Below, in pieces: positions 1-64,000 of a stretch of 64,000 bases of DNA (position 1 is the stretch's first letter; each line of letters opens with the position of its first letter). Location of the stretch: positions 96,001 through 160,000 of the forward strand of contig WJMJ01000059.1 of the NCBI GenBank assembly GCA_014728035.1, read 5' to 3'. The position numbers were made by a program, and so were the translations under genes. The notes under the pieces were generated by a model. That model saw only the letters and a list, made by a program, of their open reading frames with translations. It ran no database searches and was not told the DNA's origin. This stretch comes from Promethearchaeota archaeon (GTDB taxonomy: Archaea; Asgardarchaeota; Thorarchaeia; Thorarchaeales; Thorarchaeaceae).

Positions 1-204
1 TTGATGGCCATCGAGAACGTACATATTGCAGAACAAAAATATGAGCCAAATCCAAACTACCGTGTATCTGATAAAGGAATTTTTGTTTATCTTATGAGCG
101 AAGACTTGAAAAGAATAACAGACAATTTCAGTTCAATTCCACATCCACCAACACCGGAAAGACTCATCCTGGATTTGAATATGTATTTTGACAGTATGCC
201 TTGA
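1..204 (+). CDS. C-terminal part of a hypothetical protein, truncated by the window edge
   Basis: Frame is open from base 1 to TGA at 202-204; no recognisable motif. Confidence 0.5.
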   Translation: MMAIENVHIAEQKYEPNPNYRVSDKGIFVYLMSEDLKRITDNFSSIPHPPTPERLILDLNMYFDSMP

Positions 205-255
205 AGAAAATTTCAAATCCCCTATGACAAATATTCAGAACGATAAAACAGGTGA

Positions 256-1437
256 ATGATAGTGCCTACAAATGTATCTCCCGAGTTTGATAAGCAAAGA
301 CAAATCTATGAAGATACAAATGATCTTGCACAACGAATAGTCGAACTTGAGAAGCTTCTTTCTCTCGCACCAAGGCATAAGGGTGCTGAGAGGATGATTG
401 GGGATTACAGAAAAAAGCTAGCTCAACTACGCGCAGATTTGGAGAAGAAGCGAGAGCAAGAACGGCAGAGAAGAAGTGGAGCAAGCGATGAGGGAGTAAT
501 TCGAAAAGAAGGAGCTGGTCAAGTCTGCCTTATTGGAATTCCAAATGCTGGCAAATCGGCATTGATTAATGCAGTAACAAATGCAGACCTAACTGTTGCA
601 GACTATCCCTTTGCAACACCAATTCCCACTCCTGCAATGATGCTTCTTGAGGATATCAATATCCAATTGGTTGAGATTCCAAGCATCTTCGAGGGGGCAT
701 ATGACACAGGAATTGGGCGTCAGTCATTATCAGTTGCAAGAAATACTGATTGTATTGCAATAATAGTTGACTTGTCACAAGATATCGACTTTCAGATGAA
801 TACAATACTTGGTGAGTTAGACCGAGCCAGAATTCGTCTGAATAGAGAGAAATCCGCTGTGCGAGTAGAACGAGTTGGAATGGGTGGTATCATGGTCTAT
901 GGAATTCATCATTACGAAGGAACCAAGGACGAGGTAGTCGAATTTCTGAAAAAGAAGAAGATTACAAATCTAATTGTTCGATTTCAGAAGGAGGCAACTT
1001 TCCAAAATCTACTTGATGCAATGGACTCAAGTGTCGCATTCGTTCGGGCGCTGATAGTTGCGACAAAAGGAGACGCAGCTGGTTCAAAAGAACGCTTTCA
1101 AGAACTCAAAGAGAAATATGGGCAGAGGTTTGAAATCGTTGCAATATCTGCTGAAAAAGAAGAGAATCTGGAAGCAATGCGATGGGCACTTTATGAACAT
1201 CTTGACATCCTTCGAGTTTACACAAAAATACCTGGAAAGAAACGAGAGGACAAACCAATTGTACTTCCGGAGGGGTCTGTTGTAGAAGACGCAGCAGAAA
1301 AGGTACACAAAGAGCTGTTTGTAGAACGATTTAGAGCTGCAGTGATTTTACGTGACAAAGCAAAGATTAAACGACGTCAGGTTGGACTTGGCTATCCCCT
1401 CAAAGATGGTGATGTTATACAGTTGATGTCTAGATGA
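256..1437 (+). CDS. DRG/OBG-family GTPase with C-terminal TGS domain
   Basis: G1 GIPNAGKS, switch ADYPFAT, IQLVEIP, TKGD, C-terminal RVYTKIPG...LKDGDVI TGS domain; GGTGA SD upstream. Confidence 0.93.
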   Translation: MIVPTNVSPEFDKQRQIYEDTNDLAQRIVELEKLLSLAPRHKGAERMIGDYRKKLAQLRADLEKKREQERQRRSGASDEGVIRKEGAGQVCLIGIPNAGKSALINAVTNADLTVADYPFATPIPTPAMMLLEDINIQLVEIPSIFEGAYDTGIGRQSLSVARNTDCIAIIVDLSQDIDFQMNTILGELDRARIRLNREKSAVRVERVGMGGIMVYGIHHYEGTKDEVVEFLKKKKITNLIVRFQKEATFQNLLDAMDSSVAFVRALIVATKGDAAGSKERFQELKEKYGQRFEIVAISAEKEENLEAMRWALYEHLDILRVYTKIPGKKREDKPIVLPEGSVVEDAAEKVHKELFVERFRAAVILRDKAKIKRRQVGLGYPLKDGDVIQLMSR

Positions 1438-1458
1438 TTTGATTCAGGAGATTACTTT

Positions 1459-2199
1459 TTGACCGAACTTGCCAATATTTCCATAATCCTAGTTGAACCT
1501 GAAACCCCTGGAAATGTAGGGTTTGCATCACGGGTTCTTGCAAATTTTGGTGTCAGTGACCTACGAATTGTTGGGGACGATCCCCGTCAAGAACAAGATG
1601 CACAGATATTCTCAGTCCATGCATTAGAACTTCTCGAGTCTGCTTCAATCTTCGAATATATTGAAGATGCACTTGAAGGAATTGATAATGTCTGGGCTTC
1701 TACTGCACGAATTGGTAGGAATCACAGTGTGACCCGAGCAGCTGTTCCACTTCCCCATCTTCCAAATCCTACCACATTGGATGGACGTGTAGGAATTCTA
1801 TTTGGTAGAGAGAGTATTGGCCTCATGAATGAAGAGATAGACCTATCTGATATTGTATTTACAATCCCGGTTTCTCCAGAATACCCAAGCCTCAATCTCA
1901 GTCATGCCATTGCAGTCGTTCTCTACGAGCTGTTCCACAAGTATGCTCCAGAGGCTGAGCCACGTAAAAATGACCCAAAACCAGCCACCATGAAAGAGAA
2001 GAATCAGGTCAGTATCTTCTTTGATGAAGTTGTCGATATCATCCCAATCCGAGACTACAAAAAACCAATTGCAAAACAAGTATTCAGAAATCTTCTAGGC
2101 CGGGCATTCATGACGGGACGGGAAGTGGCTACTCTCACTGGCACAATTCGAAGAATGAGAAATTATATCCTTGATCCTGACAAGTACAAAAATGAATGA
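1459..2199 (+). CDS. trmJ: SPOUT tRNA/rRNA methyltransferase (TrmJ/TrmH family)
   Basis: LVEPETPGNVG, ILFGRESIGL, YPSLNLSHA motifs. Confidence 0.9.
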   Translation: MTELANISIILVEPETPGNVGFASRVLANFGVSDLRIVGDDPRQEQDAQIFSVHALELLESASIFEYIEDALEGIDNVWASTARIGRNHSVTRAAVPLPHLPNPTTLDGRVGILFGRESIGLMNEEIDLSDIVFTIPVSPEYPSLNLSHAIAVVLYELFHKYAPEAEPRKNDPKPATMKEKNQVSIFFDEVVDIIPIRDYKKPIAKQVFRNLLGRAFMTGREVATLTGTIRRMRNYILDPDKYKNE

Positions 2200-2202
2200 T
2201 TC

Positions 2203-2222
2203 GTCAAGGGAGTTCCCTTGAC
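2203..2222. terminator. Hairpin between convergent trmJ and rpl10e; probable bidirectional terminator
   Basis: Perfect inverted repeat GTCAAGGGA-gt-TCCCTTGAC in the short gap between the two stop codons. Confidence 0.55.
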
Positions 2223-2225
2223 AAA

Positions 2226-2768
2226 CTATGCTAATCCATACCCAAGCTTTCTTCTCAGCTCGGGATCTATCTGATCAAACTCGATCTTACATGGAGTTGG
2301 CAACTTTGCTGCAGCTTTTTTAAGGGCTGTTCTGGCAACATCGATGTGTTGTCGGTCAATCCTAACCGTGACCAACGCCTGATTTCGATCGACTCGTGCT
2401 GCGACTCCTATCACTTTTCCGAAAGCCTTTCTCATTCCATCTTGAACACGGTCTGCACCAGCTCCAGATATCATCTTGTTCTCACGAAGATAATGGTAGG
2501 GTTTCACTCGAATTCGTAAATGGTAATTACGACGACCTGCTTTTCGGGTCATATGCCGATTGCATGTGACTCGTGCTGCTTCAAGTGCCTGATGTCTTAT
2601 CTGACATCGCTCAAGACCAATCAGGGATATTACTACTTCAAAATTACCAGATGTGTTCCCCATATCAAAACTCACTATTCGACTCGCTGGCTGTCTGTGA
2701 ATATACCGTTTCCGTACGTATGGAGGACGATCTGCCGTACGATAACATTGTCCTGGTCTCTTTCCCAT
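2226..2768 (-). CDS. rpl10e: 50S ribosomal protein uL16 (L10e)
   Basis: ALEAARV, LRENKMISGAGADRVQDGMRKAFGK, KLPTPC signatures. Confidence 0.97.
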   Translation of the reverse strand: MGKRPGQCYRTADRPPYVRKRYIHRQPASRIVSFDMGNTSGNFEVVISLIGLERCQIRHQALEAARVTCNRHMTRKAGRRNYHLRIRVKPYHYLRENKMISGAGADRVQDGMRKAFGKVIGVAARVDRNQALVTVRIDRQHIDVARTALKKAAAKLPTPCKIEFDQIDPELRRKLGYGLA

Positions 2769-2861
2769 TTTTTAATCACCTGTAATTTGGTCTTCGGTCT
2801 TGATGCCGTAAGGTGACCCCACGAAGTTCGAATAAAAGGATTTTGGCATAGGACTGTTGCA

Positions 2862-3590
2862 TCACTTATGAACTTCAACAAACAGATAACGAAAGAGGCA
2901 GTTATGAGAATCACAAGGTTTTGAGAAATCATGCCAAGTCAGATTATATTGGCCATGTAATTTTACCGTGGCATTATCGCGATGTTCCTTGACACTGGAA
3001 GTCCAGCTATGAATTGGTTGGGTCAGAAGACCCTCATGAATTTGGAAGTCATTGTTTGGAGTATCTTTTTGGTCTTCGGGCGGTGTCCAATACTCAATTG
3101 TATTAGTAAGGAAAATAACATAACCTACAGCCCCATCATGATTACGAACGATTTTTTCAATATGCGCTAGAGAATTGAAGAATTTGAATCTGCCAATCTC
3201 TAGTATGTTCTTCTTCTGTTTGTAGGTAACTCCGTTGATTTGTATGGGCTTTTCATCCAAGTAGTAACTGAGGTCGAAAACCGCTACGAGATTGTCATTA
3301 TTATCCTCAAGACAAATCTCCATCTTGTCGCGATCAGGCAATTCGGGTAGAGGGCACTGCATTGCCATGAAGAATGATGGATATTGTCTGTATATTTCTC
3401 GACCTAAAGAAACTCGAAAGTCTGTCACGTCTACAAATGCTTGTTGTCGTTTCGATAGGTTACGCATGATTAAATTGACGTCAATTCCTTGCATATCTTG
3501 GGTCCCCTTTTCGATAGCTAGTAGGGCTTTCCCGAGAATTGAATATGACCTTAGCTTGTCTGTGTACGGAAGTGCACTTTCTGATAGCAA
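2862..3590 (-). CDS. Hypothetical protein, possibly a degenerate PD-(D/E)XK nuclease-like fold
   Basis: 242-aa ORF; C-terminal GYVIFLTN..YW...F.IHEG...W.DFS...FRYL pattern recalls an uncharacterised family. Confidence 0.55.
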   Translation of the reverse strand: MLSESALPYTDKLRSYSILGKALLAIEKGTQDMQGIDVNLIMRNLSKRQQAFVDVTDFRVSLGREIYRQYPSFFMAMQCPLPELPDRDKMEICLEDNNDNLVAVFDLSYYLDEKPIQINGVTYKQKKNILEIGRFKFFNSLAHIEKIVRNHDGAVGYVIFLTNTIEYWTPPEDQKDTPNNDFQIHEGLLTQPIHSWTSSVKEHRDNATVKLHGQYNLTWHDFSKPCDSHNCLFRYLFVEVHK

Positions 3591-3607
3591 ATTTGATCGA
3601 TTTCGCG

Positions 3608-4546
3608 CTATTCTGTGTTTAGTGCAGCGACTATCAAGAGCGGGAACATAATCGTGGCATCACCTATGACGGTTTCAAAATTTGCTTTTGTTTGCACTTT
3701 TTGCCAAGAAACGCCCTCTTGAAGTGGTGCACCTCCAAGACTACCTCCCTCGGGACGGTCCAATGTGATTTGCACAGCTAAGTCAAGACCGCCACGGAGG
3801 ATGGTACTGCCCATTGTGAAATGTTTTGTAAGCCCACCACCCAACATTATTGCACCTGTTTTTTTAGCACCCTGAACCAACTCTCCAAGGATTCGCAAGT
3901 CCTTGATAAAATCTAGTTGGATGTTCTGCATAGTGCTGTAGGTATACAGATGAAATCCCAGCATGGAATCCATAAGTCCTGGACAAAAGATTGGCACATT
4001 GTGGAGACTCGCTTGATGAATAATTGAGGTATTATCGGATATGTTTGAACCAAGATGAGATAAGAATTCGCTTGGTGAGAGATTAGCTAAATCTTCATTT
4101 GAGATGTAATCAAAAAAGGAGTACATCTCTTTTTCAAATGTTTCAAAGTCCTCTTCTTTTACAAAGATGTCAGCTATCCTACCCATTCCAGCTATTCGTA
4201 GATCCTCATCAGATTTTCCAATTGGAACACGATAATGAGCACCACCATATGCTTCGACTAGATCATGAACAATATTAGCACCACTTGAAACAATGACATC
4301 AATTTTTTGTAAACAAAGAAGGTGACTAATGATGTTACGCAGACCACCAGGCACCATTGGTCCGGAGAGTGATAAATATGTACAACAATCAGAATCTTCA
4401 AACATTCTTCGGATGATTGATACAGCACGTCCAACTCGACCTGCGCCTAAAACTCCCACTTGTGAATATGCCTCTACTAATTCGCTTACGGAACTGATTT
4501 TTTTAAGATCGATGAACTTAACTCTATGCAATAGACTCACTATCAA
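3608..4546 (-). CDS. dys: Deoxyhypusine synthase
   Basis: SGPMVPGGLR, SSGANIVHD, LGGGLTKH, GSLGGAPLQEGVSWQK (catalytic Lys), GDATIMFP. Confidence 0.95.
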   Translation of the reverse strand: MIVSLLHRVKFIDLKKISSVSELVEAYSQVGVLGAGRVGRAVSIIRRMFEDSDCCTYLSLSGPMVPGGLRNIISHLLCLQKIDVIVSSGANIVHDLVEAYGGAHYRVPIGKSDEDLRIAGMGRIADIFVKEEDFETFEKEMYSFFDYISNEDLANLSPSEFLSHLGSNISDNTSIIHQASLHNVPIFCPGLMDSMLGFHLYTYSTMQNIQLDFIKDLRILGELVQGAKKTGAIMLGGGLTKHFTMGSTILRGGLDLAVQITLDRPEGGSLGGAPLQEGVSWQKVQTKANFETVIGDATIMFPLLIVAALNTE

Positions 4547-4792
4547 AAACCAACTATTGAAGGAGATAAGTTATTCGATAGAAAATGGGCACGAGTTCAG
4601 GGTATTTCCGGGAGGGCATAACCCGAACTCGTGTAAGTCCAAAAATGTTCAAGCAAGTCATTCATTCTTTCAAACAGAATCAGGTTTTTGGTATGTTTTT
4701 GTGGTTTCAAATAGACATTGAGATACTGGAGGGCACGCCGAAAGTATTCCTAGTTCAGTATCTTTAAACGATTTCAGCATATTTACAAATTC

Positions 4793-5416
4793 ATGCAGAC
4801 CAGTCTCGATATATTGGTATTAGAGGTCATTGGAATTGGAGTCATCTTTCAAATCATATGGCTGTTTATCACACGATTTGGAAGAGACCAGTATCTATCT
4901 GATTTGACACGCTTTTCCAAACCAAACAGTAGATTATCTAAATTCTATTCGTGGAGAATGGAAAGTACAAACAATGCATTGAAGGAGGGAATAGCCGTCA
5001 TTTCAATAGTGTTGATTATTACCGTTTCACTTTCTATCACACAGCAAGGCATCGAGTCTCTTTTGTTTCTTCTACCCTATCTTTTGTTCGTCATTGCACT
5101 GGTTGTTCTTAGTGTAATTCAGGTTATTGTTCGGGTTCATAGGTTGTCTAAGCGAGAAGATGAATTGCTTGCCAAAATGAAGAATAAAGAAGATAAAATA
5201 AATGAAGCACAACAGATAGTTGACTGGTTATACTCACAAGGAAAAGATGGTGATGGGCGACTGTGGTTTATTTTATATAGAGCTGCACAATTACCGAATC
5301 CCATTGGATATGCAATAAGAGATGCACTTTTTGAGAAAAGGAAAGAGATAGAAAAAGGAATTGAACCAGAAGGTGTATCGAGTGAAACTGAAGACAGTGG
5401 AATAGGTATAGAATAA
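4793..5416 (+). CDS. Hypothetical membrane protein (about 3 TM helices plus soluble C-terminus)
   Basis: Three hydrophobic stretches in a 207-aa ORF. Confidence 0.75.
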   Translation: MQTSLDILVLEVIGIGVIFQIIWLFITRFGRDQYLSDLTRFSKPNSRLSKFYSWRMESTNNALKEGIAVISIVLIITVSLSITQQGIESLLFLLPYLLFVIALVVLSVIQVIVRVHRLSKREDELLAKMKNKEDKINEAQQIVDWLYSQGKDGDGRLWFILYRAAQLPNPIGYAIRDALFEKRKEIEKGIEPEGVSSETEDSGIGIE

Positions 5417-5497
5417 GAAAGATAAACCGTCTATTCAGTAAGTCTTATATCCACTTTAGAAGGCGTGAACCAGAATCCCCCAAGAGAGGAACCCACA

Positions 5498-5782
5498 ATG
5501 TCAGAAAGTAAGGTGTTGAAAGGCCGTAGAGGCGTAGTTGTTAGCTATCGAAGAGGTAAACATCTCCAACATACAAATCAGGTCATTTTGAAATTCGATA
5601 ATATTGAATCAAGAAACGAAGCTGCAAGTCTGATAGGTCAGAAAATTAAATGGACTTCATCTGTGGGAAAAGAGACCTTGGGAAAAGTACTCAATGTTCA
5701 CGGAAACAGTGGTGCAGTTCGAGCCAAATTTAGAACCAATCTCCCAGGACAAGCTATTGGAACCCCAGTACACATTATTTAG
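5498..5782 (+). CDS. rpl35ae: 50S ribosomal protein eL33 (L35Ae)
   Basis: VSYRRG..LQH, HGNSGAVRAKFRTNLPGQAIG; start set at ATG 5498 after GAGGA (ORF track starts 5465). Confidence 0.96.
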   Translation: MSESKVLKGRRGVVVSYRRGKHLQHTNQVILKFDNIESRNEAASLIGQKIKWTSSVGKETLGKVLNVHGNSGAVRAKFRTNLPGQAIGTPVHII

Positions 5783-5825
5783 ACATTCATTAACCTTTAT
5801 CACGGGAGATAACTAAAGAGAAATC

Positions 5826-5896
5826 ACTCCGATGATGACTTTTGGCTATCTGAGGGCCCAAGGGTCCTAGGATGTATCATAGTTAGTCTGAGGAGT
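5826..5896 (+). ncRNA. Box C/D 2'-O-methylation guide sRNA
   Basis: Terminal stem ACTCC(5826-30)/GGAGT(5892-96), box C ATGATGA 5832-38, D' CTGA 5850-53, internal hairpin GGGCCC/GGGTCC, D CTGA 5888-91; TTTAT TATA-like box at 5796-5800; intergenic. Confidence 0.85.
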
Positions 5897-5933
5897 ACTT
5901 TATTGAATAAAACGCAACTGGAAGTATAACATA

Positions 5934-6473
5934 TTGCTTGAGTGGATACTACTTTATTCGTTCTATCTACTAGCTGGTTTCACTTTGAAGTTAGGAGATG
6001 ATTTTCTCGATGAGCTTGACAGACCCAACTTGTCTTGGATTTTCTTATCTTTGTCCGGTGCTTTTTTTGCGTATATAATTACTAACTCAGAATACGATAT
6101 GGTTCTGCTGACTTCCATAATTATTGGTGTGGTCATTTCTGGAAAAGTGAACAGGCCCCAATTTTCTATGGGTTTCATCCTAATTGCAGTAGGATTTTTG
6201 ATACGAGGGATCCCAGTTGTGACAGATTGGCTTGAATGGTTAGCTATTCTACTAATCCTCTTGCTAGCAGCGGTTTTGGACGAGAAAGGAAATGATTGGA
6301 CTGTTAGAAGTGCAAATCCAACAGCATCAATATTCTTCAATTACAGATTTTCATTGAAAGTTACCGTTCTGGCAATCTCCTTGGTCTGGCAACTATTCAT
6401 TTTTACCGCAGTTGGTCTATGGATTTTTGATTTGGGATACGAGTTGGCAGGAAAAATCAATCAGAAGATATAG
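5934..6473 (+). CDS. Hypothetical multi-pass membrane protein
   Basis: About 6 hydrophobic segments; KLGDD and LDEKGND loop motifs. Confidence 0.8.
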   Translation: MLEWILLYSFYLLAGFTLKLGDDFLDELDRPNLSWIFLSLSGAFFAYIITNSEYDMVLLTSIIIGVVISGKVNRPQFSMGFILIAVGFLIRGIPVVTDWLEWLAILLILLLAAVLDEKGNDWTVRSANPTASIFFNYRFSLKVTVLAISLVWQLFIFTAVGLWIFDLGYELAGKINQKI

Positions 6474-7515
6474 TTTGGTATGAAAGACTGCAACAAATAT
6501 CTTTGAAATTTGGCTTCAAACCGACCTCTCTTGCAAAATCCACCCCCTCCTGACTGATATATGCTATCCCATTTACTCCAGCACGAATTGCATATCTATC
6601 GGATTTAACCTTGTGATGTCCAATTGGTCTGGCACATCCTAGAAGAAGAGGTGTCTTTGGAAATCCCAGACGTGCAATCGTCAAGATTCGTCCGGTCACA
6701 CTCGGAGATGGTGGTGTTACATTTGCCATGGGCGTTCCACGAACCGGGTTCAGAATTATAATAACAATTCCCGCGGGATAGAATTCTGATATCATAGTTA
6801 GTGCATCCAGTTCTCCATTGATCTTCCCATAGTCGAGACCAATCAACACATGAGGAACAGATGGAACCTTGTATTCGTCAAGTAGACGCAAAGATTCACG
6901 AATTCGTTTTGGGCCATCTGTAAGATGGTAAACACGGTGCGAAACATCAGGATTAGCAATCACATCAAGCATAACCGCATCAACCCCTACATCGGCTAAC
7001 ATTGAAACTGAAGACTCTTTTAGAATACCTGTATGAACAACTACTTTGAGACCAAGCTGAGTTTTTACAAAACGAATTGCATCACCAAATCGATCTAATG
7101 GAACACTTCCCTGACTATCAGCACCGCCACTTATGAGAACTCCCTCTCCATTATACTTCTTGACCTCTATGCAGCGTTTAATCAATTCATCTGGAGAGAG
7201 AGTTGGAATCATGCCATTGAGTAGTTTTTTCTGACAGTGATCGCAATTCAAAGAGCATGCTAATCCTGTAACACTTAAAGAAAGGAAATTTCGGGAGTTG
7301 TTAATATGATGGTCATCAATTTGGTATTGGTAAGATGTGGGGCTATAACAGTATAGGGTGTTCCCAAAATTAGAACGGCGTGTGTTGAAAGCAGTTTCTA
7401 AATAGGACTCAAACTCCCTGTCTGATGCAACCAGTACTGAGCTACCTTCAGTCGAAATATCTATGCTCAAAGTAACCACACGGGAAAAATACATCAAGGC
7501 TTTTAGAACTTTCAT
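6457..7515 (-). CDS. Radical SAM protein (biotin-synthase-related archaeal family)
   Basis: CSLNCDHC (CxxxCxxC), LISGG, LLLGCARP, C-terminal CC; true start probably downstream of 7515. Confidence 0.88.
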   Translation of the reverse strand: MKVLKALMYFSRVVTLSIDISTEGSSVLVASDREFESYLETAFNTRRSNFGNTLYCYSPTSYQYQIDDHHINNSRNFLSLSVTGLACSLNCDHCQKKLLNGMIPTLSPDELIKRCIEVKKYNGEGVLISGGADSQGSVPLDRFGDAIRFVKTQLGLKVVVHTGILKESSVSMLADVGVDAVMLDVIANPDVSHRVYHLTDGPKRIRESLRLLDEYKVPSVPHVLIGLDYGKINGELDALTMISEFYPAGIVIIILNPVRGTPMANVTPPSPSVTGRILTIARLGFPKTPLLLGCARPIGHHKVKSDRYAIRAGVNGIAYISQEGVDFAREVGLKPNFKDICCSLSYQTISSD

Positions 7516-7592
7516 TCAGTACCAAATGATAAGCTACAAGTACTCTTTGCTAATTGGAAAACATACACGGAAAATCTCCGGAGGATATCTAG

Positions 7593-9023
7593 TTGTCGTG
7601 TGAACAAAAGGCTGACCTTGACCTCTTCTTCAAAGCTAAAAGTGTGGCAATATATGGGGCATCCGCAACACCAAATAGTGTGGGACAAGCTATTATCCAG
7701 AACTTCATCAAACCCCAATATACTGGGAAAGTATTTGCAGTTAATCCAAAATACGAGTCTGTTTTAGGGGTAAAGTGTTATCCTACTTTAGTAGACATAC
7801 CCGATCCGATTGATATGGTTGTTTGTGCTGTACCAGCACGGCTCACACCACGGGTTTTCGAAGATATTGCAGAAAAAGGAGTTAAAGCCGCAATTGTGAT
7901 ATCTGGAGGATTTTCAGAAACTGGTCCAAAAGGTGCAATCCTTGAAGATGAGATGTGTATTATAGGCCATGAAAATGATATCAGAATAATAGGTCCAAAT
8001 TGTGTAGGGATAATTGACACACATACACATGTTGATACATTTTTCTTACCCGAGTATAGGTGTGGAAGACCGAAATCAAGCAATGTAGCCAACATATCCT
8101 TGGTTTCGCAATCTGGAGCATTCGCAGCTGCAATTGCGGACTGGACATCTGAACTAGGACTCGGAATCAGCAAAATAATCAGTTTGGGGAATAAATGTGA
8201 TGTTGATGATGACGATTTGTTATGCTATTTGGGTGACGATGATTCAACACAAGTGATCTGTTATTATACTGAAGGATATGACGCGGATAAAGGACGAGTG
8301 TTCTTTGAAACTGCACAACATATTACAAAAAACAAACCTGTTCTTGTTGTGAAGTCGGGGCGCGGGCAGAGGGCAAAAGCTGCTGCCAGTTCGCACACAG
8401 GCTCTCTGGCTGGCTCAGATAGAATTGCTGATGCTGCTTATAGACAGGCAGGTATAATTCGGGCAAACAATTTTGAACAAATGTTCGATATGGCGAAAGC
8501 ACTTGCTATGCAACCTCCAGCAAAAGGTGATCGAGTCCTAATGATTACCAATGGTGGTGGTCTTGGTGTTATGACAACGGATGCTCTAGAATCTGAGGGC
8601 CTTGGAATTCCATCTCCGTCACAAGAGCTTGAAGCGCGATTTGAAGACCGTTTGCCATCATATTGTGCGTGGGGAAATCCTATTGATGTTGTGGGAGATA
8701 CTGATTCTAACCGTTATGATGCCGTTTTTGACGAGGCGATTGCAAGTGGCGAATACGATATTTTTGTTGTTGGAATGCTTTTGCAAACACCAAGTTTAGG
8801 TATGGAAATCACTAATACGATTGCAAATCATCAAAGGAGATCTGGATTGCCTTTTGTGGTTGTATCGATGGGTGGTGGATTTACCACTAAAGCAGGTCAA
8901 ATTATGGAGCTTATGGGCGTACCAACTTATGCGACTGGTGAAAAAGCAGCATTAGCTGCACGGGCTCTTGTTAGATACGGTGAAATAAAATATGGGAATG
9001 CATTCAAAAAGACTGTTGTCTGA
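7593..9023 (+). CDS. acdA: Acetyl-CoA synthetase (ADP-forming) alpha subunit
   Basis: CoA-binding VAIYGAS, IIGPNCVG, SQSGA, phospho-His motif SHTGSLAG, NPIDVVGD. Confidence 0.93.
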   Translation: MSCEQKADLDLFFKAKSVAIYGASATPNSVGQAIIQNFIKPQYTGKVFAVNPKYESVLGVKCYPTLVDIPDPIDMVVCAVPARLTPRVFEDIAEKGVKAAIVISGGFSETGPKGAILEDEMCIIGHENDIRIIGPNCVGIIDTHTHVDTFFLPEYRCGRPKSSNVANISLVSQSGAFAAAIADWTSELGLGISKIISLGNKCDVDDDDLLCYLGDDDSTQVICYYTEGYDADKGRVFFETAQHITKNKPVLVVKSGRGQRAKAAASSHTGSLAGSDRIADAAYRQAGIIRANNFEQMFDMAKALAMQPPAKGDRVLMITNGGGLGVMTTDALESEGLGIPSPSQELEARFEDRLPSYCAWGNPIDVVGDTDSNRYDAVFDEAIASGEYDIFVVGMLLQTPSLGMEITNTIANHQRRSGLPFVVVSMGGGFTTKAGQIMELMGVPTYATGEKAALAARALVRYGEIKYGNAFKKTVV

Positions 9024-9078
9024 GAAACCATAAAAGGATATGATGTTCAGCCAAGAGTGAGCAGAGGACTGAGATAAA

Positions 9079-9813
9079 ATGACGAAAGCCAAGAAGATAT
9101 TTGAAACCGCAAAGAAAGAGGGGCGAACGTTCGTCCTTGAACATGAAGCCAAGGACATAATGAAAGAGTATGATATTCCGATTCCACCATATGATACTGC
9201 ATCAACTGCAGATGAAGCTGTAGAAAAGTCTGAGAAAATTGGATTTCCTGTAGTATTGAAGATTTTATCAAAAGATATTCTTCACAAGTCAGACGCTGGT
9301 GGAGTAAAAATAAATCTCAAAAACGAAGAAGATGTAAGAACTGCTTTTGAAGAAATTATGGAAAGCGCTAAGGAATATGGCAAAGAGAAGGGTATCGATG
9401 TGGATCTCAGTAGAGGAGTATTCATTTCCAGTTTCGCTGAGATGGGGACAGAGGTTATTGTTGGTGTTACAAAGGATCCCCAGTTTGGTCATGCTTTGAT
9501 GTTTGGTCTGGGTGGTATATTTGTAGAGGTTCTGAAAGATGTCACTTTTCGATTAATACCTTTGACAAAAGTTGATGCTATGGAAATGGTCGGTGAAATT
9601 AAAGCCGCTAAGATTCTTGAAGGTGTTAGAGGTCAAGACCCAAGAGATATTGATGCACTTGTAGAAATCATTTTGAAAGTTTCAAAGATGGTCGAAGAAA
9701 ATCCACAAATCAATGAGCTTGACTGCAATCCCACTTTTGTATATTCCAAAGGAAAGGGTGCTCTGGTAGTAGATGCTAGAATCTTGATTGGAGATTCTAA
9801 ATCAGATCATTGA
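9079..9813 (+). CDS. acdB: Acetyl-CoA synthetase (ADP-forming) beta subunit, ATP-grasp
   Basis: HKSDAGGV, DPQFG, FGLGGIFVEVLKD, ELDCNP, VDARI. Confidence 0.94.
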   Translation: MTKAKKIFETAKKEGRTFVLEHEAKDIMKEYDIPIPPYDTASTADEAVEKSEKIGFPVVLKILSKDILHKSDAGGVKINLKNEEDVRTAFEEIMESAKEYGKEKGIDVDLSRGVFISSFAEMGTEVIVGVTKDPQFGHALMFGLGGIFVEVLKDVTFRLIPLTKVDAMEMVGEIKAAKILEGVRGQDPRDIDALVEIILKVSKMVEENPQINELDCNPTFVYSKGKGALVVDARILIGDSKSDH

Positions 9814-10999
9814 TTAATCTGTGAAGAAGAATCAAACCCCTTTTCAGGTCTTTGTATCTAAGCCCCTCTTCATCGGGGGGCATAGTCCCACTAGCGACAA
9901 GCAGCAGAAGGGATACCATTCTAGGAACCAGTCTTGAATATTGAAGTAGAAATTCCCTATTTCCCGTTGAATCTACAATCAAGCCTTCCAATCGTCGAGA
10001 TAGTAGTGATAGACGTTCTTCCAGTCCCTCTCTAGGCTTTAGTCTTTTAAATAATGAAACCACATCCGAATCATTCTGAAAAAGTGTAGTAGAAACGCCG
10101 ATGGAATCCAATAACTCTAAAGACTGAAGAATAAACGATCCATAGTGTTCCTCTTCTATTCGTGCATATCCCATATCTACTGATTTTAGCTGACAAAGCA
10201 GTTTCAAGGAGTTTGTGAGAATAGCACGTGTTGCACTTGTAGGAGAAATAGCTTGTTGGGTTAGAAATTCCGCATGTTTATTCTCCAGTCCCGCAGCTCT
10301 CGATGAATCCAGCTGTTTTTCAAATCCTGGGGAGAACGTGATGACAGCTGCTTGATGTAATTTAGAACTCGTTCCGAGCTTTCGAGTAGCTGTCAATGAA
10401 ATGAAGTCATCATATGGTGTGTAAAAAAGAAGAATTCTTAGAACATCATACGCTATTTCGAAGTCCTCTTCAACAGTTGCAGACCGTCCTTTATTCCTAG
10501 CTGCAAATCCGCTTAGTAGGATCCAGATAGAAACAATACTTTCACATAATTGGTAGGTTTCCTTGTTATCTCCAAGGTCATGTTCACTCAAAAAACGAGA
10601 TAGTCGCTCTGATGCATTATCGATTCGGTTTAGAGTGCTAGATCCCATGTCTACTGCAATTAGAGAAGTTATGAATTCTCTAGGGTCATGAGATGGTGGG
10701 CGGATAACAAATCGTGGCCTTTTTCTGGTAAGACTCCACCATTTAGATGTTGAAGCAAAGATATCCAATGTATCAATTGCAATAGTCAAGTCTGCCATTC
10801 TTGTTTTCTTACGGGTGTCTAGAACTGCAGATAGCTTAGCAAAGACTACGAGAAATTTTGTCAAATGTTCTGAGAGTTTCTGCCCTGAATATATGTGATG
10901 GGAGTATCTTTCAAGAACTCGGCTCATTGCTCCCATTGAATCTCTATCAACTTCAGTTCGTAAAAGATTCTTGTAGACCTCTATCGGCTTTCGCGCCAA
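9797..10999 (-). CDS. Hypothetical all-helical protein with internal repeats
   Basis: 400-aa ORF; recurring R..T...D...A...L-type segments. Confidence 0.75.
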   Translation of the reverse strand: MARKPIEVYKNLLRTEVDRDSMGAMSRVLERYSHHIYSGQKLSEHLTKFLVVFAKLSAVLDTRKKTRMADLTIAIDTLDIFASTSKWWSLTRKRPRFVIRPPSHDPREFITSLIAVDMGSSTLNRIDNASERLSRFLSEHDLGDNKETYQLCESIVSIWILLSGFAARNKGRSATVEEDFEIAYDVLRILLFYTPYDDFISLTATRKLGTSSKLHQAAVITFSPGFEKQLDSSRAAGLENKHAEFLTQQAISPTSATRAILTNSLKLLCQLKSVDMGYARIEEEHYGSFILQSLELLDSIGVSTTLFQNDSDVVSLFKRLKPREGLEERLSLLSRRLEGLIVDSTGNREFLLQYSRLVPRMVSLLLLVASGTMPPDEEGLRYKDLKRGLILLHRLINDLI

Positions 11000-11099
11000 A
11001 TCTGCTTGTACTCCTTTTTGGTTTTATCTTATCAGGACTGGTTTTCTGAGTTTCAAGCTGAGTTGGGTATGTCTCATATAAAAGACTGTGTCACACAAT

Positions 11100-11867
11100 C
11101 TATTTGCCATAGCGTCTTTGTCTCTGCTCGTAAGAACGCAGAGCTCGCCAAATGTCAATTCGGCGAACTGCGGGCCAATAAATCTGTGCAAAATAAAGTT
11201 CTGAATACGCCGATTGCCAAAGAAGAAAACCGGATAGTCTTTCTTCGCCCGATGTTCTGATAATTAGATCTGGATCTGGAGTGCCTTCAGTGTATAGATG
11301 CTGCTCTATCATAGCCTCATCAATATCGGAAGGGGTTATATTGCCCTCCTGAATCTTCTCACTGATTGCTTTAACTGCATCAACGAGTTCAGCTCGTCCC
11401 GAATAGCCAATTGCTACATTGAGGATATGTTTATCATAATGAGCTGTTTCCTGTTCAGCTATAGTAATAGCTTGTTGTACATCCTCGGGGAGCAAATCAA
11501 CACGTCCAATAGCTTTGATTCGAACTTGATGACGATGTACATCTGGATTACCTACCACCTCGCCGAATTTTTCCTTAGCAATTTCCATTATTTCACTAAC
11601 TTCATCTTCATTTCTTTGAAAATTTTCCATAGAAAAAGTATAGAGTGTACATACTGAAACACCTGCTTCCCAAAGGATTTTGAGCACTTGCATAACCTTC
11701 TGAGCACCAAGACGATGGCCAAACCAAGGAGCATCTGCACCGTGTTCTCTTGCATATCGACGATTTCCATCTAGAATAATCCCAACATGTCTAGGTGCAT
11801 TTTCTTTTCGTAATTGACGAAAAAGCCAATATTCGTAGAGACGATAAACTGGACCTGCTATATTCAA
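11100..11867 (-). CDS. uppS: cis-prenyltransferase (polyprenyl diphosphate synthase)
   Basis: ILDGNRRYA, FSMENFQR, DLIIRTSGEERLSGFLLWQSAYSE. Confidence 0.96.
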   Translation of the reverse strand: MNIAGPVYRLYEYWLFRQLRKENAPRHVGIILDGNRRYAREHGADAPWFGHRLGAQKVMQVLKILWEAGVSVCTLYTFSMENFQRNEDEVSEIMEIAKEKFGEVVGNPDVHRHQVRIKAIGRVDLLPEDVQQAITIAEQETAHYDKHILNVAIGYSGRAELVDAVKAISEKIQEGNITPSDIDEAMIEQHLYTEGTPDPDLIIRTSGEERLSGFLLWQSAYSELYFAQIYWPAVRRIDIWRALRSYEQRQRRYGK

Positions 11868-11938
11868 TTGGAATTTACACTCTCATAAGTATCTGAAAGA
11901 TGTGCATCTATGAGTTTTGTGTTGATACTACAAATGTA

Positions 11939-12310
11939 TCAAATCATTGTTGCAATCTTTTCTGCCGCTCGTTTCATCTCAAGAAAAATGATTCCCAGTT
12001 TAGCATTTGCTGTTGTAGAAACAGTTAGACAAGCATTCATTCCCGCTTGAACAACAAGGAGCCAACCATCTATTCCTTTGATGTTTACCTGCTCAAGATC
12101 TCCTTTTCCAAGTTCGATTGATGCTTTCTCTCCAAGGGTTAACATAGCAGCTGTCATGGCTGCAACCTTTGCCTCATCTACATCGGTGGGCAAAGCAGAT
12201 ACGATAGGAAGTCCCTCAACGCTAACAATAGCACACGCTTCAATCTCAGGAATACTTCCCTGTAATTCGTTTAGTACGCTTTCAAGTGTATCTCCACGGG
12301 ATTCTGACAT
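11939..12310 (-). CDS. Roadblock/LC7 (MglB-like) domain protein
   Basis: AIVSVEGLPIVSAL, VAAMTAAML, LGIIFLEMKRAAEKI. Confidence 0.92.
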   Translation of the reverse strand: MSESRGDTLESVLNELQGSIPEIEACAIVSVEGLPIVSALPTDVDEAKVAAMTAAMLTLGEKASIELGKGDLEQVNIKGIDGWLLVVQAGMNACLTVSTTANAKLGIIFLEMKRAAEKIATMI

Positions 12311-12467
12311 TTGGCCTCACCTTAGTATCATCTAGGAAGTCAATATTCCATAGGTCACATTTCGTTCACTGTGAAAGAACATATAAGCTCTTCTGGGGTC
12401 ACTCCGTGAATTGCGCAATGTGATATATTCCATGGTACATATTTCTAAATCGAATGAATAAATTTGT

Positions 12468-13043
12468 CTATTTGTACATTCGTTTTAGAATTACTTCACG
12501 AGCAATCGCTTGGAAAGCTCTTTTAACGCCTACACCTTGGATTGCAATCGTTTCATAGATTGGAACATTGCCACCTAAGCCTAAGAGATCAAGCATCTCA
12601 TCACGGGACATCCGATTGGGAAGGTCTCGCTTGTTCAACATGACTACAATAGGAATCTCACGACCAAGTGCATCGCCCAAAAAAAGTTTGAGCTCTTCAA
12701 AGCTCTCCACATTTTCGTCGCGTTGGTCCGGAGATGAGTCAGCTACAAAAAGTAGACCATCAGTTCCCTGAAGTACAACCTTTCTTTGATGTCTATGTCT
12801 TTTCTGTCCTGCAACTGTGAAGACATCAAATAGTACTCTTCCACCAGCACTCATAGGCACATAGTCAAAGAATAGAGTCCTATTGGTTTCATCTTCAATA
12901 GCAGTGAACTCTCCCTTTTGTAACCCTTCGACTTTTCCATAAAGCCAACGAAGAGCTGTTGTTTTGCCTCCTAGGCTAGGGCCGTAGAATACTAATTTCA
13001 GATGGATTCTGCCACGATCGTCCTTTCTCATTGGTGGGTTCAC
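12468..13043 (-). CDS. MglA-family small GTPase
   Basis: G1 YGPSLGGKTT, RTLFFD, G3 TVAGQ (no Asp, typical of MglA), G4 NKRD, G5 TIA. Confidence 0.92.
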   Translation of the reverse strand: MNPPMRKDDRGRIHLKLVFYGPSLGGKTTALRWLYGKVEGLQKGEFTAIEDETNRTLFFDYVPMSAGGRVLFDVFTVAGQKRHRHQRKVVLQGTDGLLFVADSSPDQRDENVESFEELKLFLGDALGREIPIVVMLNKRDLPNRMSRDEMLDLLGLGGNVPIYETIAIQGVGVKRAFQAIAREVILKRMYK

Positions 13044-13300
13044 CTCATGTTACAGATACAGATTACACGAGTTTTGTACCGACAAGTCGGTACATTTCGG
13101 TTGAGAGGGATTATTGCTCAGCACAGATATGTACTGAATCCCGTCTTTAGTCCCGCATTAGGCGGTTAATTGTTTTAGAAATGTTGTCTCATAAAAGCCT
13201 ATTGAGTTTAGTCTCAACAAATGATTCCAGAAAAAGGAATATATTCAGAATGTGCATAGTACACTCTAAGCTGAAAGAGGAACACACCCTGAATTTTCCT

Positions 13301-13768
13301 TTAGACTCGTTCTAATTCAGCTAATGCTGACTTCAAATCTTCTTCGTCTAGCTCCCGATCTTTAGCAGGAGTAGATGGTTCAACTGCAAGGAATTTGTCA
13401 AGCTCTTCAGCAAGTTGGACACCTTGTTTCTTCATAAGAAGACGAATAAGTCCAATATTGACTTCGGCTTCGGAAACAACACATAGAACACCTTTACCAC
13501 AGGCTGAGGCAAAGATTTTCCCTTCTGAGAATTCAGACGTCACAATTTCTAACTCGCCAATCTGGAGGTTCTTACCTTGTTCCTCGCTGGCACAGAACAC
13601 TGCACTAGCAATAGCGCCTATACTATCCACATCAACAGGATAGTAACTCAGCTTACTTACATTTGCAATAGTTAAACCAGTCTTGTCAACAAGAATGACT
13701 TTTCGAATTCCTTTTTCTTGGCGAATAATGTCAGTGAGAATCTTATCGAATACTTTCGGTTCGCTCAT
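13301..13768 (-). CDS. Roadblock/LC7 (MglB-like) protein with acidic C-terminal helix
   Basis: ILVDKTGLTIA, IGAIASAVF, VNIGLIRL; tail DEEDLKSALAELERV. Confidence 0.9.
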   Translation of the reverse strand: MSEPKVFDKILTDIIRQEKGIRKVILVDKTGLTIANVSKLSYYPVDVDSIGAIASAVFCASEEQGKNLQIGELEIVTSEFSEGKIFASACGKGVLCVVSEAEVNIGLIRLLMKKQGVQLAEELDKFLAVEPSTPAKDRELDEEDLKSALAELERV

Positions 13769-13790
13769 TGGATAACCCCTCTTTCAGCCT

Positions 13791-14081
13791 TTATTTCAGG
13801 ACTACTAATATGAGCCCTTCACTAGGTTCAGGTGCGATATTAATCTGACCCTGGGAGGTATCCAGTGTCAGAAATGATAAACTTCCCTCCCGTAATTCAC
13901 GAACAGCATCTAATGCTTTTCCTACGAGAGAGGTGATGATTGCAGCGACAGTTTCAGTGGTTTCAGGATCCAAATCGCTACTTAATGGAAGTCCTTCCAT
14001 GGTAGTGACTACTACGCCACGAACGCCATCTTGACCCTTAATCTTCTTGATTATCGCTTGTAATTTCTCTTGACTTATCAC
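13791..14081 (-). CDS. Short roadblock/LC7 domain protein
   Basis: GVRGVVVTTMEGLPLSSDL, VAAIITSLV, LILVVLK end. Confidence 0.9.
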   Translation of the reverse strand: MISQEKLQAIIKKIKGQDGVRGVVVTTMEGLPLSSDLDPETTETVAAIITSLVGKALDAVRELREGSLSFLTLDTSQGQINIAPEPSEGLILVVLK

Positions 14082-14245
14082 TTAGAGAATCTCCAAATCA
14101 GTTAATCGTGCAATCAGCAATCTATACCCTGCGATTGACTATTTTAGACTTGTGGAGGTGTGTTCCTGAAAATACATCTCTTTTGCGCAATTCGCTCCAT
14201 TTTGAAAGAAAAATGACTGCGCCTCGAATGGCACAGTCCAATACT

Positions 14246-15871
14246 TCATTCCTCCTCATCTTCCTCAAACATCTCTCTTGAACTTCTACGCATTTGGGCA
14301 AGACTTTCTGTGAATGCCTCATCAGAAACTTCAGAGGGAGCTGAAGCTGAAGCAGCTTTGAGCTTCTTTTCTTGATGCTCAATTTCTGCTTCCTCTTTTT
14401 CAAGAGCACGTTCAATTTTGTCAAAAGCTTTCTTGATTTTCTTTGGTGCTTTCATTTCTCGCTTCTTTAGTGCTGATCTGAAAGATGCAATACGTTCTCT
14501 GCCAGATGCTCTATCTCCTCTAAATGACTCTTCTCCTGCTTTTTGAGTGACAAAAGTAGCACCAACAGTTGGATCAAGTGTATCAATGATTTCTTCTTCT
14601 TTATCTGCTACCTTTAATCTAGTAGTTACTGACCGTAATCTTCTCGCACCAGTTTCATCTGTATAGGCTACTTGGACTTGAATAGGAATTTCCTCCTGTT
14701 CGATCTCATCTTCTGGCTCTACCTCGACATATAGTTCATGTTCGTTACCTACAACAGCAATCTTGCTTTCACTTTTCTTCTTCAAATCTTCAATAACAGC
14801 ATGAGATATCCCAGATGCGTCTTTCAATTTTACTCCCGCAGGCGTAATCAGTCGTACTTCAACATCTCGTCCAAGAAGAGAAGCTCCTGCAAGGCGCGAA
14901 AGACTGCGGTCCAGTTCATTTGGTGTGACATAATACATCTGTCCATTTGTTGCTTCAGGCATGAGACCAAGTGTTTTGAGTTCCATTCCTGCACCAGATG
15001 CAATACCAACAACATCAATTGCAGTTCCAAGCTCACTAAACATTGAACCAATTGATTCGTAAAACTTAGATGCTGGGGTTACTTGATATCCTTCAAGAGC
15101 GCCAATTCCTTCGTTCGCAAGACCATCAGTAAGAATTACAACACGACCGACATTACGATGTTTTGCAATAACATATGCCATTGCAACTGCTGGGCCAAGG
15201 GCTGTTCCGCCCATATCTCGTAAAGCTTGAACATGTTGTTTCACTTTTTCGGAATTCTTTCCAATATGGACAAGATTGAATTTGTCAAGCAAACTTTTGG
15301 TGCTCTCTACAATACTATCTAGACTTGCATAAGTTTCACGGGGTAATACTATTGGCTCTCCAGTTTGAAGATTACGAAAAACAACCGAACTTTCGAATTC
15401 GATAAGACCGAACATCGTATCTGGTGAGTTTGCTGCAAGACTCTCAATAGATGTACTAAGACTTCTCTTTACAGCTGATAGATTCACTCCGGACATAGAA
15501 CCAGATACATCGATTAATGCAATGAATGATTTACCCCCGACCGGGACAGCATCAGTCACTGTATCAGTTTGCTCTGGGGCTGGAGAAATCACAAAGTCTG
15601 ACTCATTTCCAGCAAAGACTACTTCTCCCTCTATGACATTCAAAGTACTACAGAAAGGACATATGAAATGCTTACCAATCTTGGGATTTTCTTTGATTTG
15701 ATCTACACTAATTAGAAACCCATTACATTTGTGACAAGCAATAGGTTTACCGACAATCTTAGTCACATCACGTGCAAGATCCCTGAACTCCACGCGAAGA
15801 ACATAAGGTATGTCTTTCAAAACTTTCTTTGAGGCGGGAAACGCCTCAGAACTGGTTCTCAACATAGGCAT
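14246..15871 (-). CDS. Sec23/Sec24-type Zn-finger + vWA + beta-sandwich protein
   Basis: CHKC..CPFCSTLN Zn finger, MIDAS DVSGS / GGTALGPA / LTDG, IQVQVAYTD..G.RRLRSVT beta-sandwich motif; start probably ATG 15871 (ORF track 15928). Confidence 0.85.
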   Translation of the reverse strand: MPMLRTSSEAFPASKKVLKDIPYVLRVEFRDLARDVTKIVGKPIACHKCNGFLISVDQIKENPKIGKHFICPFCSTLNVIEGEVVFAGNESDFVISPAPEQTDTVTDAVPVGGKSFIALIDVSGSMSGVNLSAVKRSLSTSIESLAANSPDTMFGLIEFESSVVFRNLQTGEPIVLPRETYASLDSIVESTKSLLDKFNLVHIGKNSEKVKQHVQALRDMGGTALGPAVAMAYVIAKHRNVGRVVILTDGLANEGIGALEGYQVTPASKFYESIGSMFSELGTAIDVVGIASGAGMELKTLGLMPEATNGQMYYVTPNELDRSLSRLAGASLLGRDVEVRLITPAGVKLKDASGISHAVIEDLKKKSESKIAVVGNEHELYVEVEPEDEIEQEEIPIQVQVAYTDETGARRLRSVTTRLKVADKEEEIIDTLDPTVGATFVTQKAGEESFRGDRASGRERIASFRSALKKREMKAPKKIKKAFDKIERALEKEEAEIEHQEKKLKAASASAPSEVSDEAFTESLAQMRRSSREMFEEDEEE

Positions 15872-16050
15872 TTGAGATTCGACTCCAAAACAATTGAGTG
15901 TGATTACTCCGAAATCTATTAAATTCATCGACGCGCTACTTGTTAATAGCAGGTAGAAGCAAAAATTAGACTATCGCCACATAAAATATAAACGCAGTTA
16001 ATAACATGCACATTATGTAAATACATGACCTCCGCGGAGTAAGAATAGAC

Positions 16051-16419
16051 ATGGTAGTTAGCAAAACGAAAATAGAAGAAATTGTTGCTGAAACTATGGC
16101 CAATAATCCAGAAATTGAAGGTATGATTGTTTGTAATGCAGAAGGAGAAGTCCTTTTTGGCCATACTCTAAGTGCAACTATTATGCATAAAGAGGTAGCA
16201 GAATTTGTTGTGAAGATTTCAACTAACTCATCCCAGCTTGTTAACGGACTGGACCAAGGAGGTCTCAAGGAGATTGACATCTCGGCCGAAACTGGTTTTG
16301 TGATGATATTTGGAGATGTTAAACTAATATTGGCAGCTTTTGCAGGTGAAACCGCTCGGGAATCTTTGGGTTTGGTTCGAATGACATTGCGGCGTGCGTT
16401 GATGAGTATGATAGGCTAA
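16051..16419 (+). CDS. Roadblock/LC7 domain protein
   Basis: IEGMIVCNAEG, SLGLVRMTLRRA; size 122 aa. Confidence 0.82.
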   Translation: MVVSKTKIEEIVAETMANNPEIEGMIVCNAEGEVLFGHTLSATIMHKEVAEFVVKISTNSSQLVNGLDQGGLKEIDISAETGFVMIFGDVKLILAAFAGETARESLGLVRMTLRRALMSMIG

Positions 16420-16613
16420 TATGGCAAGCAGAGTTAGCTTTTTTAGCTATATTATAATATCCTCGTAATACCAATATACATATCCGTGGATAATGCGGGT
16501 ATTACTTGGGTATTACCAAGTATAATAGATAGAATCTTGTATCATTCCCCTGATACACGAGAGGAGACACGCCAAATTTAGTCTAATAGAGATTAACGGG
16601 AAGGGAATATGTC

Positions 16614-19600
16614 TTGGTCCATATTGAAAAAATAGTTGTTAAAGGATTCAAATCATTTGGCCGAGACTCCGTTACCATCAAAATAAATCCCGGATTCACT
16701 TGTGTAGTAGGTCCAAATGGCTCAGGAAAGTCTAATGTGATTGACGCTATCCTTTTTGTGCTTGGTCAACTAAGTGCAAAAACACTTCGTGCTAATGTTT
16801 TTTCAGATCTATTATATTCCCCGCCAAAAGCAGGGATGCCACCTAAAGCTAAATCCGCTTCGGTATCTATTCATTTCAATAATAAAGACAGAAAACTACA
16901 AGTCGATGCAGACAAGGTTGTTGTAGAACGCGAGCTAGATGAAACCGGAAAATCAACATGCAGAGTAAATGGGAAAGTCGTAACACGTTCAGCTGTATTA
17001 GATTTACTTGGTAGTATTGGTGTGGATCCTAACGGATACAATCTTGTTTTACAAGGCGAAATAGCTCAGATGGTCAAAGTTAGTCCGAACGATCGTAGAA
17101 AACTAATCGAAGAGATTGCGGGAATATCCGCTTATGATGAACAGAAGAACAAGGCACTAAAAAAACTGGCTGAAAGTGAACAAAATCTTGGTAAGGTTGA
17201 AACACAGCTCCAAGAAAGACGTAGGCAGCTTGAAAGACTGGAAGAAGAAAGGTCTGATGCTCTTCGATACACCGAATTGAAAGAAAAAATTCGGGACGTT
17301 CGAGTGAATAGATTAGCTTGGACTATACTAAAATCAGATATTCGTATAGACACTATCAAGGAAACCCTCACTGAACGTGCAGCAGATGCTGAAAAACTCG
17401 AAAGAGAGTTTCATGAAACCGAAGAAAAAATCGCTGAAACCGAAGTAAAAATTGAAGAAATAGACTCGCTGATTGACCAAATCACTGGTGGGGACTCGGC
17501 AAGAATCTCAGAGCGATTTGGGGTGGTTTCAGCAGCTGTTAACCATGTTAAAAGTGACCTTTCAAGAGCAGAAAACGAACTTGATAAATCTAAACGTGAA
17601 CAGGATGATATTAAGGCAAGATTAGATTCAATTCAAGATCAAATAGAATACTCGGAAGGTAAGGTTAAGGAAAAAGATAGAGTTCTTGCTGCTTTGGATG
17701 AAGAGATTGCAAAATGTAAGAACGATATTGCAGCTATGGAAGAAACCTTAGCTAGAGAGCAGTCTGACTATTATGAAACACAACAACGACTCCAAGACCT
17801 CAACAACCAGATGATTGCACTCGATGAGGGCGTTTCAGAAATACGTTCAGCCATCAAATCTGACAATCGTGAACTTGGGTTAGCCTATGAAGAGCTTACT
17901 GACAGCCAAGAAAGTCTCCGACGGACTGAGGAAGAGCTGACCCAGTTACATACCACATTCCCCTCAAGAAAGTCTGCTTATGAAAAAATGCTTGAAGAAG
18001 AAAAAAGACTACAAACAGAACTAAACGAAGTCATAGAGCGAGAGAAGACAACGGATTCAGAAGTAGCAGAGTCTGCAAGATTAGTCAATTCTACCCGTGA
18101 AGAACTAATACGTCTTCAAGCTCGACAGGATGCACTCAAAGAAGCGGAAGATGCATTTCTAAAGAAACAAAGAGCTCTTGCAAGAGTATTAGAAATGCGG
18201 GACACAGGAGAGATTGAAGGCATATACGGGACAATAGCTGAGTTAGGAACCATTGACCCTGATTATAGCACAGCTCTAGAAGTTGCAGGAGGCGGAAGAC
18301 TCACACATATTGTGGTGGAAGATGACTTCGTAGCATCTGAATGCGTACGGGCACTAAAAAGAGAACGTATAGGTAGAGCATCGTTTATCCCACTTAACAA
18401 AATCAGAAGTAGACCCCCTGGAGAACTTCCAGATAAAGAGGGAGTAATTGGATTCGCTTTAGATTTGGTAGATTTCGACCCAAAATTGCAACCAGCGTTT
18501 GAATATGCATTCACAGATACTGTTGTGACAGAAGATTTCGAAACCGCCAAAATCCTCGGTTTTAGTAGATGGCGAGCAGTTTCATTGGAGGGCGATCTTG
18601 TAGAGAAATCTGGTCTCATCACTGGTGGACACTATCAAAAGAGAGGCGCAGGAATCTCATTTCAAGTAGAAGATAGAAGCTACGAAATAGAAGAAAAACT
18701 TAGAGGTCTCGAGAAGATTCTATCGGAAATTCGTGATAAACAAGAGAGCTTACATCAGAAAAGAAGGATATTGCAAAAGGAGATTGAAACGATATCAAAG
18801 AAAAGTTATCGTGAAGGTGTAGAAATAGAACGTCTACAACAATCAATTGATGAAAAAGAAGCAAAGCAAGCAAACCTTCGTGAGAAAATCTCTATTCTAG
18901 AACTCAGGATTAAGGAGCTTGAAAACCAAATTAATGAGCTTTCTATAAGAGATAAAGAGCTATCCGAGCAGAGGGAGCGAGTTCGTGAACGTCGGGACCA
19001 ATGCAATGAGCTGCTTGCGAAATCTGATGCGGCAAAGATAAATCAAGATATTAAAGATTTGAAAGAAATCCTTGAACATCACCGAAGACAACGAGAAGAT
19101 CTCCAAAGTGATATAACCTCTTTGAGAGTGAGTCTTGAAGAAAGATTAGGGCCAAAATCTGTTGAATTGGAGCATCGCATACAATCGCTTAACGCAGTAA
19201 TTCCCAACCTAGAAGAAGAGGTCCGTGTGCTAGCAGAGAGTCTTGAGGATAAAGAAAAAGAACTTGAGGAACTGAAGACAGAGAGAGCAAAGATTGATGA
19301 CGCTGTTAAAGATAAGCGTGTTGATCAGATTCGAATGAAAGAAGACCTTCGCAATCTCAGGTTTAGACTGGAGGAGATTCGTGATGAGATGACTTCAAAC
19401 GAAAAGGCGGTTTACAGACTTCAAACTGAGCAATCTCGGTTGGAGTCAGATATTGTTGCGCTGCATGCAGAATTAAAATTGATAGCTGATATCGATCACG
19501 AGATAGCAATAAGAAAAGACCTTCCAGAACTTACCTATAGAGAAATTGAGGAACTTGAGGAGAAAATTAGAGAATTAGAGAGAGAGCTTGATGAGATGGG

Positions 19601-20204
19601 CCCCGTAAATCTCAAATCTCTTACAGATTACGATATAGAACGTCAGAAATATGATGAAATAGTCGAGAAAAAGGTCCAGCTTGAAGAAGAACATAAAGAA
19701 ATCATTGCGTTCATGGAAGAGTTAGAACGGGAAAAAACCCAGAAGTTCTTACATGTTTATAATGAGATAGCTGACAATTTCTCAAAGGTGTTTGCAAAAC
19801 TTTCTCCGGGTGGAGAAGCTAACCTGATGCTTGAGAATCCTGAACATCCGCTCATGGGTGGGATTACAGTACGTTCCAAACCTCGCGGGAAGGATGTTGT
19901 GACATTGGATGCAATGAGTGGCGGTGAAAAGACTATCACTGGACTGGCATTAATATTTGCAATCCAGATGTTCAGCCCAGCTTCATTCTATGTGTTTGAT
20001 GAGATAGATGCAGCTCTGGATAGTGTTAACGCACACAATGTAGCTCTACTAATCTCGGAGATGTCAAAATCATCACAATTCATTGTCGTGTCGTTGCGTG
20101 AACCAACTGTTCGTAAAGCAGATCTTTTGATTGGTGTTTCAAATCAAGATGGTATCTCACGTATTGTTTCAGTTGATTTAGAGGAGGTTGCATCCACAGC
20201 ATGA
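16614..20204 (+). CDS. smc: Chromosome segregation protein SMC
   Basis: Walker A GPNGSGKSN, coiled coils, hinge GRASFIPL...GLITGG, signature MSGGEK, Walker B FDEIDAALD. Confidence 0.98.
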   Translation: MVHIEKIVVKGFKSFGRDSVTIKINPGFTCVVGPNGSGKSNVIDAILFVLGQLSAKTLRANVFSDLLYSPPKAGMPPKAKSASVSIHFNNKDRKLQVDADKVVVERELDETGKSTCRVNGKVVTRSAVLDLLGSIGVDPNGYNLVLQGEIAQMVKVSPNDRRKLIEEIAGISAYDEQKNKALKKLAESEQNLGKVETQLQERRRQLERLEEERSDALRYTELKEKIRDVRVNRLAWTILKSDIRIDTIKETLTERAADAEKLEREFHETEEKIAETEVKIEEIDSLIDQITGGDSARISERFGVVSAAVNHVKSDLSRAENELDKSKREQDDIKARLDSIQDQIEYSEGKVKEKDRVLAALDEEIAKCKNDIAAMEETLAREQSDYYETQQRLQDLNNQMIALDEGVSEIRSAIKSDNRELGLAYEELTDSQESLRRTEEELTQLHTTFPSRKSAYEKMLEEEKRLQTELNEVIEREKTTDSEVAESARLVNSTREELIRLQARQDALKEAEDAFLKKQRALARVLEMRDTGEIEGIYGTIAELGTIDPDYSTALEVAGGGRLTHIVVEDDFVASECVRALKRERIGRASFIPLNKIRSRPPGELPDKEGVIGFALDLVDFDPKLQPAFEYAFTDTVVTEDFETAKILGFSRWRAVSLEGDLVEKSGLITGGHYQKRGAGISFQVEDRSYEIEEKLRGLEKILSEIRDKQESLHQKRRILQKEIETISKKSYREGVEIERLQQSIDEKEAKQANLREKISILELRIKELENQINELSIRDKELSEQRERVRERRDQCNELLAKSDAAKINQDIKDLKEILEHHRRQREDLQSDITSLRVSLEERLGPKSVELEHRIQSLNAVIPNLEEEVRVLAESLEDKEKELEELKTERAKIDDAVKDKRVDQIRMKEDLRNLRFRLEEIRDEMTSNEKAVYRLQTEQSRLESDIVALHAELKLIADIDHEIAIRKDLPELTYREIEELEEKIRELERELDEMGPVNLKSLTDYDIERQKYDEIVEKKVQLEEEHKEIIAFMEELEREKTQKFLHVYNEIADNFSKVFAKLSPGGEANLMLENPEHPLMGGITVRSKPRGKDVVTLDAMSGGEKTITGLALIFAIQMFSPASFYVFDEIDAALDSVNAHNVALLISEMSKSSQFIVVSLREPTVRKADLLIGVSNQDGISRIVSVDLEEVASTA

Positions 20205-20932
20205 CTCCTGATCCAGACCTTCCATTCTGGGCTACTCCTCCATATATTCTTCTTACAGACATCCTGCAGCTTGATAAAGTTGAACCATGGAATGTAGATG
20301 TTGGAAAATTGGTTGCCAGCTTCCTTCTTGAAATGAAACGAATGGGTGATATTGATTTCAGAGTTTCAGGTAATGCTCTATATTCAGCTTCAGTAATCTT
20401 CATGAAGAAGACAAGAGAACTTGTTGAGCTAGGGTTACTTCCTCCCGAGGAATCTGAGGATGATGACGAAGAGATAGAAATTCCACTAATCCGTCCACCA
20501 TTTAGACTCACAAATAGACGTGTAACTCTACAAGAACTGCTTGTTGCTATGGATAAGGTATTATCAAAGGGCGTTAGAAGAAGGTCAATTCCTTCACGAA
20601 GTCGAAGCCATAAATCAAAGATAGATCCGGTTAGTTTCACAATGGAAGTGAACAAATCCGATGTTGAAGAAACAATTTCTGAGATTTATGAAGATGTAAC
20701 TCGAATCGTGCAAGAGGGTGAAACTCTAAAATTTACAGACATTCTAATGAATTATACACGAAAAGAGGTAGTCCGGGCGTTCATTGCAATTCTTCATCTT
20801 TTTGCGAGAGCGTTTGTTGACATCTGGATGGATGAAGATGGAATAATCTGGATAAAGATGCTCCCACCACCTGCGGACGACCCAAGACTTACAGAGGAAG
20901 ATATCCAAGCTGAACTCGTAGTCAGTAGGTGA
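20201..20932 (+). CDS. scpA: Kleisin ScpA
   Basis: EPWNVDV, DFRVSG, RRVTLQELL, FIAILHL; overlaps the smc stop codon. Confidence 0.9.
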   Translation: MTPDPDLPFWATPPYILLTDILQLDKVEPWNVDVGKLVASFLLEMKRMGDIDFRVSGNALYSASVIFMKKTRELVELGLLPPEESEDDDEEIEIPLIRPPFRLTNRRVTLQELLVAMDKVLSKGVRRRSIPSRSRSHKSKIDPVSFTMEVNKSDVEETISEIYEDVTRIVQEGETLKFTDILMNYTRKEVVRAFIAILHLFARAFVDIWMDEDGIIWIKMLPPPADDPRLTEEDIQAELVVSR

Positions 20933-21492
20933 TACCACTGGTTGATGATAAAATTATTCTAGAAGCAGCGTTATATGTTGCTGGACGTCCACTAACCCTA
21001 GAAGAATTATCCGAAATTATCGGAAAAGCACAATCCACCACACAAAAGCTGCTTGAAGATTTGATTTTTTCATATCATAAGAAAGAAGGTGCATTAGAAG
21101 TTATTGCATTGCCACGAGACCGGTACGTAATGCAACTAAAACCTGAACTAACTCCATCTGTAGGAAGACTCATACCTGGTGGACTTCTTTCATTTTCCAC
21201 CCTTCAGACTCTGGTATTCATTGCACTTAAACAGCCCTTGCTACAGTCCGATCTTGTTAACTTCAGAGGAACTCATGTGTATGAGCACGTAAAGGAACTG
21301 GAAGATAAGAAATTCATCGATGCAGCTCCAGAAGGACGATCAAAACTGCTCAAAACTACCCCCTTGTTTGCAGATTATTTTGGCCTTGATCACGACCCTG
21401 TAAGACTCAAGGCACAACTAAAACACAAGATGAAGAAAATTCTTGAAGAGCAGAAGAGAGCTGAGGAAGAACAAGCTTCTGCCTTTGATTAA
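20929..21492 (+). CDS. scpB: SMC-Scp complex subunit ScpB
   Basis: LEAALYVAGRP, TLVFIALKQP, RG, TTPLFADYFGL. Confidence 0.93.
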   Translation: MIPLVDDKIILEAALYVAGRPLTLEELSEIIGKAQSTTQKLLEDLIFSYHKKEGALEVIALPRDRYVMQLKPELTPSVGRLIPGGLLSFSTLQTLVFIALKQPLLQSDLVNFRGTHVYEHVKELEDKKFIDAAPEGRSKLLKTTPLFADYFGLDHDPVRLKAQLKHKMKKILEEQKRAEEEQASAFD

Positions 21493-22502
21493 CATACTCT
21501 CGGAACTGGTTCGCCATAAGGAACCTGGATGATTTTTCTTCCTCCAATGGATGTTCTCATAATTACTCTTGGCGTATCTTTCTTGGCGATACCGATCACG
21601 CATGCATCTCTTGTCGAATTATGTTTCCGAAGTGTTGCAAGAATCGCATCGGTCTTGGTAGGATCTACTGCCATTACGACTGTTCCTTCACAACTCATGT
21701 GAAGTGGATTGAGACCAAGAACTTCACAAAGTGATTTCACGGCAGGACGTATGGGAATCTGCTTTTCTAGTAATTCTAGCTCCACTTTTGATTTTGATGC
21801 AATTTCATTAAGAGCAACTGCTGCACCACCTCGTGTAGGGTCTTTCATTGCATGAACACCACCAATATCAAGACAATCACGAATGGGTAGCCAAAGAGGA
21901 GCGACATCACTTTTCAAATCGGTTTCGAACTCAAGACCCTCTCGATGAGCTAGTAAGGTCGTACCATGATCACCAATTGGGCCAGTCACCACTATATCAT
22001 CGCCAACTTTTGCTCCTGCATCGGTAACTGGTTTATCTCCATAAACAGTTCCAATTCCTGTTGTTGACATTACAAGTTTATCAAGAGTTCCATGGGGCAT
22101 CACTTTCGTGTCCCCTGCAATCATTGCCACATCTAATGGCTCGATGATGCTGTCGATATATCTCAATAGCTCACCTAGGGTTTCAATCTCAAAGCCCTCC
22201 TCAACTATGACAGTATTAGTCATAGCTATTGGACGAGCACCCATTACTGCCACATCATTAATCGTTCCACATGCTGTAAGCGTACCTATATTTCCACCAG
22301 GGAAGAATAATGGTTGGACTGTATGTGCGTCTGTACAGACGATTAGATCAGTTCTATCTACATTAAGTGTGGCACCATCATCCATCTCATCTAGTCCTAG
22401 CTCACCAATTTTTCTCCGTTTGAAAGATGGAATAATAACATCTTCGAGAAGACGTTGCATGATTTTGCCGCCAGCCCCATGAGCAGTTTCAATTTTTGTC
22501 AA
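21489..22502 (-). CDS. hypE: Hydrogenase maturation protein HypE
   Basis: AHGAGG, PLFFPGGNIG, AMKDPTRGG, C-terminal PRVC. Confidence 0.96.
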   Translation of the reverse strand: MTKIETAHGAGGKIMQRLLEDVIIPSFKRRKIGELGLDEMDDGATLNVDRTDLIVCTDAHTVQPLFFPGGNIGTLTACGTINDVAVMGARPIAMTNTVIVEEGFEIETLGELLRYIDSIIEPLDVAMIAGDTKVMPHGTLDKLVMSTTGIGTVYGDKPVTDAGAKVGDDIVVTGPIGDHGTTLLAHREGLEFETDLKSDVAPLWLPIRDCLDIGGVHAMKDPTRGGAAVALNEIASKSKVELELLEKQIPIRPAVKSLCEVLGLNPLHMSCEGTVVMAVDPTKTDAILATLRKHNSTRDACVIGIAKKDTPRVIMRTSIGGRKIIQVPYGEPVPRVC

Positions 22503-22664
22503 TGCGGGGACCTCGATATCTTTTCAGACAGGTCTTCTATTTGAACACCTCTATGTGGACCTATAGTAATTGTCACTGAGTAAAGCTTTTTAACATCAAC
22601 AAAAGACTCTCGTCTTACCAGCTAATATTCATTAATAGTTGGAATAAAGAAAGAGGCATCCACT

Positions 22665-23027
22665 ATGGGTATTTGGCATAGACGCTCAGGCCGTACAAAG
22701 ACAGGCGCTCGAATTAAGAAGTTTCGAAGTAAAAGAAAATATGAACTTGGCAGAACGGCCACCGAAACTCAAATGGGCGAAACACATCGTATCGATATGG
22801 ATGATAAGCAACCACTCCTCAAGGCCAAATTTGTCAATGTCTATGACCCCAAGAAGAATGAGACCTATCGCGTAGAGATCAAAGATGTTGAGAAAAATCC
22901 TGCTAATATGGACTATCAACGCAGGAAAGTCATTACACGCGGTACTATCATAAAAACCGAAAAGGGGAAGGCACGTGTAACCTCTCGCCCAGGTCAAACT
23001 GGCATTATGAATGCAGTCTTAATTTAG
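22665..23027 (+). CDS. rps8e: 30S ribosomal protein eS8
   Basis: KRKYELGR, NPAN..Y.RRKVITRG, ARVTSRPGQTG. Confidence 0.97.
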   Translation: MGIWHRRSGRTKTGARIKKFRSKRKYELGRTATETQMGETHRIDMDDKQPLLKAKFVNVYDPKKNETYRVEIKDVEKNPANMDYQRRKVITRGTIIKTEKGKARVTSRPGQTGIMNAVLI

Positions 23028-23306
23028 AGCACAACTATCATTATCTCTCTAACATTCATATCCAATACTGTCTTTCATAAAACAATAGTATAGGATATAT
23101 CAAAAACAGACAACTAAATTGATTATTCCACTAGTATAGTCTTCTGTATTACTCAATATAAACATGTCAAGAAAAGGGTGTTTCATTACTCTTTCTTGAA
23201 GGAAATTGGGCATTTTATTGATAATTATTGACTCCTACTTTTCATCGGATTTTGCTAATTTGTGCAAGCACTAGTATTCAGTTGACAAATTATAGGAGAA
23301 CGACAA

Positions 23307-23345
23307 ATGAATCCAATGACTCCCCCACCAGATGGCCCTTGGTAA
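23307..23345 (+). CDS. Candidate 12-aa proline-rich micropeptide MNPMTPPPDGPW
   Basis: AGGAG at 23294-98, ATG 23307, TAA 23343-45, followed by a hairpin at 23364-95; not in the ORF track. Confidence 0.4.
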   Translation: MNPMTPPPDGPW

Positions 23346-23363
23346 AATACCTGCAAACATTTC

Positions 23364-23395
23364 AAAGTAGATATTTGTTTTCAGATATCTACTTT
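23364..23395. terminator. Stem-loop terminator between the micro-ORF and the convergent prolyl oligopeptidase
   Basis: AAAGTAGATAT...ATATCTACTTT perfect 11-bp arms (14 bp with one G-U), followed by T-rich sequence on +. Confidence 0.6.
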
Positions 23396-23435
23396 CTTAT
23401 TTTATTCTGAAGCCAATTTATCAGGGACATTCTAC

Positions 23436-25520
23436 TTAATCAGTAGGGGAATAATTTGCATTTCTACCCGAATTTGCCAGATGGAATTTTAGCTCTAATG
23501 ACCAATAATCAATCCAACCTAAAATTGGCATCCCTCCTTCGTGACCAGATTCCTTTTGAATCCATAACAAATGAGGATTATGCAGATCTGGGCTGAGATT
23601 CTGAAGTTTTGCAGTCATCTTCATTGCATGCATGTGATCGACACGTGTATCGTTTTCAGCAAGGTATAGCAATGTGGATGGATAATTTCGTTTGTGAAGA
23701 TTATGATATGGGCTATATTCTATCAACCATTTGAAATCATCTCCATTTTTTGGGTTACCATATTCAGGATACCAATATTCGGATAATGGTTGAATCACAA
23801 AGCGAACCATATCTGTAAGAGGTGATCCAGCAAATACCGAAGAAAAAAGATTTGGTTTCTGTGTCATTGCAGAAAGAACAATCAGACCTCCATTACTGCT
23901 CCCTCTTATTCCCACTTTATTGCTGAAAGCAATGCGTTCTTTAATAAACCATGATGACGCACTAATCAAATCACTAATAGTATTTAGTTTCTTTTCTTTT
24001 ATTCCATTGAAGTGCCAATCGTGTCCGAATTCTCCACCTCCTCTTACATTCACAACAACATAAATTCCATCAAGTTCATTCCAGACAACATGTAATGGAG
24101 AGTATGTGGGAGTTAATGACTCCCCAAAACCTCCATAGCAATAAAGAAGAACGGGATGTGCTTTTTCTAAGTCTAGATTTCTTCTATGTAAAACAAACAT
24201 AGGAATTTTTGTTCCATCATGGGAATCAATCCAGATTTGTCTAACTTGAAACTTTTTAGACTGGAGTGATAACGTCGGTGACCAAAAAAGCGAAACTCCG
24301 CTACACGGATGATAGAAGTAGTGTTCCATAGGATAATGAAATGAGTTCTTGACAAAAGTTGCGAAATCAATTCCGTTATATGATGATAATGACGAAATCT
24401 TCAATATTTCATCGGTTCCAAGTATTGATGATACGATTTCCGACTCCAAATCAAAGTTATACAATACTGATTTCGCATCGACAGACTCGATAAATAAGAG
24501 ATGATTATCTAAAGGAGCAATATCCTCAATGGTATTATTGCGTTCGGAAATGATTATTTTGTGCTTTATAAATTGAATATCTTTACATGATGATAAATCA
24601 AAAAGTAATACTTCACCTTTTGGTGCTTTTTTTTGAGATAATATGTATAATAGGTTATTCCGATAACACGCAATAATTTTTGGAGATTCTTCTAAGAGTG
24701 AAACCAATAACGGTTGTGCTGAATCGCGATGGCTCAGAGATAATAGCATACAATCAGATGATGTTGCTCTTGTTCGTGTAAATATCAAATATTGGCTATT
24801 GAAAATCCCAATCAATGTAATCATTTCAAGAGGTCGTTTATTTGGTGAAAATATACAGGAGTCTTCAGCACTGGAATATAGCTCATGATAGAAGATACTT
24901 CCACTCTGAATATCATCATCTACTTTTTGAAATGCATTGAATGTATAGTAAAAGCCGCGTGAATTATCAAGCCAAATTATAGATGGCATAACATGTCGGA
25001 TGAATTCATCCGATAGGAACTTTTTAGTAGAAACATCAATTATCCTTAGTTCAATTTTATCAGTTCCACCTTTGGAAAATCCGCATACCACGAAACAGCC
25101 ATCGGGAGATGGAAAATAGCAATTTATTTTTGTTGTGCCACTGGAATCAATATCTATGGGATTAACTAGTTCAATTCGGCACCCGTCTACATTATCTTGA
25201 TAATACAATCTCATCTGAGGGTCATGCTGTTCGCGATATAGATAGAAAAATCGAAAGCCATCTGCCAGCTCTCTTACAATAGCAGATTTTGAAGACATTG
25301 AATCGAACAATGATATCTCCTTTAATCTCTCCCTAATCGGTTCCTGGTTTCCAAAGCTCTCAAAGATTTTCTTAGAGAGTTTCATCTGCTGTTCAATCCA
25401 GCTCTTGACTTCTGGATTATCTTTATCTTCTAGCCATCTATATGGGTCTCGAACTTCTACTCCGTGTATGGTTTCAACGATATCCTCCGTTCGAGTTTCT
25501 GGATACTCAATCCCTTCCAT
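23436..25520 (-). CDS. Prolyl oligopeptidase (S9A)
   Basis: DPYRWLED, YGGF, RGGGEFG, catalytic GSSNGG (Ser), NDTRV (Asp), SGH (His). Confidence 0.94.
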   Translation of the reverse strand: MEGIEYPETRTEDIVETIHGVEVRDPYRWLEDKDNPEVKSWIEQQMKLSKKIFESFGNQEPIRERLKEISLFDSMSSKSAIVRELADGFRFFYLYREQHDPQMRLYYQDNVDGCRIELVNPIDIDSSGTTKINCYFPSPDGCFVVCGFSKGGTDKIELRIIDVSTKKFLSDEFIRHVMPSIIWLDNSRGFYYTFNAFQKVDDDIQSGSIFYHELYSSAEDSCIFSPNKRPLEMITLIGIFNSQYLIFTRTRATSSDCMLLSLSHRDSAQPLLVSLLEESPKIIACYRNNLLYILSQKKAPKGEVLLFDLSSCKDIQFIKHKIIISERNNTIEDIAPLDNHLLFIESVDAKSVLYNFDLESEIVSSILGTDEILKISSLSSYNGIDFATFVKNSFHYPMEHYFYHPCSGVSLFWSPTLSLQSKKFQVRQIWIDSHDGTKIPMFVLHRRNLDLEKAHPVLLYCYGGFGESLTPTYSPLHVVWNELDGIYVVVNVRGGGEFGHDWHFNGIKEKKLNTISDLISASSWFIKERIAFSNKVGIRGSSNGGLIVLSAMTQKPNLFSSVFAGSPLTDMVRFVIQPLSEYWYPEYGNPKNGDDFKWLIEYSPYHNLHKRNYPSTLLYLAENDTRVDHMHAMKMTAKLQNLSPDLHNPHLLWIQKESGHEGGMPILGWIDYWSLELKFHLANSGRNANYSPTD

Positions 25521-25605
25521 TGTTGTAATCCTACCAACTCACGAATGGTATGATACATCTAACTAGTTTGCTTAAAAACAGTCCGAAGTTACTCATAGAT
25601 AGAAT

Positions 25606-25989
25606 CTATGTTTCGACCTCTGCTTCGATGTTGGTGATAACAAACTCCTTGCCTCCAGTAATCATTGTTGCACTACTCTTGCATTTTGGACATTTCATAG
25701 GTGCGAACATAGCAATCTGTTCTGGAATCTCGGGATCCGGTTCAACTTCCCCTTCATATCCACAATCTGTACACTCAAGACGTCCCTTCACTGGATTGAT
25801 ACGAAGTTCTGCCCCTTCGACGATAGTATTTTGACTTGCAATTTCGAAATTGAATGCTAGCTGCTCAGGAATAAGAAAAGTAAACTCGCCAAGGTCGATA
25901 TTGACAGCTGTGACTTTTGTTATATCATGTCCTTTGGCACCCTCGACTGCTGCTTCTACAATGGAACAGGCTGCTGAGAATTCGTGCAA
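25606..25989 (-). CDS. hypA: Hydrogenase nickel chaperone HypA
   Basis: MHE N-terminus (GTG start), CTDC and CPKC, GKEF. Confidence 0.95.
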   Translation of the reverse strand: MHEFSAACSIVEAAVEGAKGHDITKVTAVNIDLGEFTFLIPEQLAFNFEIASQNTIVEGAELRINPVKGRLECTDCGYEGEVEPDPEIPEQIAMFAPMKCPKCKSSATMITGGKEFVITNIEAEVET

Positions 25990-26139
25990 ATCGATTCATC
26001 CTCACAGTTGAGGGTTAAATATTAAGTAAAGACATTTTGCTTGTTGGCATAATGGTTTAAGACAGATAGAGTAATTTGGTCTTGTGCAAATCTGTTTTAC
26101 AAGACCTCTCTATGTGTTACACAATTTGGAGGATTCAGA

Positions 26140-26784
26140 TTGACTAAGAAAGCAAGTACGAAACAGAATGAGCCGGACTTGAGTGAAATCTCGGGGATTG
26201 GACCAAAACTGCAAGAAAGTCTACGTGAGGCAGGATTTGGTTCTGTAAAACAACTTGCTGAAGCAAATCCGGATACATTAGCGAAGGAAGTTGACGGTGT
26301 CGGACAAGCCACCGCTAAGAAGATCATAAAGGCAGCAAAGAAACTTTCCAAAGGAAAGACGGCTACTGGAAAGTCTAAATCCAAGAGAAAGAAGACAAAA
26401 AAACCTGCAAAGAAATCAATTAAAGAACAAATCATTGATGAACTCATTATCGAACTTCAAAGCGCTGACCAGCAGATTGCATTAGGGGCGGTTGACCAGC
26501 TTGCAAGAATAGAGGGGCCCCTCGCAACAGAATGTCTGGTAGATTGTCTTGAGGACAAACGATATATGGTTCGTTTGCAAGCTGCAATGAAACTTGGCGA
26601 GCGTGGCGACAAGAGTGCTGTTGATGGGTTGATAAAATCTCTCTCTGATGAATCCCTTTTTGTGAGGCAAACATCTGCTGGTGCATTAGATACAATTGGT
26701 GGAGCTAAAGCAACAAAGGCAATCCGGAAAGCAGAGGAAGATGGACTACTTATGGGAGACCTTCCAAAAGGAAAGAAATTGTAG
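26140..26784 (+). CDS. Helix-hairpin-helix + Lys-rich linker + HEAT-like repeat protein
   Basis: ISGIGPK and DGVGQATAKKII HhH motifs; KSKSKRKKTKK linker; VRLQAAMKLG and VRQTSAGALD HEAT repeats. Confidence 0.8.
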   Translation: MTKKASTKQNEPDLSEISGIGPKLQESLREAGFGSVKQLAEANPDTLAKEVDGVGQATAKKIIKAAKKLSKGKTATGKSKSKRKKTKKPAKKSIKEQIIDELIIELQSADQQIALGAVDQLARIEGPLATECLVDCLEDKRYMVRLQAAMKLGERGDKSAVDGLIKSLSDESLFVRQTSAGALDTIGGAKATKAIRKAEEDGLLMGDLPKGKKL

Positions 26785-26934
26785 GTTTTGAATTGCGATA
26801 TAGATTAACAATCAAGCACAATCGGTAAGCAACTTGCACAATAATATAGTGAGGCAAGAATTCTCGACATGCCGTTCTGCTTATATCCCTATAATACTTA
26901 CATTCTCCATTATAATACTGGAGACTTGAGGAAA

Positions 26935-27471
26935 ATGGGTGATTTGGATTTAGCTGAAATAAAAAGAATTCAGGCAGCTATTCAGGATTTAGATTTGGAC
27001 TATATGAGAGGTTTGGTTGACGAAGAGGAGTACAATACCAAATTAGAGGTTTTGAAGAAAAAATTAGAAGAAGCTGGAGGAGCCACGACCAAGGTTTCCG
27101 CAATCGGAGATACTGAAGAACCCGCTGCTATTACCAGTACTTCACCAACAAAACAAGCAATGACTGACCCTGTCACTGCTGTGAAACAGACCATTCAGAA
27201 AATGAGACGACTTCCTATTGAAAAAATTGCCCAAGAGGCAGGTGTGAGTGCTCTGAATGTAAGCCGTATCTTAAGTGATTTGATCGATGGGCGCGACCTT
27301 TCGGGACGTATAGACCGTGATGCGGGAGACTTCATTTTGGGAACCGGCACGGGTCCTGCACCAAAATCAATAGCTGTATGCCCTTATTGTAAGAAAGACC
27401 TCAAACGTATTGCAGTCAAGGGTGAAACGATAACCTGCGCGACCTGCAGAGAGTCATTCATTGTATCTTAG
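26935..27471 (+). CDS. SHOCT-like + PCI-like winged helix + Zn-ribbon protein
   Basis: RGLVDEEEY, IEKIAQEAGVS...LIDGRDLSGRID, CPYC..CATC; start probably 26935 (ORF track 26869). Confidence 0.72.
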   Translation: MGDLDLAEIKRIQAAIQDLDLDYMRGLVDEEEYNTKLEVLKKKLEEAGGATTKVSAIGDTEEPAAITSTSPTKQAMTDPVTAVKQTIQKMRRLPIEKIAQEAGVSALNVSRILSDLIDGRDLSGRIDRDAGDFILGTGTGPAPKSIAVCPYCKKDLKRIAVKGETITCATCRESFIVS

Positions 27472-27556
27472 ACAGAATTGAGTGGACCATTCCTATGAAA
27501 GAACGAATTTGGGGATGTTCAGTTTTCAGCATATTGATATCCATCGGTGATAAATC

Positions 27557-28822
27557 ATGAGCCTCTTTCAAACAATCATCAAGTGTGATGAATCAAAATC
27601 TGCCAAGATTGCTAGTGAGATGATAGAGAGAGGCCGTCCGATAGCACTTTGGATAGTTATGATGCATGCTGCAGCATGGCATGAACAACGTACATACGAT
27701 ACACCGCATTCAACTATTGCCACATACGCGACTCATAGAATGGTAGAAGAGCTAGGCCCTAATGCAGACATCCTTTCCGAAGAATCCGACAGGGCATCTA
27801 TCAATGTTCCAGAGGAACTAAGAATTACTCTTCAAAAAGCACTTGTTGAACGAAATGCTCTTCATTTGGCAGCGATTGACCACTGGAAAAATGAACATGG
27901 GCCTAGGTATACCGTCGATGCTAGAAGAGATAGCCCTAACAATCTTATTCACAGCTATACTCAGTCGATTAGAGAAAAAAGCCTGATGGGCTCCTTGAGA
28001 GCTGCTTTTAGTCTTACCACATACGGTGAAACTCTTCGATTTACTCGTCGAGCTCTCACTCTTGCAGCAGAAAAACCTGACTCACTTGGACATGGATTCA
28101 TTATGCCTTTTTCTTTGCTTTCCGAACTTCCAGAGGCAAAGTTCTCACTTCCACACAAAGCAATACTATGGCACCTCTCAGAGTATATGGTTCGAAAAGT
28201 GCCTAATAAACAGCCAGAGGATTTCCAATCTGAAGGGGTTGATAAGAAACTCGCAGCCCGCTCCGATTTATCAAATCATACTAAATTGGTTACAAATGCA
28301 ATTGTAAATTATGGCATTTTGGGGCACAACGGAATATTTGCTCATCGTATAGATGAAGCAGCCAGAAAAGGACTAGTAGATCAAAAGGTAATGACTTGGT
28401 TGATTGATAGACTTAAACAGAATGTGGGAGAAACAAAGGAACTCGACAAACTTGAACCCTCACTGTTGATTCAAAAAACTCAAGGGGCTACATGGGAGAA
28501 GACACCAAGTTTTATTGAGGTGCCTCACGCACAAACAGTACGAAAATGGTTTGAAAACAATTATGCGGATTATTGGACTGCACTATTTGATGCCAAATCA
28601 ATTACTTTTGAAGAATTGATACAAGATATCAAAGGAAACGACTGGGATTTAATACGCGCTGCTCAATTTGCAATGTGTTCGCTAAATGGAAGCCCCAATG
28701 CATCACATGTTGTCATCTTCACTCAAGCTGTTTGGAATCTAGTGGACAAGAAGTTAGTATCAAATAAATTGGCAGCTTTGCAGGTTCACAGAATGCTTAG
28801 AGAGTACTTGAAAGGGCGATAA
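27557..28822 (+). CDS. Hypothetical helical protein with repeated His motifs
   Basis: PHSTI, GHGFI, GHNGI, SHVVI motifs; GGTGA SD. Confidence 0.78.
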   Translation: MSLFQTIIKCDESKSAKIASEMIERGRPIALWIVMMHAAAWHEQRTYDTPHSTIATYATHRMVEELGPNADILSEESDRASINVPEELRITLQKALVERNALHLAAIDHWKNEHGPRYTVDARRDSPNNLIHSYTQSIREKSLMGSLRAAFSLTTYGETLRFTRRALTLAAEKPDSLGHGFIMPFSLLSELPEAKFSLPHKAILWHLSEYMVRKVPNKQPEDFQSEGVDKKLAARSDLSNHTKLVTNAIVNYGILGHNGIFAHRIDEAARKGLVDQKVMTWLIDRLKQNVGETKELDKLEPSLLIQKTQGATWEKTPSFIEVPHAQTVRKWFENNYADYWTALFDAKSITFEELIQDIKGNDWDLIRAAQFAMCSLNGSPNASHVVIFTQAVWNLVDKKLVSNKLAALQVHRMLREYLKGR

Positions 28823-29002
28823 GTCCTAGTTTGATATATGACAGGATATTTCCATTCTCTACCTAGAGGACTGATTTATCTTCTAGGATAATGTGTATAC
28901 AGTCTTCGATTGGAACGGGATCAATAAGAACGTGGTATTTACCATCGTTTTTGATCATTCATTCTAGTTCTAGCAGCAATAGGGGGAATGAAAACAAAAT
29001 AG

Positions 29003-29028
29003 AAAAAAGAGAGGATAAAACCTCTCTT
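29003..29028 (-). terminator. Intrinsic-type terminator after tfrB
   Basis: AAGAGAGG/CCTCTCTT arms (29007-14/29021-28) running into a U-tract on the minus strand. Confidence 0.6.
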
Positions 29029-29034
29029 CATCAA

Positions 29035-30603
29035 TTACTCCTTCTCGTCGCCTAGCTTGTATGATTCGGCTAGCAAATCAGGGATGTAACGTGTCTTTAT
29101 CTCAGTACCTTTCAAAATGTCCTTAATCTGAATAGTACAGAATGGACACTCTGTTGTGATCATATCAGCACCAGTATCTTCGATATAGCCCTTCTTTGTA
29201 GTGGCTATCTTCATAGATAACTCACGCTGGCCAGCACGGACTCCTCCACCAGCACCACAGCAACGATTCTTGTATGGGTCTTCAACATATTCAACACCCG
29301 GAATCAACTTGAGAAGTTCGATTGGTTGATCAATAACGCCCTGACCTCTACCGAGATGACAAGGTTCGTGATAGGTAATCTTCATCTTAATCTCACCTTT
29401 GGGTTTGACAATGTTTTCCTTACCAATCACATCAAGCATGTATTCTGCCATGTCATAGACTTTGAACTTTGGTGCTTCGCCTCTTTCATCCTCGATAAAT
29501 GGACGGTGGTCCTCACGAAGTGTCTTTCCACAGCCTGCACATGCCACAACAACCGTATCAAGATTGTACTTTTCAGATATTTTCTCAAAAATTTCTGTGA
29601 CTCGTCTAGCAGCATCTTGAGCTGTGTGTAAGTCACCAGTTCTAAATGCGGGACTAGCACAACACCATTGCTCTTTTGGTACAATGACATCAATGCCATT
29701 TCTGTTCAAGACATCAATGAGTGCTTTTCCAGTACTCTGCATTCTGTAGTCTATAAGACATCCAGTAAAGAATGCCACCCGACCACGAGGATTTTTGACG
29801 AGAAACTCTTCGGTATCAATCTCTTTCAGTAAGGGTATATCCTTTTCAGGCACAGCTCTACCCGTTTGTTTGATTTGATCAATGAATCCTTGTTGTCCCG
29901 ATGCTAATGGATATCCGGCCTCAACAGCCTTAGCTCGCAAAAGCTCAACTGCAAGAGCGGGAATATCTATACTTTTTGGACAGATATCAGTACACATCTT
30001 ACATGTTGTACAGCTATAAACCGACTCGTTCATTGACATGGCGATTCGGTCCTCAACATCACGTGGGTCAAGCTCCAATCTTGCAAGCTGTCGGATAATC
30101 ATTGGGCCTGGATAGTCCCATGTTTCAGCTACAATTGGACAGTTAGACAGACATGCGCTACATTCGATACACTTTCGAATCTCACGAAGTTTTTCGATAG
30201 AGTCAGAATGCATGATTTCTGGATATTGTTCAGGTAGTTTATCACGGGCAACATAAGGTCGAATTCTACGAATTCTATATGTTACTTGAGAGATATCGTT
30301 CACAAGGTCTTTTATGATGGGGAGTTTCTCCAAAGGTTCTAGAACAAGTTTTTCTTCTGGATTTACCTTTGTTCTGCAAGCAATTCTTGCAGTACCATTT
30401 ACTCTAACAGCACAGGATCCACATTGACCACCACGGCACTCCCACCGGAATGCAAGACTTGAATCGAACTTATCCTGAATAAAGAGAAGAGCATCCAAGA
30501 CAGTCATTCCAGGCTCATATTCCACATCAAAATCCTGAAAGTATGGTTCATCATCGAGGTCCGGATTGTATCGCTGAACGCTAGTCTTAATTGTTTTAGT
30601 CAT
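29035..30603 (-). CDS. tfrB: Fumarate reductase Fe-S subunit fused to HdrD-like CCG domains (thiol:fumarate reductase subunit B type)
   Basis: CRGGQCGSC [2Fe-2S], CIECSAC and CTTCKMC [4Fe-4S], FFTGC, CCAS, HEPCH, CCGAGGG, CPFC. Confidence 0.88.
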   Translation of the reverse strand: MTKTIKTSVQRYNPDLDDEPYFQDFDVEYEPGMTVLDALLFIQDKFDSSLAFRWECRGGQCGSCAVRVNGTARIACRTKVNPEEKLVLEPLEKLPIIKDLVNDISQVTYRIRRIRPYVARDKLPEQYPEIMHSDSIEKLREIRKCIECSACLSNCPIVAETWDYPGPMIIRQLARLELDPRDVEDRIAMSMNESVYSCTTCKMCTDICPKSIDIPALAVELLRAKAVEAGYPLASGQQGFIDQIKQTGRAVPEKDIPLLKEIDTEEFLVKNPRGRVAFFTGCLIDYRMQSTGKALIDVLNRNGIDVIVPKEQWCCASPAFRTGDLHTAQDAARRVTEIFEKISEKYNLDTVVVACAGCGKTLREDHRPFIEDERGEAPKFKVYDMAEYMLDVIGKENIVKPKGEIKMKITYHEPCHLGRGQGVIDQPIELLKLIPGVEYVEDPYKNRCCGAGGGVRAGQRELSMKIATTKKGYIEDTGADMITTECPFCTIQIKDILKGTEIKTRYIPDLLAESYKLGDEKE

Positions 30604-30614
30604 TTTTTTACCTC

Positions 30615-32303
30615 CTACGGGGGTGTGATCTTGGTGATCACTAAATCCTCCTTCTTCAGTTCCATCTTGCCATTCTTACCCTTTCGAATCACTATGTTAT
30701 AGTAACCCGTTTCGTTAGGATCAGCATCAACTCGATAATGTGCTCCACGATTGCCTTTTCTCATGAGGGCAGCTTCTGCAACCATTCTAGCTGTTGTAAC
30801 CATATGGACAAATTCCATTGCTTGATGCCAGCCAGGATTGAATCTCTTTACTGGCACATCGACTTTAATCTTGGGTACTACTTCTTTTTCAATCCGACGT
30901 AGTTCTTTTACTGCCTCAGCCATATCTTCTTCATTTCTGAATATTTGTACCTTTGACCACATTAGGTCTGTGAGTTCATCACGAGCATCAGCAGGAGAGA
31001 TACCATCTTTCCGCTGAAGCATAGCTTCAAGGCGTTCAAATTCTTTGATAGCAGTATCTCTGTCTACTCCAAGATGCTTGTTCTCTTTTGCATACTTGGC
31101 TGCACTCTCACCCGATAATGCTCCAAAGACTTGAGTGTCTGCTAGTGCATTTCCACCAAGGCGATTGCCACCATGGACTCCTCCTGTGCATTCACCTGAG
31201 GCAAATAAACCAGGAATATTCGTTCCTGCTTTTTCATTAATTTTTAGTCCACCCATAAAGTGATGTGCGGTTGGTGAAACCTGCATTGGTTCTTCACGGA
31301 TATCTACACCAGCATCTTCAAACTGTTCAATCATACTTTCAAGTCTAAACTCTACAATCCTCTTTGGAAGGTGTGCAATTGAAAGATAGGCTCCACCATC
31401 CGGTGAACCTCTTCCTTCGAGTACCTCAGTCATAATCGACCTGGCAACCTGGTCTCTTCCTGCAAGCTCCATTACATCAGGATAGTACCGTTTCATGAAA
31501 CGTTCGCCTTCACTATTGAGAAGAATTCCTCCCTCTCCACGAACTGCTTCTGTGACCAATCGGCCTTTAGCAGATTCGGGTTTGACCATTCCTGTTGGAT
31601 GAAATTGCACCATTTCCATGTCGATCATTTCACAGCCTGCTTCATAGGCCATTCCATATCCATCACCGACATCGAGTTGAGCATTAGAGGTGACTTTGTA
31701 AATTCGACCAGCTCCACCAGTAGCCATTACAACAGATTTGGCTCTAAAGACGAGATAATCACCATACTTCAAGTCAACCGCACATACACCTGCGATTTTA
31801 CCATCAGTAACAAGAAGCTTGGTTGCAAAGACCTCATCAAAAACACGGACTGAAGTCTTTCTAATAGCTTCTGTAAGAGTGACCATAATCTCAGAACCCG
31901 TTCGATCTGAGGCATAAGCAGTTCTTCGCCAGGACTGTTTACCAAAGGGACGTTGAGCGATTTTTCCCTCTGGGGTTCTGTCAAAAACAGCACCCATATC
32001 CTCTAGATCAAAAATTCTCTGAGGTGCATCACGGACAAGAATCTCAGCCAAATGCTGGTTGTTGAGATAGTTGCCTCCAACAATAGTGTCCTTGAAATGT
32101 GTTTCAGGACTATCATCTGGATCAACATTGCCTAGTGATACATTGTAACCTCCCTCAGCCATAGCTGTGTGAGCTTTGCCAAGGAGTTCTTTGCTAAGCA
32201 TAATAACATCTAAGTTGTGTTTCGCGGCCTCTATTGCAGCCCGGCAGCCAGCACCGCCAGCGCCTACAACGAGCACATCGCACATAATCGTCTTGTACTC
32301 CAA
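30615..32303 (-). CDS. tfrA: Fumarate reductase flavoprotein subunit (TfrA type)
   Basis: GAGGAG, AHTAMAEGG, QFHPTG, TEAVRGEGG, HHFMGG, HGGNRLGGN. Confidence 0.92.
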   Translation of the reverse strand: MEYKTIMCDVLVVGAGGAGCRAAIEAAKHNLDVIMLSKELLGKAHTAMAEGGYNVSLGNVDPDDSPETHFKDTIVGGNYLNNQHLAEILVRDAPQRIFDLEDMGAVFDRTPEGKIAQRPFGKQSWRRTAYASDRTGSEIMVTLTEAIRKTSVRVFDEVFATKLLVTDGKIAGVCAVDLKYGDYLVFRAKSVVMATGGAGRIYKVTSNAQLDVGDGYGMAYEAGCEMIDMEMVQFHPTGMVKPESAKGRLVTEAVRGEGGILLNSEGERFMKRYYPDVMELAGRDQVARSIMTEVLEGRGSPDGGAYLSIAHLPKRIVEFRLESMIEQFEDAGVDIREEPMQVSPTAHHFMGGLKINEKAGTNIPGLFASGECTGGVHGGNRLGGNALADTQVFGALSGESAAKYAKENKHLGVDRDTAIKEFERLEAMLQRKDGISPADARDELTDLMWSKVQIFRNEEDMAEAVKELRRIEKEVVPKIKVDVPVKRFNPGWHQAMEFVHMVTTARMVAEAALMRKGNRGAHYRVDADPNETGYYNIVIRKGKNGKMELKKEDLVITKITPP

Positions 32304-32567
32304 CTAGTAATCCTCCGATGGAGTGTTGTTTCCAACGTCTAACCGGTCGGACGATAGGAGGCGTTTATAGCTTGTGGTATGAAAAAGGACTGGAATTGAA
32401 AATACAAATAATTGACCGCATACCTTGACGTCAAATAACTAGAAAAACTTAGAAATCACACATCACTGCGTTCAACGTCAGTTAAAAAAGCGTTGAAACG
32501 CATTATATGTATGTCCCAATAACAATCAAAAGTTGGGATTCAAAGTGTTCATACTGGTAGTGGGAAC

Positions 32568-32669
32568 ATGGATACAGAAGACATATTGATGATACTCGCA
32601 ATTATTGTGATTTTCGTTGTTGCAATTTACGGAATGACTATTCCACTCATTCAATCTCTTGGAACATGA
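32568..32669 (+). CDS. Candidate 33-aa single-pass membrane microprotein
   Basis: ATG 32568 to TGA 32667-69: MDTEDILMILAIIVIFVVAIYGMTIPLIQSLGT; not in the ORF track. Confidence 0.55.
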   Translation: MDTEDILMILAIIVIFVVAIYGMTIPLIQSLGT

Positions 32670-32678
32670 GCATCTGAT

Positions 32679-32706
32679 AAAAAAGAAGGCAGGGAAAGAA
32701 CCTGCC
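32679..32706 (-). terminator. Intrinsic-type terminator after the fumarase operon
   Basis: GGCAGG/CCTGCC arms (32688-93/32701-06) followed on the minus strand by TTCTTTTTT. Confidence 0.6.
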
Positions 32707-32726
32707 AGTATTGAGAGAATACTATA

Positions 32727-33332
32727 TCATTCAATACCAATTTTCGAGTAAATCTCATCCTTACGAGATTCTACTAATTTATCCATATCGGCATGAAGAC
32801 TATTTCCATGAGAGTCCATGGTAACAAGTAGTGGACCAAATTCTTCTGCGGTGATTACCCAGAGTGCCTCTGGCATACCAAGGTCGGACCATTCGTAAGC
32901 ACGCACCTCTTTCAGGCCTTTGGCTGCCAAAGCTCCGCACCCACCAGTGAAGCTACAATATACAGCTCCTACATCCTTCAGAGCTGCAAGGGTTCGTTCA
33001 CCCATACCCCCTTTTCCAATAATGACACGAGCTTTGTACTTTTTCAGGAATTCATCCTCGAAAATTTCCATTCGTGCACTAGTAGTTGGACCTGCTGATA
33101 CGATCTGCCACTTTCCGGCTTTTTGCCAAGCGACTGGGCCTACATGATATACAACACTACCCTCGAAATCCACTGGAGGCTTCTCGCCTTTCTCAAACAT
33201 TTCCAGTGCACGTTCGTGTGCTTCATCTCTTGCAGTGTAAACGTGCTCGCCAGTAACGTAAATGACATCACCAGCTTTCAGTTTTCGCGCATCTTCTTCA
33301 GAAATTGGGGTTGTAAGATGATATTCTGTCAT
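32727..33332 (-). CDS. Class I fumarate hydratase / tartrate dehydratase beta subunit
   Basis: TARDEAH, GPTTSARM, IGKGGM, DLGMPEA, MDSHG. Confidence 0.93.
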   Translation of the reverse strand: MTEYHLTTPISEEDARKLKAGDVIYVTGEHVYTARDEAHERALEMFEKGEKPPVDFEGSVVYHVGPVAWQKAGKWQIVSAGPTTSARMEIFEDEFLKKYKARVIIGKGGMGERTLAALKDVGAVYCSFTGGCGALAAKGLKEVRAYEWSDLGMPEALWVITAEEFGPLLVTMDSHGNSLHADMDKLVESRKDEIYSKIGIE

Positions 33333-33335
33333 TTA

Positions 33336-34220
33336 TTATTCCTCCAAGGGGTGGGTTATGTATTTGACATCAAGGTCTTTCGTTATTATTGCCGTACTAC
33401 GGCGAGCAGCCCAACATTGAACTGCTACTCCAACAGGTAGACTTGCAGGGTGACGCATTGCGTAGTCTACTTTAACAGCTAGAACTGTGGTTTTTCCACC
33501 TAGCCCCATCGGTCCAATTCCCGCAGAGTTAATTGCATCCATAATCTCACTCTCAATCTTCGCTACCTCTGGTTCAGAGTGTTCATCATCAAGAGGTCTT
33601 TGAAGTTGTTGCTTTGCAATCTTAATGGCAATATCTGCACCACCTCCAATTCCAACACCGATGATATTTGGTGCACATGCTTTACCCATATAGTTTAGTG
33701 CATTATCAACCACTAGTTTCTTTACTCCTTTGAGGCCAAGACCAGGTTTTAGCATTCCCACAATGGATACATTTTCACTACCACCGCCTTTTGGAAAAGC
33801 AGTGATTTCAAGTGAATCGCCTTCAACGATTTCCCAATTGAACCAAGGAATCTTAACACCTGTATTATCACCAGAATTCCCTCCCACGATAGGATTTACT
33901 GCATTTGGACGCAGTGGAACTTCCTTAGTTGCTTTACGGGTGCCTTTGGTGATTGCCTCCTTTATTTCATCAATGAATGGGAATTTGCTTCCAACTCTAA
34001 CATAAAATATCATTATACCAGTATCTTGGCACATTGGTATTCCATCTTTAGCTATCTCAATGTTGTCAAGTATTGCTGACAACTGAGTCTTTGCAGTTGG
34101 ATTTTCTTCCTGTTCATGGGCCGCCCTAAGAGCGTCTTCAACGTCTTTGGGGAGCTTTGTCGCCGCCATCTTTAGTAGGCGGTATGTAGTATCATGAATT
34201 ACTTGAGCTGGGTCTTTCAT
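33336..34220 (-). CDS. Class I fumarate hydratase / tartrate dehydratase alpha subunit
   Basis: PMCQDTG, PLRPN, KGGGSEN, GIGPMGLGG, HPASLPV..QCWAAR. Confidence 0.93.
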   Translation of the reverse strand: MKDPAQVIHDTTYRLLKMAATKLPKDVEDALRAAHEQEENPTAKTQLSAILDNIEIAKDGIPMCQDTGIMIFYVRVGSKFPFIDEIKEAITKGTRKATKEVPLRPNAVNPIVGGNSGDNTGVKIPWFNWEIVEGDSLEITAFPKGGGSENVSIVGMLKPGLGLKGVKKLVVDNALNYMGKACAPNIIGVGIGGGADIAIKIAKQQLQRPLDDEHSEPEVAKIESEIMDAINSAGIGPMGLGGKTTVLAVKVDYAMRHPASLPVGVAVQCWAARRSTAIITKDLDVKYITHPLEE

Positions 34221-34364
34221 TTGATCAGCTTCTCAGATATCGTTGGATATGAACTGTATCTTCAGTTCACTTCTGTATCCGCGAATTAAGATGCCCCTTA
34301 ATCTGTGTTACCATACATGAAATAGCATTGCAATGAGTATATACCTTAAAGCCTGTACAAAACA

Positions 34365-34865
34365 GTGAAAATCATGACGGTCATACTAACCTTTGATGGG
34401 ATTGCTAGCTTAATTGTGACAATACTAATGTTGATTATCTTTAGTTGGAGTGATTTGTTAACCAGACGAGTTCCGAACAAACTCGTTCTGGCTGGTGCAG
34501 TTTTTGCTATTATAGTTACATTAAGTACGGGTCATCTTGCAAACAACTTGATCAACCATATTGTTGCATTTGTATTCGTTATTCCCGTTTCTATTTTGTT
34601 ATTTAGACTCGGTGCAATTGGTGGAGCTGATGCAAAAGTATTATGGATTATCACAATATCAAGTCCCGGAATAGAATTAGGTTTTTGCTTAGAGCCTGTT
34701 CTTGAAACAATTTTTTGTTTTGGTTTCCAAATATTCACGATGTTGGGTTTAGGAACGCTATATTGGAATCATTTGAAAAAAAGAAGACTTGATGATATTC
34801 CCCCTCTACTTCCTTTCTTATTGGTTGGATATATACTGACTCAGCTATTTGGGATATTATGTTAG
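34365..34865 (+). CDS. A24 prepilin-peptidase-like membrane aspartic protease
   Basis: SDL..RRVPN, IGGADAK, PLLPFL. Confidence 0.85.
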   Translation: MKIMTVILTFDGIASLIVTILMLIIFSWSDLLTRRVPNKLVLAGAVFAIIVTLSTGHLANNLINHIVAFVFVIPVSILLFRLGAIGGADAKVLWIITISSPGIELGFCLEPVLETIFCFGFQIFTMLGLGTLYWNHLKKRRLDDIPPLLPFLLVGYILTQLFGILC

Positions 34866-34869
34866 AAAA

Positions 34870-35577
34870 CTAACTAACTCGAATACCAGTATCATCAATC
34901 TGAAGCTTATGACACTTCAAACTATGGGCACTCCCACGCATTTTCCATATAGTAAGACTACGTTCTAAGGAGTTGTTATTTTGAAGAAGATTCAGTGTAA
35001 TCAAGCCTTGTGCAATATATTGTTCAACACCTGCTAGACTCAATGCATCTCTGTGAACAATTTCACTTACAAACAGAGCAGTAATTTCTAGCTCGCGGAG
35101 TAAGGCACTGATTGTAAAGACCGCGTTTCTTACTTCTACAGGTTGGTCAAAACGAATACCCAGGCCTGAGATACTATCTAGAACTAGTCTTTTCGCACTG
35201 ATATCATGGACTGCACGATAAATCTCTTCGGCTAAGGCACTTACATCAAAGCCACGCCGCAAAGTATACGACTCGGATGTAGGTAATCCCGCTTTGCTAG
35301 AAGCTGCATCAATTAGTATCAACTTCTTTTCTTTCTCTAACTCCTCTAAATTCCATCCAAATTGCAAAGCTTCTTGACGAATCTCATTGGGACGCGACTC
35401 CAATGTGACAAAAACTCCTGCTTCGTCTAATTCAGTTGCACCATGATGTAAGAACTGTAAGCCAAATATGGTCTTTCCAGAACCACTGCATCCAGAAAGA
35501 AGAATAGTACTACCTTGAACAAAACCTCCATTTAGCAGGGAGTCCAGACCGTGGATGCCAGTCGTTGTTCGGTTCAT
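34870..35577 (-). CDS. KaiC/RAD55-type RecA-family ATPase (single domain)
   Basis: TTGIHGLD, GCSGSGKT, RLVLDSIS, WKMRGSAH. Confidence 0.92.
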   Translation of the reverse strand: MNRTTTGIHGLDSLLNGGFVQGSTILLSGCSGSGKTIFGLQFLHHGATELDEAGVFVTLESRPNEIRQEALQFGWNLEELEKEKKLILIDAASSKAGLPTSESYTLRRGFDVSALAEEIYRAVHDISAKRLVLDSISGLGIRFDQPVEVRNAVFTISALLRELEITALFVSEIVHRDALSLAGVEQYIAQGLITLNLLQNNNSLERSLTIWKMRGSAHSLKCHKLQIDDTGIRVS

Positions 35578-36063
35578 TTATTCCTCATCCCTTTGAATGG
35601 GTTTTCCACTAAGCTCCCAGCCCTTTACTACCGATTTCAGCAGGTTCAGAGATACCCTGACCACATCAGGAGATTTCCTTAGATTTTCCACTCGATTCTC
35701 TAGCGATTTCTCATCTTTGGCAAGTATAAGTGCATAAATTGTCATAGGTTCAGTATCTACAGCAACCCAGAGGCAATGTTCTTCTTGTGCGAGTTCTTCT
35801 GCGAATGAATCGGTTCTATTTTTGCTGATATCGGGTAGAATATGTCCCCCAATTTCAATCTTAGCAAGTCCCGATATATTATAGCCCATCGCTTCAGGGC
35901 GGACTAATGCACTAAAACGAGTAACTACATTTGACGACTTTAGACGTTTCGTTCTAAAATGGATGGTTGTATCTGGCTTTCCAAGTTCTTCTGCAATATC
36001 GGTGAAAGAAGTTCTTGCGTCTTTTTGAAGCAATTTTATAAGATCTCGGTCAAGTTGGTCCAT
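35578..36063 (-). CDS. Lrp/AsnC family transcriptional regulator
   Basis: MDQLDRDLIKLLQKDARTSFTDIAEEL HTH. Confidence 0.9.
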   Translation of the reverse strand: MDQLDRDLIKLLQKDARTSFTDIAEELGKPDTTIHFRTKRLKSSNVVTRFSALVRPEAMGYNISGLAKIEIGGHILPDISKNRTDSFAEELAQEEHCLWVAVDTEPMTIYALILAKDEKSLENRVENLRKSPDVVRVSLNLLKSVVKGWELSGKPIQRDEE

Positions 36064-36251
36064 CCTTGAACACCTTCAAGTTTGCTTACCTTTTGTGCTA
36101 TGATTCAAAGTGACTATTGGTTATTAAGCATTGTGTGATTCGCAATACTAATGAGCATATTTGAGATATGCTCTATAAATGGCTGATTGAGGGGTAACTC
36201 CCATCTCTAATATGAGAATTTCTCAATCTCTTGATTACGTCTTTGTGATTC

Positions 36252-36608
36252 CTATGGTGATATACTTTCAAGGATTGGCGGTGGAATCAAAAATGCAAAG
36301 AATAGTGTCCAGAGAAGCACCCACAATAGTAAGTATGAAGGTAGTGAATTTGTGATGAGCTTGGTTCTACCACCCAGCACTTCAGGATCAATCTCCAATA
36401 GGTAGACAATGATATAGAGTGTAAGAATATAGACAAACACGCCGAACATTAATCCACGTATTCCTGCAAAAGGAATACCCCCAAGTGCACATAGAATTGC
36501 ACTGATAACTGCAAATAAAATCTTTACATAGAATTGTTGGTCATTGGGGGAATCCTCCCAGCGACTGAACATCTTTTTGAAGATACCTTGAAGAGAACTT
36601 GTAACCAT
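36252..36608 (-). CDS. Small 3-TM membrane protein, EMC6/Rab5ip-like
   Basis: 118 aa, 3 TMs, C-terminal SLPSYLLLWVLLWTLFF. Confidence 0.6.
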   Translation of the reverse strand: MVTSSLQGIFKKMFSRWEDSPNDQQFYVKILFAVISAILCALGGIPFAGIRGLMFGVFVYILTLYIIVYLLEIDPEVLGGRTKLITNSLPSYLLLWVLLWTLFFAFLIPPPILESISP

Positions 36609-36682
36609 TTTTCACACCAGTTATCCTTTGATTTCAACAATCGACTGAGTTAAAAAATGCTCGGTCTGTTTGTATTAATGCA

Positions 36683-38692
36683 ATGAAGCAGTCAATGAGC
36701 AACTCGGATATCAGATTGATACTACCAGAAATTACTCGGATAGCTAATGGTGCGTTTATCAAAAATGTATATCAGTATTCAGAAGTATTTGTACTGAAAC
36801 TCTATCAGCCTGGTTTGGGAACATATCAACTTTTAATTGAACCAGGAAAAAGGGTACATTTGACAGAGTTTCGAAGAAAGGCACCAAGGATACCTCCACA
36901 ATTCTGTACGGTATTGCGAAAATATGTCCGAGACCGACGTATTCTTTCAATTCAACAGCATGAACTTGATCGAATTATCACTATTGAAATTGGAGATGAA
37001 GACGAATCCCACAAGCTTGTTGCAGAATTATTTGGACGGGGGAATCTTTTGCTACTTGATAACGATGATATCATCTTTACTGCTCTCCACTACAAGAAGA
37101 TGAGAGACCGTGATATAATTCCAAAGGCCAAATATGAATTTCCACCGCAACGAGGACTGGATATATTGGACTTGGATACAGAGGATTTGGAATCTATAAT
37201 TCTGGATTCTAATGCTAATCTCGTGAGAACTCTTGCAAGCAGACTTAATCTGGACTCTCTTAGTTGTGAAGAGATTTGCAAATTGGCTGACATCGAGTCA
37301 AAAACTAAGGCATCTAGTCTTAATGAAGAAAAAGTGAATGATCTTCGGATTGGGCTTGAACGATTCATCGACAAGCTTCGTGCAGGAATATCCGATCCAC
37401 GAGTAATTATAGATGATGAAGATGACGAGTCAATTTACTTGTCATTCGTGCCTTTTGAATACGAGATATATGACGACATGCCTTCAGAAACGTTTGAAAC
37501 CTACAGTCAAGCACTCGATGAATATTTCGGGTTATCTGGAGTTGAAGAAGAACAAGAAGAGATACTGGATGCTGCGGAAAAAGAGCGAAAACGTCTGCAA
37601 AGAATTATTGAAAAACAACAAGAAAGTATCGAACGTCTTGAGAGAAGAGCGGAGGTCTTACGAAGTGAGGGTGAGATGATATACAGTCATTTTCAAATAA
37701 TTCAAGAAATACTATCAACAATTGCTAAAGCACGCTCAGATGGAATAAGCTGGAACGAAATTTTATCAAGAATAGAAAAGGGCAAAAAACAGGGTATTGA
37801 ATCTACACAGCTGATCAAGGAGATAATTCCCTCACAAGCTAAGATTGTCCTTGAAATTAATGGGACAATGATAGAATTAGACATCAGAAAGTCTGTTCAA
37901 GATAATGCTGCATTAGCTTACGAGGCGGCAAAAAAAGCTGAACATAAAACGAAAGGGGCTAAAAAACAGATTGAGAAAACAAAAACAAAACTCGAAGAAA
38001 TTGATATTGATGAGCTTGAGCTGGAAACAGAGGTAAGAGCAGTTAAAATTAGAAAGAAGAAATGGTATGAAAAGTTTCGGTGGTTCAAATCATCTGAAGG
38101 GTATCTTGTTTTAGGCGGAAGAGATGCTAGAACAAATGAGCAGCTCGCAAAGAGACACATGACAGCTAACGACATATTTCTTCATGCTGCACTTCATGGG
38201 GCTCCTTATACTATTATCAAAGTTCTTGATGATCCTCCAAGTGATATAACATTGAGAGAAGCAGCTCAATTTGCAGTCACCTTTTCACGAGCATGGCAAG
38301 AAGGATTGACTAGTGGAGAGGCTTATTGGGTGAATCCTGAACAAGTTAGCTTTTCACCTCCAACTGGAGAATATCTCCCTTCTGGAGCGGTCATGATATA
38401 TGGAGAAAAGAATTACATTACAAGGTTGCCTCTTGAACTATGTGTAGGAGTAACTCTTGAAGAGGAATATGCAATCCCAATATCTGGACCTCCTTCTGCT
38501 GTTTCATCAAATACTGACTACTATGTAGGAGTGTTTCCAGGACAAATCAAAAAAGGACAACTCGTAAAAGATATCCGAAACGCGCTAATCAAGAAGATTC
38601 CAGAAGAATTTGGATATCTTGTAGCTCAAATTCCTCAAGAGGATATAATGAGATTATTACCTTCTGGGGGAGGAAGAATTGGTGAATTATAA
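36683..38692 (+). CDS. rqcH: Ribosome quality-control factor Rqc2/RqcH (NEMF, NFACT)
   Basis: FCTVLRKY, DRII, ELFGRGNLLL, WYEKFRWF.SSEG.LVLGGRDA..NE, SGAVMIYG. Confidence 0.94.
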   Translation: MKQSMSNSDIRLILPEITRIANGAFIKNVYQYSEVFVLKLYQPGLGTYQLLIEPGKRVHLTEFRRKAPRIPPQFCTVLRKYVRDRRILSIQQHELDRIITIEIGDEDESHKLVAELFGRGNLLLLDNDDIIFTALHYKKMRDRDIIPKAKYEFPPQRGLDILDLDTEDLESIILDSNANLVRTLASRLNLDSLSCEEICKLADIESKTKASSLNEEKVNDLRIGLERFIDKLRAGISDPRVIIDDEDDESIYLSFVPFEYEIYDDMPSETFETYSQALDEYFGLSGVEEEQEEILDAAEKERKRLQRIIEKQQESIERLERRAEVLRSEGEMIYSHFQIIQEILSTIAKARSDGISWNEILSRIEKGKKQGIESTQLIKEIIPSQAKIVLEINGTMIELDIRKSVQDNAALAYEAAKKAEHKTKGAKKQIEKTKTKLEEIDIDELELETEVRAVKIRKKKWYEKFRWFKSSEGYLVLGGRDARTNEQLAKRHMTANDIFLHAALHGAPYTIIKVLDDPPSDITLREAAQFAVTFSRAWQEGLTSGEAYWVNPEQVSFSPPTGEYLPSGAVMIYGEKNYITRLPLELCVGVTLEEEYAIPISGPPSAVSSNTDYYVGVFPGQIKKGQLVKDIRNALIKKIPEEFGYLVAQIPQEDIMRLLPSGGGRIGEL

Positions 38693-38826
38693 CGTATGTA
38701 GTGAACTGATGCGCAACTTCCCAGCACAGACACATTTAAGAATGTACAAACGATTTCTTGATTTGGAAACGCTCCCTATTATTGAGGAGCGAATTACCAA
38801 TTTCTCTAATATTTGAGGAAAATCCC

Positions 38827-39393
38827 ATGTCCGACGCTTCACATTCCATGTCTATTCGAGACATCATGACGGTCAAAGTAATAACCACACCACCTGATGC
38901 AACAGCATTCAAAGTTGCAGAGCTGATGGACAAAGTTGACATCGGATCAATTGTAATAGTCGATAACGGCCGTCCTGTTGGAATTGTTACAGAATCGGAT
39001 ATTGTAAGAAGAGTTATTGCAAAAGAAAAAGACCCCAAGACCGTAACTGCTAAGGAAATCATGACTTCTCCTTTGGTACATGTTGAACCTTCAACTGGAC
39101 TAACCACTGCAATGAGAGTGATGGCAAAGAGTAATATCCGAAGAGTAGCAGTACTAAAGAATGATAGTCTTGCAGGAATAGTGACATCAAGAGACATCTT
39201 AAAATGGTCACCTGAGCTAATTGACATTCTTGTCGAGTCGCTAAGACTTAGGAATGAACAAGCGACTAGAAGTCAAGAGGAAGAAGACGAGCTTGTTGCA
39301 TATGGTGGAGTCTGCGATAACTGTGGGGAATACTCAACAGATCTAGCGATGGATGATGGCAGATACCTTTGTTATGTATGTAGAGAGAAATGA
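38827..39393 (+). CDS. CBS-pair protein with C-terminal Zn ribbon
   Basis: VGIVTESDI and AGIVTSRDI CBS repeats, CDNC..CYVC; start probably 38827 (ORF track 38758). Confidence 0.9.
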   Translation: MSDASHSMSIRDIMTVKVITTPPDATAFKVAELMDKVDIGSIVIVDNGRPVGIVTESDIVRRVIAKEKDPKTVTAKEIMTSPLVHVEPSTGLTTAMRVMAKSNIRRVAVLKNDSLAGIVTSRDILKWSPELIDILVESLRLRNEQATRSQEEEDELVAYGGVCDNCGEYSTDLAMDDGRYLCYVCREK

Positions 39394-39446
39394 TTAGATT
39401 ATGATGAAAGTACGCTGTTCAGCGTACAAAATTCGGAGGCCTGAAT

Positions 39447-40262
39447 TTGGAAGTAAGCGCGATAATGTCAGAACCAGTTACAATCGATAAAGACCAGAGA
39501 CTATCCTATGCTTTAGACCTTCTTGACAAGAAAGGTGCGGACAGATTGATTGTCACTGAAGATAATGAGCTCAAGGGCATTCTTACCTATGCAGATATAG
39601 CTGACCGTTTGGGTGTAAGCAAAGTAGTTGCAGTATCCATTGGGCGACTGCACGTTTCAAGTGCAATGACAGATACCGTGATAACAGTATCACCTGATGA
39701 TGACATCACTGATGTTGCTCAATTGATGATAAACCGAGGAATGAGTGGATGTCCAGTCGTTGATAATAGTGGAGAACTAGTTGGAGTAATTACCAAGCGA
39801 GAGCTAAGTGTTTTAGTTAAAAAGTTCGACAAAGTAAAAGTGTCCGAACTTATGACTGATGAAGGACTAATTGTTGTCAGCCCAGTAGAACGGCTCATCA
39901 AAGCAAGGGCAGAACTTCTTGATGCTGGAGTGTCTGGGTTACCAGTCACTGATGGTGGAAGGGTATTAGGACTGCTCACTGAGAGAATGGTGGCTGAAGC
40001 AATGGCAAGATTTAGCGTCGAAGTACCAGATAAACATAGAGCGAATCAAGTCAGACAAATACGGGTGGTAGATGCTATGTTACAACAACCACCACTCACA
40101 AAACCCGATGAATCCCTTGCAGATGCAGTCGAAAAGATGCTTGAAGCAAATCTCAATATTCTACCAGTTGTTGCTGAAGGAAATAGATTGGTGGGCATAA
40201 TCAGCGCTACGGACCTTACTCGATTTGTAGCTAACAAATTCAAAGTTCTGAGTGAAGAGTAG
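39447..40262 (+). CDS. Protein with four CBS domains
   Basis: KGILTYADI, VGVITKREL, LGLLTERMV, VGIISATDL. Confidence 0.9.
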   Translation: MEVSAIMSEPVTIDKDQRLSYALDLLDKKGADRLIVTEDNELKGILTYADIADRLGVSKVVAVSIGRLHVSSAMTDTVITVSPDDDITDVAQLMINRGMSGCPVVDNSGELVGVITKRELSVLVKKFDKVKVSELMTDEGLIVVSPVERLIKARAELLDAGVSGLPVTDGGRVLGLLTERMVAEAMARFSVEVPDKHRANQVRQIRVVDAMLQQPPLTKPDESLADAVEKMLEANLNILPVVAEGNRLVGIISATDLTRFVANKFKVLSEE

Positions 40263-40307
40263 TATGTATATGTGATTGTGACTAACATCAGACTAGGTGT
40301 TGGTCAC

Positions 40308-41621
40308 ATGTCCGCTGATTTAGTCCTCAAAAATGGACTTGTAATAGTTGAAGGAAAACCAGTGGTTCGTTCTGTTGCTATTTCCTCAGGAAAGATAGAT
40401 GGCATCTTCATTGGAAATGATGTGCCTTCAGGAAAAGAAACAATTGATTGTGATGGCAACTATATTCTTCCTGGTGCTATAGATATCCATGTTCATCTAC
40501 GGGACTTGTCTAGAGAAGATAAAGAGGATTTCTCCACGGGAACGAAAGCTGCCGCTGCTGGAGGAGTAACAACAGTACTTGATATGCCAAACTCTCAACC
40601 ACCAACATTGAGCTGGAACGCATTAAGAGAAAAAATCTCTAGAGCTAGAGAGCGTCGATATGTGAATATCGGATTCTATGGAGGAATCCCTTTCTCTATT
40701 GAAGATTTTGATACAGAAATGGTACCTCATATCCATGGTCTAAAGGTATATCCACATTCACCCCTTTTAGCTGAAGTGAAATTCACATCAAATCGTATTC
40801 GGGAATCAATGAAGCTTGCTAAGACTCATCGAATACCTCTTTTGTTTCATCCAGATGTTGCATCAACGGAAGATCAACCTGTTACTCATGATGAATTCTT
40901 CAAGCGGCATAGCTGTGAGAATGAAGTAGAATCAATTAGGAACTTTATTAGAATTAGAGAGCAAGTTGATTGTAGGCTTCATGTGTGTCATGTAAGCTGT
41001 GCAAAGTCAGCAGAATTAATTGCGGCAAATAGGGCGGAAAGCAGTCTAACTGCAGAAGTTACACCACATCATCTTTTACTTCAACGTGATAGCTTTAGTC
41101 ACCATAATGGGGTTGCTAAGATGCTTCCACCATTACGGACAAAAAACGACAATAATGAATTGTGGCAATATCTTCAAAGATGTGCTATTGACTGTGTTGC
41201 AACAGATCATGCACCTCATACTTGGGGCGAGAAATCAGCAAAGTTCAAGTATGCTCCATCGGGAATTTCCGGACTTGAAACAATGGTTCCGATACTTCTT
41301 ACGGAAGTATTTGATGGAAATCTTTCATGGGTCGAATATTTACGATATTGTTGCTCGGGCCCTGCTAGAATAATGCATCTTCGTGAAAAAGGAGTACTCA
41401 CAAAGGGGTATGATGCAGACATAGTTGTTATTGAGAAGGGAGAATGGAGAATTGAGGGGAAAGATTTCTACTCAAAATCCAAACTTACTCCTTTTGAGGG
41501 CAGAATTATAAAAGCGAAACCAATTCACACCATTGTACGTGGAGATGTTGTATATTCGCATGGAAACTTTCCGATTGGCCCCGGATATGCAGGTCATGTA
41601 CCTGTTGCTTCGATAATTTGA
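40308..41621 (+). CDS. pyrC: Dihydroorotase (amidohydrolase family)
   Basis: DIHVHLRD, AAAGGVTT, DMPNS, EVTPHH, TDHAPH; start probably 40308 (ORF track 40272). Confidence 0.85.
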   Translation: MSADLVLKNGLVIVEGKPVVRSVAISSGKIDGIFIGNDVPSGKETIDCDGNYILPGAIDIHVHLRDLSREDKEDFSTGTKAAAAGGVTTVLDMPNSQPPTLSWNALREKISRARERRYVNIGFYGGIPFSIEDFDTEMVPHIHGLKVYPHSPLLAEVKFTSNRIRESMKLAKTHRIPLLFHPDVASTEDQPVTHDEFFKRHSCENEVESIRNFIRIREQVDCRLHVCHVSCAKSAELIAANRAESSLTAEVTPHHLLLQRDSFSHHNGVAKMLPPLRTKNDNNELWQYLQRCAIDCVATDHAPHTWGEKSAKFKYAPSGISGLETMVPILLTEVFDGNLSWVEYLRYCCSGPARIMHLREKGVLTKGYDADIVVIEKGEWRIEGKDFYSKSKLTPFEGRIIKAKPIHTIVRGDVVYSHGNFPIGPGYAGHVPVASII

Positions 41622-41681
41622 AAAGACATGTCCGAAAGACATAATCGATTTCGAGTGTCTGAGTAAGTGAGTTGATGTATT

Positions 41682-42311
41682 GTGTATCATAAATACTCTG
41701 ATGAAGAAGGAAAATTTCTTGTTCAGTTAGCAAGAGAAACCATCGAGAAATATGTACGGGAAAGAAAAAAACTAGATGTTCCTAATACTGTTTCTGACAA
41801 ATTAAGAAGGCACTCTGGAGTATTTGTCACAATCAATAAACTCCAAGATAGCAAAGTAGCACTAAGAGGATGTATTGGAAGACCTTATCCGTCTGATCCC
41901 CTTGTGAGAGCCACCATTGACTCCGCGGTGGATGCGTCATCACGTGATCCTCGATTTAATCCGGTTTCAGAAAAAGAATTGGACTCGATAGTAGTAGAAT
42001 TATCAGTTTTAACACCACCTAAGAAGATTGACTACTCAAATCCGGATGATTTACCTGAGAAAATTGAGATTGGACGAGATGGCCTTATCGTAAGCAAAGG
42101 AATGCAAAAGGGATTGCTGTTACCTCAGGTTCCTGTTGAATATGGCTGGACCACAAAAGAATTCATTATTCATACTTGTCAAAAAGCAAGGCTCAGGCTA
42201 GATGCATGGAAGGACCCAAATGTAGAGTTCCATGCTTTTCAAGCTGAAATATTTGGTGAAAAATCCCCTAATGGCCCAATAATAAGAAACCCAGAACATC
42301 CTCGATGTTGA
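41682..42311 (+). CDS. AMMECR1 domain protein
   Basis: GVFVT, LRGCIG, DPRF, ELSVLT, GLLLPQV. Confidence 0.93.
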   Translation: MYHKYSDEEGKFLVQLARETIEKYVRERKKLDVPNTVSDKLRRHSGVFVTINKLQDSKVALRGCIGRPYPSDPLVRATIDSAVDASSRDPRFNPVSEKELDSIVVELSVLTPPKKIDYSNPDDLPEKIEIGRDGLIVSKGMQKGLLLPQVPVEYGWTTKEFIIHTCQKARLRLDAWKDPNVEFHAFQAEIFGEKSPNGPIIRNPEHPRC

Positions 42312-42317
42312 GGAGGA

Positions 42318-43178
42318 ATGAATATGAAGTTACCACCATCAGTAATTAAAAGTTTGAAAGCCTTTTTAGAAGAAGACATTAGATCTGGAGACCTAACTAC
42401 GCAGTCAATGGGTCCTTTAAATGCTCCTGCTATCGGCACGATTCTTGCAAAAAGCAAAGCGATTCTTGCTGGAACAAAAGAGATTGCAGCAATTGCAGAT
42501 ATTTTTGATGTCAAGCACGAGATTCTCATATTCGAGGGGAATTGGGTTAGTGCAATCCAACCAGTCATGAGGCTTAGAGGTCATGCGGATACCCTTCTCT
42601 CCATTGAAAGAGTCTGTTTGAATATCATTCAGAGGATGAGTGGTATTGCCACAAAAGCTTATAGAATGTCTTCAGCGGCAAAAAAGGCGAATCCAAAAGT
42701 GCGAGTGGCGGCAACTAGAAAAACAACTCCTGGATTTCGATATTTTGAGAAGCGAGCTGTACAAATTGGTGGGGCTGACCCACATCGTTATGCATTAGAT
42801 GATATGGTTCTCATAAAAAACAACCATATTGCAGTTATGGGTGGTGTTTCGCAAGCTATCCGTGCTGCAAAGGAATATGTATCATTCTCAAAGAAAATTT
42901 CGTGTGAGGTGCGAAGCATTCAGGAAGTCTTGAGTGCTGTACAAACGGGAGCTGATATTATCCTTCTTGATAACTTTGAGCCAGAACAAGTTGAGGAAGC
43001 TCACGAAATGCTTTCAGAGAAAGGGCTTCGAAGTAGAATTATCTTAGAGGCATCTGGTGGCATAAATGAATCTAACGTTGCAGATTATGCATCTGCGGGG
43101 GTTGATATAATATCATCAGGAGCTTTGACTCACTCATATGATTCTGCAGATTTCAGCATGAGTATTGCGTTAGAGTAA
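42318..43178 (+). CDS. nadC: Nicotinate-nucleotide diphosphorylase (quinolinate phosphoribosyltransferase)
   Basis: MSGIAT, TRKTTPG, ILLDN, EASGGI, ISSGALTHS. Confidence 0.96.
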   Translation: MNMKLPPSVIKSLKAFLEEDIRSGDLTTQSMGPLNAPAIGTILAKSKAILAGTKEIAAIADIFDVKHEILIFEGNWVSAIQPVMRLRGHADTLLSIERVCLNIIQRMSGIATKAYRMSSAAKKANPKVRVAATRKTTPGFRYFEKRAVQIGGADPHRYALDDMVLIKNNHIAVMGGVSQAIRAAKEYVSFSKKISCEVRSIQEVLSAVQTGADIILLDNFEPEQVEEAHEMLSEKGLRSRIILEASGGINESNVADYASAGVDIISSGALTHSYDSADFSMSIALE

Positions 43179-43200
43179 CTACCAAAATTGGTGTTATACT

Positions 43201-43359
43201 TTGAATGAAATTATCTGTCCAAAATGCAAAGAAAAAGACGTTAGAACAGATATGTATCTCAAAAAGACAGTGTCATATGAAGGAGAAACTCCAATATATT
43301 CCATTCCTTGTGTTTGTAGAAGTTGTGGACATGAATGGGATCAGGAGTTTAGAGAATAA
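43201..43359 (+). CDS. 52-aa Zn-ribbon protein resembling the TFS/TFIIS C-terminal ribbon
   Basis: TTG start after GGTG; MNEIICPKCKEKDVR...SIPCVCRSCGHEWDQEFRE; not in the ORF track. Confidence 0.7.
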   Translation: MNEIICPKCKEKDVRTDMYLKKTVSYEGETPIYSIPCVCRSCGHEWDQEFRE

Positions 43360-43562
43360 GTATTCAGGAACGTTATTCTAAAATAGCAAAAATCGGAAAA
43401 TAGGATTGTGAGCGTGCCATTAATATCGATAATGGATATATCCCATTGATGATTATTTATCAAAAATATCCCTCTCTCTCATGGTATCGCTTCACAAATT
43501 TTTTAACTTGATATTCGATACTTGCTAAATGCGCGTTGATAACCTCGTTGGCGGTTTCTAAA

Positions 43563-44963
43563 ATGGTAAGAGAATCTTCTATTGTATATCGAACTGTAAC
43601 GGATGTGCGTGGTCCATTAGTCATTGTAGATAGCACACATAACGTGGCCTATAATGAAGTTGTTAAGATTCGAGCCCCTAATGAGGAACTTCTCACTGGT
43701 ACAGTTTTAGAAACTGGACGCGGCAGAGCAGTTATTCAGGTTTTTGAAGGTACAAGTGGATTAGATACAGACCTTACAGCTGTACGGTTTACTGGGGAAA
43801 CAATGAAACTTCCAGTATCAACAGAAATTCTTGGGCGTATTTTGGATGGCTCTGGGAATCCTTTAGATAAAGGTCCACCCTTAACAGCCGAAGACCACTG
43901 GGATATCTATGGGTCTCCAATAAATCCCTATGCACGACAATATCCTCGACAACCCATTCAAACTGGTTTATCTGTTATTGATGGTTTGAATACTCTGGTG
44001 CGAGGCCAAAAACTACCAATATTCTCTGGATCTGGTCTTCCCCATAACCGAGTTGCAGCTCAAATAGTACGACAAGCAAAGATTCCAGGAGAAGAAGGCG
44101 ATTTTGCTATTGTTTTTGCTGCAATGGGTATAACTGCCACCGAGGCTCAGTATTTTATGGAATCTTTTGAAGAAACTGGTGCACTTGAACACACTGCATT
44201 GTTTCTGAATCTTGCAAATGATCCTGCCATCGAACGGATTATCACACCTCGTGCAGCTTTGACTGCTGCTGAATATCTTGCATATGAATCAGATATGCAC
44301 GTGCTTGTCATTCTGACCGATATGACCAATTATGCAGAGGCACTTCGTGAGATAAGCGCTGCTCGGTCCGAAGTCCCTGGAAGGCGAGGTTATCCTGGCT
44401 ATCTATATACTGACCTGAGTCTTATCTATGAACGGGCTGGCAGAATCAATGGTAGAAAAGGAACCATTACACAGATGCCAATTCTATCTATGCCTCAGGA
44501 TGACATGACCCATCCAATTCCAGACCTTTCTGGATATATCACTGAAGGGCAGATGATTGTGAGTCGACCAATACACCGAAAAGGCATTTATCCTCCAATT
44601 GATCCAGGACCATCTCTAAGCCGACTTATGAAAGAAGGAATTGGTGAGGGTATGACTCGTTTCGATCACAAAGAAATTCAAGCTCAACTATACTATGGCT
44701 ATTCTGAAGGTCGAGACCTTCGAGACCTTGTAGCTGTTGTGGGATCTGAAGCACTAACCGATCGGGATCAAAAATATTTGCGATTTGCAGATCGATTCGA
44801 AAGCGAGTTCATAAACCAGGGCGAATTTGAAGATAGATCATTCGAGACTACTCTTGATATCGGATGGAACCTCCTAAGTGAGTTTCCTGAACGTGAGCTT
44901 AAACGATGTGACCCTTCTACCATACAATGGGCAAAAGAACGTGGTGTCTACAAGATTCTCTAA
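43563..44963 (+). CDS. atpB: A/V-type ATP synthase subunit B
   Basis: [52 protein letters not shown]; start probably 43563. Confidence 0.96.
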
Positions 44964-45484
44964 CCGCTCTGATTAAGTGACTCCTCCAATTTTTGGATGA
45001 AAAACCATCGAGTAGCTTGTGAGTAAGCATACCCATCTAGATTAACTAGATTACCAAAGACCTTTTTCCAAGCTTTCCAGAGAATCAGAAGGTGGTGATG
45101 GGGCAGCATGAAATAACAATTCAATTCATTTAGTCTTTTTAGTGAAAGAAACTGGCCTAGTCTTGCTGTAAATTTATCTGCTTCACCTTCAATTTTCCAT
45201 AGCGCCATAGGTGGATAGTCGTAATGTGGATAATCAAATCTGTCATAGGGAATTATGGTCATTGGTTCTGAGATTATGAGAATCTGCGCTTTTTCCTCAA
45301 ACCTGTGAAACATTTGCTTATGGCTGTGTGATTGCTGTATTGGCTTCTTTTTCGAACATGGGACAAAGAGAATTGGTTTTCCATTTGGTTTCCATGTTTC
45401 AAGAACCGATTGTGTGAATTCAGTTACTTCAGCGTTATCAAATCGATGCGTCACTCTACTAACAACTGATGTTTGAACTCTCAT
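44960..45484 (-). CDS. Stand-alone protein with ArcS (archaeosine synthase)-type motif, DUF5591-like
   Basis: [17 protein letters not shown] matches the ArcS PCx3KPYx2Sx2H motif (Y to I); ISEP...P..YDYPP. Confidence 0.75.
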
Positions 45485-45524
45485 ATCTGTAATTTATGCC
45501 AATGATATCTTATGTATTGTGTGA

Positions 45525-46742
45525 TTAAAATTCACCAAGAGTTGTTTGCTTTACTGGGTCTGGCTCGTCAAGGATTTTTTGAAGTTGCTTATAGAATACC
45601 CACGTATTGTGAAATCCTCTTCTTCGATTTCTATTGTTCCCTCTAAATATAATCACTTCAACTCCCACCCTTTTACAAATAGCACAATCACATAACTCCC
45701 ACGGTCGATCTTTCAATGTCTTTAGATATTCATCAGCATGGCTTTTCTTTGCATCAATAATAGAATCGTACCATAAAATTGCTTCAAGGACTTCATCTAG
45801 GTCTGCCTTGTTCCTTCCATACATTCGCATGAGTCCCATGCAACCTTCTTCCATTGCCTCAAGCTCTTCGAGCTCGATGTTTCCTGTTCCAAGAATTTTT
45901 TTGGCTTTCGGGCTTCTATCACTTTGAGGTATTCGTATGGCGGCATAGTTGTTCCCATCTGGTAGCATGTAATTGCTTCTAGATCCTAACCATGCTCTTC
46001 TCAGGTGTGATGCAGAATCGAATGAGGTTATACCCAATTTTTGCATTTCTCTCATTGCGCTCAATCGAGCAACGCCAAAGAGATGAACACCTACTCTTTC
46101 ATGCTCACTCAGCACTTCGTGTATCGCACGTAGCATGTCTAGAACTGTTGAAGTAGGTGATCTGGTAAGTCCGCCAATAGCAATGTATTGATATCCTATA
46201 TCCAACAATTCCTTGACTGATTCTTTGTAAGATGTTGCATCCCATCCCTGAGCAGCACCTACCGGAACATAATCAAATCCTTTTGAATCATGAACCTGTA
46301 GAAACTTCTCGGCATTTTTTATAGTGATATCATATCGGTTGTGTTTTTGTTCTTCAAATTGCTTAACAATAAGATGGTCAACGCTTACCCCATAATCAAA
46401 ACCTAATTTGTGATAGTATTCTGCAGTTTCCTTGGTTTTATACGGTGGCACATCTTCTTTGATGTATCCATATGCCCCACAATCTCCAAATACAGGTCCA
46501 TCAAATCCCAGATATTCATGTATTCCTACATTCGTTATACGTTTCATGTTTTTCTTGTTTTCTTCAATTTTAGCTTTTGAAACCAGTATGCCATCATATG
46601 GTGGTGAGCTATAAATCTCATGGGCTGTAACCTTGATTCCATCAGTTGGTTCATCTTCGATAAAATCGTAATTCAAATCAACACGATCATCCCACCAAGG
46701 AATATAGTAGTTCATTCTATTAGGAATCCCAAATCTTGACAC
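45525..46742 (-). CDS. dpdA: DpdA-type TGT-fold transglycosylase (7-deazaguanine insertion)
   Basis: DGILVS, FGDCGAY, VSVDHLI, IAIGGL, HLFGV, SFDSAS, Zn site CDCAIC...NRNRRRGFHN. Confidence 0.85.
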   Translation of the reverse strand: MSRFGIPNRMNYYIPWWDDRVDLNYDFIEDEPTDGIKVTAHEIYSSPPYDGILVSKAKIEENKKNMKRITNVGIHEYLGFDGPVFGDCGAYGYIKEDVPPYKTKETAEYYHKLGFDYGVSVDHLIVKQFEEQKHNRYDITIKNAEKFLQVHDSKGFDYVPVGAAQGWDATSYKESVKELLDIGYQYIAIGGLTRSPTSTVLDMLRAIHEVLSEHERVGVHLFGVARLSAMREMQKLGITSFDSASHLRRAWLGSRSNYMLPDGNNYAAIRIPQSDRSPKAKKILGTGNIELEELEAMEEGCMGLMRMYGRNKADLDEVLEAILWYDSIIDAKKSHADEYLKTLKDRPWELCDCAICKRVGVEVIIFRGNNRNRRRGFHNTWVFYKQLQKILDEPDPVKQTTLGEF

Positions 46743-46829
46743 GTATTTCTACACCTTTTTTTGTCCATGAATTATTTAATGAGTAATGTACTTATACTCG
46801 CCAGAAAGTGACCTTAAAAGAGTTCTACA

Positions 46830-47546
46830 TTGTATGTGATTGTTATGGATATTTGTGTTATTGGAAGCTGTGGAAAAAAGAAACAGACATCTAGCCCAGA
46901 AGCTCCTACTTGTAATCAATTACAGTCGAAAGAAGATCTTGCTATTTGGAGAGAAAGACTTCAGGATTTAGTTGTTCCAGCACGTGATATGTACGTTGGT
47001 AATCAAAGCAGAGAACTAGGGAAGGGTGTGGACCTTTTAAGAACAATTGATAATGTTTCAGTTGAGTATTTCATCATTTCCGCAGGATTTGGACTTCTTG
47101 CAGAAAAATCTCTTGTACCACCATATGAATGTAGTTTTTCTACGATGGGGTCAAAGGCAATCAAGAAACGGGCCAGTAATCTATCAATCGATTCAGATTT
47201 CCTATCAATATGTGAAAAGAAGTACGATTTGCTCTATCTCGCGCTTGGTAAGAAGTATCTATATTCCCTAGGGTCTTCTTGGCAATCCGTGTTCGATGGA
47301 ATATTAGTCGCATTTGATTCGAAATTGGACTCTCCAGATGCAATTATTATTCCCGCAGGCAATTCGACTGTTAAAGCATTTTCCCGCCATGGGCACAAGG
47401 TCCATGGAGCCGCTGGATTCAAAGGTGATTTGTTGAGAATTCTTGCTGACTATGCATTGAAGCAAGAAGACAGCTACAATGAAGTTTCCGCTTGGGTTGA
47501 ACCTTTCTACCTAAAGCAGACTATATTCTCTTTTGCTGGTTTATAG
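46830..47546 (+). CDS. YaaA/DUF6884-like (DpdC-related) protein
   Basis: SCGKKK, PARDMYVG, IISAGFGLL, PPYECSF, LGKKY. Confidence 0.75.
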   Translation: MYVIVMDICVIGSCGKKKQTSSPEAPTCNQLQSKEDLAIWRERLQDLVVPARDMYVGNQSRELGKGVDLLRTIDNVSVEYFIISAGFGLLAEKSLVPPYECSFSTMGSKAIKKRASNLSIDSDFLSICEKKYDLLYLALGKKYLYSLGSSWQSVFDGILVAFDSKLDSPDAIIIPAGNSTVKAFSRHGHKVHGAAGFKGDLLRILADYALKQEDSYNEVSAWVEPFYLKQTIFSFAGL

Positions 47547-48410
47547 TTATGAAACTTTGACATTGTGTTTTTGTGAATCTGCAGTTTCTCGAATCCCTGA
47601 GTCACAGTTGTCATAGGATACTTTCGTTTCAATTGAGTATGCTTTAGATTCCTTTCCTATCTTGAATTCTAATAGAATTTCAACCTCATAGGGCTCAAGT
47701 TGTAATGAAGTCTTAAGAAAATCGACAACCAATACCCCTTCTACGACTTTGTACCCTTTTGCTTTTTTCAATTCAATTTCAGGTGTACTTTCAAAGGTTA
47801 CTGATATATTCTGATATGGATGAATGAATCTATTAACAAGCTTACCTGTTACTTGAAGTATTTCATCAGGCTTTAGTTCACCTTTAGAATCAAGGACTAT
47901 CTGTGGAGGCAGTGGTGTTCCCTTTTCCTTCTTTCTACCTCGTCTATATGATCTTGTTGACCTTACATCTTTTGGAAGCTCTTCTTTCCCCTCGTAAAGT
48001 CCTTCTTCGAGTTTCTCGGGTTCTTCATCGAATGTAATTAATGTACTAAATGTAGCTATCTTGACACTATTAATCTTGTTAGATGTGATGCCGGCATCTT
48101 CTTGAGCTTCTCGGATGAGCTCTATCATATAATCGGTACAAACCTTGAGTTTGTACTCTTTTAGCTTCTCGTCTTTTTTCATGATTGATTTATATTTATC
48201 ATGAAACTTCAAAATCTCTCTACCGACAGGTACTTTTTCTTTGTTTTTTTCAAACCATGCTTTTCTTGTAGTTTGTTTGTAACTGAACGGTCCAAATGAT
48301 TTACACGCCTTTGACCAAGCTTCAAGATCAAGTTTTTTGATTTCTGGCATCAGCATGTCTCTGATGTATTTTTTCATTTCTTTAGTCAGAACATCTTTTT
48401 TTGTTGGCAC
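47547..48410 (-). CDS. Hypothetical Lys/Glu-rich protein
   Basis: 287-aa ORF, GTG start; no motif recognised. Confidence 0.7.
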   Translation of the reverse strand: MPTKKDVLTKEMKKYIRDMLMPEIKKLDLEAWSKACKSFGPFSYKQTTRKAWFEKNKEKVPVGREILKFHDKYKSIMKKDEKLKEYKLKVCTDYMIELIREAQEDAGITSNKINSVKIATFSTLITFDEEPEKLEEGLYEGKEELPKDVRSTRSYRRGRKKEKGTPLPPQIVLDSKGELKPDEILQVTGKLVNRFIHPYQNISVTFESTPEIELKKAKGYKVVEGVLVVDFLKTSLQLEPYEVEILLEFKIGKESKAYSIETKVSYDNCDSGIRETADSQKHNVKVS

Positions 48411-48569
48411 GGGATATCAACTCCCCACTTTTTACGACACACCTACCCTTATTAATTTACCCGCGCCAATTTCCGGCGGTATTGATGAATAATGTGTGCT
48501 ACACATTAGTACTTCATGGAACTATATAAAATACAATTTTTGACTTAAACAATATAAGGTGAATTGTAT

Positions 48570-48911
48570 CTATTCCAATCCGTGTTGCATATAATGGCCA
48601 GCTTTTTTCTTCTCCCCAAAACTACGAAGCCCTTCTGATTTCAGTTGGCTCCTTATTGCTCTTGCCTCAGATTGACTGATCTCTCCACGTTTTAAAAGGT
48701 ACTTCACTATCTCTTCAGCTTGGTTTACCGTGTCACAACGGCGGAGATAATCAACGACATCTGGTGTAAATCTGTATTGTTCAGTTTCCTCCTCTTCCGA
48801 CATCGTACGAACCCCATCAATCTTATGTGTTTGAGTTTTTCCCGACCGCATCTCCTCACTAATTGCAGGAAATGATTTCATGAATTCGTTGTCTCGATTC
48901 ATAATTATCAC
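48570..48911 (-). CDS. DUF2095-family archaeal protein
   Basis: PDVVDYLRRCDT...EIVKYLLKRGEI...GLRSFG.KK..GHY. Confidence 0.82.
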   Translation of the reverse strand: MIIMNRDNEFMKSFPAISEEMRSGKTQTHKIDGVRTMSEEEETEQYRFTPDVVDYLRRCDTVNQAEEIVKYLLKRGEISQSEARAIRSQLKSEGLRSFGEKKKAGHYMQHGLE

Positions 48912-48990
48912 TTTTTGAGACTAAATGCGTTCTATATTAGAAAGCTTGGAAATTGAACTTATAATCTTAGGGCTATCGTATCAACATTGA

Positions 48991-50517
48991 CTATTGAATA
49001 AATTTCCATGGCAACGGACCTTTCAGCCTCTCTCGATTATTGGCAATCGCAAAGAATGGAAGCCCTGTTTCCTTTTCTGCCCTTCTCCAACCTCCTAATC
49101 CTCCATACGATGCTGCAATCTTAATTATTTCCCCCATTTTTTTGTCACCCAAAGAAAGTGATGCCTGTATTCTTGCATGTCTCGGATCCAGTGTTTCAAC
49201 GGTAACCCTAGGAATATTGTTAATTCCTTGTTCTAGTGTCCGTATTTTTTCTCGTATGATGTAGATTGGTGATTGAGCATTACGTTCGAATCTTGTATTA
49301 GCTTTTGGAACAAAAGGATTAGCACTAATAGTAATTTTACCTGGAAAGATTTCTGCAATTTGTTTTGATAAATTGGTGATTGCAAGTATATCCTTTTCAT
49401 CTTCGTATGGAAGTCCAATGATGAAATATAGCTTGATTGAATACCACTTTGCGTCCGCTGCAAGTTTTACTGCCTTGAGAATAGCTTCATCCGTTAAACC
49501 TTTTCCCAAAATATTTCTTAGACGACTTGATCCGGTTTCAGGAGCTATTGTTAGAGTTCTTTGCCCCCCTTGCATCAACAAATCTAGAGATTTTCTGGAT
49601 ATTGAATCAGCTCGGAGTGACGGAGCTGATATTTCCAAATCTCGTTCTATACACCATTCAACTAGTTGTTCAAACTCTGGCAAGTCGCCCAAAGTTGGAG
49701 CAATGAAAGCTACTTTTCTTACTGGTGTTTCATTGATTCCTTTTGTGATAATCTCTTTCAATTTTTCAAACGAACGAAGTCTTCTGGGCCTGCATATATG
49801 TCCAACAAGACAAAATTTGCATGAATGCCCACAACCTCTCCCCACTTCTACAAGTAGTGCTTTTCCAAATACAGGTTCTAACTTTGCGCCCTCTGGAACA
49901 TCTGGGATAATCTGTTTTGTAGGATGGAACAGCTCATCTAAGTTTTGCATAATTTGCCGTTTGATTGGTTGTTTCTTTATACTTGGCACATATACACCTT
50001 GCAATTCTGCCATCTTGCCTAAAGCATCTTGTCTACTTTCAGAATTCAGTATACAATCAGCTATGCTATGAAATACCAAGTCCCCTTCTCCAATTACGAA
50101 AGCATCAATGAATAGCTCGTATGGACATGGGTTTGCACTTACTACGGGACCCCCCATAATCACAATTGGGTCTTCATTCATTCGATTGGCAGCTATATGT
50201 GGAATGTTTGCTTCAGATAGCATTTGTACAACATGAAGAATATCTTCTTCAAACGAAAGAGAAAACCCAATTAAATGATTATCTTTCAAATGTCTTTTTG
50301 TTTCAACAGATCTGATGGGAGAGTATGTATCATACCTAAAATATCGTTCACACGATATGTTCTTTCTTCTGTTCAAGCTTGAGTAGAAAAGATGTGTTGC
50401 TAAGCTTGTCATACCCGCACGATAGGTTGATGGATAACAATACCCAATCAGAACATCAACATCTCGGATGTCTTTAACTACGGTATTGATCTCGGTCAAA
50501 GATAGTTTTCCCAACAC
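48991..50517 (-). CDS. Radical SAM protein with N-terminal B12-binding-like domain
   Basis: YPSTYRAGMTSL, GGP, IGEGD, RGCGHSCKFC, IAPETGS, FIIGLP, PFVPK. Confidence 0.9.
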   Translation of the reverse strand: MLGKLSLTEINTVVKDIRDVDVLIGYCYPSTYRAGMTSLATHLFYSSLNRRKNISCERYFRYDTYSPIRSVETKRHLKDNHLIGFSLSFEEDILHVVQMLSEANIPHIAANRMNEDPIVIMGGPVVSANPCPYELFIDAFVIGEGDLVFHSIADCILNSESRQDALGKMAELQGVYVPSIKKQPIKRQIMQNLDELFHPTKQIIPDVPEGAKLEPVFGKALLVEVGRGCGHSCKFCLVGHICRPRRLRSFEKLKEIITKGINETPVRKVAFIAPTLGDLPEFEQLVEWCIERDLEISAPSLRADSISRKSLDLLMQGGQRTLTIAPETGSSRLRNILGKGLTDEAILKAVKLAADAKWYSIKLYFIIGLPYEDEKDILAITNLSKQIAEIFPGKITISANPFVPKANTRFERNAQSPIYIIREKIRTLEQGINNIPRVTVETLDPRHARIQASLSLGDKKMGEIIKIAASYGGLGGWRRAEKETGLPFFAIANNRERLKGPLPWKFIQ

Positions 50518-50523
50518 CTTCCC

Positions 50524-51807
50524 TCATTCAATTGATGTACTCTTCAATTCTCTCTTTTCTTGTTTTGCAACAATAAGCTTCCCCTCTTGGATATCTCTGT
50601 CTACAATTACTCCTATTCCTGTCTGTGCGTGGGGATGCAATACTGCTCCTGGGTAGATTAATGTGCCAATTCCGGTTTTTACGTGGTCTCCAATAATTGT
50701 TCCAAGTTTTCGTCGTCCAGAGTCAAGTCTCTCTCCTTTGATTGTCACATTAACTGATTTGTTGTCGTGTCTTAGATTTGCGGTTGTTGTCCCAGCACCA
50801 AAATTGACTTTTCTCCCAATAATCGAATCTCCCACATATGAAAGATGGCCGATACTAGATTCTTCCATGATTAGTGAATTTTTAACCTCACATGCGTTAC
50901 CAACTTTGACTCCACTCATCAGACTAGTATATGGTCGAATATAACAATTTGGTCCGATTTTGCAATCTTTTCCAATAAATACAGGACCTTGAATATAAGC
51001 TCCACTTCTTATTATTGCCCCCTCTTCCACAATTACGTTCTTTTTCAATACGGCTCCTTCTTCAATCGTCCCGTTCATCTTGCTCTCTGCTGTACTTAGA
51101 ATCTGTTTATTCGCTTCAAGTAGATCCCATGGTTTTCCTACATCCACCCACCATGATGGTAAGGTGTATGCTCCTACTGTTTCATTTGATGCTAACATCA
51201 TTATAGAATCAGTGATTTCATACTCTCCCCTTGAAGACAACTCAGTTTTATCAATTGCATCCCATAGATCTGGATTGACTCCGAATATTCCTGCATTTAT
51301 TAGGTTACTATCTACATCTCCTAATTTTGGCTTCTCAGAGATATCTGTAACTTTCTTATCCTTGACTACCACTACTCCATATGCTGAAATGTCTTCTACA
51401 GGATATACTGCCATTGTTAGGCTGTTCTTATGCTTATGATGAAAATCAATCAGGCCACTGAAACTGTTATGTTCTACCATTATGTCTCCATACATCAGAA
51501 GTATTTCGTCATCACCCGCAAATTCTCTGGCATATCCTGCAGCATGTGCCGTTCCCATCCTTTTTTCTTGGAGTGTGTACTCGATAATCATTTCACCCCA
51601 ATCTTGATTATCTATTGCTTTTCGTAGCTCGTCCCCCCTATACCCATAAACAACGAGTGTTTCTCTAATTCCAGCATCCTGCAAGGCTTTTAGGGTGTGG
51701 AATATCAATGGTTTTCCAGCTACAGGCAGAAGGTGTTTTGGAATGTTTGCTGAGAGTGGCATCATTCGTGTAGAATCTCCTGCTGCAAGTATTGCTGCTT
51801 TCTTCAT
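50524..51807 (-). CDS. glmU: Bifunctional sugar-1-phosphate nucleotidylyltransferase/acetyltransferase (archaeal GlmU)
   Basis: LAAGDSTRM, PKHLL, SSRGEYEITD, hexapeptide repeats, HLSYVGDS, NFGAGT..ANLRHD. Confidence 0.92.
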   Translation of the reverse strand: MKKAAILAAGDSTRMMPLSANIPKHLLPVAGKPLIFHTLKALQDAGIRETLVVYGYRGDELRKAIDNQDWGEMIIEYTLQEKRMGTAHAAGYAREFAGDDEILLMYGDIMVEHNSFSGLIDFHHKHKNSLTMAVYPVEDISAYGVVVVKDKKVTDISEKPKLGDVDSNLINAGIFGVNPDLWDAIDKTELSSRGEYEITDSIMMLASNETVGAYTLPSWWVDVGKPWDLLEANKQILSTAESKMNGTIEEGAVLKKNVIVEEGAIIRSGAYIQGPVFIGKDCKIGPNCYIRPYTSLMSGVKVGNACEVKNSLIMEESSIGHLSYVGDSIIGRKVNFGAGTTTANLRHDNKSVNVTIKGERLDSGRRKLGTIIGDHVKTGIGTLIYPGAVLHPHAQTGIGVIVDRDIQEGKLIVAKQEKRELKSTSIE

Positions 51808-52034
51808 TTTTCCTCGTGATAGTGCAGTAACATATGATTAAAGAGTCTGACGCTGTAATTACTTAAATTATCATCAATAATATAAAACAACTAATTAATA
51901 CCGCGGTGTTAAACCGCGTTACATTAATCTGCCCTGCGATAGATTAATAAGGGTTTTCGTATATACAAGACATGTCGTGTGGTCAGTATCAGTGAGCTGC
52001 ATCCACATGGAAAATATAGAGGTGAAATTACAAA

Positions 52035-52280
52035 ATGATGAGCGATGAAGAATTAGCCGCTGAACTCAAGGACCTCAAACTCACTAAGAGTCAAAAGATT
52101 GTTCTTGATATCCTTCGTAGTACTGGAAGAGACGGCGTTACTCCTAAGCAGCTCCTGGACAAAGTTTCCTTTGCACCAAGAACTGTCCGATACGCCCTTC
52201 GCAAACTACTGAAGAAGAAGCTAATCAAACGTGTGCCTTGTTTACAGGACATGCGTCAATGGATATATGTACCTGCATAA
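52035..52280 (+). CDS. Small MarR-like winged-helix regulator
   Basis: TPKQLL...PRTVRYALRKL...QDMRQWIY; GAGGTGA SD. Confidence 0.85.
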   Translation: MMSDEELAAELKDLKLTKSQKIVLDILRSTGRDGVTPKQLLDKVSFAPRTVRYALRKLLKKKLIKRVPCLQDMRQWIYVPA

Positions 52281-52417
52281 TCAGGTTCAGAATAGAGGCC
52301 GTTTTTATGGTCTTATTCGGTTTTGGAACTGTTTTCAAAACCATTTGAATTGCTAACTAGTGATAGTTAGGCAATATTATCAATTGGTGAGCAATCACCA
52401 ACAGCTGGGGTGACAAT

Positions 52418-53086
52418 ATGGATACGGTAAAAATTCTGACTGGAGAAGCAGTAAGTGCTGCAGTGCATGCGCTTAATGATCAAACACGAAGACAGATCTT
52501 GCATGCATTGCGTGCACGAAGAATGTCAACCAGCGACTTGTGTGAATTCTTAGCAGAACGTGATCCTGAAAAGAAAATCAAGCCCCAAACTGTGAGATAT
52601 CACTTGAAAGAACTTGAGAGTGCAGGTCTTGTCGAACAAGATGGTTATGCTCCAGCTGGAAATGGTGATTCTCATATTCAAAAGAAAATTTGGAGAGCTA
52701 CTGCTGAAAACATATTCATTGCAACTGGTGATATGGACGGACTTCCAGAAAGGGCAAATCCTTCCTTAGAAAAGACCTTGGACCTTGTTGCAATAATGAA
52801 GCAAATTGGTTTTCATATTCCCGATGATGAAGTCTTAGCAAAACTAGCAAATGATTTTGTTGAAAGGGACAAGCTTCTGAAAAAAGGACGAACTCGTGCC
52901 AAAGCTACACTTAGTGATATTCCTGCAATTGATCCTGGTGTCTATCTTTCCCTACGAAGGATTCTAAGTATTATTCAACTTGGAGAGCATGAATACGACC
53001 TTTATTGGGAATTGACTAATCGTGTTTGCAGTATCCTTCGTGATGCATACAAAAATGGCGTTGGCAAGAATCCTGAGGTTTACTAA
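52418..53086 (+). CDS. ArsR-like winged-helix regulator with C-terminal helical domain
   Basis: ALNDQTRRQILHAL, TVRYHLKELESAGLV. Confidence 0.82.
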   Translation: MDTVKILTGEAVSAAVHALNDQTRRQILHALRARRMSTSDLCEFLAERDPEKKIKPQTVRYHLKELESAGLVEQDGYAPAGNGDSHIQKKIWRATAENIFIATGDMDGLPERANPSLEKTLDLVAIMKQIGFHIPDDEVLAKLANDFVERDKLLKKGRTRAKATLSDIPAIDPGVYLSLRRILSIIQLGEHEYDLYWELTNRVCSILRDAYKNGVGKNPEVY

Positions 53087-53089
53087 TTT

Positions 53090-55381
53090 CTATTTCTTAT
53101 ATTGTGAGGTAAGCAATCGTCTTATTGTTCCTGCGATTTTAGGCCCAACACCTTTCACTCGTTGAAGTTCTTTTTTATCCGCATTGAAAATGTATTCAAG
53201 AGTACCAAATTCTGAAAGAATTGCCCTAGAGGTTACTGTATCTACTCCTGGGAATCCGGATAAAATGTATTCAAGAGTTTCTGAATCACTACTTCCCATT
53301 TCACCCGTTCTTGTTCTGAGAGTTTTCTTTTCACTTATTTGTTCAAGGTGTGCTAATCTGTACAGTACTTGAGCTGTTTCTTCTGGGTTTCTAGTCCAGA
53401 GAATTGGAATTTGTATCCTTATTGCAATGGATGCCAGTGCGCCATATATTGAGGCAGGATTTACTCCACGGAGTCCGATTATCTGCTCACCTTCAATGAT
53501 AAGAACTGGTCTTTGATAAGCTGATCTGAGTGAACTCAACTGAGAAAACAATCGACCATCTATCATTGATTGGATGAAATCGTTACTCTCTTTTCTTTCA
53601 ATGGCTACATCCTCTGAAGCAATGTAATCTCCAATCTCAAGTGCTTCTCCCTGGATGATTACTCCTAGTCTTGCGAGTTCTCGTGCAACACCTGTAGATA
53701 ATTCTCGTGAATCAACTATCATTGTAATTTTATCGTTCCCTTTTTCTGAACTAAGCGGAGTGTCTCCTGGAGAAATAGCGTCTTCTTTTTCTTCTACAAA
53801 GTCCTCCAAACTTGTTTGGCTATCATCTGTTTCTTTTGCATCTTCTAGAGCTGCTGGCATCTTTTTCAGTTTCCGAATCACACTCCAATGATAAAACTCG
53901 TCATGGGTATCTTTTGCAACAAAAATGATTACTTGTCCTGGTGAGTGTCTCCCTGTTCTTCCTCTCCTCTGAATATATGGAACCACTGATGGTACACAAT
54001 CATAGAAAACAACTAAATTGCATTCTGGAATATCAAGACCCTCCTCTCCTACTTGAGTTGCAACTAAAATATTGAACTCATTATTCCTGAATCCTTGTAG
54101 TACCTCTACTTGCTTCTTTTGAGTGAATCCCTTGTCCGATCCTTTTGAGCTCTGTCCTACAAATCTACTGACACGAGCATCTTCAAGTTGTTCTAGGGTT
54201 TCTGTAACTTCTGCTGCAGTGTCTCTGAATCTTGTGAACACCAAGATTCGTGAATCTAAATCATTTGAAAGCTGCTCACTTACTATTTCAAGAATCGTAT
54301 CCGCTTTTGGATGACGATATCCCTTTGATACCAAAGCGTCCAATAAGTTCTCAAATTGATGGAATTCAGCTCGGGAAACTAAATCTTGAACTCCCTTTGA
54401 GCTTCTCTTATTCCTTATTTCTTCATACATTCCCTGAATATATCTCAATGTTGGTGTAAGCCCTTGTGTGCCTACAAACTCGAGCAAGTGTACAATTCGA
54501 AGTGATGCTGTTAATTTCTTAATCAATAGAAACAGATGTTTTGGTGGTTTCGTATATGTTCCAATCTCCTTGCGAATCTGAGCTTGAGTTTTTAGAATGT
54601 CTTTTTTGCTTATCCGACGGCTTGACCCTACGGAATATCCATAATTTCTAATGGGTGATGTATATGATTCTAGCAAATCATACAGAATATCTCGAAGAAC
54701 TTCCACCTCTGGTGGGAGTATTATGTATCTGATATCACTATCGATTGATACTATGTATTTTTTCACATCTTCACTTTCTGCAGTTCGGACCTCTACTTTA
54801 TTCAATCGCAAGTTTTTGCGTACTTGTCTTATTTGATCTGCTTCATGTCCAGGAGATGCTGTAAGCCCGAGCGAAAGCTGGTTTCTGCCTTGTTGCTCAT
54901 AGAGTTCTGCGATAAATGTATATGCATAATTCCCAACACCTCTATGAGCTTCATCAAAAACAATTAGTGATACATCATTCAAATTATAGCTATTTTGAAC
55001 TAAATCATTTTGGAGCGATTGTGGTGTCATCACAGCTATTTTGACTGTATTCCACGAAGCTCTTCTATTTTCAGGACCTTCTTGACCCGTAAGACATACA
55101 ATCTCTTCGTTTCCAAGTGTAAGCACTCTTTGTAAGAATCTCGCTTGCTGGTCTACTAAAGGTCTAGAAGGAGCGAGAATTAGCACTTTTGAGTCTGGGT
55201 ATTCTACAAGTCTTTTAGCTGCTAACAGTGCGGCAATGACAGTTTTTCCTAGACCCGTACTGAGAACAATGAGAGTGCTCTCTTTAGCAGCACTTTCTGC
55301 TAAATTCATCTGATACTCTCTATACTCTATACTCTTTGGTTTGATCAAGCCCATTTCGACATAGTGTACTGGTTTTACCAT
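53090..55381 (-). CDS. hef: Hef helicase-nuclease (FANCM-like SF2 helicase + ERCC4/XPF nuclease + HhH)
   Basis: STGLGKT, DEAH, TASPG, GEEGLDIP, QRRGRTGR, VDSRE, GDY, IERK, GVGPK. Confidence 0.95.
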   Translation of the reverse strand: MVKPVHYVEMGLIKPKSIEYREYQMNLAESAAKESTLIVLSTGLGKTVIAALLAAKRLVEYPDSKVLILAPSRPLVDQQARFLQRVLTLGNEEIVCLTGQEGPENRRASWNTVKIAVMTPQSLQNDLVQNSYNLNDVSLIVFDEAHRGVGNYAYTFIAELYEQQGRNQLSLGLTASPGHEADQIRQVRKNLRLNKVEVRTAESEDVKKYIVSIDSDIRYIILPPEVEVLRDILYDLLESYTSPIRNYGYSVGSSRRISKKDILKTQAQIRKEIGTYTKPPKHLFLLIKKLTASLRIVHLLEFVGTQGLTPTLRYIQGMYEEIRNKRSSKGVQDLVSRAEFHQFENLLDALVSKGYRHPKADTILEIVSEQLSNDLDSRILVFTRFRDTAAEVTETLEQLEDARVSRFVGQSSKGSDKGFTQKKQVEVLQGFRNNEFNILVATQVGEEGLDIPECNLVVFYDCVPSVVPYIQRRGRTGRHSPGQVIIFVAKDTHDEFYHWSVIRKLKKMPAALEDAKETDDSQTSLEDFVEEKEDAISPGDTPLSSEKGNDKITMIVDSRELSTGVARELARLGVIIQGEALEIGDYIASEDVAIERKESNDFIQSMIDGRLFSQLSSLRSAYQRPVLIIEGEQIIGLRGVNPASIYGALASIAIRIQIPILWTRNPEETAQVLYRLAHLEQISEKKTLRTRTGEMGSSDSETLEYILSGFPGVDTVTSRAILSEFGTLEYIFNADKKELQRVKGVGPKIAGTIRRLLTSQYKK

Positions 55382-55527
55382 TTTTCATTCTCACACCAAG
55401 GTCTGTATTATTTTATATCGTTATCAGTAAAAAGCCTCCTACTATTTGCAATTCCGTTCTATTTCAACCGTATAATACTCGCTCTAAAAAAGTAACAATT
55501 CAATCCTTGATATAGGAGTCTAGAATT

Positions 55528-55863
55528 ATGACAAGTAGTGATTCAGTTCCAACTATTGAAGCTGAGCTATACGAACTTAGTATGCCAGGTAGATTACTTG
55601 GCAAGGAAGTACTAGATAGTAGAGCTCGTCGTATAGGAATCGTCCGGAGCATTCGAATTGCACTACATCCAACTCGTTCGGAATTAATCGTTAAGGGTGC
55701 TGAAGTAGAATTCCCGATTGATTTTAGCAAAGTTGAAACAGTTGGGACTGTTGTTCAGCTCAATTCATTAGTGAAAGATGCTGAAGAAATTGAAGTTCAT
55801 GATGTAATTCGTTTACAAAAAGAAGTTCTAGATGATATTCGAAGTTATCTTGGTGGTAGATAA
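55528..55863 (+). CDS. PRC-barrel domain protein
   Basis: LLGKEVLDSRARRIGIV..I, IDFSKVETVGTVVQL. Confidence 0.78.
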   Translation: MTSSDSVPTIEAELYELSMPGRLLGKEVLDSRARRIGIVRSIRIALHPTRSELIVKGAEVEFPIDFSKVETVGTVVQLNSLVKDAEEIEVHDVIRLQKEVLDDIRSYLGGR

Positions 55864-55931
55864 ACCTCGTCTTGCCCCTTCGAAGATGTTAATAGCAATC
55901 TTGAACCATCATCATCTTCGGAGCTAATCTT

Positions 55932-56597
55932 ATGGAGCTAACAATCGAACAACTTGCCAAAATGATTGATCATACTGAGCTCAAACCAAATGCATCTCGA
56001 AAAAAAATCGAGAAAATTTGTGAAGAAGCTAGGCATCATAATTTTGCAGCTGTCTGTATCAATCCTGTACATGTTCAATATGTTTCAGATTTACTGAAAG
56101 GGTCAAGTGTGCAGGTATGCTGTGTGGTTGGATTTCCACTCGGTTCAAATTTGTCTGAAATAAAGGCAAAAGAAGCTGAACTTGCAGTTTCTCAAGGTGC
56201 TCATGAAATTGATATGGTTCTAAATGTGGGTGCATTGCTAGACAAGGATTACGACTATGTCAAGTCAGACATTCATAGTGTCGTAATGGCATCAGGCTCT
56301 GCGTCCGTAAAGGTAATTCTCGAAACTGGTTTCCTTTCTGATGAAGAGATTCGCAAAGCATGTCTTTTAGCTAAAGAAGCTGGTGCTGACTATGTCAAAA
56401 CCTCGACAGGATTTGGCCCTCGTGGAGCTTCAGTTCATGATGTTGAAATAATGCAGGATGTAGTTGGTGAGGATTTGAAAATTAAGGCTGCTGGTGGTAT
56501 TCGTAACTTCGAGACCGCTTTAGAATTGATTAAAGCGGGTGCAGACAGGTTAGGTGCTAGTGCAGGTGTTGCAATAATCAAAGGATTTCCGAAGTAG
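55932..56597 (+). CDS. deoC: Deoxyribose-phosphate aldolase
   Basis: IDHTEL, VGFPLG, EIDMV, KVILET, VKTSTGF, KAAGGIR. Confidence 0.96.
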   Translation: MELTIEQLAKMIDHTELKPNASRKKIEKICEEARHHNFAAVCINPVHVQYVSDLLKGSSVQVCCVVGFPLGSNLSEIKAKEAELAVSQGAHEIDMVLNVGALLDKDYDYVKSDIHSVVMASGSASVKVILETGFLSDEEIRKACLLAKEAGADYVKTSTGFGPRGASVHDVEIMQDVVGEDLKIKAAGGIRNFETALELIKAGADRLGASAGVAIIKGFPK

Positions 56598-56646
56598 ATG
56601 GAAACGCTATATTTGTTTTAAGTCACCATTTGGAGTGTAGAACTAG

Positions 56647-58593
56647 TTGGCAAGAAAAAGGCGAAGAAAATTCCGACGCGGTCATGCTCCATATCTTGGA
56701 AAAATACGTTTCAATTGGTGTGATTCATGTAATGTTCCTCTAGTAGGCAAAAACCAATGCAGCATTTGTGGCGAGAAACCTCGCAAAGTAAAGATTTCTC
56801 CTCCTGGTGATCCCTTTCCTGCAATGGAGGGTCATCTTGAAAGGGCAATTTCAACAATCGATGAACACTTTGGCACTGATGTCGGAAAGAAAGTTCTTCC
56901 CTCAAACAAAACTATTGTGATGAACAAGGTGTCTGCTCTTGATGCCATGTACGAAATTATTGTTGATGGATATGTTATTGGTCGTCTACGTTTTGATATT
57001 CCCAAAAAAGGCTATTCTCTACTTCTATCAATAGAAGGAGGACGTCGTATCGGTGCAGTTAGCAAGAAGAAATGGGTTTCTTGTTATGATGATGTTATTC
57101 CCTACCTCCGAAAAGGAGCTAATCTGATGGTTCCTGGAATTATTGGATGTGATAGTGGTATTGAGATTGGAGACGAAGTTTGGCTAATTGATCAGAGTGG
57201 CTCTGTAATTGCAGTAGGAACTGCTAGAATGAGTGGTACTGAAATGGCTGAATCAAACAAGGGTTATGCAATTAAAATCCGCACATTCTCTGAGCATCCA
57301 TACCCTCGCATCAATAGCAAAACCTCTACTTGGGACGATGCGGTTTTAGCAAATAGCGTTCATCTTGAAAAAATCGAATCTGAGGCAATATCATTTATTC
57401 GCAAGATTGCTGATAGGTATGACTATCCTAAAGTAGTTGGATTTAGTGGAGGAAAAGACTCGCTTGTAACTTACCTTTTGGTCGAACATGCTTTGAAAAA
57501 GAGTCCTCCCCTTTTTTTCATGGATACTGGTTTAGAACTTCCCGAAACAATTCAATATATCAATGATTTTGCATCTCGCCATAACACAACTATTGTTGGG
57601 CAAGATGTGGGTAACCGATTCTGGAGTTCAGTTGATGTTTTCGGTCCTCCTGCACGAGACTTTCGATGGTGTTGTAAGGTTCTTAAACTTGGTCCTGCAG
57701 CAAAAGCTATATCTGAAGAGATGGGTGGCAATACTGTTTCTTTTATGGGCCAGAGAAAACTAGAATCTTTTCAGAGGTCCATTGAACCTAGAGTAACATC
57801 CAATCCTTGGGTGCCTGGACAAACATCTGCTAATCCTATTCAGCGGTGGAATGCACTAGAGGTTTGGCTATACATTTTCAGAGAACAAGAGCCTTTCAAT
57901 ATGCTTTACAATAAGGGATATCATCGTATGGGCTGTTACTTGTGTCCAGCTTCTCCTTTAGCTGAAATATATAGTCTTAGTGAAACTCATCCAGAGCTTT
58001 ACAGAAAATGGCGGGATAAGTTACTGGAATGGGCAGACAAATTTGGCTTTCCTAAAGCCTGGGCGGATTACGGATTCTGGAGATGGAAAACTTTACCCAA
58101 AGGCCAAATGAACTTGATTCGTAAAATGGATTTAGAAATCAGAAAAGATCGTCCTAGCCCCAAACAGAAGCTAGAACTTAATGTTGTAAAGGGGGTTTCT
58201 CCTTGTGTGTTAGCTGGTTATAGTCTAGAAGGCCAATTTTCAGAGGGAATTGATTTAGAACGGATTGCCAACATTGCACCAATTTTTGGAAAAACCAATT
58301 TATCTGAGGAGTTAGGTGCGCTTCGTATTGTATCGGGTGGTACTACCATCAATTTGTTTTCTTCAGGATCCCTTGTTATTCGAGGAAATGATGAAAATGA
58401 GATTGAAAATCTTACTAAGCAGTTTGAAAGGGCAACAACACGTGCAATCTTTTGCCAATCTTGTGAATCATGTATTCCCCAATGTAAACATGAAGCACTG
58501 ATAATTCGTGATGGAAGAATAGCTGTTGATACATCAATGTGTGTTCAGTGTTTGGAGTGTGATAATTGGCCTTGTCCAACCTATCTTGCGTAA
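56647..58593 (+). CDS. PUA-domain + PAPS-reductase-family + 4Fe-4S protein
   Basis: WCDSCNVP, PUA-like GANLMVPG..GDEV, PP-loop FSGGKDS, WCCKVLK, RMGCYLCP, C-terminal Cys cluster. Confidence 0.88.
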   Translation: MARKRRRKFRRGHAPYLGKIRFNWCDSCNVPLVGKNQCSICGEKPRKVKISPPGDPFPAMEGHLERAISTIDEHFGTDVGKKVLPSNKTIVMNKVSALDAMYEIIVDGYVIGRLRFDIPKKGYSLLLSIEGGRRIGAVSKKKWVSCYDDVIPYLRKGANLMVPGIIGCDSGIEIGDEVWLIDQSGSVIAVGTARMSGTEMAESNKGYAIKIRTFSEHPYPRINSKTSTWDDAVLANSVHLEKIESEAISFIRKIADRYDYPKVVGFSGGKDSLVTYLLVEHALKKSPPLFFMDTGLELPETIQYINDFASRHNTTIVGQDVGNRFWSSVDVFGPPARDFRWCCKVLKLGPAAKAISEEMGGNTVSFMGQRKLESFQRSIEPRVTSNPWVPGQTSANPIQRWNALEVWLYIFREQEPFNMLYNKGYHRMGCYLCPASPLAEIYSLSETHPELYRKWRDKLLEWADKFGFPKAWADYGFWRWKTLPKGQMNLIRKMDLEIRKDRPSPKQKLELNVVKGVSPCVLAGYSLEGQFSEGIDLERIANIAPIFGKTNLSEELGALRIVSGGTTINLFSSGSLVIRGNDENEIENLTKQFERATTRAIFCQSCESCIPQCKHEALIIRDGRIAVDTSMCVQCLECDNWPCPTYLA

Positions 58594-58688
58594 GAACTTG
58601 TTCAAATAAATTCTGTTTCTTCAGTCAAGTTTAATTGTCTGTTCTGAACTCACACTACTAGGTCGTAAATACAAAAGGAAGGATTAGA

Positions 58689-60029
58689 ATGCTTCGAGCA
58701 ATTAGTTTCAAAATCTATGAATTACGACGCTATCTTGTATTGAGTCTTGTTATTTCAATGATGGCTATTCCCATAGCAAATTCTATTGTAATTGAACGCG
58801 ATAGAAATCGAAATGAGATGTATGGAGAGGCTTTTTGGATTTACGGATTTGGTGTCTACAATATGACAGATACCGAGGTAGCAGAAGCATTAGATCCTAC
58901 TTTTGGTTATGATGATGGGCTTCATACCTTGCCAGAATATCTTGGAAATGTTAAGTATGAATATCCTGTTTTCGGTCTCATATTCTTTGCAATAGCGACT
59001 TGGATATTTCCTGGGGGCGGACCACTACAGCCCTTATGGTTGAATTTTCTGATGACTCTTGTATTTCACCTTAATCTTGTTCTCATTGCGATTCTTCTCA
59101 AGGAACGATTGTATGAACAAGAGTGGGCACGACTATTTGTAGGCGGCTATTACGTCTATGGGCTTATCATGTCCGCAGGTGGTGGTAAATTAGAACCATT
59201 AGTGGACTGTCTATTTCTAATGGCACTAGTTCTACACCAAGAAAAACAATATGGGAAGTCCATGTTCACACTGGGTCTCGCATTTCAAACAAAAATTTAC
59301 CCCGCAGTTGCATTTCCTGTATTCTTTTTGGTAAATCCTTTGTCTTCTGTATGGTTCTTCATATCAATGATTATTACTGTGGTTCCTCTAACAATGTTTG
59401 GTGTTGGATTTGACTCGTTAATCAAACATTTCTTGAATACATCAGAATACTCGCAACAGATAGTCAATCCTACATTTCCGGGGTTAGTGCAATCTCCGAT
59501 ACTTCCTGATGCCACCTCTTCTTATCTTTGGCTTCCTGCACTAATTCCTGTAATCCTCTACATAGCTTTTGTATTATACACCTTCCCCTTGTATCTTCCT
59601 GAGAAGAAAGAATTCTTTGATGCATCTTTATATGACAAATTTAAGAAATTGATTCCTCTATACGTCTATTTACTCCCTGGTATACTATTTGTATTTCGCT
59701 GGGTTATGCCTTGGTATCTGATGTGGTTATCATCAATGATATTTGTCTTCAAATCTGAACGGCATTCACATGGTTACATTAAACATCTGACGATTGTCGG
59801 ATTGGTATACGCCTATGGTGTATTAGTTAATCTGCCCTATTTCCTCTCCGGCCCACTACCAGATTTTCTCGGCCATTTTCCATTAGGTTGGCTTACGCTA
59901 CTTGGAATGGCACTGTTGGTAGTTCTCTCGGTGATAGCTTTTGTTATCTGGAGTAAAGAAATGAAGAAACGCGAGTATCATGATAAATTAGTTCAAGAAG
60001 CTGAAGCTCGTGGAGAGTTGGTGATTTAA
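58689..60029 (+). CDS. Multi-pass membrane protein, possible GT-C (GT87-like) glycosyltransferase
   Basis: About 11 TMs; YEYPV loop motif, TKIYP, PWYLMW. Confidence 0.6.
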   Translation: MLRAISFKIYELRRYLVLSLVISMMAIPIANSIVIERDRNRNEMYGEAFWIYGFGVYNMTDTEVAEALDPTFGYDDGLHTLPEYLGNVKYEYPVFGLIFFAIATWIFPGGGPLQPLWLNFLMTLVFHLNLVLIAILLKERLYEQEWARLFVGGYYVYGLIMSAGGGKLEPLVDCLFLMALVLHQEKQYGKSMFTLGLAFQTKIYPAVAFPVFFLVNPLSSVWFFISMIITVVPLTMFGVGFDSLIKHFLNTSEYSQQIVNPTFPGLVQSPILPDATSSYLWLPALIPVILYIAFVLYTFPLYLPEKKEFFDASLYDKFKKLIPLYVYLLPGILFVFRWVMPWYLMWLSSMIFVFKSERHSHGYIKHLTIVGLVYAYGVLVNLPYFLSGPLPDFLGHFPLGWLTLLGMALLVVLSVIAFVIWSKEMKKREYHDKLVQEAEARGELVI

Positions 60030-60502
60030 TCACGTACTCTCCCATTCTCAGCGTAGTACTTGATAATACGCTCTCGGATAAGCGTTGAAGAACAAAGACC
60101 GTCTGCTTTTTGTTTTTTCAACCTTACAATTTGTGTTGATACTCCTCTTGAAGCAAAACTGTTTTGTAGTGCATCAATGTCAGTTTTTTGATCATATCCA
60201 AGAGCAATGATGTCAGGACTCAGATCTCTAACAATTTTCGTATGGTCTGTGGTTTCATATCCAACAATTGCTTTATCTACAATTTGCAGGGACTCGACTA
60301 ATTTTCTTCGTTGCTCTTGGGGAAAGACTGGAGGTGCTCCCCTCTCTCTTTCGATGGTGTCATCTCTTGCAATAACTACTACAAGTATACCCTCCTTACC
60401 AGCAAGCTCTCTTGCTTGATTTAGGTAAGCTAGATGTCCTAGATGAAGGATATCGAATTTTCCTGCTGCAAGAACCTTCTTGCCTGACATAGTCGTCTTC
60501 AA
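60026..60502 (-). CDS. ribL: FAD synthase (cytidylyltransferase family)
   Basis: GKFDILHLGH, VVIARD, PDIIALGYDQ, CSSTLI. Confidence 0.88.
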   Translation of the reverse strand: MKTTMSGKKVLAAGKFDILHLGHLAYLNQARELAGKEGILVVVIARDDTIERERGAPPVFPQEQRRKLVESLQIVDKAIVGYETTDHTKIVRDLSPDIIALGYDQKTDIDALQNSFASRGVSTQIVRLKKQKADGLCSSTLIRERIIKYYAENGRVRD

Positions 60503-60519
60503 CCTCTGCTGTGGTTTCT

Positions 60520-60780
60520 CTAATCTTCATCCACAGCAAGGAATTCGTGACCTTCACCTATTACTTCAATCCTTCGCTTTGTTTTGGTGATTTGACTAAC
60601 ATGAACTAATCCATTGATTTCAAGCTCAAGTAATGCGGCATTGAGCTCTCCTTCACTAGGAACTCCTCCAGTTTCTTTTTTGAGAGCTCTACCAAGTTCA
60701 TCATCAAGTATTATCCCATGACGTTTTGAGAGGATTTTCATAATGCTGTTTCTAAGTGGCATTGGATTCCATGTTGTCAT
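60520..60780 (-). CDS. Small winged-helix-like hypothetical protein
   Basis: 86 aa; LNAALLELEINGLVHVS; co-oriented downstream of cdc48. Confidence 0.75.
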   Translation of the reverse strand: MTTWNPMPLRNSIMKILSKRHGIILDDELGRALKKETGGVPSEGELNAALLELEINGLVHVSQITKTKRRIEVIGEGHEFLAVDED

Positions 60781-60798
60781 TTCTCAATATCTCCTTGT

Positions 60799-63054
60799 TT
60801 AGATTACCCCTGGTGGTCCTGCAGAAGTAACACCTGCAGTTTTTCTTAGTTCTCGTTCAAGTTTGACATAGCGGTCAAGATCTTCTTTACTAACCGATGG
60901 ATGCATACTCTTGAGAGCTGATTCAAAATGCTTCCACGAAACTATTTCGATATCTATATCCTCTCTAAGAGCTCTCATTCCTGCTTCACGGCAGAGTGCT
61001 TCAATATCCCCGCCAACAAAATTCTCTGTTTCTGCAACCAATCTTGCAATGTCAACATCATCCGCAGTTGGCATTTCTGAGGTGTAGATATCGAAGATTT
61101 CTTTTCGACTCTCTGCGTCTGGAGCACCTATGTATACAAATCTATCAAATCGGCCGGTTCTCCTCAAAGCTGGATCGATTAGGTCCGGACGATTTGTTGC
61201 AGCAAGAATAATTATGTCTTTCATCGATTCCAGTCCATCCATTTCTGTTAAGAGCTGGCTTATCACTCTCTCAGTAACATGACTGTCACCTGCAGACCTC
61301 CCTCTTGTGGGTGCAATGGCATCAATCTCATCAAAGAAGATGATTGCAGGAGCTGCGGTTCTTGCTTTCCTAAATACTTCTCGAATAGCTTTTTCGCTTT
61401 CTCCGACCCATTTGGATAAGAGCTCTGGGCCTTTAACACTGATGAAGTTGGCTTGGCTTTCAGTTGCCACAGCTCGTGCTAGTAGCGTTTTGCCGCATCC
61501 TGGTGGTCCAAATATCAAGACACCTTTTGGAGCAGTGATGCCTATTCGTTTGAATGCTTCTGGTCTCTTCAAAGGCCATTCAACCACTTCAATCAGCTCC
61601 TGTTTTTCGCTCTGAAGACCTCCGATTTTATCCCATGTCACATCTGGTACTTCTACAAAGACCTCTCTTACTGCTGATGGTTGTATTTCTCTAAGTGCAC
61701 CAACAAAATCATCACTGGTAACTTCAAGTTGGTCCAAAACATCTTGAGGTATTTCTTCATCATCAAGGTTGATTTTGGGAAGGTATCTTCGTAAGGCTTT
61801 CATTGCTGCTTCACGACAAAGGGCCTGTAAATCAGCACCAACAAATCCGTGAGTAATCTTTGCCAAGTCTTCAAGGTCTACTTTACTTTTACCTTCTTCA
61901 GATAATGGCATACCTCTTGAATGGATATGCAATACCTCTAGCCGACCTGTTTCATCAGGAACCCCTATCTCAATCTCTCTATCAAATCGACCTGGCCTTC
62001 TAAGAGCTGGGTCCAAGGCATTTACTCTGTTTGTCGCACCTATTACAACTACTTGCCCTCTGGCCTTTAGTCCATCCATTGTAGCTAGCAACTGTGCCAC
62101 AACTCGTCTCTCAACTTCTCCTTGAACATCTTCTCTTTTTGGTGCGATAGCGTCTAGCTCGTCTATGAAAATAATACTTGGCGCATTTTCTTCAGCATCT
62201 TCGAATATTTTTCTAAGTTTTTGTTCCGACTCACCATAGAATTTGGACATAATTTCGGGTCCATTGATATGGATGAAATTAGCTTCAGATTCTGATGCTA
62301 CTGCCTTAGCTAATAGTGTTTTTCCGGTGCCTGGAGGGCCATGTAAAATCAAACCTCGTGGTGGATCTATACCCAATCGCTTGAATATTTCGGGGTGCTT
62401 CATGGGTAGTTCTACCATCTCTCGAATTCTTTGTATAGGTTCTGAAAGACCCCCAATCTCTTCATATGTCACCTGTGATGTCCCGACAGTATCTCCAGCA
62501 GGTTTTTCTGCAATTGTCAATATAGTGGAGTGTTGTACAACTACTGTTCCAGCAGGTTTAACCGATGTTACTTTGAACGGAATTGCACGTCCAAGAATTG
62601 GAATGAACACAGTGTCTTGAGTTGTGACAGGACAATTCAAAAGTTTGCGCTTCACGAATTCCTCGAATCTTGGTTCAGGACGTATTGGTACTGAAGTTGG
62701 AGCTAATGTGATATTTCGTGCTGATTCTTCATTTGCCCTTGAAACTTTTACTTTTTCACTTAGACTTACTCCAGCGTTCCGTCTAATCCTGCCATCCATT
62801 CGAATGATTTCGCGCCCTTTATCGCCTTGATATGCTGGCCAAGCTATAGCTGCTGTTGTCCTTTTTCCCTTAATTTGAATAATATCGCCAGTTCTGACAC
62901 CCAGTTTGTCCATTGAAACTGAATCAATACGGACGATGAATCTACCAATGTCTCTATGTTCCGCTTCTGATACTTTCAGCACGATTTCAACCAATTCTAA
63001 ATCCTCCGTGCTCAGTAATTGAGAGCTATTAACAATACCATCATTGTATTGCAA
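60799..63054 (-). CDS. cdc48: CDC48/VCP AAA+ ATPase
   Basis: Two AAA modules ([27 protein letters not shown]), N-domain IRMDG; true start probably about 60 nt downstream, after GGAGGA. Confidence 0.96.
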
Positions 63055-63199
63055 ATCTCAATTCTGCATCGGATAGTTTTGATATCACAATTTAATGTGA
63101 TACAAATCTTCTACATAACGCCTAACGCGAGATATTTTAAATTATTAGCTCGATGAGCTTTAAAAAAAGGTCTTGGAAGGTATATTTTCCTTCCCCTTT

Positions 63200-63466
63200 T
63201 TACATCCTGGAAACTATCTCCACTTCTACTTGGGCAACTCCTTCGATTGAGCTGATGGCATTTTCAATGTCCTCTGTGCCCCCCATTGCTTCGTCTCTAC
63301 CGATTCGAAGCTTCAGAGCTTTCAACCCAAATGCTACTGGTACAATCTCGGAAGCACGCACATCTGTTCCATCTGGAACAACCTCTTTTATTTGATCTGT
63401 TAGTGCGTTAAGGTCTACATCAACGTCTTCAGGCATCACTTTCATGGTAATTATTACTCTAGCCAT
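63200..63466 (-). CDS. ef1b: Translation elongation factor 1-beta
   Basis: KVMPEDVDVDL, VPVAFGLKAL, GGTEDIE. Confidence 0.95.
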   Translation of the reverse strand: MARVIITMKVMPEDVDVDLNALTDQIKEVVPDGTDVRASEIVPVAFGLKALKLRIGRDEAMGGTEDIENAISSIEGVAQVEVEIVSRM

Positions 63467-63486
63467 TTTTTTTCACCTGTTTACAT

Positions 63487-63654
63487 TTATGGGCCTTCAA
63501 AACCACAGCTTGGGCATTTGTAATTGTTTGAAAATAATCTACATGACTGACATCGCCAAATCATAAAACTGCCACAAGATGGGCATTTGAATTTGACACT
63601 GTCTTCGTCAGGAGATACTGAACCGTGGCACGAAGTGCATCTTATTGCTTTCAT
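63487..63654 (-). CDS. Small double Zn-finger protein (DUF1610 / HVO_2753-like)
   Basis: MKAIRCTSCH...FKCPSCG..IWRCQSCR....YKCPSCGFEGP; typical position upstream of EF-1beta; not in the ORF track. Confidence 0.92.
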   Translation of the reverse strand: MKAIRCTSCHGSVSPDEDSVKFKCPSCGSFMIWRCQSCRLFSNNYKCPSCGFEGP

Positions 63655-63829
63655 TGATTAATTCCACCAGAGGGAAGTTGTAATGTTGGCTTTTTTGACC
63701 GTCTTGTGCAGTTATTATAAACCTACCTAAATCACCACATTCGGCTCTTGTATCTATTTTCCATGATACTAAAATATCTCAATTCATATATGTAATGAGA
63801 CCAGTTGCCATTATTGTAGAGTGATTCAT

Positions 63830-64000
63830 ATGGGCACGTCACTGAGCGATATAATCAAGGCCGATACAGTTTCTCTGAATGATCTCTCTGGCCGGAAGAT
63901 AGCTATTGATGCATTTAATACGCTCTATCAGTTTCTGTCTTCAATTCGTCAACCAGATGGTACTCCATTGATGGACCGAAAAGGTCGTATTACAAGCCAT
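63830..64000 (+). CDS. fen: Flap endonuclease-1, N-terminal part (truncated by the window edge)
   Basis: MGTSLSDII...[37 protein letters not shown]; not in the ORF track. Confidence 0.95.

Follow-up and report, generated by a model that had tools for sequence, protein, structure and literature searches.

A conserved box C/D guide RNA gene of Thor-group Asgard archaea with a predicted target in helix 69 of 23S rRNA

The 64,000-nt stretch of DNA analyzed here (the window) comes from a Thor-group Asgard archaeon (Promethearchaeota archaeon). Positions 5826-5896 of the plus strand are a genuine and conserved gene for a 71-nt box C/D guide RNA. This identity had been proposed from the sequence of the window, and the boxes, the k-turn spacing, covariation and conservation bear it out. 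We consider it probable, at roughly 0.8, that the gene would be independently transcribed as a box C/D sRNA whose D guide is aimed at A2038 of the host 23S rRNA and whose D' guide is a weak or remnant guide for C2059.

The locus has the layout of an archaeal box C/D sRNA

The locus has the features expected of an archaeal C/D sRNA, namely C and D boxes with a 5-bp terminal stem, and internal D' and C' boxes, all on the plus strand. The 5' strand of the terminal stem (ACUCC, 5826-5830) pairs with the 3' strand (GGAGU, 5892-5896), which covaries with it. Box C (AUGAUGA, 5832-5838; U10, G11 and A12 invariant in our alignment of orthologues, A1) is followed by an 11-nt D' guide spacer (CUUUUGGCUAU, 5839-5849) that contains the D' guide word TTTGGCTA (5841-5848) and has G5845 as its +5 nucleotide. 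Box D' (CUGA, 5850-5853) is invariant at C27 and A30 of A1 and variable at its middle positions, with CCUA, CGAA and CCGA found in relatives. An internal hairpin, GGGCC-CAAG-GGUCC (5854-5867), which is supported by covariation and by RNAalifold, leads to box C' (AGGAUGU, 5869-5875; G48 and A49 of A1 invariant). This box departs from the RUGAUGA consensus at two of its seven positions, and relatives have UGAUGA, CGACGA or GGACGA in its place. The 12-nt D guide spacer (AUCAUAGUUAGU, 5876-5887), with the D guide word TCATAGTTA (5877-5885) and U5883 as its +5 nucleotide, ends at box D (CUGA, 5888-5891; C65, G67 and A68 of A1 invariant). Both spacers are within the ~10-12 nt expected of an archaeal box C/D sRNA. 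Every feature named in the original prediction (the terminal stem, boxes C, D' and D, both guides, an upstream TATA-like box, the hairpin and a degenerate C' box) was found in its place. The only open reading frame of at least 20 aa that overlaps the element is a 23-aa minus-strand frame, and a protein-coding reading was rejected.

At the sequence level, the spacing of k-turns is exact for both the C/D and the C'/D' motifs. In each motif the A of D or D' abuts a Watson-Crick stem, and three unpaired nucleotides (G5831-U5833 and U5868-G5870, respectively) precede the GA of C or C'; read from this layout, the bulge of the terminal motif is G5831-A5832-U5833. Despite the degeneracy of box C', its residues G5871, A5872, U5873 and G5874 can in principle still make the G-A, A-G, U-U and G-C contacts with D'. 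Internal stems between D' and C' are common in eukaryotic snoRNAs. Because the spacing is exactly that of two k-turns, we read the internal hairpin of the Thor RNA as the likely canonical stem of a C'/D' k-turn, replacing the short loop (k-loop) that forms the typical linker of archaeal sRNAs (PMC6009581). A hairpin in the D'-C' linker is also seen in published Methanopyrus sRNA sequences, and the feature is therefore not new.

The RNA is conserved and its helices covary

A covariance model of the RNA (R1) finds one copy per genome in 30 of the 31 same-family (Thorarchaeota) genomes searched (25/26 and 5/5). The model also matches the one sister-family genome searched (1/1), 12 of 13 genomes of family f5 and a small number of genomes from other families of the phylum. 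When positions 5790-5910 of the window were compared by BLAST with 40 relatives, significant matches were obtained in same-family genomes, and nearly all of them spanned query positions 35-106, which is the sRNA alone. Both the BLAST and the covariance-model matches stop at the borders of the predicted sRNA, 5826 and 5896. The flanks diverge in the alignment of relatives, and the TATA-like block is the only conserved block of the upstream spacer.

Alignment A1, which contains 18 orthologues, supports both helices. Two-sided changes were observed in 8 of the 12 helix pairs, distributed over the terminal stem (4 of 7 pairs) and the internal hairpin (4 of 5 pairs); column shuffles gave 2.4 +/- 1.3, and none of 500 reached the observed value. 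As aligned, 88.8% of cells are paired; shifting the 3' partners by 1-3 columns brings this down to no more than 49.5%. RNAalifold independently predicts both helices. The invariant columns of A1 are the GA residues of the k-turns, the C of each D box and the D guide.

A strict regular expression that requires boxes C, D', C' and D and four or more base pairs of terminal stem matches nothing but this locus on the two strands of the 4.33-Mb genome. Because this pattern is unique in the genome, and because the matches in relatives are confined to the sRNA, we regard the arrangement as more than chance. At the gathering score, no Rfam family matched anywhere in the window. Below threshold there were seven matches, all of them to C/D-box families, including DdR4 (16.8 bits vs a gathering score of 70), sR11 (16.6 vs 39) and SNORD46 (13 vs 40).

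As the host genome contains no second strict candidate, it may either hold very few C/D sRNAs or hold others with unusual boxes. A half-guide scan of this genome for further C/D sRNAs, using a relaxed pattern, returned four matches, all inside apparent coding sequence. GTDB genomes were also scanned with the pattern GNNTCATAGTTANNCTGA; the matches listed are mostly chance bacterial ones, and among those listed nine are archaeal, four of which are sRNAs (two Thor, one Njord and one Heimdall). Matches from Bathyarchaeia, Acidilobaceae, Nitrosopumilaceae and Methanosarcinales were rejected, as they have no box C and look coding.

Gene neighborhood, promoter and protein partners

The gene upstream of the sRNA is rpl35ae (5498-5782, plus strand; Pfam PF01247, 77 bits). 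Homologues downstream of rpl35ae in related genomes, where the original prediction had suggested that they might lie, were sought and found: of 31 same-family loci, 29 have rpl35ae immediately 5' of the sRNA; in G155 it is ~600 nt further off, and at the G008 locus it was not found. The arrangement is the same in the sister family, represented by one genome, with rpl35ae again directly upstream. On its 3' side, the sRNA is followed at every one of the 31 same-family loci by a conserved gene for a membrane protein.

A TATA-like putative promoter box, CTTTATCA (5795-5802, plus strand), lies 13 nt past the rpl35ae stop codon. Of 32 orthologous loci, 22 have the motif TTTAT 29-32 nt ahead of the 5' strand of the terminal stem; in 16 of these the distance is exactly 30 nt. 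The position of this box fits that of the sRNA's own promoter, with transcription predicted to start at or just before the terminal stem.

The host encodes the proteins of a box C/D RNP. Genes for Nop5 (PF01798, 228 bits) and fibrillarin (PF01269, 302 bits) are adjacent on contig C9, and L7Ae (PF01248, 98.7 bits) is encoded on contig C25, which is the window's own contig. On contig C9 of the host genome (G000) the Nop5/fibrillarin genes are at 68.3-70.3 kb, and a 5S rRNA gene (73798-73917) is found ~3.5 kb downstream.

The D guide matches helix 69 of the host 23S rRNA

The host 23S rRNA was taken from contig C103. The host 16S is almost entirely unassembled, and the search for 16S targets used the 16S of G001, a member of the same genus. 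The lengths of the 23S genes in the family are 3323 nt in the host (L001), 3871 nt in G008 (L245), 3539 nt in G004 (L248) and 3413 nt in G005 (L244), and the 16S match in G001 (L221) spans 2411 nt. Because these genes are much longer than the Rfam archaeal models (2987 positions for 23S and 1478 for 16S), and because their length varies between genera, both the 23S and the 16S genes of the family seem to contain insertions, for instance introns or expansion segments.

The D guide (5877-5887) pairs at 11 of 11 positions with nucleotides 2034-2044 of the host 23S rRNA (ACUAACUAUGA). U5883, the fifth nucleotide upstream of box D, is opposite A2038, the second A of UAAC. By its place in the helix 69 loop (U1911 A1912 A1913 C1914 U1915 in E. 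coli), A2038 is the equivalent of A1913. The proposed pairing of the D guide with helix 69 at the second A of UAAC is thus confirmed against the host rRNA, with a longer match than had been claimed, and the D guide should direct 2'-O-methylation of A2038. Equivalents of A2038 are methylated in eukaryotes, as yeast Am2256 (snR63), human Am3739 (U46) and Dictyostelium Am2522 (PMC2794176, PMC5199042, PMC8817022).

The guide core UCAUAGUUA is identical in 34 of the 35 orthologues listed, and the helix 69 site is present in 22 of 22 family rRNAs. The closing pair of helix 69 is C-G in the Thor family (GGGAC UAACUAUGA GUCUC, with ACUAAC), G-C in those other families sampled from the phylum whose stem is the canonical GGGAG, and A-U in G020. 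In the host, guide residue G5886 pairs with the family-specific C of helix 69 (23S 2029-2049 region). A second possible D target at 23S 2298, which would form 11 bp including two G-U pairs, was rejected, as just 5 of the 22 family rRNAs have it, or 6 when the pattern is loosened.

The D' guide and helix 70/71

The original prediction had staked itself in advance on the presence of the word UAGCCAAA in the host 23S rRNA. This word was sought and is absent; the host reads UAGCCAUA / GUAGCCAUAUG, and the host and its congener G001 share GGUAGCCAUAUGCC at helix 70/71. From one end of the D' duplex to the other, the host pairing consists of a G-U pair, six Watson-Crick pairs (UAGCCA), a U-U mismatch, an A-U pair, a second U-U mismatch and a G-C pair. 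This gives 7 contiguous pairs (6 Watson-Crick and 1 G-U) with 23S 2055-2061. G5845 lies opposite C2059, the equivalent of E. coli C1934, 21 nt downstream of the helix 69 target. The predicted register of G5845 on C1934 therefore holds, while the full complementarity proposed for the D' guide does not, being reduced to these 7 contiguous pairs. To our knowledge, neither yeast nor human methylates its equivalent of C1934.

Pairing of the D' guide at helix 70/71 was tabulated for the 22 family genomes in which both RNAs were available. Ten pairs are formed in G014 and G008 (with GUAGCCAAAUG), 8 in seven genomes, 7 in nine genomes, including the host and G001, and 6 in two (G005 and G024); in one genome a 1-nt deletion shifts the D' register, and the guide core of G011 is short by one nucleotide. 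Helix 70/71 is the only D' site that recurs across genomes, and we believe that it is probably the ancestral D' target, weakened in the host genus by a substitution in 23S. Because this A-to-U change cut the duplex to 7 pairs, D' methylation in the host is doubtful. The D' guides of G005, G013 and G024 have diverged further. Given these diverged guides and the short duplex in the host, the D' half appears to be under weak constraint.

The helix 70/71 word that is changed in the host genus, GGUAGCCAAAUGCC, is otherwise near-universal; it reads CCAUAU in the host genus and CCAUAC in genus g12. The A-to-U change falls at the equivalent of E. coli A1937, next to the position of yeast Am2280/Am2281. 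In the host the changed word is at 2755-2765 of L001 (minus strand), corresponding to 23S 2055-2065, and it is also found in G001, G012, G059 and G112. A separate pattern was seen in G003, G004 and G158, whose D' guides are AAUUGGCUAU, AAAUUGGCUAA and GAUUGGCUAU, respectively. In these three genomes a second 23S site near 2531-2534 (CUGGCCAAUUG or AUAGCUAAUUG) pairs over 9-11 bp (8-10 within the guide spacer). This site, which pairs better than helix 70/71, may be a lineage-specific new D' target in this subclade.

Homologues in other Asgard archaea

Other Asgard homologues (e.g. L107/G152, and L100) have the same D guide, register and overall layout as the Thor sRNA, and differ in D'. The D' guide of family f5 (Heimdall group), ACAAGGCAUU(A/G), forms 10 bp with AAUGCCUUGU of its own 23S rRNA and would be directed at the equivalent of G1940. 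In family f9 the D' guide GACUAGACAAAU forms 9 bp with UUGUCUAGU of its own 23S, at the G1945 equivalent. Families f17 and f18 and a Njord-group contig have D' guides of the ..CCGGCAAG type, which by comparison of guide sequences are close to that of Ignicoccus sR91, and we read them the same way, as presumptively aimed at the G1945 equivalent. G1945 corresponds to yeast Gm2288, the target of snR75 (PMC5199042, PMC8817022). From these guide sequences the D half appears frozen, with the D' half wandering along helix 70/71 between lineages.

The gene neighborhood is not retained throughout the phylum, as three f5 loci were examined and none has rpl35ae as a neighbor. Most Asgard forms have a hairpin between D' and C'; in the Thor sister family (G025) its place is taken by a 4-nt linker.

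Comparison with known guide RNAs

Helices 68, 69 and 71 are hotspots of 2'-O-methylation in hyperthermophilic archaea (Dennis et al. 2015, BMC Genomics 16:632, PMC4644070). In the same compilation, the Ignicoccus hospitalis sRNA sR91 is likewise a dual-guide archaeal C/D sRNA whose second guide is also in the helix 70/71 region (PMC4644070, Additional file 1). Its D guide, AAUCAGAGUUACG-CUGA, sits in the same +5 register on the UAAC of helix 69 as that of the Thor sRNA. The targets listed for sR91 are 23S A2179 and G2211, and in the main text A2178 of the alignment corresponds to E. coli A1912 (PMC4644070); if the table uses alignment numbering, A2179 would be A1913 and G2211 would be G1945. 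On that numbering the D' guide of sR91 is directed at G2211 (E. coli G1945), compared with C1934 for the Thor sRNA. The A1913 and G1945 pair of sR91 appears to be kept in the Njord-group and Loki-like Asgard homologues, and not in the Thor family.

A second case is Sac-sR113 of Sulfolobus acidocaldarius, whose D guide is CUCAGAGUUACU-CUGA. Reading the register from the sRNA sequence, its fifth nucleotide is opposite the second A of UAAC, as in the Thor sRNA (PMC4644070). Unlike the Thor sRNA, however, Sac-sR113 has a short D'-C' linker of the k-loop type, without an internal hairpin, and its D' guide, CAUAAAAUAG, is unrelated to the Thor D' guide. Direct comparison with the published sRNA sequences shows that the Thor D guide fits the form ...AGUUANN-CUGA of sR91 and Sac-sR113, with U(+5) opposite the second A.

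In eukaryotes, the same nucleotide of the helix 69 loop is targeted by snR63 (yeast), U46/SNORD46 (human) and CD4/DdR4 (Dictyostelium), and DdR4 has the guide core UCAUAGUUA in common with the Thor sRNA. The SNORD46 and DdR4 models score far below gathering on the Thor sRNA. The demonstrated likeness consists of the guide and the boxes and may reflect either orthology or convergence on a conserved rRNA word. Since Ignicoccus sR91 and Sulfolobus Sac-sR113 carry guides in the same register, the suggestion that the Thor gene is an Asgard counterpart of a eukaryotic snoRNA target was overstated. Judged from guide sequences, the helix 69 target is common to TACK archaea, Asgard archaea and eukaryotes, with no special Asgard-eukaryote link.

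Discussion

The observed conservation, covariation, complementarity and protein partners lead us to infer transcription, RNP assembly and methylation as follows. Positions 5826-5896 (plus strand) would be independently transcribed as a ~71-nt sRNA, with one k-turn predicted at the C/D motif and another, closed by a genuine hairpin, at the internal C'/D' motif. L7Ae would be expected to bind the k-turns, followed by Nop5 and fibrillarin. The D guide would then base-pair in 23S helix 69, at its loop and 3' strand, and fibrillarin would 2'-O-methylate A2038. Toward the helix 70/71 strand (C2059) the D' guide would be either weak or vestigial, and it may serve mainly as an auxiliary tether that keeps helices 69-71 together during folding.

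As in the original prediction, both guides could instead be fully active in the host, methylating A2038 and C2059, with the strong D binding 21 nt away aiding the D' half. Double guides commonly target nearby sites (PMC4644070, PMC6009581), and ~45% of Pyrobaculum sRNAs aim both of their guides at such sites (PMC6009581). The D' core GGCUA is kept in 34 of the 35 orthologues listed, GGUAGCC is invariant in family 23S, and 10 pairs are reached in G014 and G008. In-vitro archaeal systems work best with ~10 guide-target pairs, however, and the CCAUAU of the host and G001 creates a U-U mismatch at guide position 8 that leaves 7 contiguous pairs, one of them G-U. The apparent co-variation of guide and target in genus g12 (rRNA CCAUAC, guide UAUGGCUA) was rejected as proof of the D' interaction: the same A at position 8 also occurs in G016, G020, G117 and G167, whose rRNA keeps A, and this makes the co-variation unconvincing. 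On balance, we think it rather unlikely that the host RNA is a full dual guide. It is very unlikely that the D' guide has instead taken up another target in the host, even though two candidates pair better with it there than helix 70/71 does. These are C959 in 23S, where nucleotides 955-963 (GUAGCCAAGCC) form 9 pairs including two G-U, and C11 in the D-arm of tRNA-Arg(UCU), where nucleotides 7-15 (GUAGCCAAA) form 9 pairs including one G-U. More than half of the family rRNAs have CGCAGCC or CGCAGGC at the 23S site, which breaks pairing with the conserved core; the site was rejected as it is not kept across the family. A match of the GUAGCCAA type is present in only 2 of the 47 tRNAs found, and we know of no 2'-O-methylated C11 in archaeal tRNA.

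A further alternative is that the element is no methylation guide at all, and is either an L7Ae-binding k-turn in the 3' UTR of rpl35ae or in a downstream leader, acting in cis on mRNA stability or translation, or a chance cluster of motifs. Its fixed position between rpl35ae and the membrane-protein gene would agree with a cis-acting role, and L7Ae-binding k-turns have been suggested in archaeal mRNAs (PMC6009581). Such an element would not need a near-invariant 9-nt guide (34/35) that matches helix 69 in the exact +5 register, and the Heimdall-group homologues keep the guide in a different gene context. A chance cluster is ruled out by the covariation and by the uniqueness of the pattern in the genome. 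We therefore regard an element without guide function as extremely improbable, and retain the reading of an sRNA whose D guide is directed at A2038 and whose D' guide is weak or a remnant.

The distribution of D' targets also bears on the origin of the gene. Descent of the Asgard and TACK forms from a common A1913 + G1945 dual guide is possible, the alternative being convergence on conserved rRNA words. A stronger version would place the Thor sRNA in a single ancient lineage that predates the Asgard/TACK split, with an A1913 + G1945 dual guide as its ancestor. That ancestor would survive near-unchanged in Ignicoccus sR91 and in the Njord-group and Loki-like Asgard archaea, and as separate snoRNAs (snR63 and snR75) in eukaryotes, with the Thor and Heimdall groups having retargeted the D' half only. 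We consider this single-lineage history speculative and, on present comparisons, improbable. If it were true, the stem-closed C'/D' k-turn of the Asgard RNAs would mark an early stage on the way to the layout of eukaryotic snoRNAs.

Our understanding of how box C/D RNPs work is unchanged by these results. They add a well-supported, previously unannotated guide RNA gene to Thorarchaeota genomes, which on the strict pattern seem to hold very few canonical C/D sRNAs. What is new from this window is the D' mismatch specific to the host, the interpretation of the internal hairpin as part of a k-turn and the table of D' pairing across the family. The gene offers a natural experiment in guide evolution, in which the D half has been frozen and the D' half mobile, and in which a change in the rRNA has left the D' guide mismatched in the host genus. 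The results further suggest that guide RNAs direct methylation of the helix 69 loop, as known from eukaryotes, across the Asgard and TACK archaea as well, and hence that the target is old and common to these groups rather than having arisen in eukaryotes or in Asgard archaea.

Follow-up and report, generated by a model that had tools for sequence, protein, structure and literature searches.

In the window analysed here (the whole 64,000-nucleotide stretch of DNA), the three ORFs named in the preliminary description, coding for DpdA, a 174-aa protein and a YaaA-like protein, were reproduced with the same coordinates and strands. Together with a fourth gene and their surroundings they form the following locus:

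43536–44963, forward strand: atpB (A-type ATP synthase subunit B), a flanking gene, not a functional part of the cassette
44960–45484, reverse strand: arcS2, 174 aa, predicted stand-alone ArcS catalytic core (DUF5591), overlapping the atpB stop by 4 nt
45525–46742, reverse strand: dpdA, 405 aa, predicted DNA-guanine transglycosylase, a bacterial-type DpdA from the clade associated with DUF6884
45528–45548, reverse strand: C-terminal PIP-like box QTTLGEF of DpdA (Q399, L402, F405), following a variable linker
46743–46844, no strand: short, AT-rich spacer between the divergent dpdA and DUF6884 genes, a putative shared promoter region judging from its sequence
46830–47546, forward strand: DUF6884/DpdC-like gene, 238 aa, predicted YaaA/DUF328 fold, divergent from dpdA
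47547–48410, reverse strand: orf287, 287 aa, fourth cassette gene, of no catalytic family

A gap of 40 nt separates dpdA from the 174-aa gene. When the starts of homologues are compared, the ATG at 46845 is a likelier start for the DUF6884 gene than the TTG at 46830. A sigma-70 promoter scan of the spacer stayed at chance level and says little about an archaeon. The locus had been placed between atpB and housekeeping genes: atpB is indeed the fixed flank of the cassette in all the Thorarchaeia examined, but the neighbour on the other side is not a housekeeping gene, since orf287 co-occurs with the DUF6884 gene among Thorarchaeia genomes and, in Heimdall-type genomes, either adjoins dpdA or is fused to DUF6884. 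A mobile element was considered and rejected, the GC content being 37.9% (genome 39.5%), no integrase or transposase lying nearby and the same site being used in several genera. The host belongs to the Thorarchaeia; completeness of its assembly is 97.9% and contamination 8.5%.

In profile searches the 405-aa protein scored 424 bits with NF041059 (cut-off 200) over residues 10–389, PADLOC returned a DpdA match of 390 bits, and comparison with the Salmonella DpdA structure (7UI4) gave an E-value of 4e-75. All the motifs previously read in the encoded proteins were found in them (DCGAY, SVDH, FDSAS and CDCAIC..RGFHN in the TGT-like protein; SCGKKK, ARDMYxG, ISAGFGL and PYE in the YaaA-like one). 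Residue mapping (PMC10164549) placed D87, D122 and D242 at Asp95, Asp130 and Asp256 of the Salmonella enzyme; the base-stacking residues Y91, F222 and W251 are kept, the zinc site C351/C353/C356/H379 (CxCxxC..H) is intact, and Q165, also mapped, stands in place of His181. The protein clustered with Salmonella-type DpdA (SH-aLRT 99), separate from arcTGT and bTGT; both DpdA trees are quick trees, the second without TGT outgroups and long branches. Profile score, residues and tree placement thus bear out its earlier assignment to DpdA rather than to the tRNA enzymes and, on sequence evidence, it is a true bacterial-type DpdA.

That these enzymes instead modify tRNA or other RNA, as a second archaeosine-like pathway, we regard as highly improbable. 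The TGT fold and the ArcS core are tRNA-pathway folds, and Q165 corresponds to the Gln of tRNA TGTs rather than to Salmonella H181; Gln is, however, the norm in this DpdA clade, the arcTGT model TIGR00432 gave 52 bits against a cut-off of 350, PUA and C-terminal tRNA-binding domains are absent, and the clamp motif described below points to DNA. Moreover, a separate arcTGT (504 bits with TIGR00432) is encoded elsewhere in the host genome, as are canonical ArcS and RaSEA.

DUF5591 is the only domain of the 174-aa protein adjoining dpdA, the TGT-like and PUA parts being absent (PF17884, 52.4 bits, cut-off 26; E 1.4e-7 with the ArcS-core structure 2q07). Of the ArcS motif previously attributed to it, the C, K, P, S and H are present and invariant among homologues, but the Tyr is not: the motif reads PC-x3-KP-I-x2-S-x2-H, Tyr being replaced in all Thorarchaeia homologues, by Val in one of nine and by Ile in the others. 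The motif is degenerate too in the ArcS2 of Vibrio phage nt-1, which is active nonetheless and, with DpdA2, produces dG+ while most dPreQ0 is removed (PMC10516641). Its profile score and domain content identify it as ArcS2, an ArcS core standing alone. Within the class, stand-alone ArcS2 was found exclusively beside dpdA and, being gained and lost together with it, appears to be a dedicated DpdA partner. Full-length ArcS only, and no stand-alone ArcS2, was found in five Heimdall-type dpdA genomes; in the phage collection the matches were limited to STSV1/2/4, with STSV2_16 as the best.

The 238-aa protein scored 28.5 bits with Pfam DUF6884 (cut-off 30), its close homologues carry DUF6884, PADLOC returned a DpdC match (E 6e-9), and hhalign with Enterobacter DpdC gave 95%. 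A PDB sequence search with the DUF6884 alignment gave no match; a fold search did, the top match of the model being YaaA (5caj; Z 10.0, rmsd 4.3, 180 aligned; Foldseek E 2e-5) and the next reaching Z 7.7. Cys14 and Lys18 (Cys-x3-Lys) are invariant in 23 aligned rows, 74 near homologues have DUF6884 and DpdA in one fused protein, and DUF6884 is listed as the domain of DpdC (PMC12235509). By fold model, DpdC alignment and homologues this is a DUF6884/DpdC-like protein of YaaA fold, and the two tailoring genes proposed beside dpdA can be named as arcS2 (PF17884) and a DpdC-like gene (DUF6884, YaaA fold). A common origin of ArcS2 and DUF6884 was not borne out (hhalign probability 0.5%; weak fold match to 2q07, Z 6.2).

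DUF6884 is not tied to DpdA alone: 25 further Thorarchaeia keep the DUF6884 gene without dpdA and arcS2, and orf287 is kept, often truncated, in genomes that lost dpdA. The locus could be divided into two overlapping modules, dpdA with arcS2 and orf287 with DUF6884, the latter now working mainly for a separate divergent TGT (G000 C84:49090-50220), in salvage or some second reaction. We consider this quite unlikely. The DUF6884 gene and the C84 TGT do co-occur (29/32 versus 11/55 genomes and, within one genus, 18/18 versus 4/10, kin not being independent in either count), and this TGT retains its catalytic Asp residues and zinc site and adjoins dpdA in one genome (G100); on the other hand, the nearest bacterial relatives have DUF6884 fused to DpdA, in Thorarchaeia there is no linkage of the C84 TGT to the locus, and the co-occurrence may stem from shared ancestry. 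Such a division would be compatible with our main reading.

About 7 of 87 Thorarchaeia genomes carry dpdA, and in six of the 87, from four genera, the four genes lie beside atpB in the same order; the cassette is thus syntenic elsewhere and its arrangement is beyond chance. Between genomes G077 and G078 the dN/dS of the cassette genes is about 0.04–0.13; between G000 and G026 synonymous sites are saturated and dpdA is 84% identical. The cassette is under purifying selection. Decay does occur in other genomes, with a frameshifted arcS2 in G015, a dpdA fragment in G075 and relics in G010 and G042, and most of the class lacks the genes, as would be expected if a restriction-modification island had been lost and had left a non-functional relic behind. 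Here, nevertheless, the four genes are intact, their dN/dS is low and their catalytic residues do not vary, making a relic the least probable of the alternatives.

No dpdB, DndB or DGQHR gene was found in the 97.9% complete assembly with PF14072, TIGR03187 and an eight-sequence DpdB profile. None of dpdD-K lies near the locus, and genome-wide queries for DpdD, DpdK, the DpdI position and part of DpdH had no match; the DpdJ query matched unlinked helicases only. At the level of these profiles, queries and the locus neighbourhood, the earlier picture of a locus without dpdB, dpdD-K or a restriction module therefore stands. NurA/HerA-like homologues were considered as partners, since in Desulfosporosinus and Paenibacillus such a pair comes after the fused dpdA, and were rejected, as those of the host sit in a nurA-herA-mre11-rad50 operon on contig C44.

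The locus had also been supposed to draw on the host archaeosine supply of preQ0. As host synthesis this is not supported, since QueC and QueE are missing from the host genome, and from 85–86 of the 87 Thorarchaeia; their weak matches are, in our reading, asparagine-synthetase-like, LarE-like and NrdG-like radical SAM proteins. The MptA/PTPS pair on contig C65 may have a role in pterin synthesis, and searches of the host genome for the transporters YhhQ and QueT detected neither. Despite the absence of QueC and QueE, arcTGT is present in 76/87 Thorarchaeia genomes; QueC is present in Heimdall-type dpdA carriers. The retention of arcTGT, ArcS and RaSEA by a host without QueC and QueE points to preQ0 salvage. 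DpdA might itself provide this, working in reverse as an eraser that exchanges deazaguanines of incoming or damaged DNA for guanine and frees preQ0 for tRNA archaeosine. Guanine exchange is reversible in assays (PMC10164549), repair factors typically have PIP boxes (PMC4929162), and the missing QueC and QueE would suit such a source; however, dpdA occurs in too few genomes to be how the class generally salvages preQ0, the base would be trapped rather than released by both tailoring enzymes, and the Heimdall-type carriers have QueC. We therefore judge an eraser very unlikely.

The motif QxxLxxF occurs within the last 12 residues in 12/17 Thorarchaeia-type DpdA, against 18/3088 genome ORFs (0.6%). 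Q and L of the PIP-like box are invariant in DpdA alignment A4 and the first aromatic is conserved; the second aromatic of the consensus (PMC4929162) is missing in Thorarchaeia DpdA and present in some Heimdall homologues. Bacterial DUF6884-DpdA fusions carry QxxLF in 40/74 cases (shuffles: mean 1.2, maximum 6), in the linker or in the tail and never in both within one protein. No clamp motif was found in nine canonical DpdAs flanked by DpdB. Nor do all DpdB-less DpdAs have it: those of Poribacteria and several other Asgard orphans lack the motif, and the Microcoleus DpdA has a weak motif plus a DndB-like neighbour. Modelled with the host's own PCNA (C9:126939-127682), the DpdA tail scored 0.72 (best control 0.07); the mark used is reached by 58/80 solved and 2/110 mismatched pairs, at least 78% of contacts agreed between runs, and partner pLDDT was at least 53. 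As PIP-PCNA is a textbook complex, this model may mirror solved PIP complexes and is read as likeness rather than binding. A literature search over titles and abstracts found no report linking DpdA to a sliding clamp. Motif and model suggest that DpdA docks on the clamp (PCNA here, the beta clamp in bacterial relatives) in place of DpdB.

As a counterpoint, DpdB is essential to the Salmonella DpdA, which is inactive in vitro without it (PMC10164549). The clamp box might then only aid targeting in a DNA-marking cassette whose DpdA still needs a helper, either orf287 or an ATPase that the host supplies in trans. In both Thorarchaeia and Heimdall-type genomes dpdA is accompanied by orf287, whose model (pLDDT 89) comprises a basic helical N-terminal domain and a C-terminal Ig-like beta-sandwich, the latter matching unrelated Ig-like folds with Z up to 8.8. 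By sequence orf287 gave no match to an ATPase, ParB, DpdB or other catalytic family, and the fold matches of its C-terminal domain are generic Ig-like ones; on these grounds it was set aside as a DpdB substitute. This, its frequent truncation where it outlives dpdA, and the absence of DpdB, DndB and DGQHR from the genome make such a helper unlikely.

Our main reading, which we hold to be probable, is that the locus is an orphan cassette of Dpd type, modifying DNA but free of restriction genes, with a proposed clamp-docked DpdA and subsequent tailoring. It is built on genes rather than on chemistry: gene identities, active-site residues, synteny, selection, absences and motif conservation. With strong support, DpdA would swap guanine in DNA for preQ0, through the double displacement of TGT enzymes, and the preQ0 would come from salvage. 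With moderate support, the C-terminal PIP box on PCNA would load DpdA on DNA, probably newly replicated or repaired, replacing the DpdB ATPase. Two enzymes would then compete to fix the nitrile of dPreQ0: addition of an amine by ArcS2 would give dG+ or a dPreQ0-lysine adduct, addition of water by the DUF6884 protein would give dADG. ArcS is known to transfer lysine even onto the preQ0 nucleoside, back-exchange being blocked (PMC11298593). The product is not predictable from the genes, since Sulfolobus virus STSV2, with DpdA, ArcS2 and a host without the pathway, contains dCDG instead of dG+ (PMC10516641). Most likely the mark is a shield of the chromosome against nucleases, or a self mark remaining after loss of a restriction module.

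Counted against the main reading were the absence of DpdB, QueC, QueE, YhhQ and QueT, the missing second PIP aromatic, the replaced ArcS Tyr, the DUF6884 gene retained without dpdA in 25 genomes and a clamp motif that is not universal.

A broader proposal, which we put forward only tentatively, is that a branch of DpdA uses the sliding clamp (PCNA in archaea, the beta clamp in bacteria) instead of DpdB and that, in Thorarchaeia, it lays down a replication-coupled, restriction-independent mark, salvaged preQ0 being converted to dG+ or dPreQ0-lysine. If true, a cellular Asgard archaeon would have a non-methyl, clamp-coupled DNA mark, and the dPreQ0-lysine base would be one so far undescribed; 7-deazaguanine DNA marks have been shown in bacteria and viruses, and in no cellular archaeon in the literature compared. 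In eukaryotes, the maintenance of DNA marks is coupled to PCNA; a PCNA-docked Asgard marking enzyme would be a parallel to this, no homology being implied. The cassette makes testable how DpdA acts without DpdB, with the clamp-motif switch as a concrete answer, what ArcS2 makes on DNA (dG+, the lysine adduct or, as in STSV2, the unexplained dCDG), and where archaea that retain archaeosine enzymes without QueC and QueE obtain preQ0.

Compared with the Dpd system of Salmonella Montevideo (DpdA/DpdB/DpdC; 7UI4; PMC10164549), the locus shares the DpdA active-site and zinc residues and an adjacent DpdC-like DUF6884/DUF328 protein; it differs in having no DpdB and no DpdD-K, in the additional ArcS2, orf287 and C-terminal PIP-like box, and in its fixed chromosomal site in an archaeon without QueC and QueE. 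The nearest non-Asgard relatives, at 47–51% identity, are the DUF6884-DpdA fusions, for example those of Microcoleus/Allocoleopsis PCC 7113 (WP_015211588; PMC5699537 Fig. 3), Desulfosporosinus and Paenibacillus. They share the DUF6884 partner, about half of them carry a sliding-clamp motif, and there is often no DpdB nearby. In that clade the domains are fused, que genes, helicases or HerA often keep them company, and the motif belongs to the beta-clamp type, whereas here the domains are split, ArcS2 is present, the motif is of PIP type and effector genes are absent. From the archaeosine pathway arcTGT/ArcS/RaSEA (PMC11298593), with which it has the TGT fold and the ArcS catalytic core in common, the locus is set apart by the lack of tRNA-binding C2/PUA domains and by the canonical set elsewhere in the genome.

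Bacterial dpd islands without a restriction operon are known, from a survey that is bacterial and required dpdAB (PMC12235509), as are DpdB-less TGTs in BRC systems, which have PglZ/HerA effectors and no DpdC (PMC12839542); like our locus, both have modification genes but lack dpdD-K or dpdB, and the available parts of the two accounts make no mention of ArcS2 or a clamp motif. Pairs of DpdA and ArcS2 have been published for Vibrio phage nt-1 and STSV2 (PMC10516641, PMC6884629), where, as here, a stand-alone DUF5591 core lies beside a DNA transglycosylase without DpdB; their DpdAs belong to other subfamilies (STSV2_15 has no match to the DpdA of this locus) and have no DUF6884 partner, whereas the present locus is cellular. 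The suggestion of a possibly undescribed system thus holds in part: viral DpdA with ArcS2, DUF6884 as DpdC and restriction-less dpd islands were already known, and this combination of them is a variant.

The three open reading frames of the preliminary description were all found in the sequence where it had placed them:

45525-46742, minus strand: dpdA, 405 aa
44960-45484, minus strand: arcS2, 174 aa, 40 nt downstream of dpdA and overlapping the atpB stop
46830-47546, plus strand: DUF6884 gene, 238 aa, divergent

Contig C25, from a 4.3 Mb assembly (97.9% complete, 8.5% contamination), contains the window; the closest named relative is a Thorarchaeota MAG (83% DpdA identity). In this genome atpB (43536-44963) and the cassette are ~46 kb away from the atpA block (C25:90312-93258), unlike other Thorarchaeia, where atpB comes after atpA and two small genes, thus indicating that the region is rearranged. 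A 9975-aa open reading frame, whose start resembles a signal peptide, was also present in the assembly (C28:148-30075).

The 405-aa protein scored 424 bits with the DpdA equivalog NF041059 (cut-off 200), versus 52 bits with the arcTGT model (cut-off 350) and 24 with bacterial Tgt, and matched Salmonella DpdA (7UI4) with an E value of 4e-75. Its D87, D122 and D242 correspond to Asp95, Asp130 and Asp256 of the Salmonella enzyme, and Y91, F222 and W251 to Phe99, Leu236 and Phe265 (residues according to PMC10164549); the Zn site is complete and Salmonella His181 is replaced by Gln, the residue found in most clade members. A quick tree placed the protein inside the DpdA clade (SH-aLRT 99), apart from arcTGT and bacterial TGT, and the source genome encodes, at other sites, a canonical arcTGT (504 bits) as well as an ArcS with RaSEA next to it. 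The protein thus neither groups with tRNA transglycosylases nor is the only such enzyme of the genome, in support of its original reading as DpdA.

Three profiles found no DpdB in the source genome, and Enterobacter DpdD, K, I and H queries found no counterpart there, in accordance with the lack of dpdB and restriction genes already noted; with dpdB and these restriction genes searched and not found, the cassette is not a complete Dpd restriction-modification system. Less expected was that QueC and QueE were not found in the source genome. Among 87 Thorarchaeia, full-length QueC occurs in two genomes and QueE in one, none of them a dpdA carrier, so that both are almost everywhere absent, while arcTGT (76/87) and likewise ArcS are kept. 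YhhQ and QueT were not found in the source genome either. Since the archaeosine-inserting enzymes are present, the host must salvage preQ0 by some other route, instead of itself making the archaeosine preQ0 supply on which the locus was supposed to draw. QueC is present in Heimdall-type dpdA carriers, where no stand-alone ArcS2 was found. An archaeal-type stretch (L120:337-6658) contains a TGT fragment, dpdA with a PIP-like tail, DUF6884, folE2, queD, queE and cdc6, queC being absent from the stretch examined; CDG might be the base inserted there.

The 174-aa protein consists of DUF5591 alone (52 bits, cut-off 26). Of the ArcS motif initially ascribed to it (PCx3KPYx2Sx2H), C43, K47, P48, S52 and H55 are invariant among its homologues; the Tyr did not hold, being replaced by Ile or Val. 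Its phage-record matches were limited to STSV1, 2 and 4, including STSV2_16, located after STSV2_15, and this STSV-like arrangement is the published ArcS2 arrangement. With nt-1 ArcS2 and DpdA2, 4-7 dG+ per million nucleotides were reported, dPreQ0 falling from 926-1607 to 0-11, and dCDG is present in STSV2 DNA (PMC10516641). Canonical ArcS transfers lysine even onto the preQ0 nucleoside (PMC11298593), and we infer that the dPreQ0 lost with nt-1 ArcS2 could possibly be an adduct outside the monitoring. An independent TGT and ArcS2 pairing was seen on a hot-spring-type metagenome contig (L173:8001-9757), where another stand-alone DUF5591 gene and a different TGT gene are convergently oriented in the vicinity of helicase and ERCC4 genes.

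The 238-aa protein matched DUF6884, the name given to the DpdC domain in PMC12235509, slightly below the cut-off, and also PADLOC DpdC; it aligned to Enterobacter DpdC with 95% probability, and its model (pLDDT 95) best matched YaaA (Z 10.0, rmsd 4.3, 180 aligned residues). DUF6884-DpdA fusions are the closest non-Asgard DpdAs. The neighbouring orf287 (47547-48410) tracks the DUF6884 gene almost exactly in Thorarchaeia and, in Heimdall-type genomes, adjoins dpdA or is fused to DUF6884, and is therefore regarded as the fourth part of the cassette. It is predicted to comprise a basic helical and an Ig-like domain, without a specific match. The N-terminal helical domain also occurs inside a 1460-aa protein of genome G077 (L197:3146-7528).

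DpdA ends in QTTLGEF, of which Q and L are invariant and the linker is variable. QxxLxxF was found within the last 12 residues of 12/17 Thorarchaeia-type DpdAs (17/17 if the last residue is relaxed), against a background of 18 terminal occurrences in 3088 ORFs of the source genome, these presumably including FEN1, PolD, PolB and Dpo4. Similar boxes are seen at the ends of Heimdall homologues, both aromatics being present in some of them, and the DpdA of a haloarchaeal plasmid terminates in QSGLTEY. Among 74 DUF6884-DpdA fusions (P0028-P0129), of which the named ones are bacterial, 40 contain QxxLF, which lies in the linker of 15 and in the tail of 25 but never at both sites, compared with 1.2 on average in shuffled sequences; QxxLF resembles the beta-clamp motif QL[SD]LF. 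No such motif was detected in any of nine canonical DpdAs with adjacent dpdB (0/9). All these counts are overstated, because relatives are not independent. The pattern has exceptions: in Microcoleus a weak motif coexists with a DndB-like neighbour, and Poribacteria as well as several other orphans among Asgard genomes have neither the motif nor a neighbour of this kind. Modelled with its own PCNA, the DpdA tail scored 0.72 (best control 0.07), with at least 78% of contacts agreeing between runs and a partner pLDDT of at least 53; the mark adopted was reached by 58/80 solved and 2/110 mismatched pairs. The last ten tail residues are predicted to contact PCNA 40-47, 126-128 and 242-248, among others. 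PIP-PCNA complexes being well known, the model conveys likeness rather than binding.

Full dpdA occurs in 6/87 Thorarchaeia genomes, always in the order orf287, DUF6884, dpdA, arcS2, atpB (6/6), so that the synteny left to be checked does exist. Partial states were also observed: arcS2-atpB at a contig end (G018), a frameshifted arcS2 (G015) and a truncated orf287 followed by a dpdA fragment (G075). A complete or almost complete DUF6884 gene occurs in 31/87 genomes, in 25 of which no dpdA was found; there, wherever the contig extends far enough, it directly abuts atpB, with no dpdA or arcS2 remnant. A divergent PUA-less TGT whose catalytic Asp residues and Zn site are intact (C84:49090-50220; L003:1204-2334) is encoded in the source genome, its type being found in 40/87 Thorarchaeia (29/32 with the DUF6884 gene versus 11/55 without) and adjoining dpdA in G100; this enzyme may be the reason why the DUF6884 gene outlives dpdA. 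The source genome also carries two nurA-herA-mre11-rad50-type operons (C44:199513-205998, C78:1927-8593); HerA and NurA of the former resemble genes 3' of dpdA fusions in Desulfosporosinus and Paenibacillus.

A DpdA above cut-off is present in 21 of 400 Asgard genomes, where it mostly adjoins a DUF6884 gene and has no effector genes with it. The DpdAs of Thorarchaeia and Heimdall-type genomes fall together on one side of a branch (SH-aLRT 97), which would be compatible with old residence and repeated loss. A distinct orphan set (L150-L154, Asgard genera g71 and g70) pairs a divergent DpdA with a 150-aa DUF6884 gene, with neither dpdB nor clamp motif found. Between G077 and G078, dN/dS is about 0.04-0.13, which indicates purifying selection on all four genes of the cassette. 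In the same pair (L073 and L072, respectively) dS is 0.48-0.88 across cassette and atpB and 0.08-0.10 in flanking genes, a synonymous divergence 5-10 times that of the radical SAM and glmU-like flanks, which suggests, for this one pair, that the tract was exchanged by recombination.

Most likely, PCNA-docked DpdA would insert salvaged preQ0 into DNA and ArcS2 would turn it into dG+ or a lysine adduct, with dADG as a possible product of the DUF6884 protein at other sites. Every single part of the cassette has precedent; in the literature consulted, no precedent was found for their joint occurrence in a cellular archaeon, for the missing preQ0 synthesis or for the clamp motif matched to the domain of life. 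Compared with known systems, the cassette resembles the modification half of Dpd, plus the ArcS2 step of the viruses.
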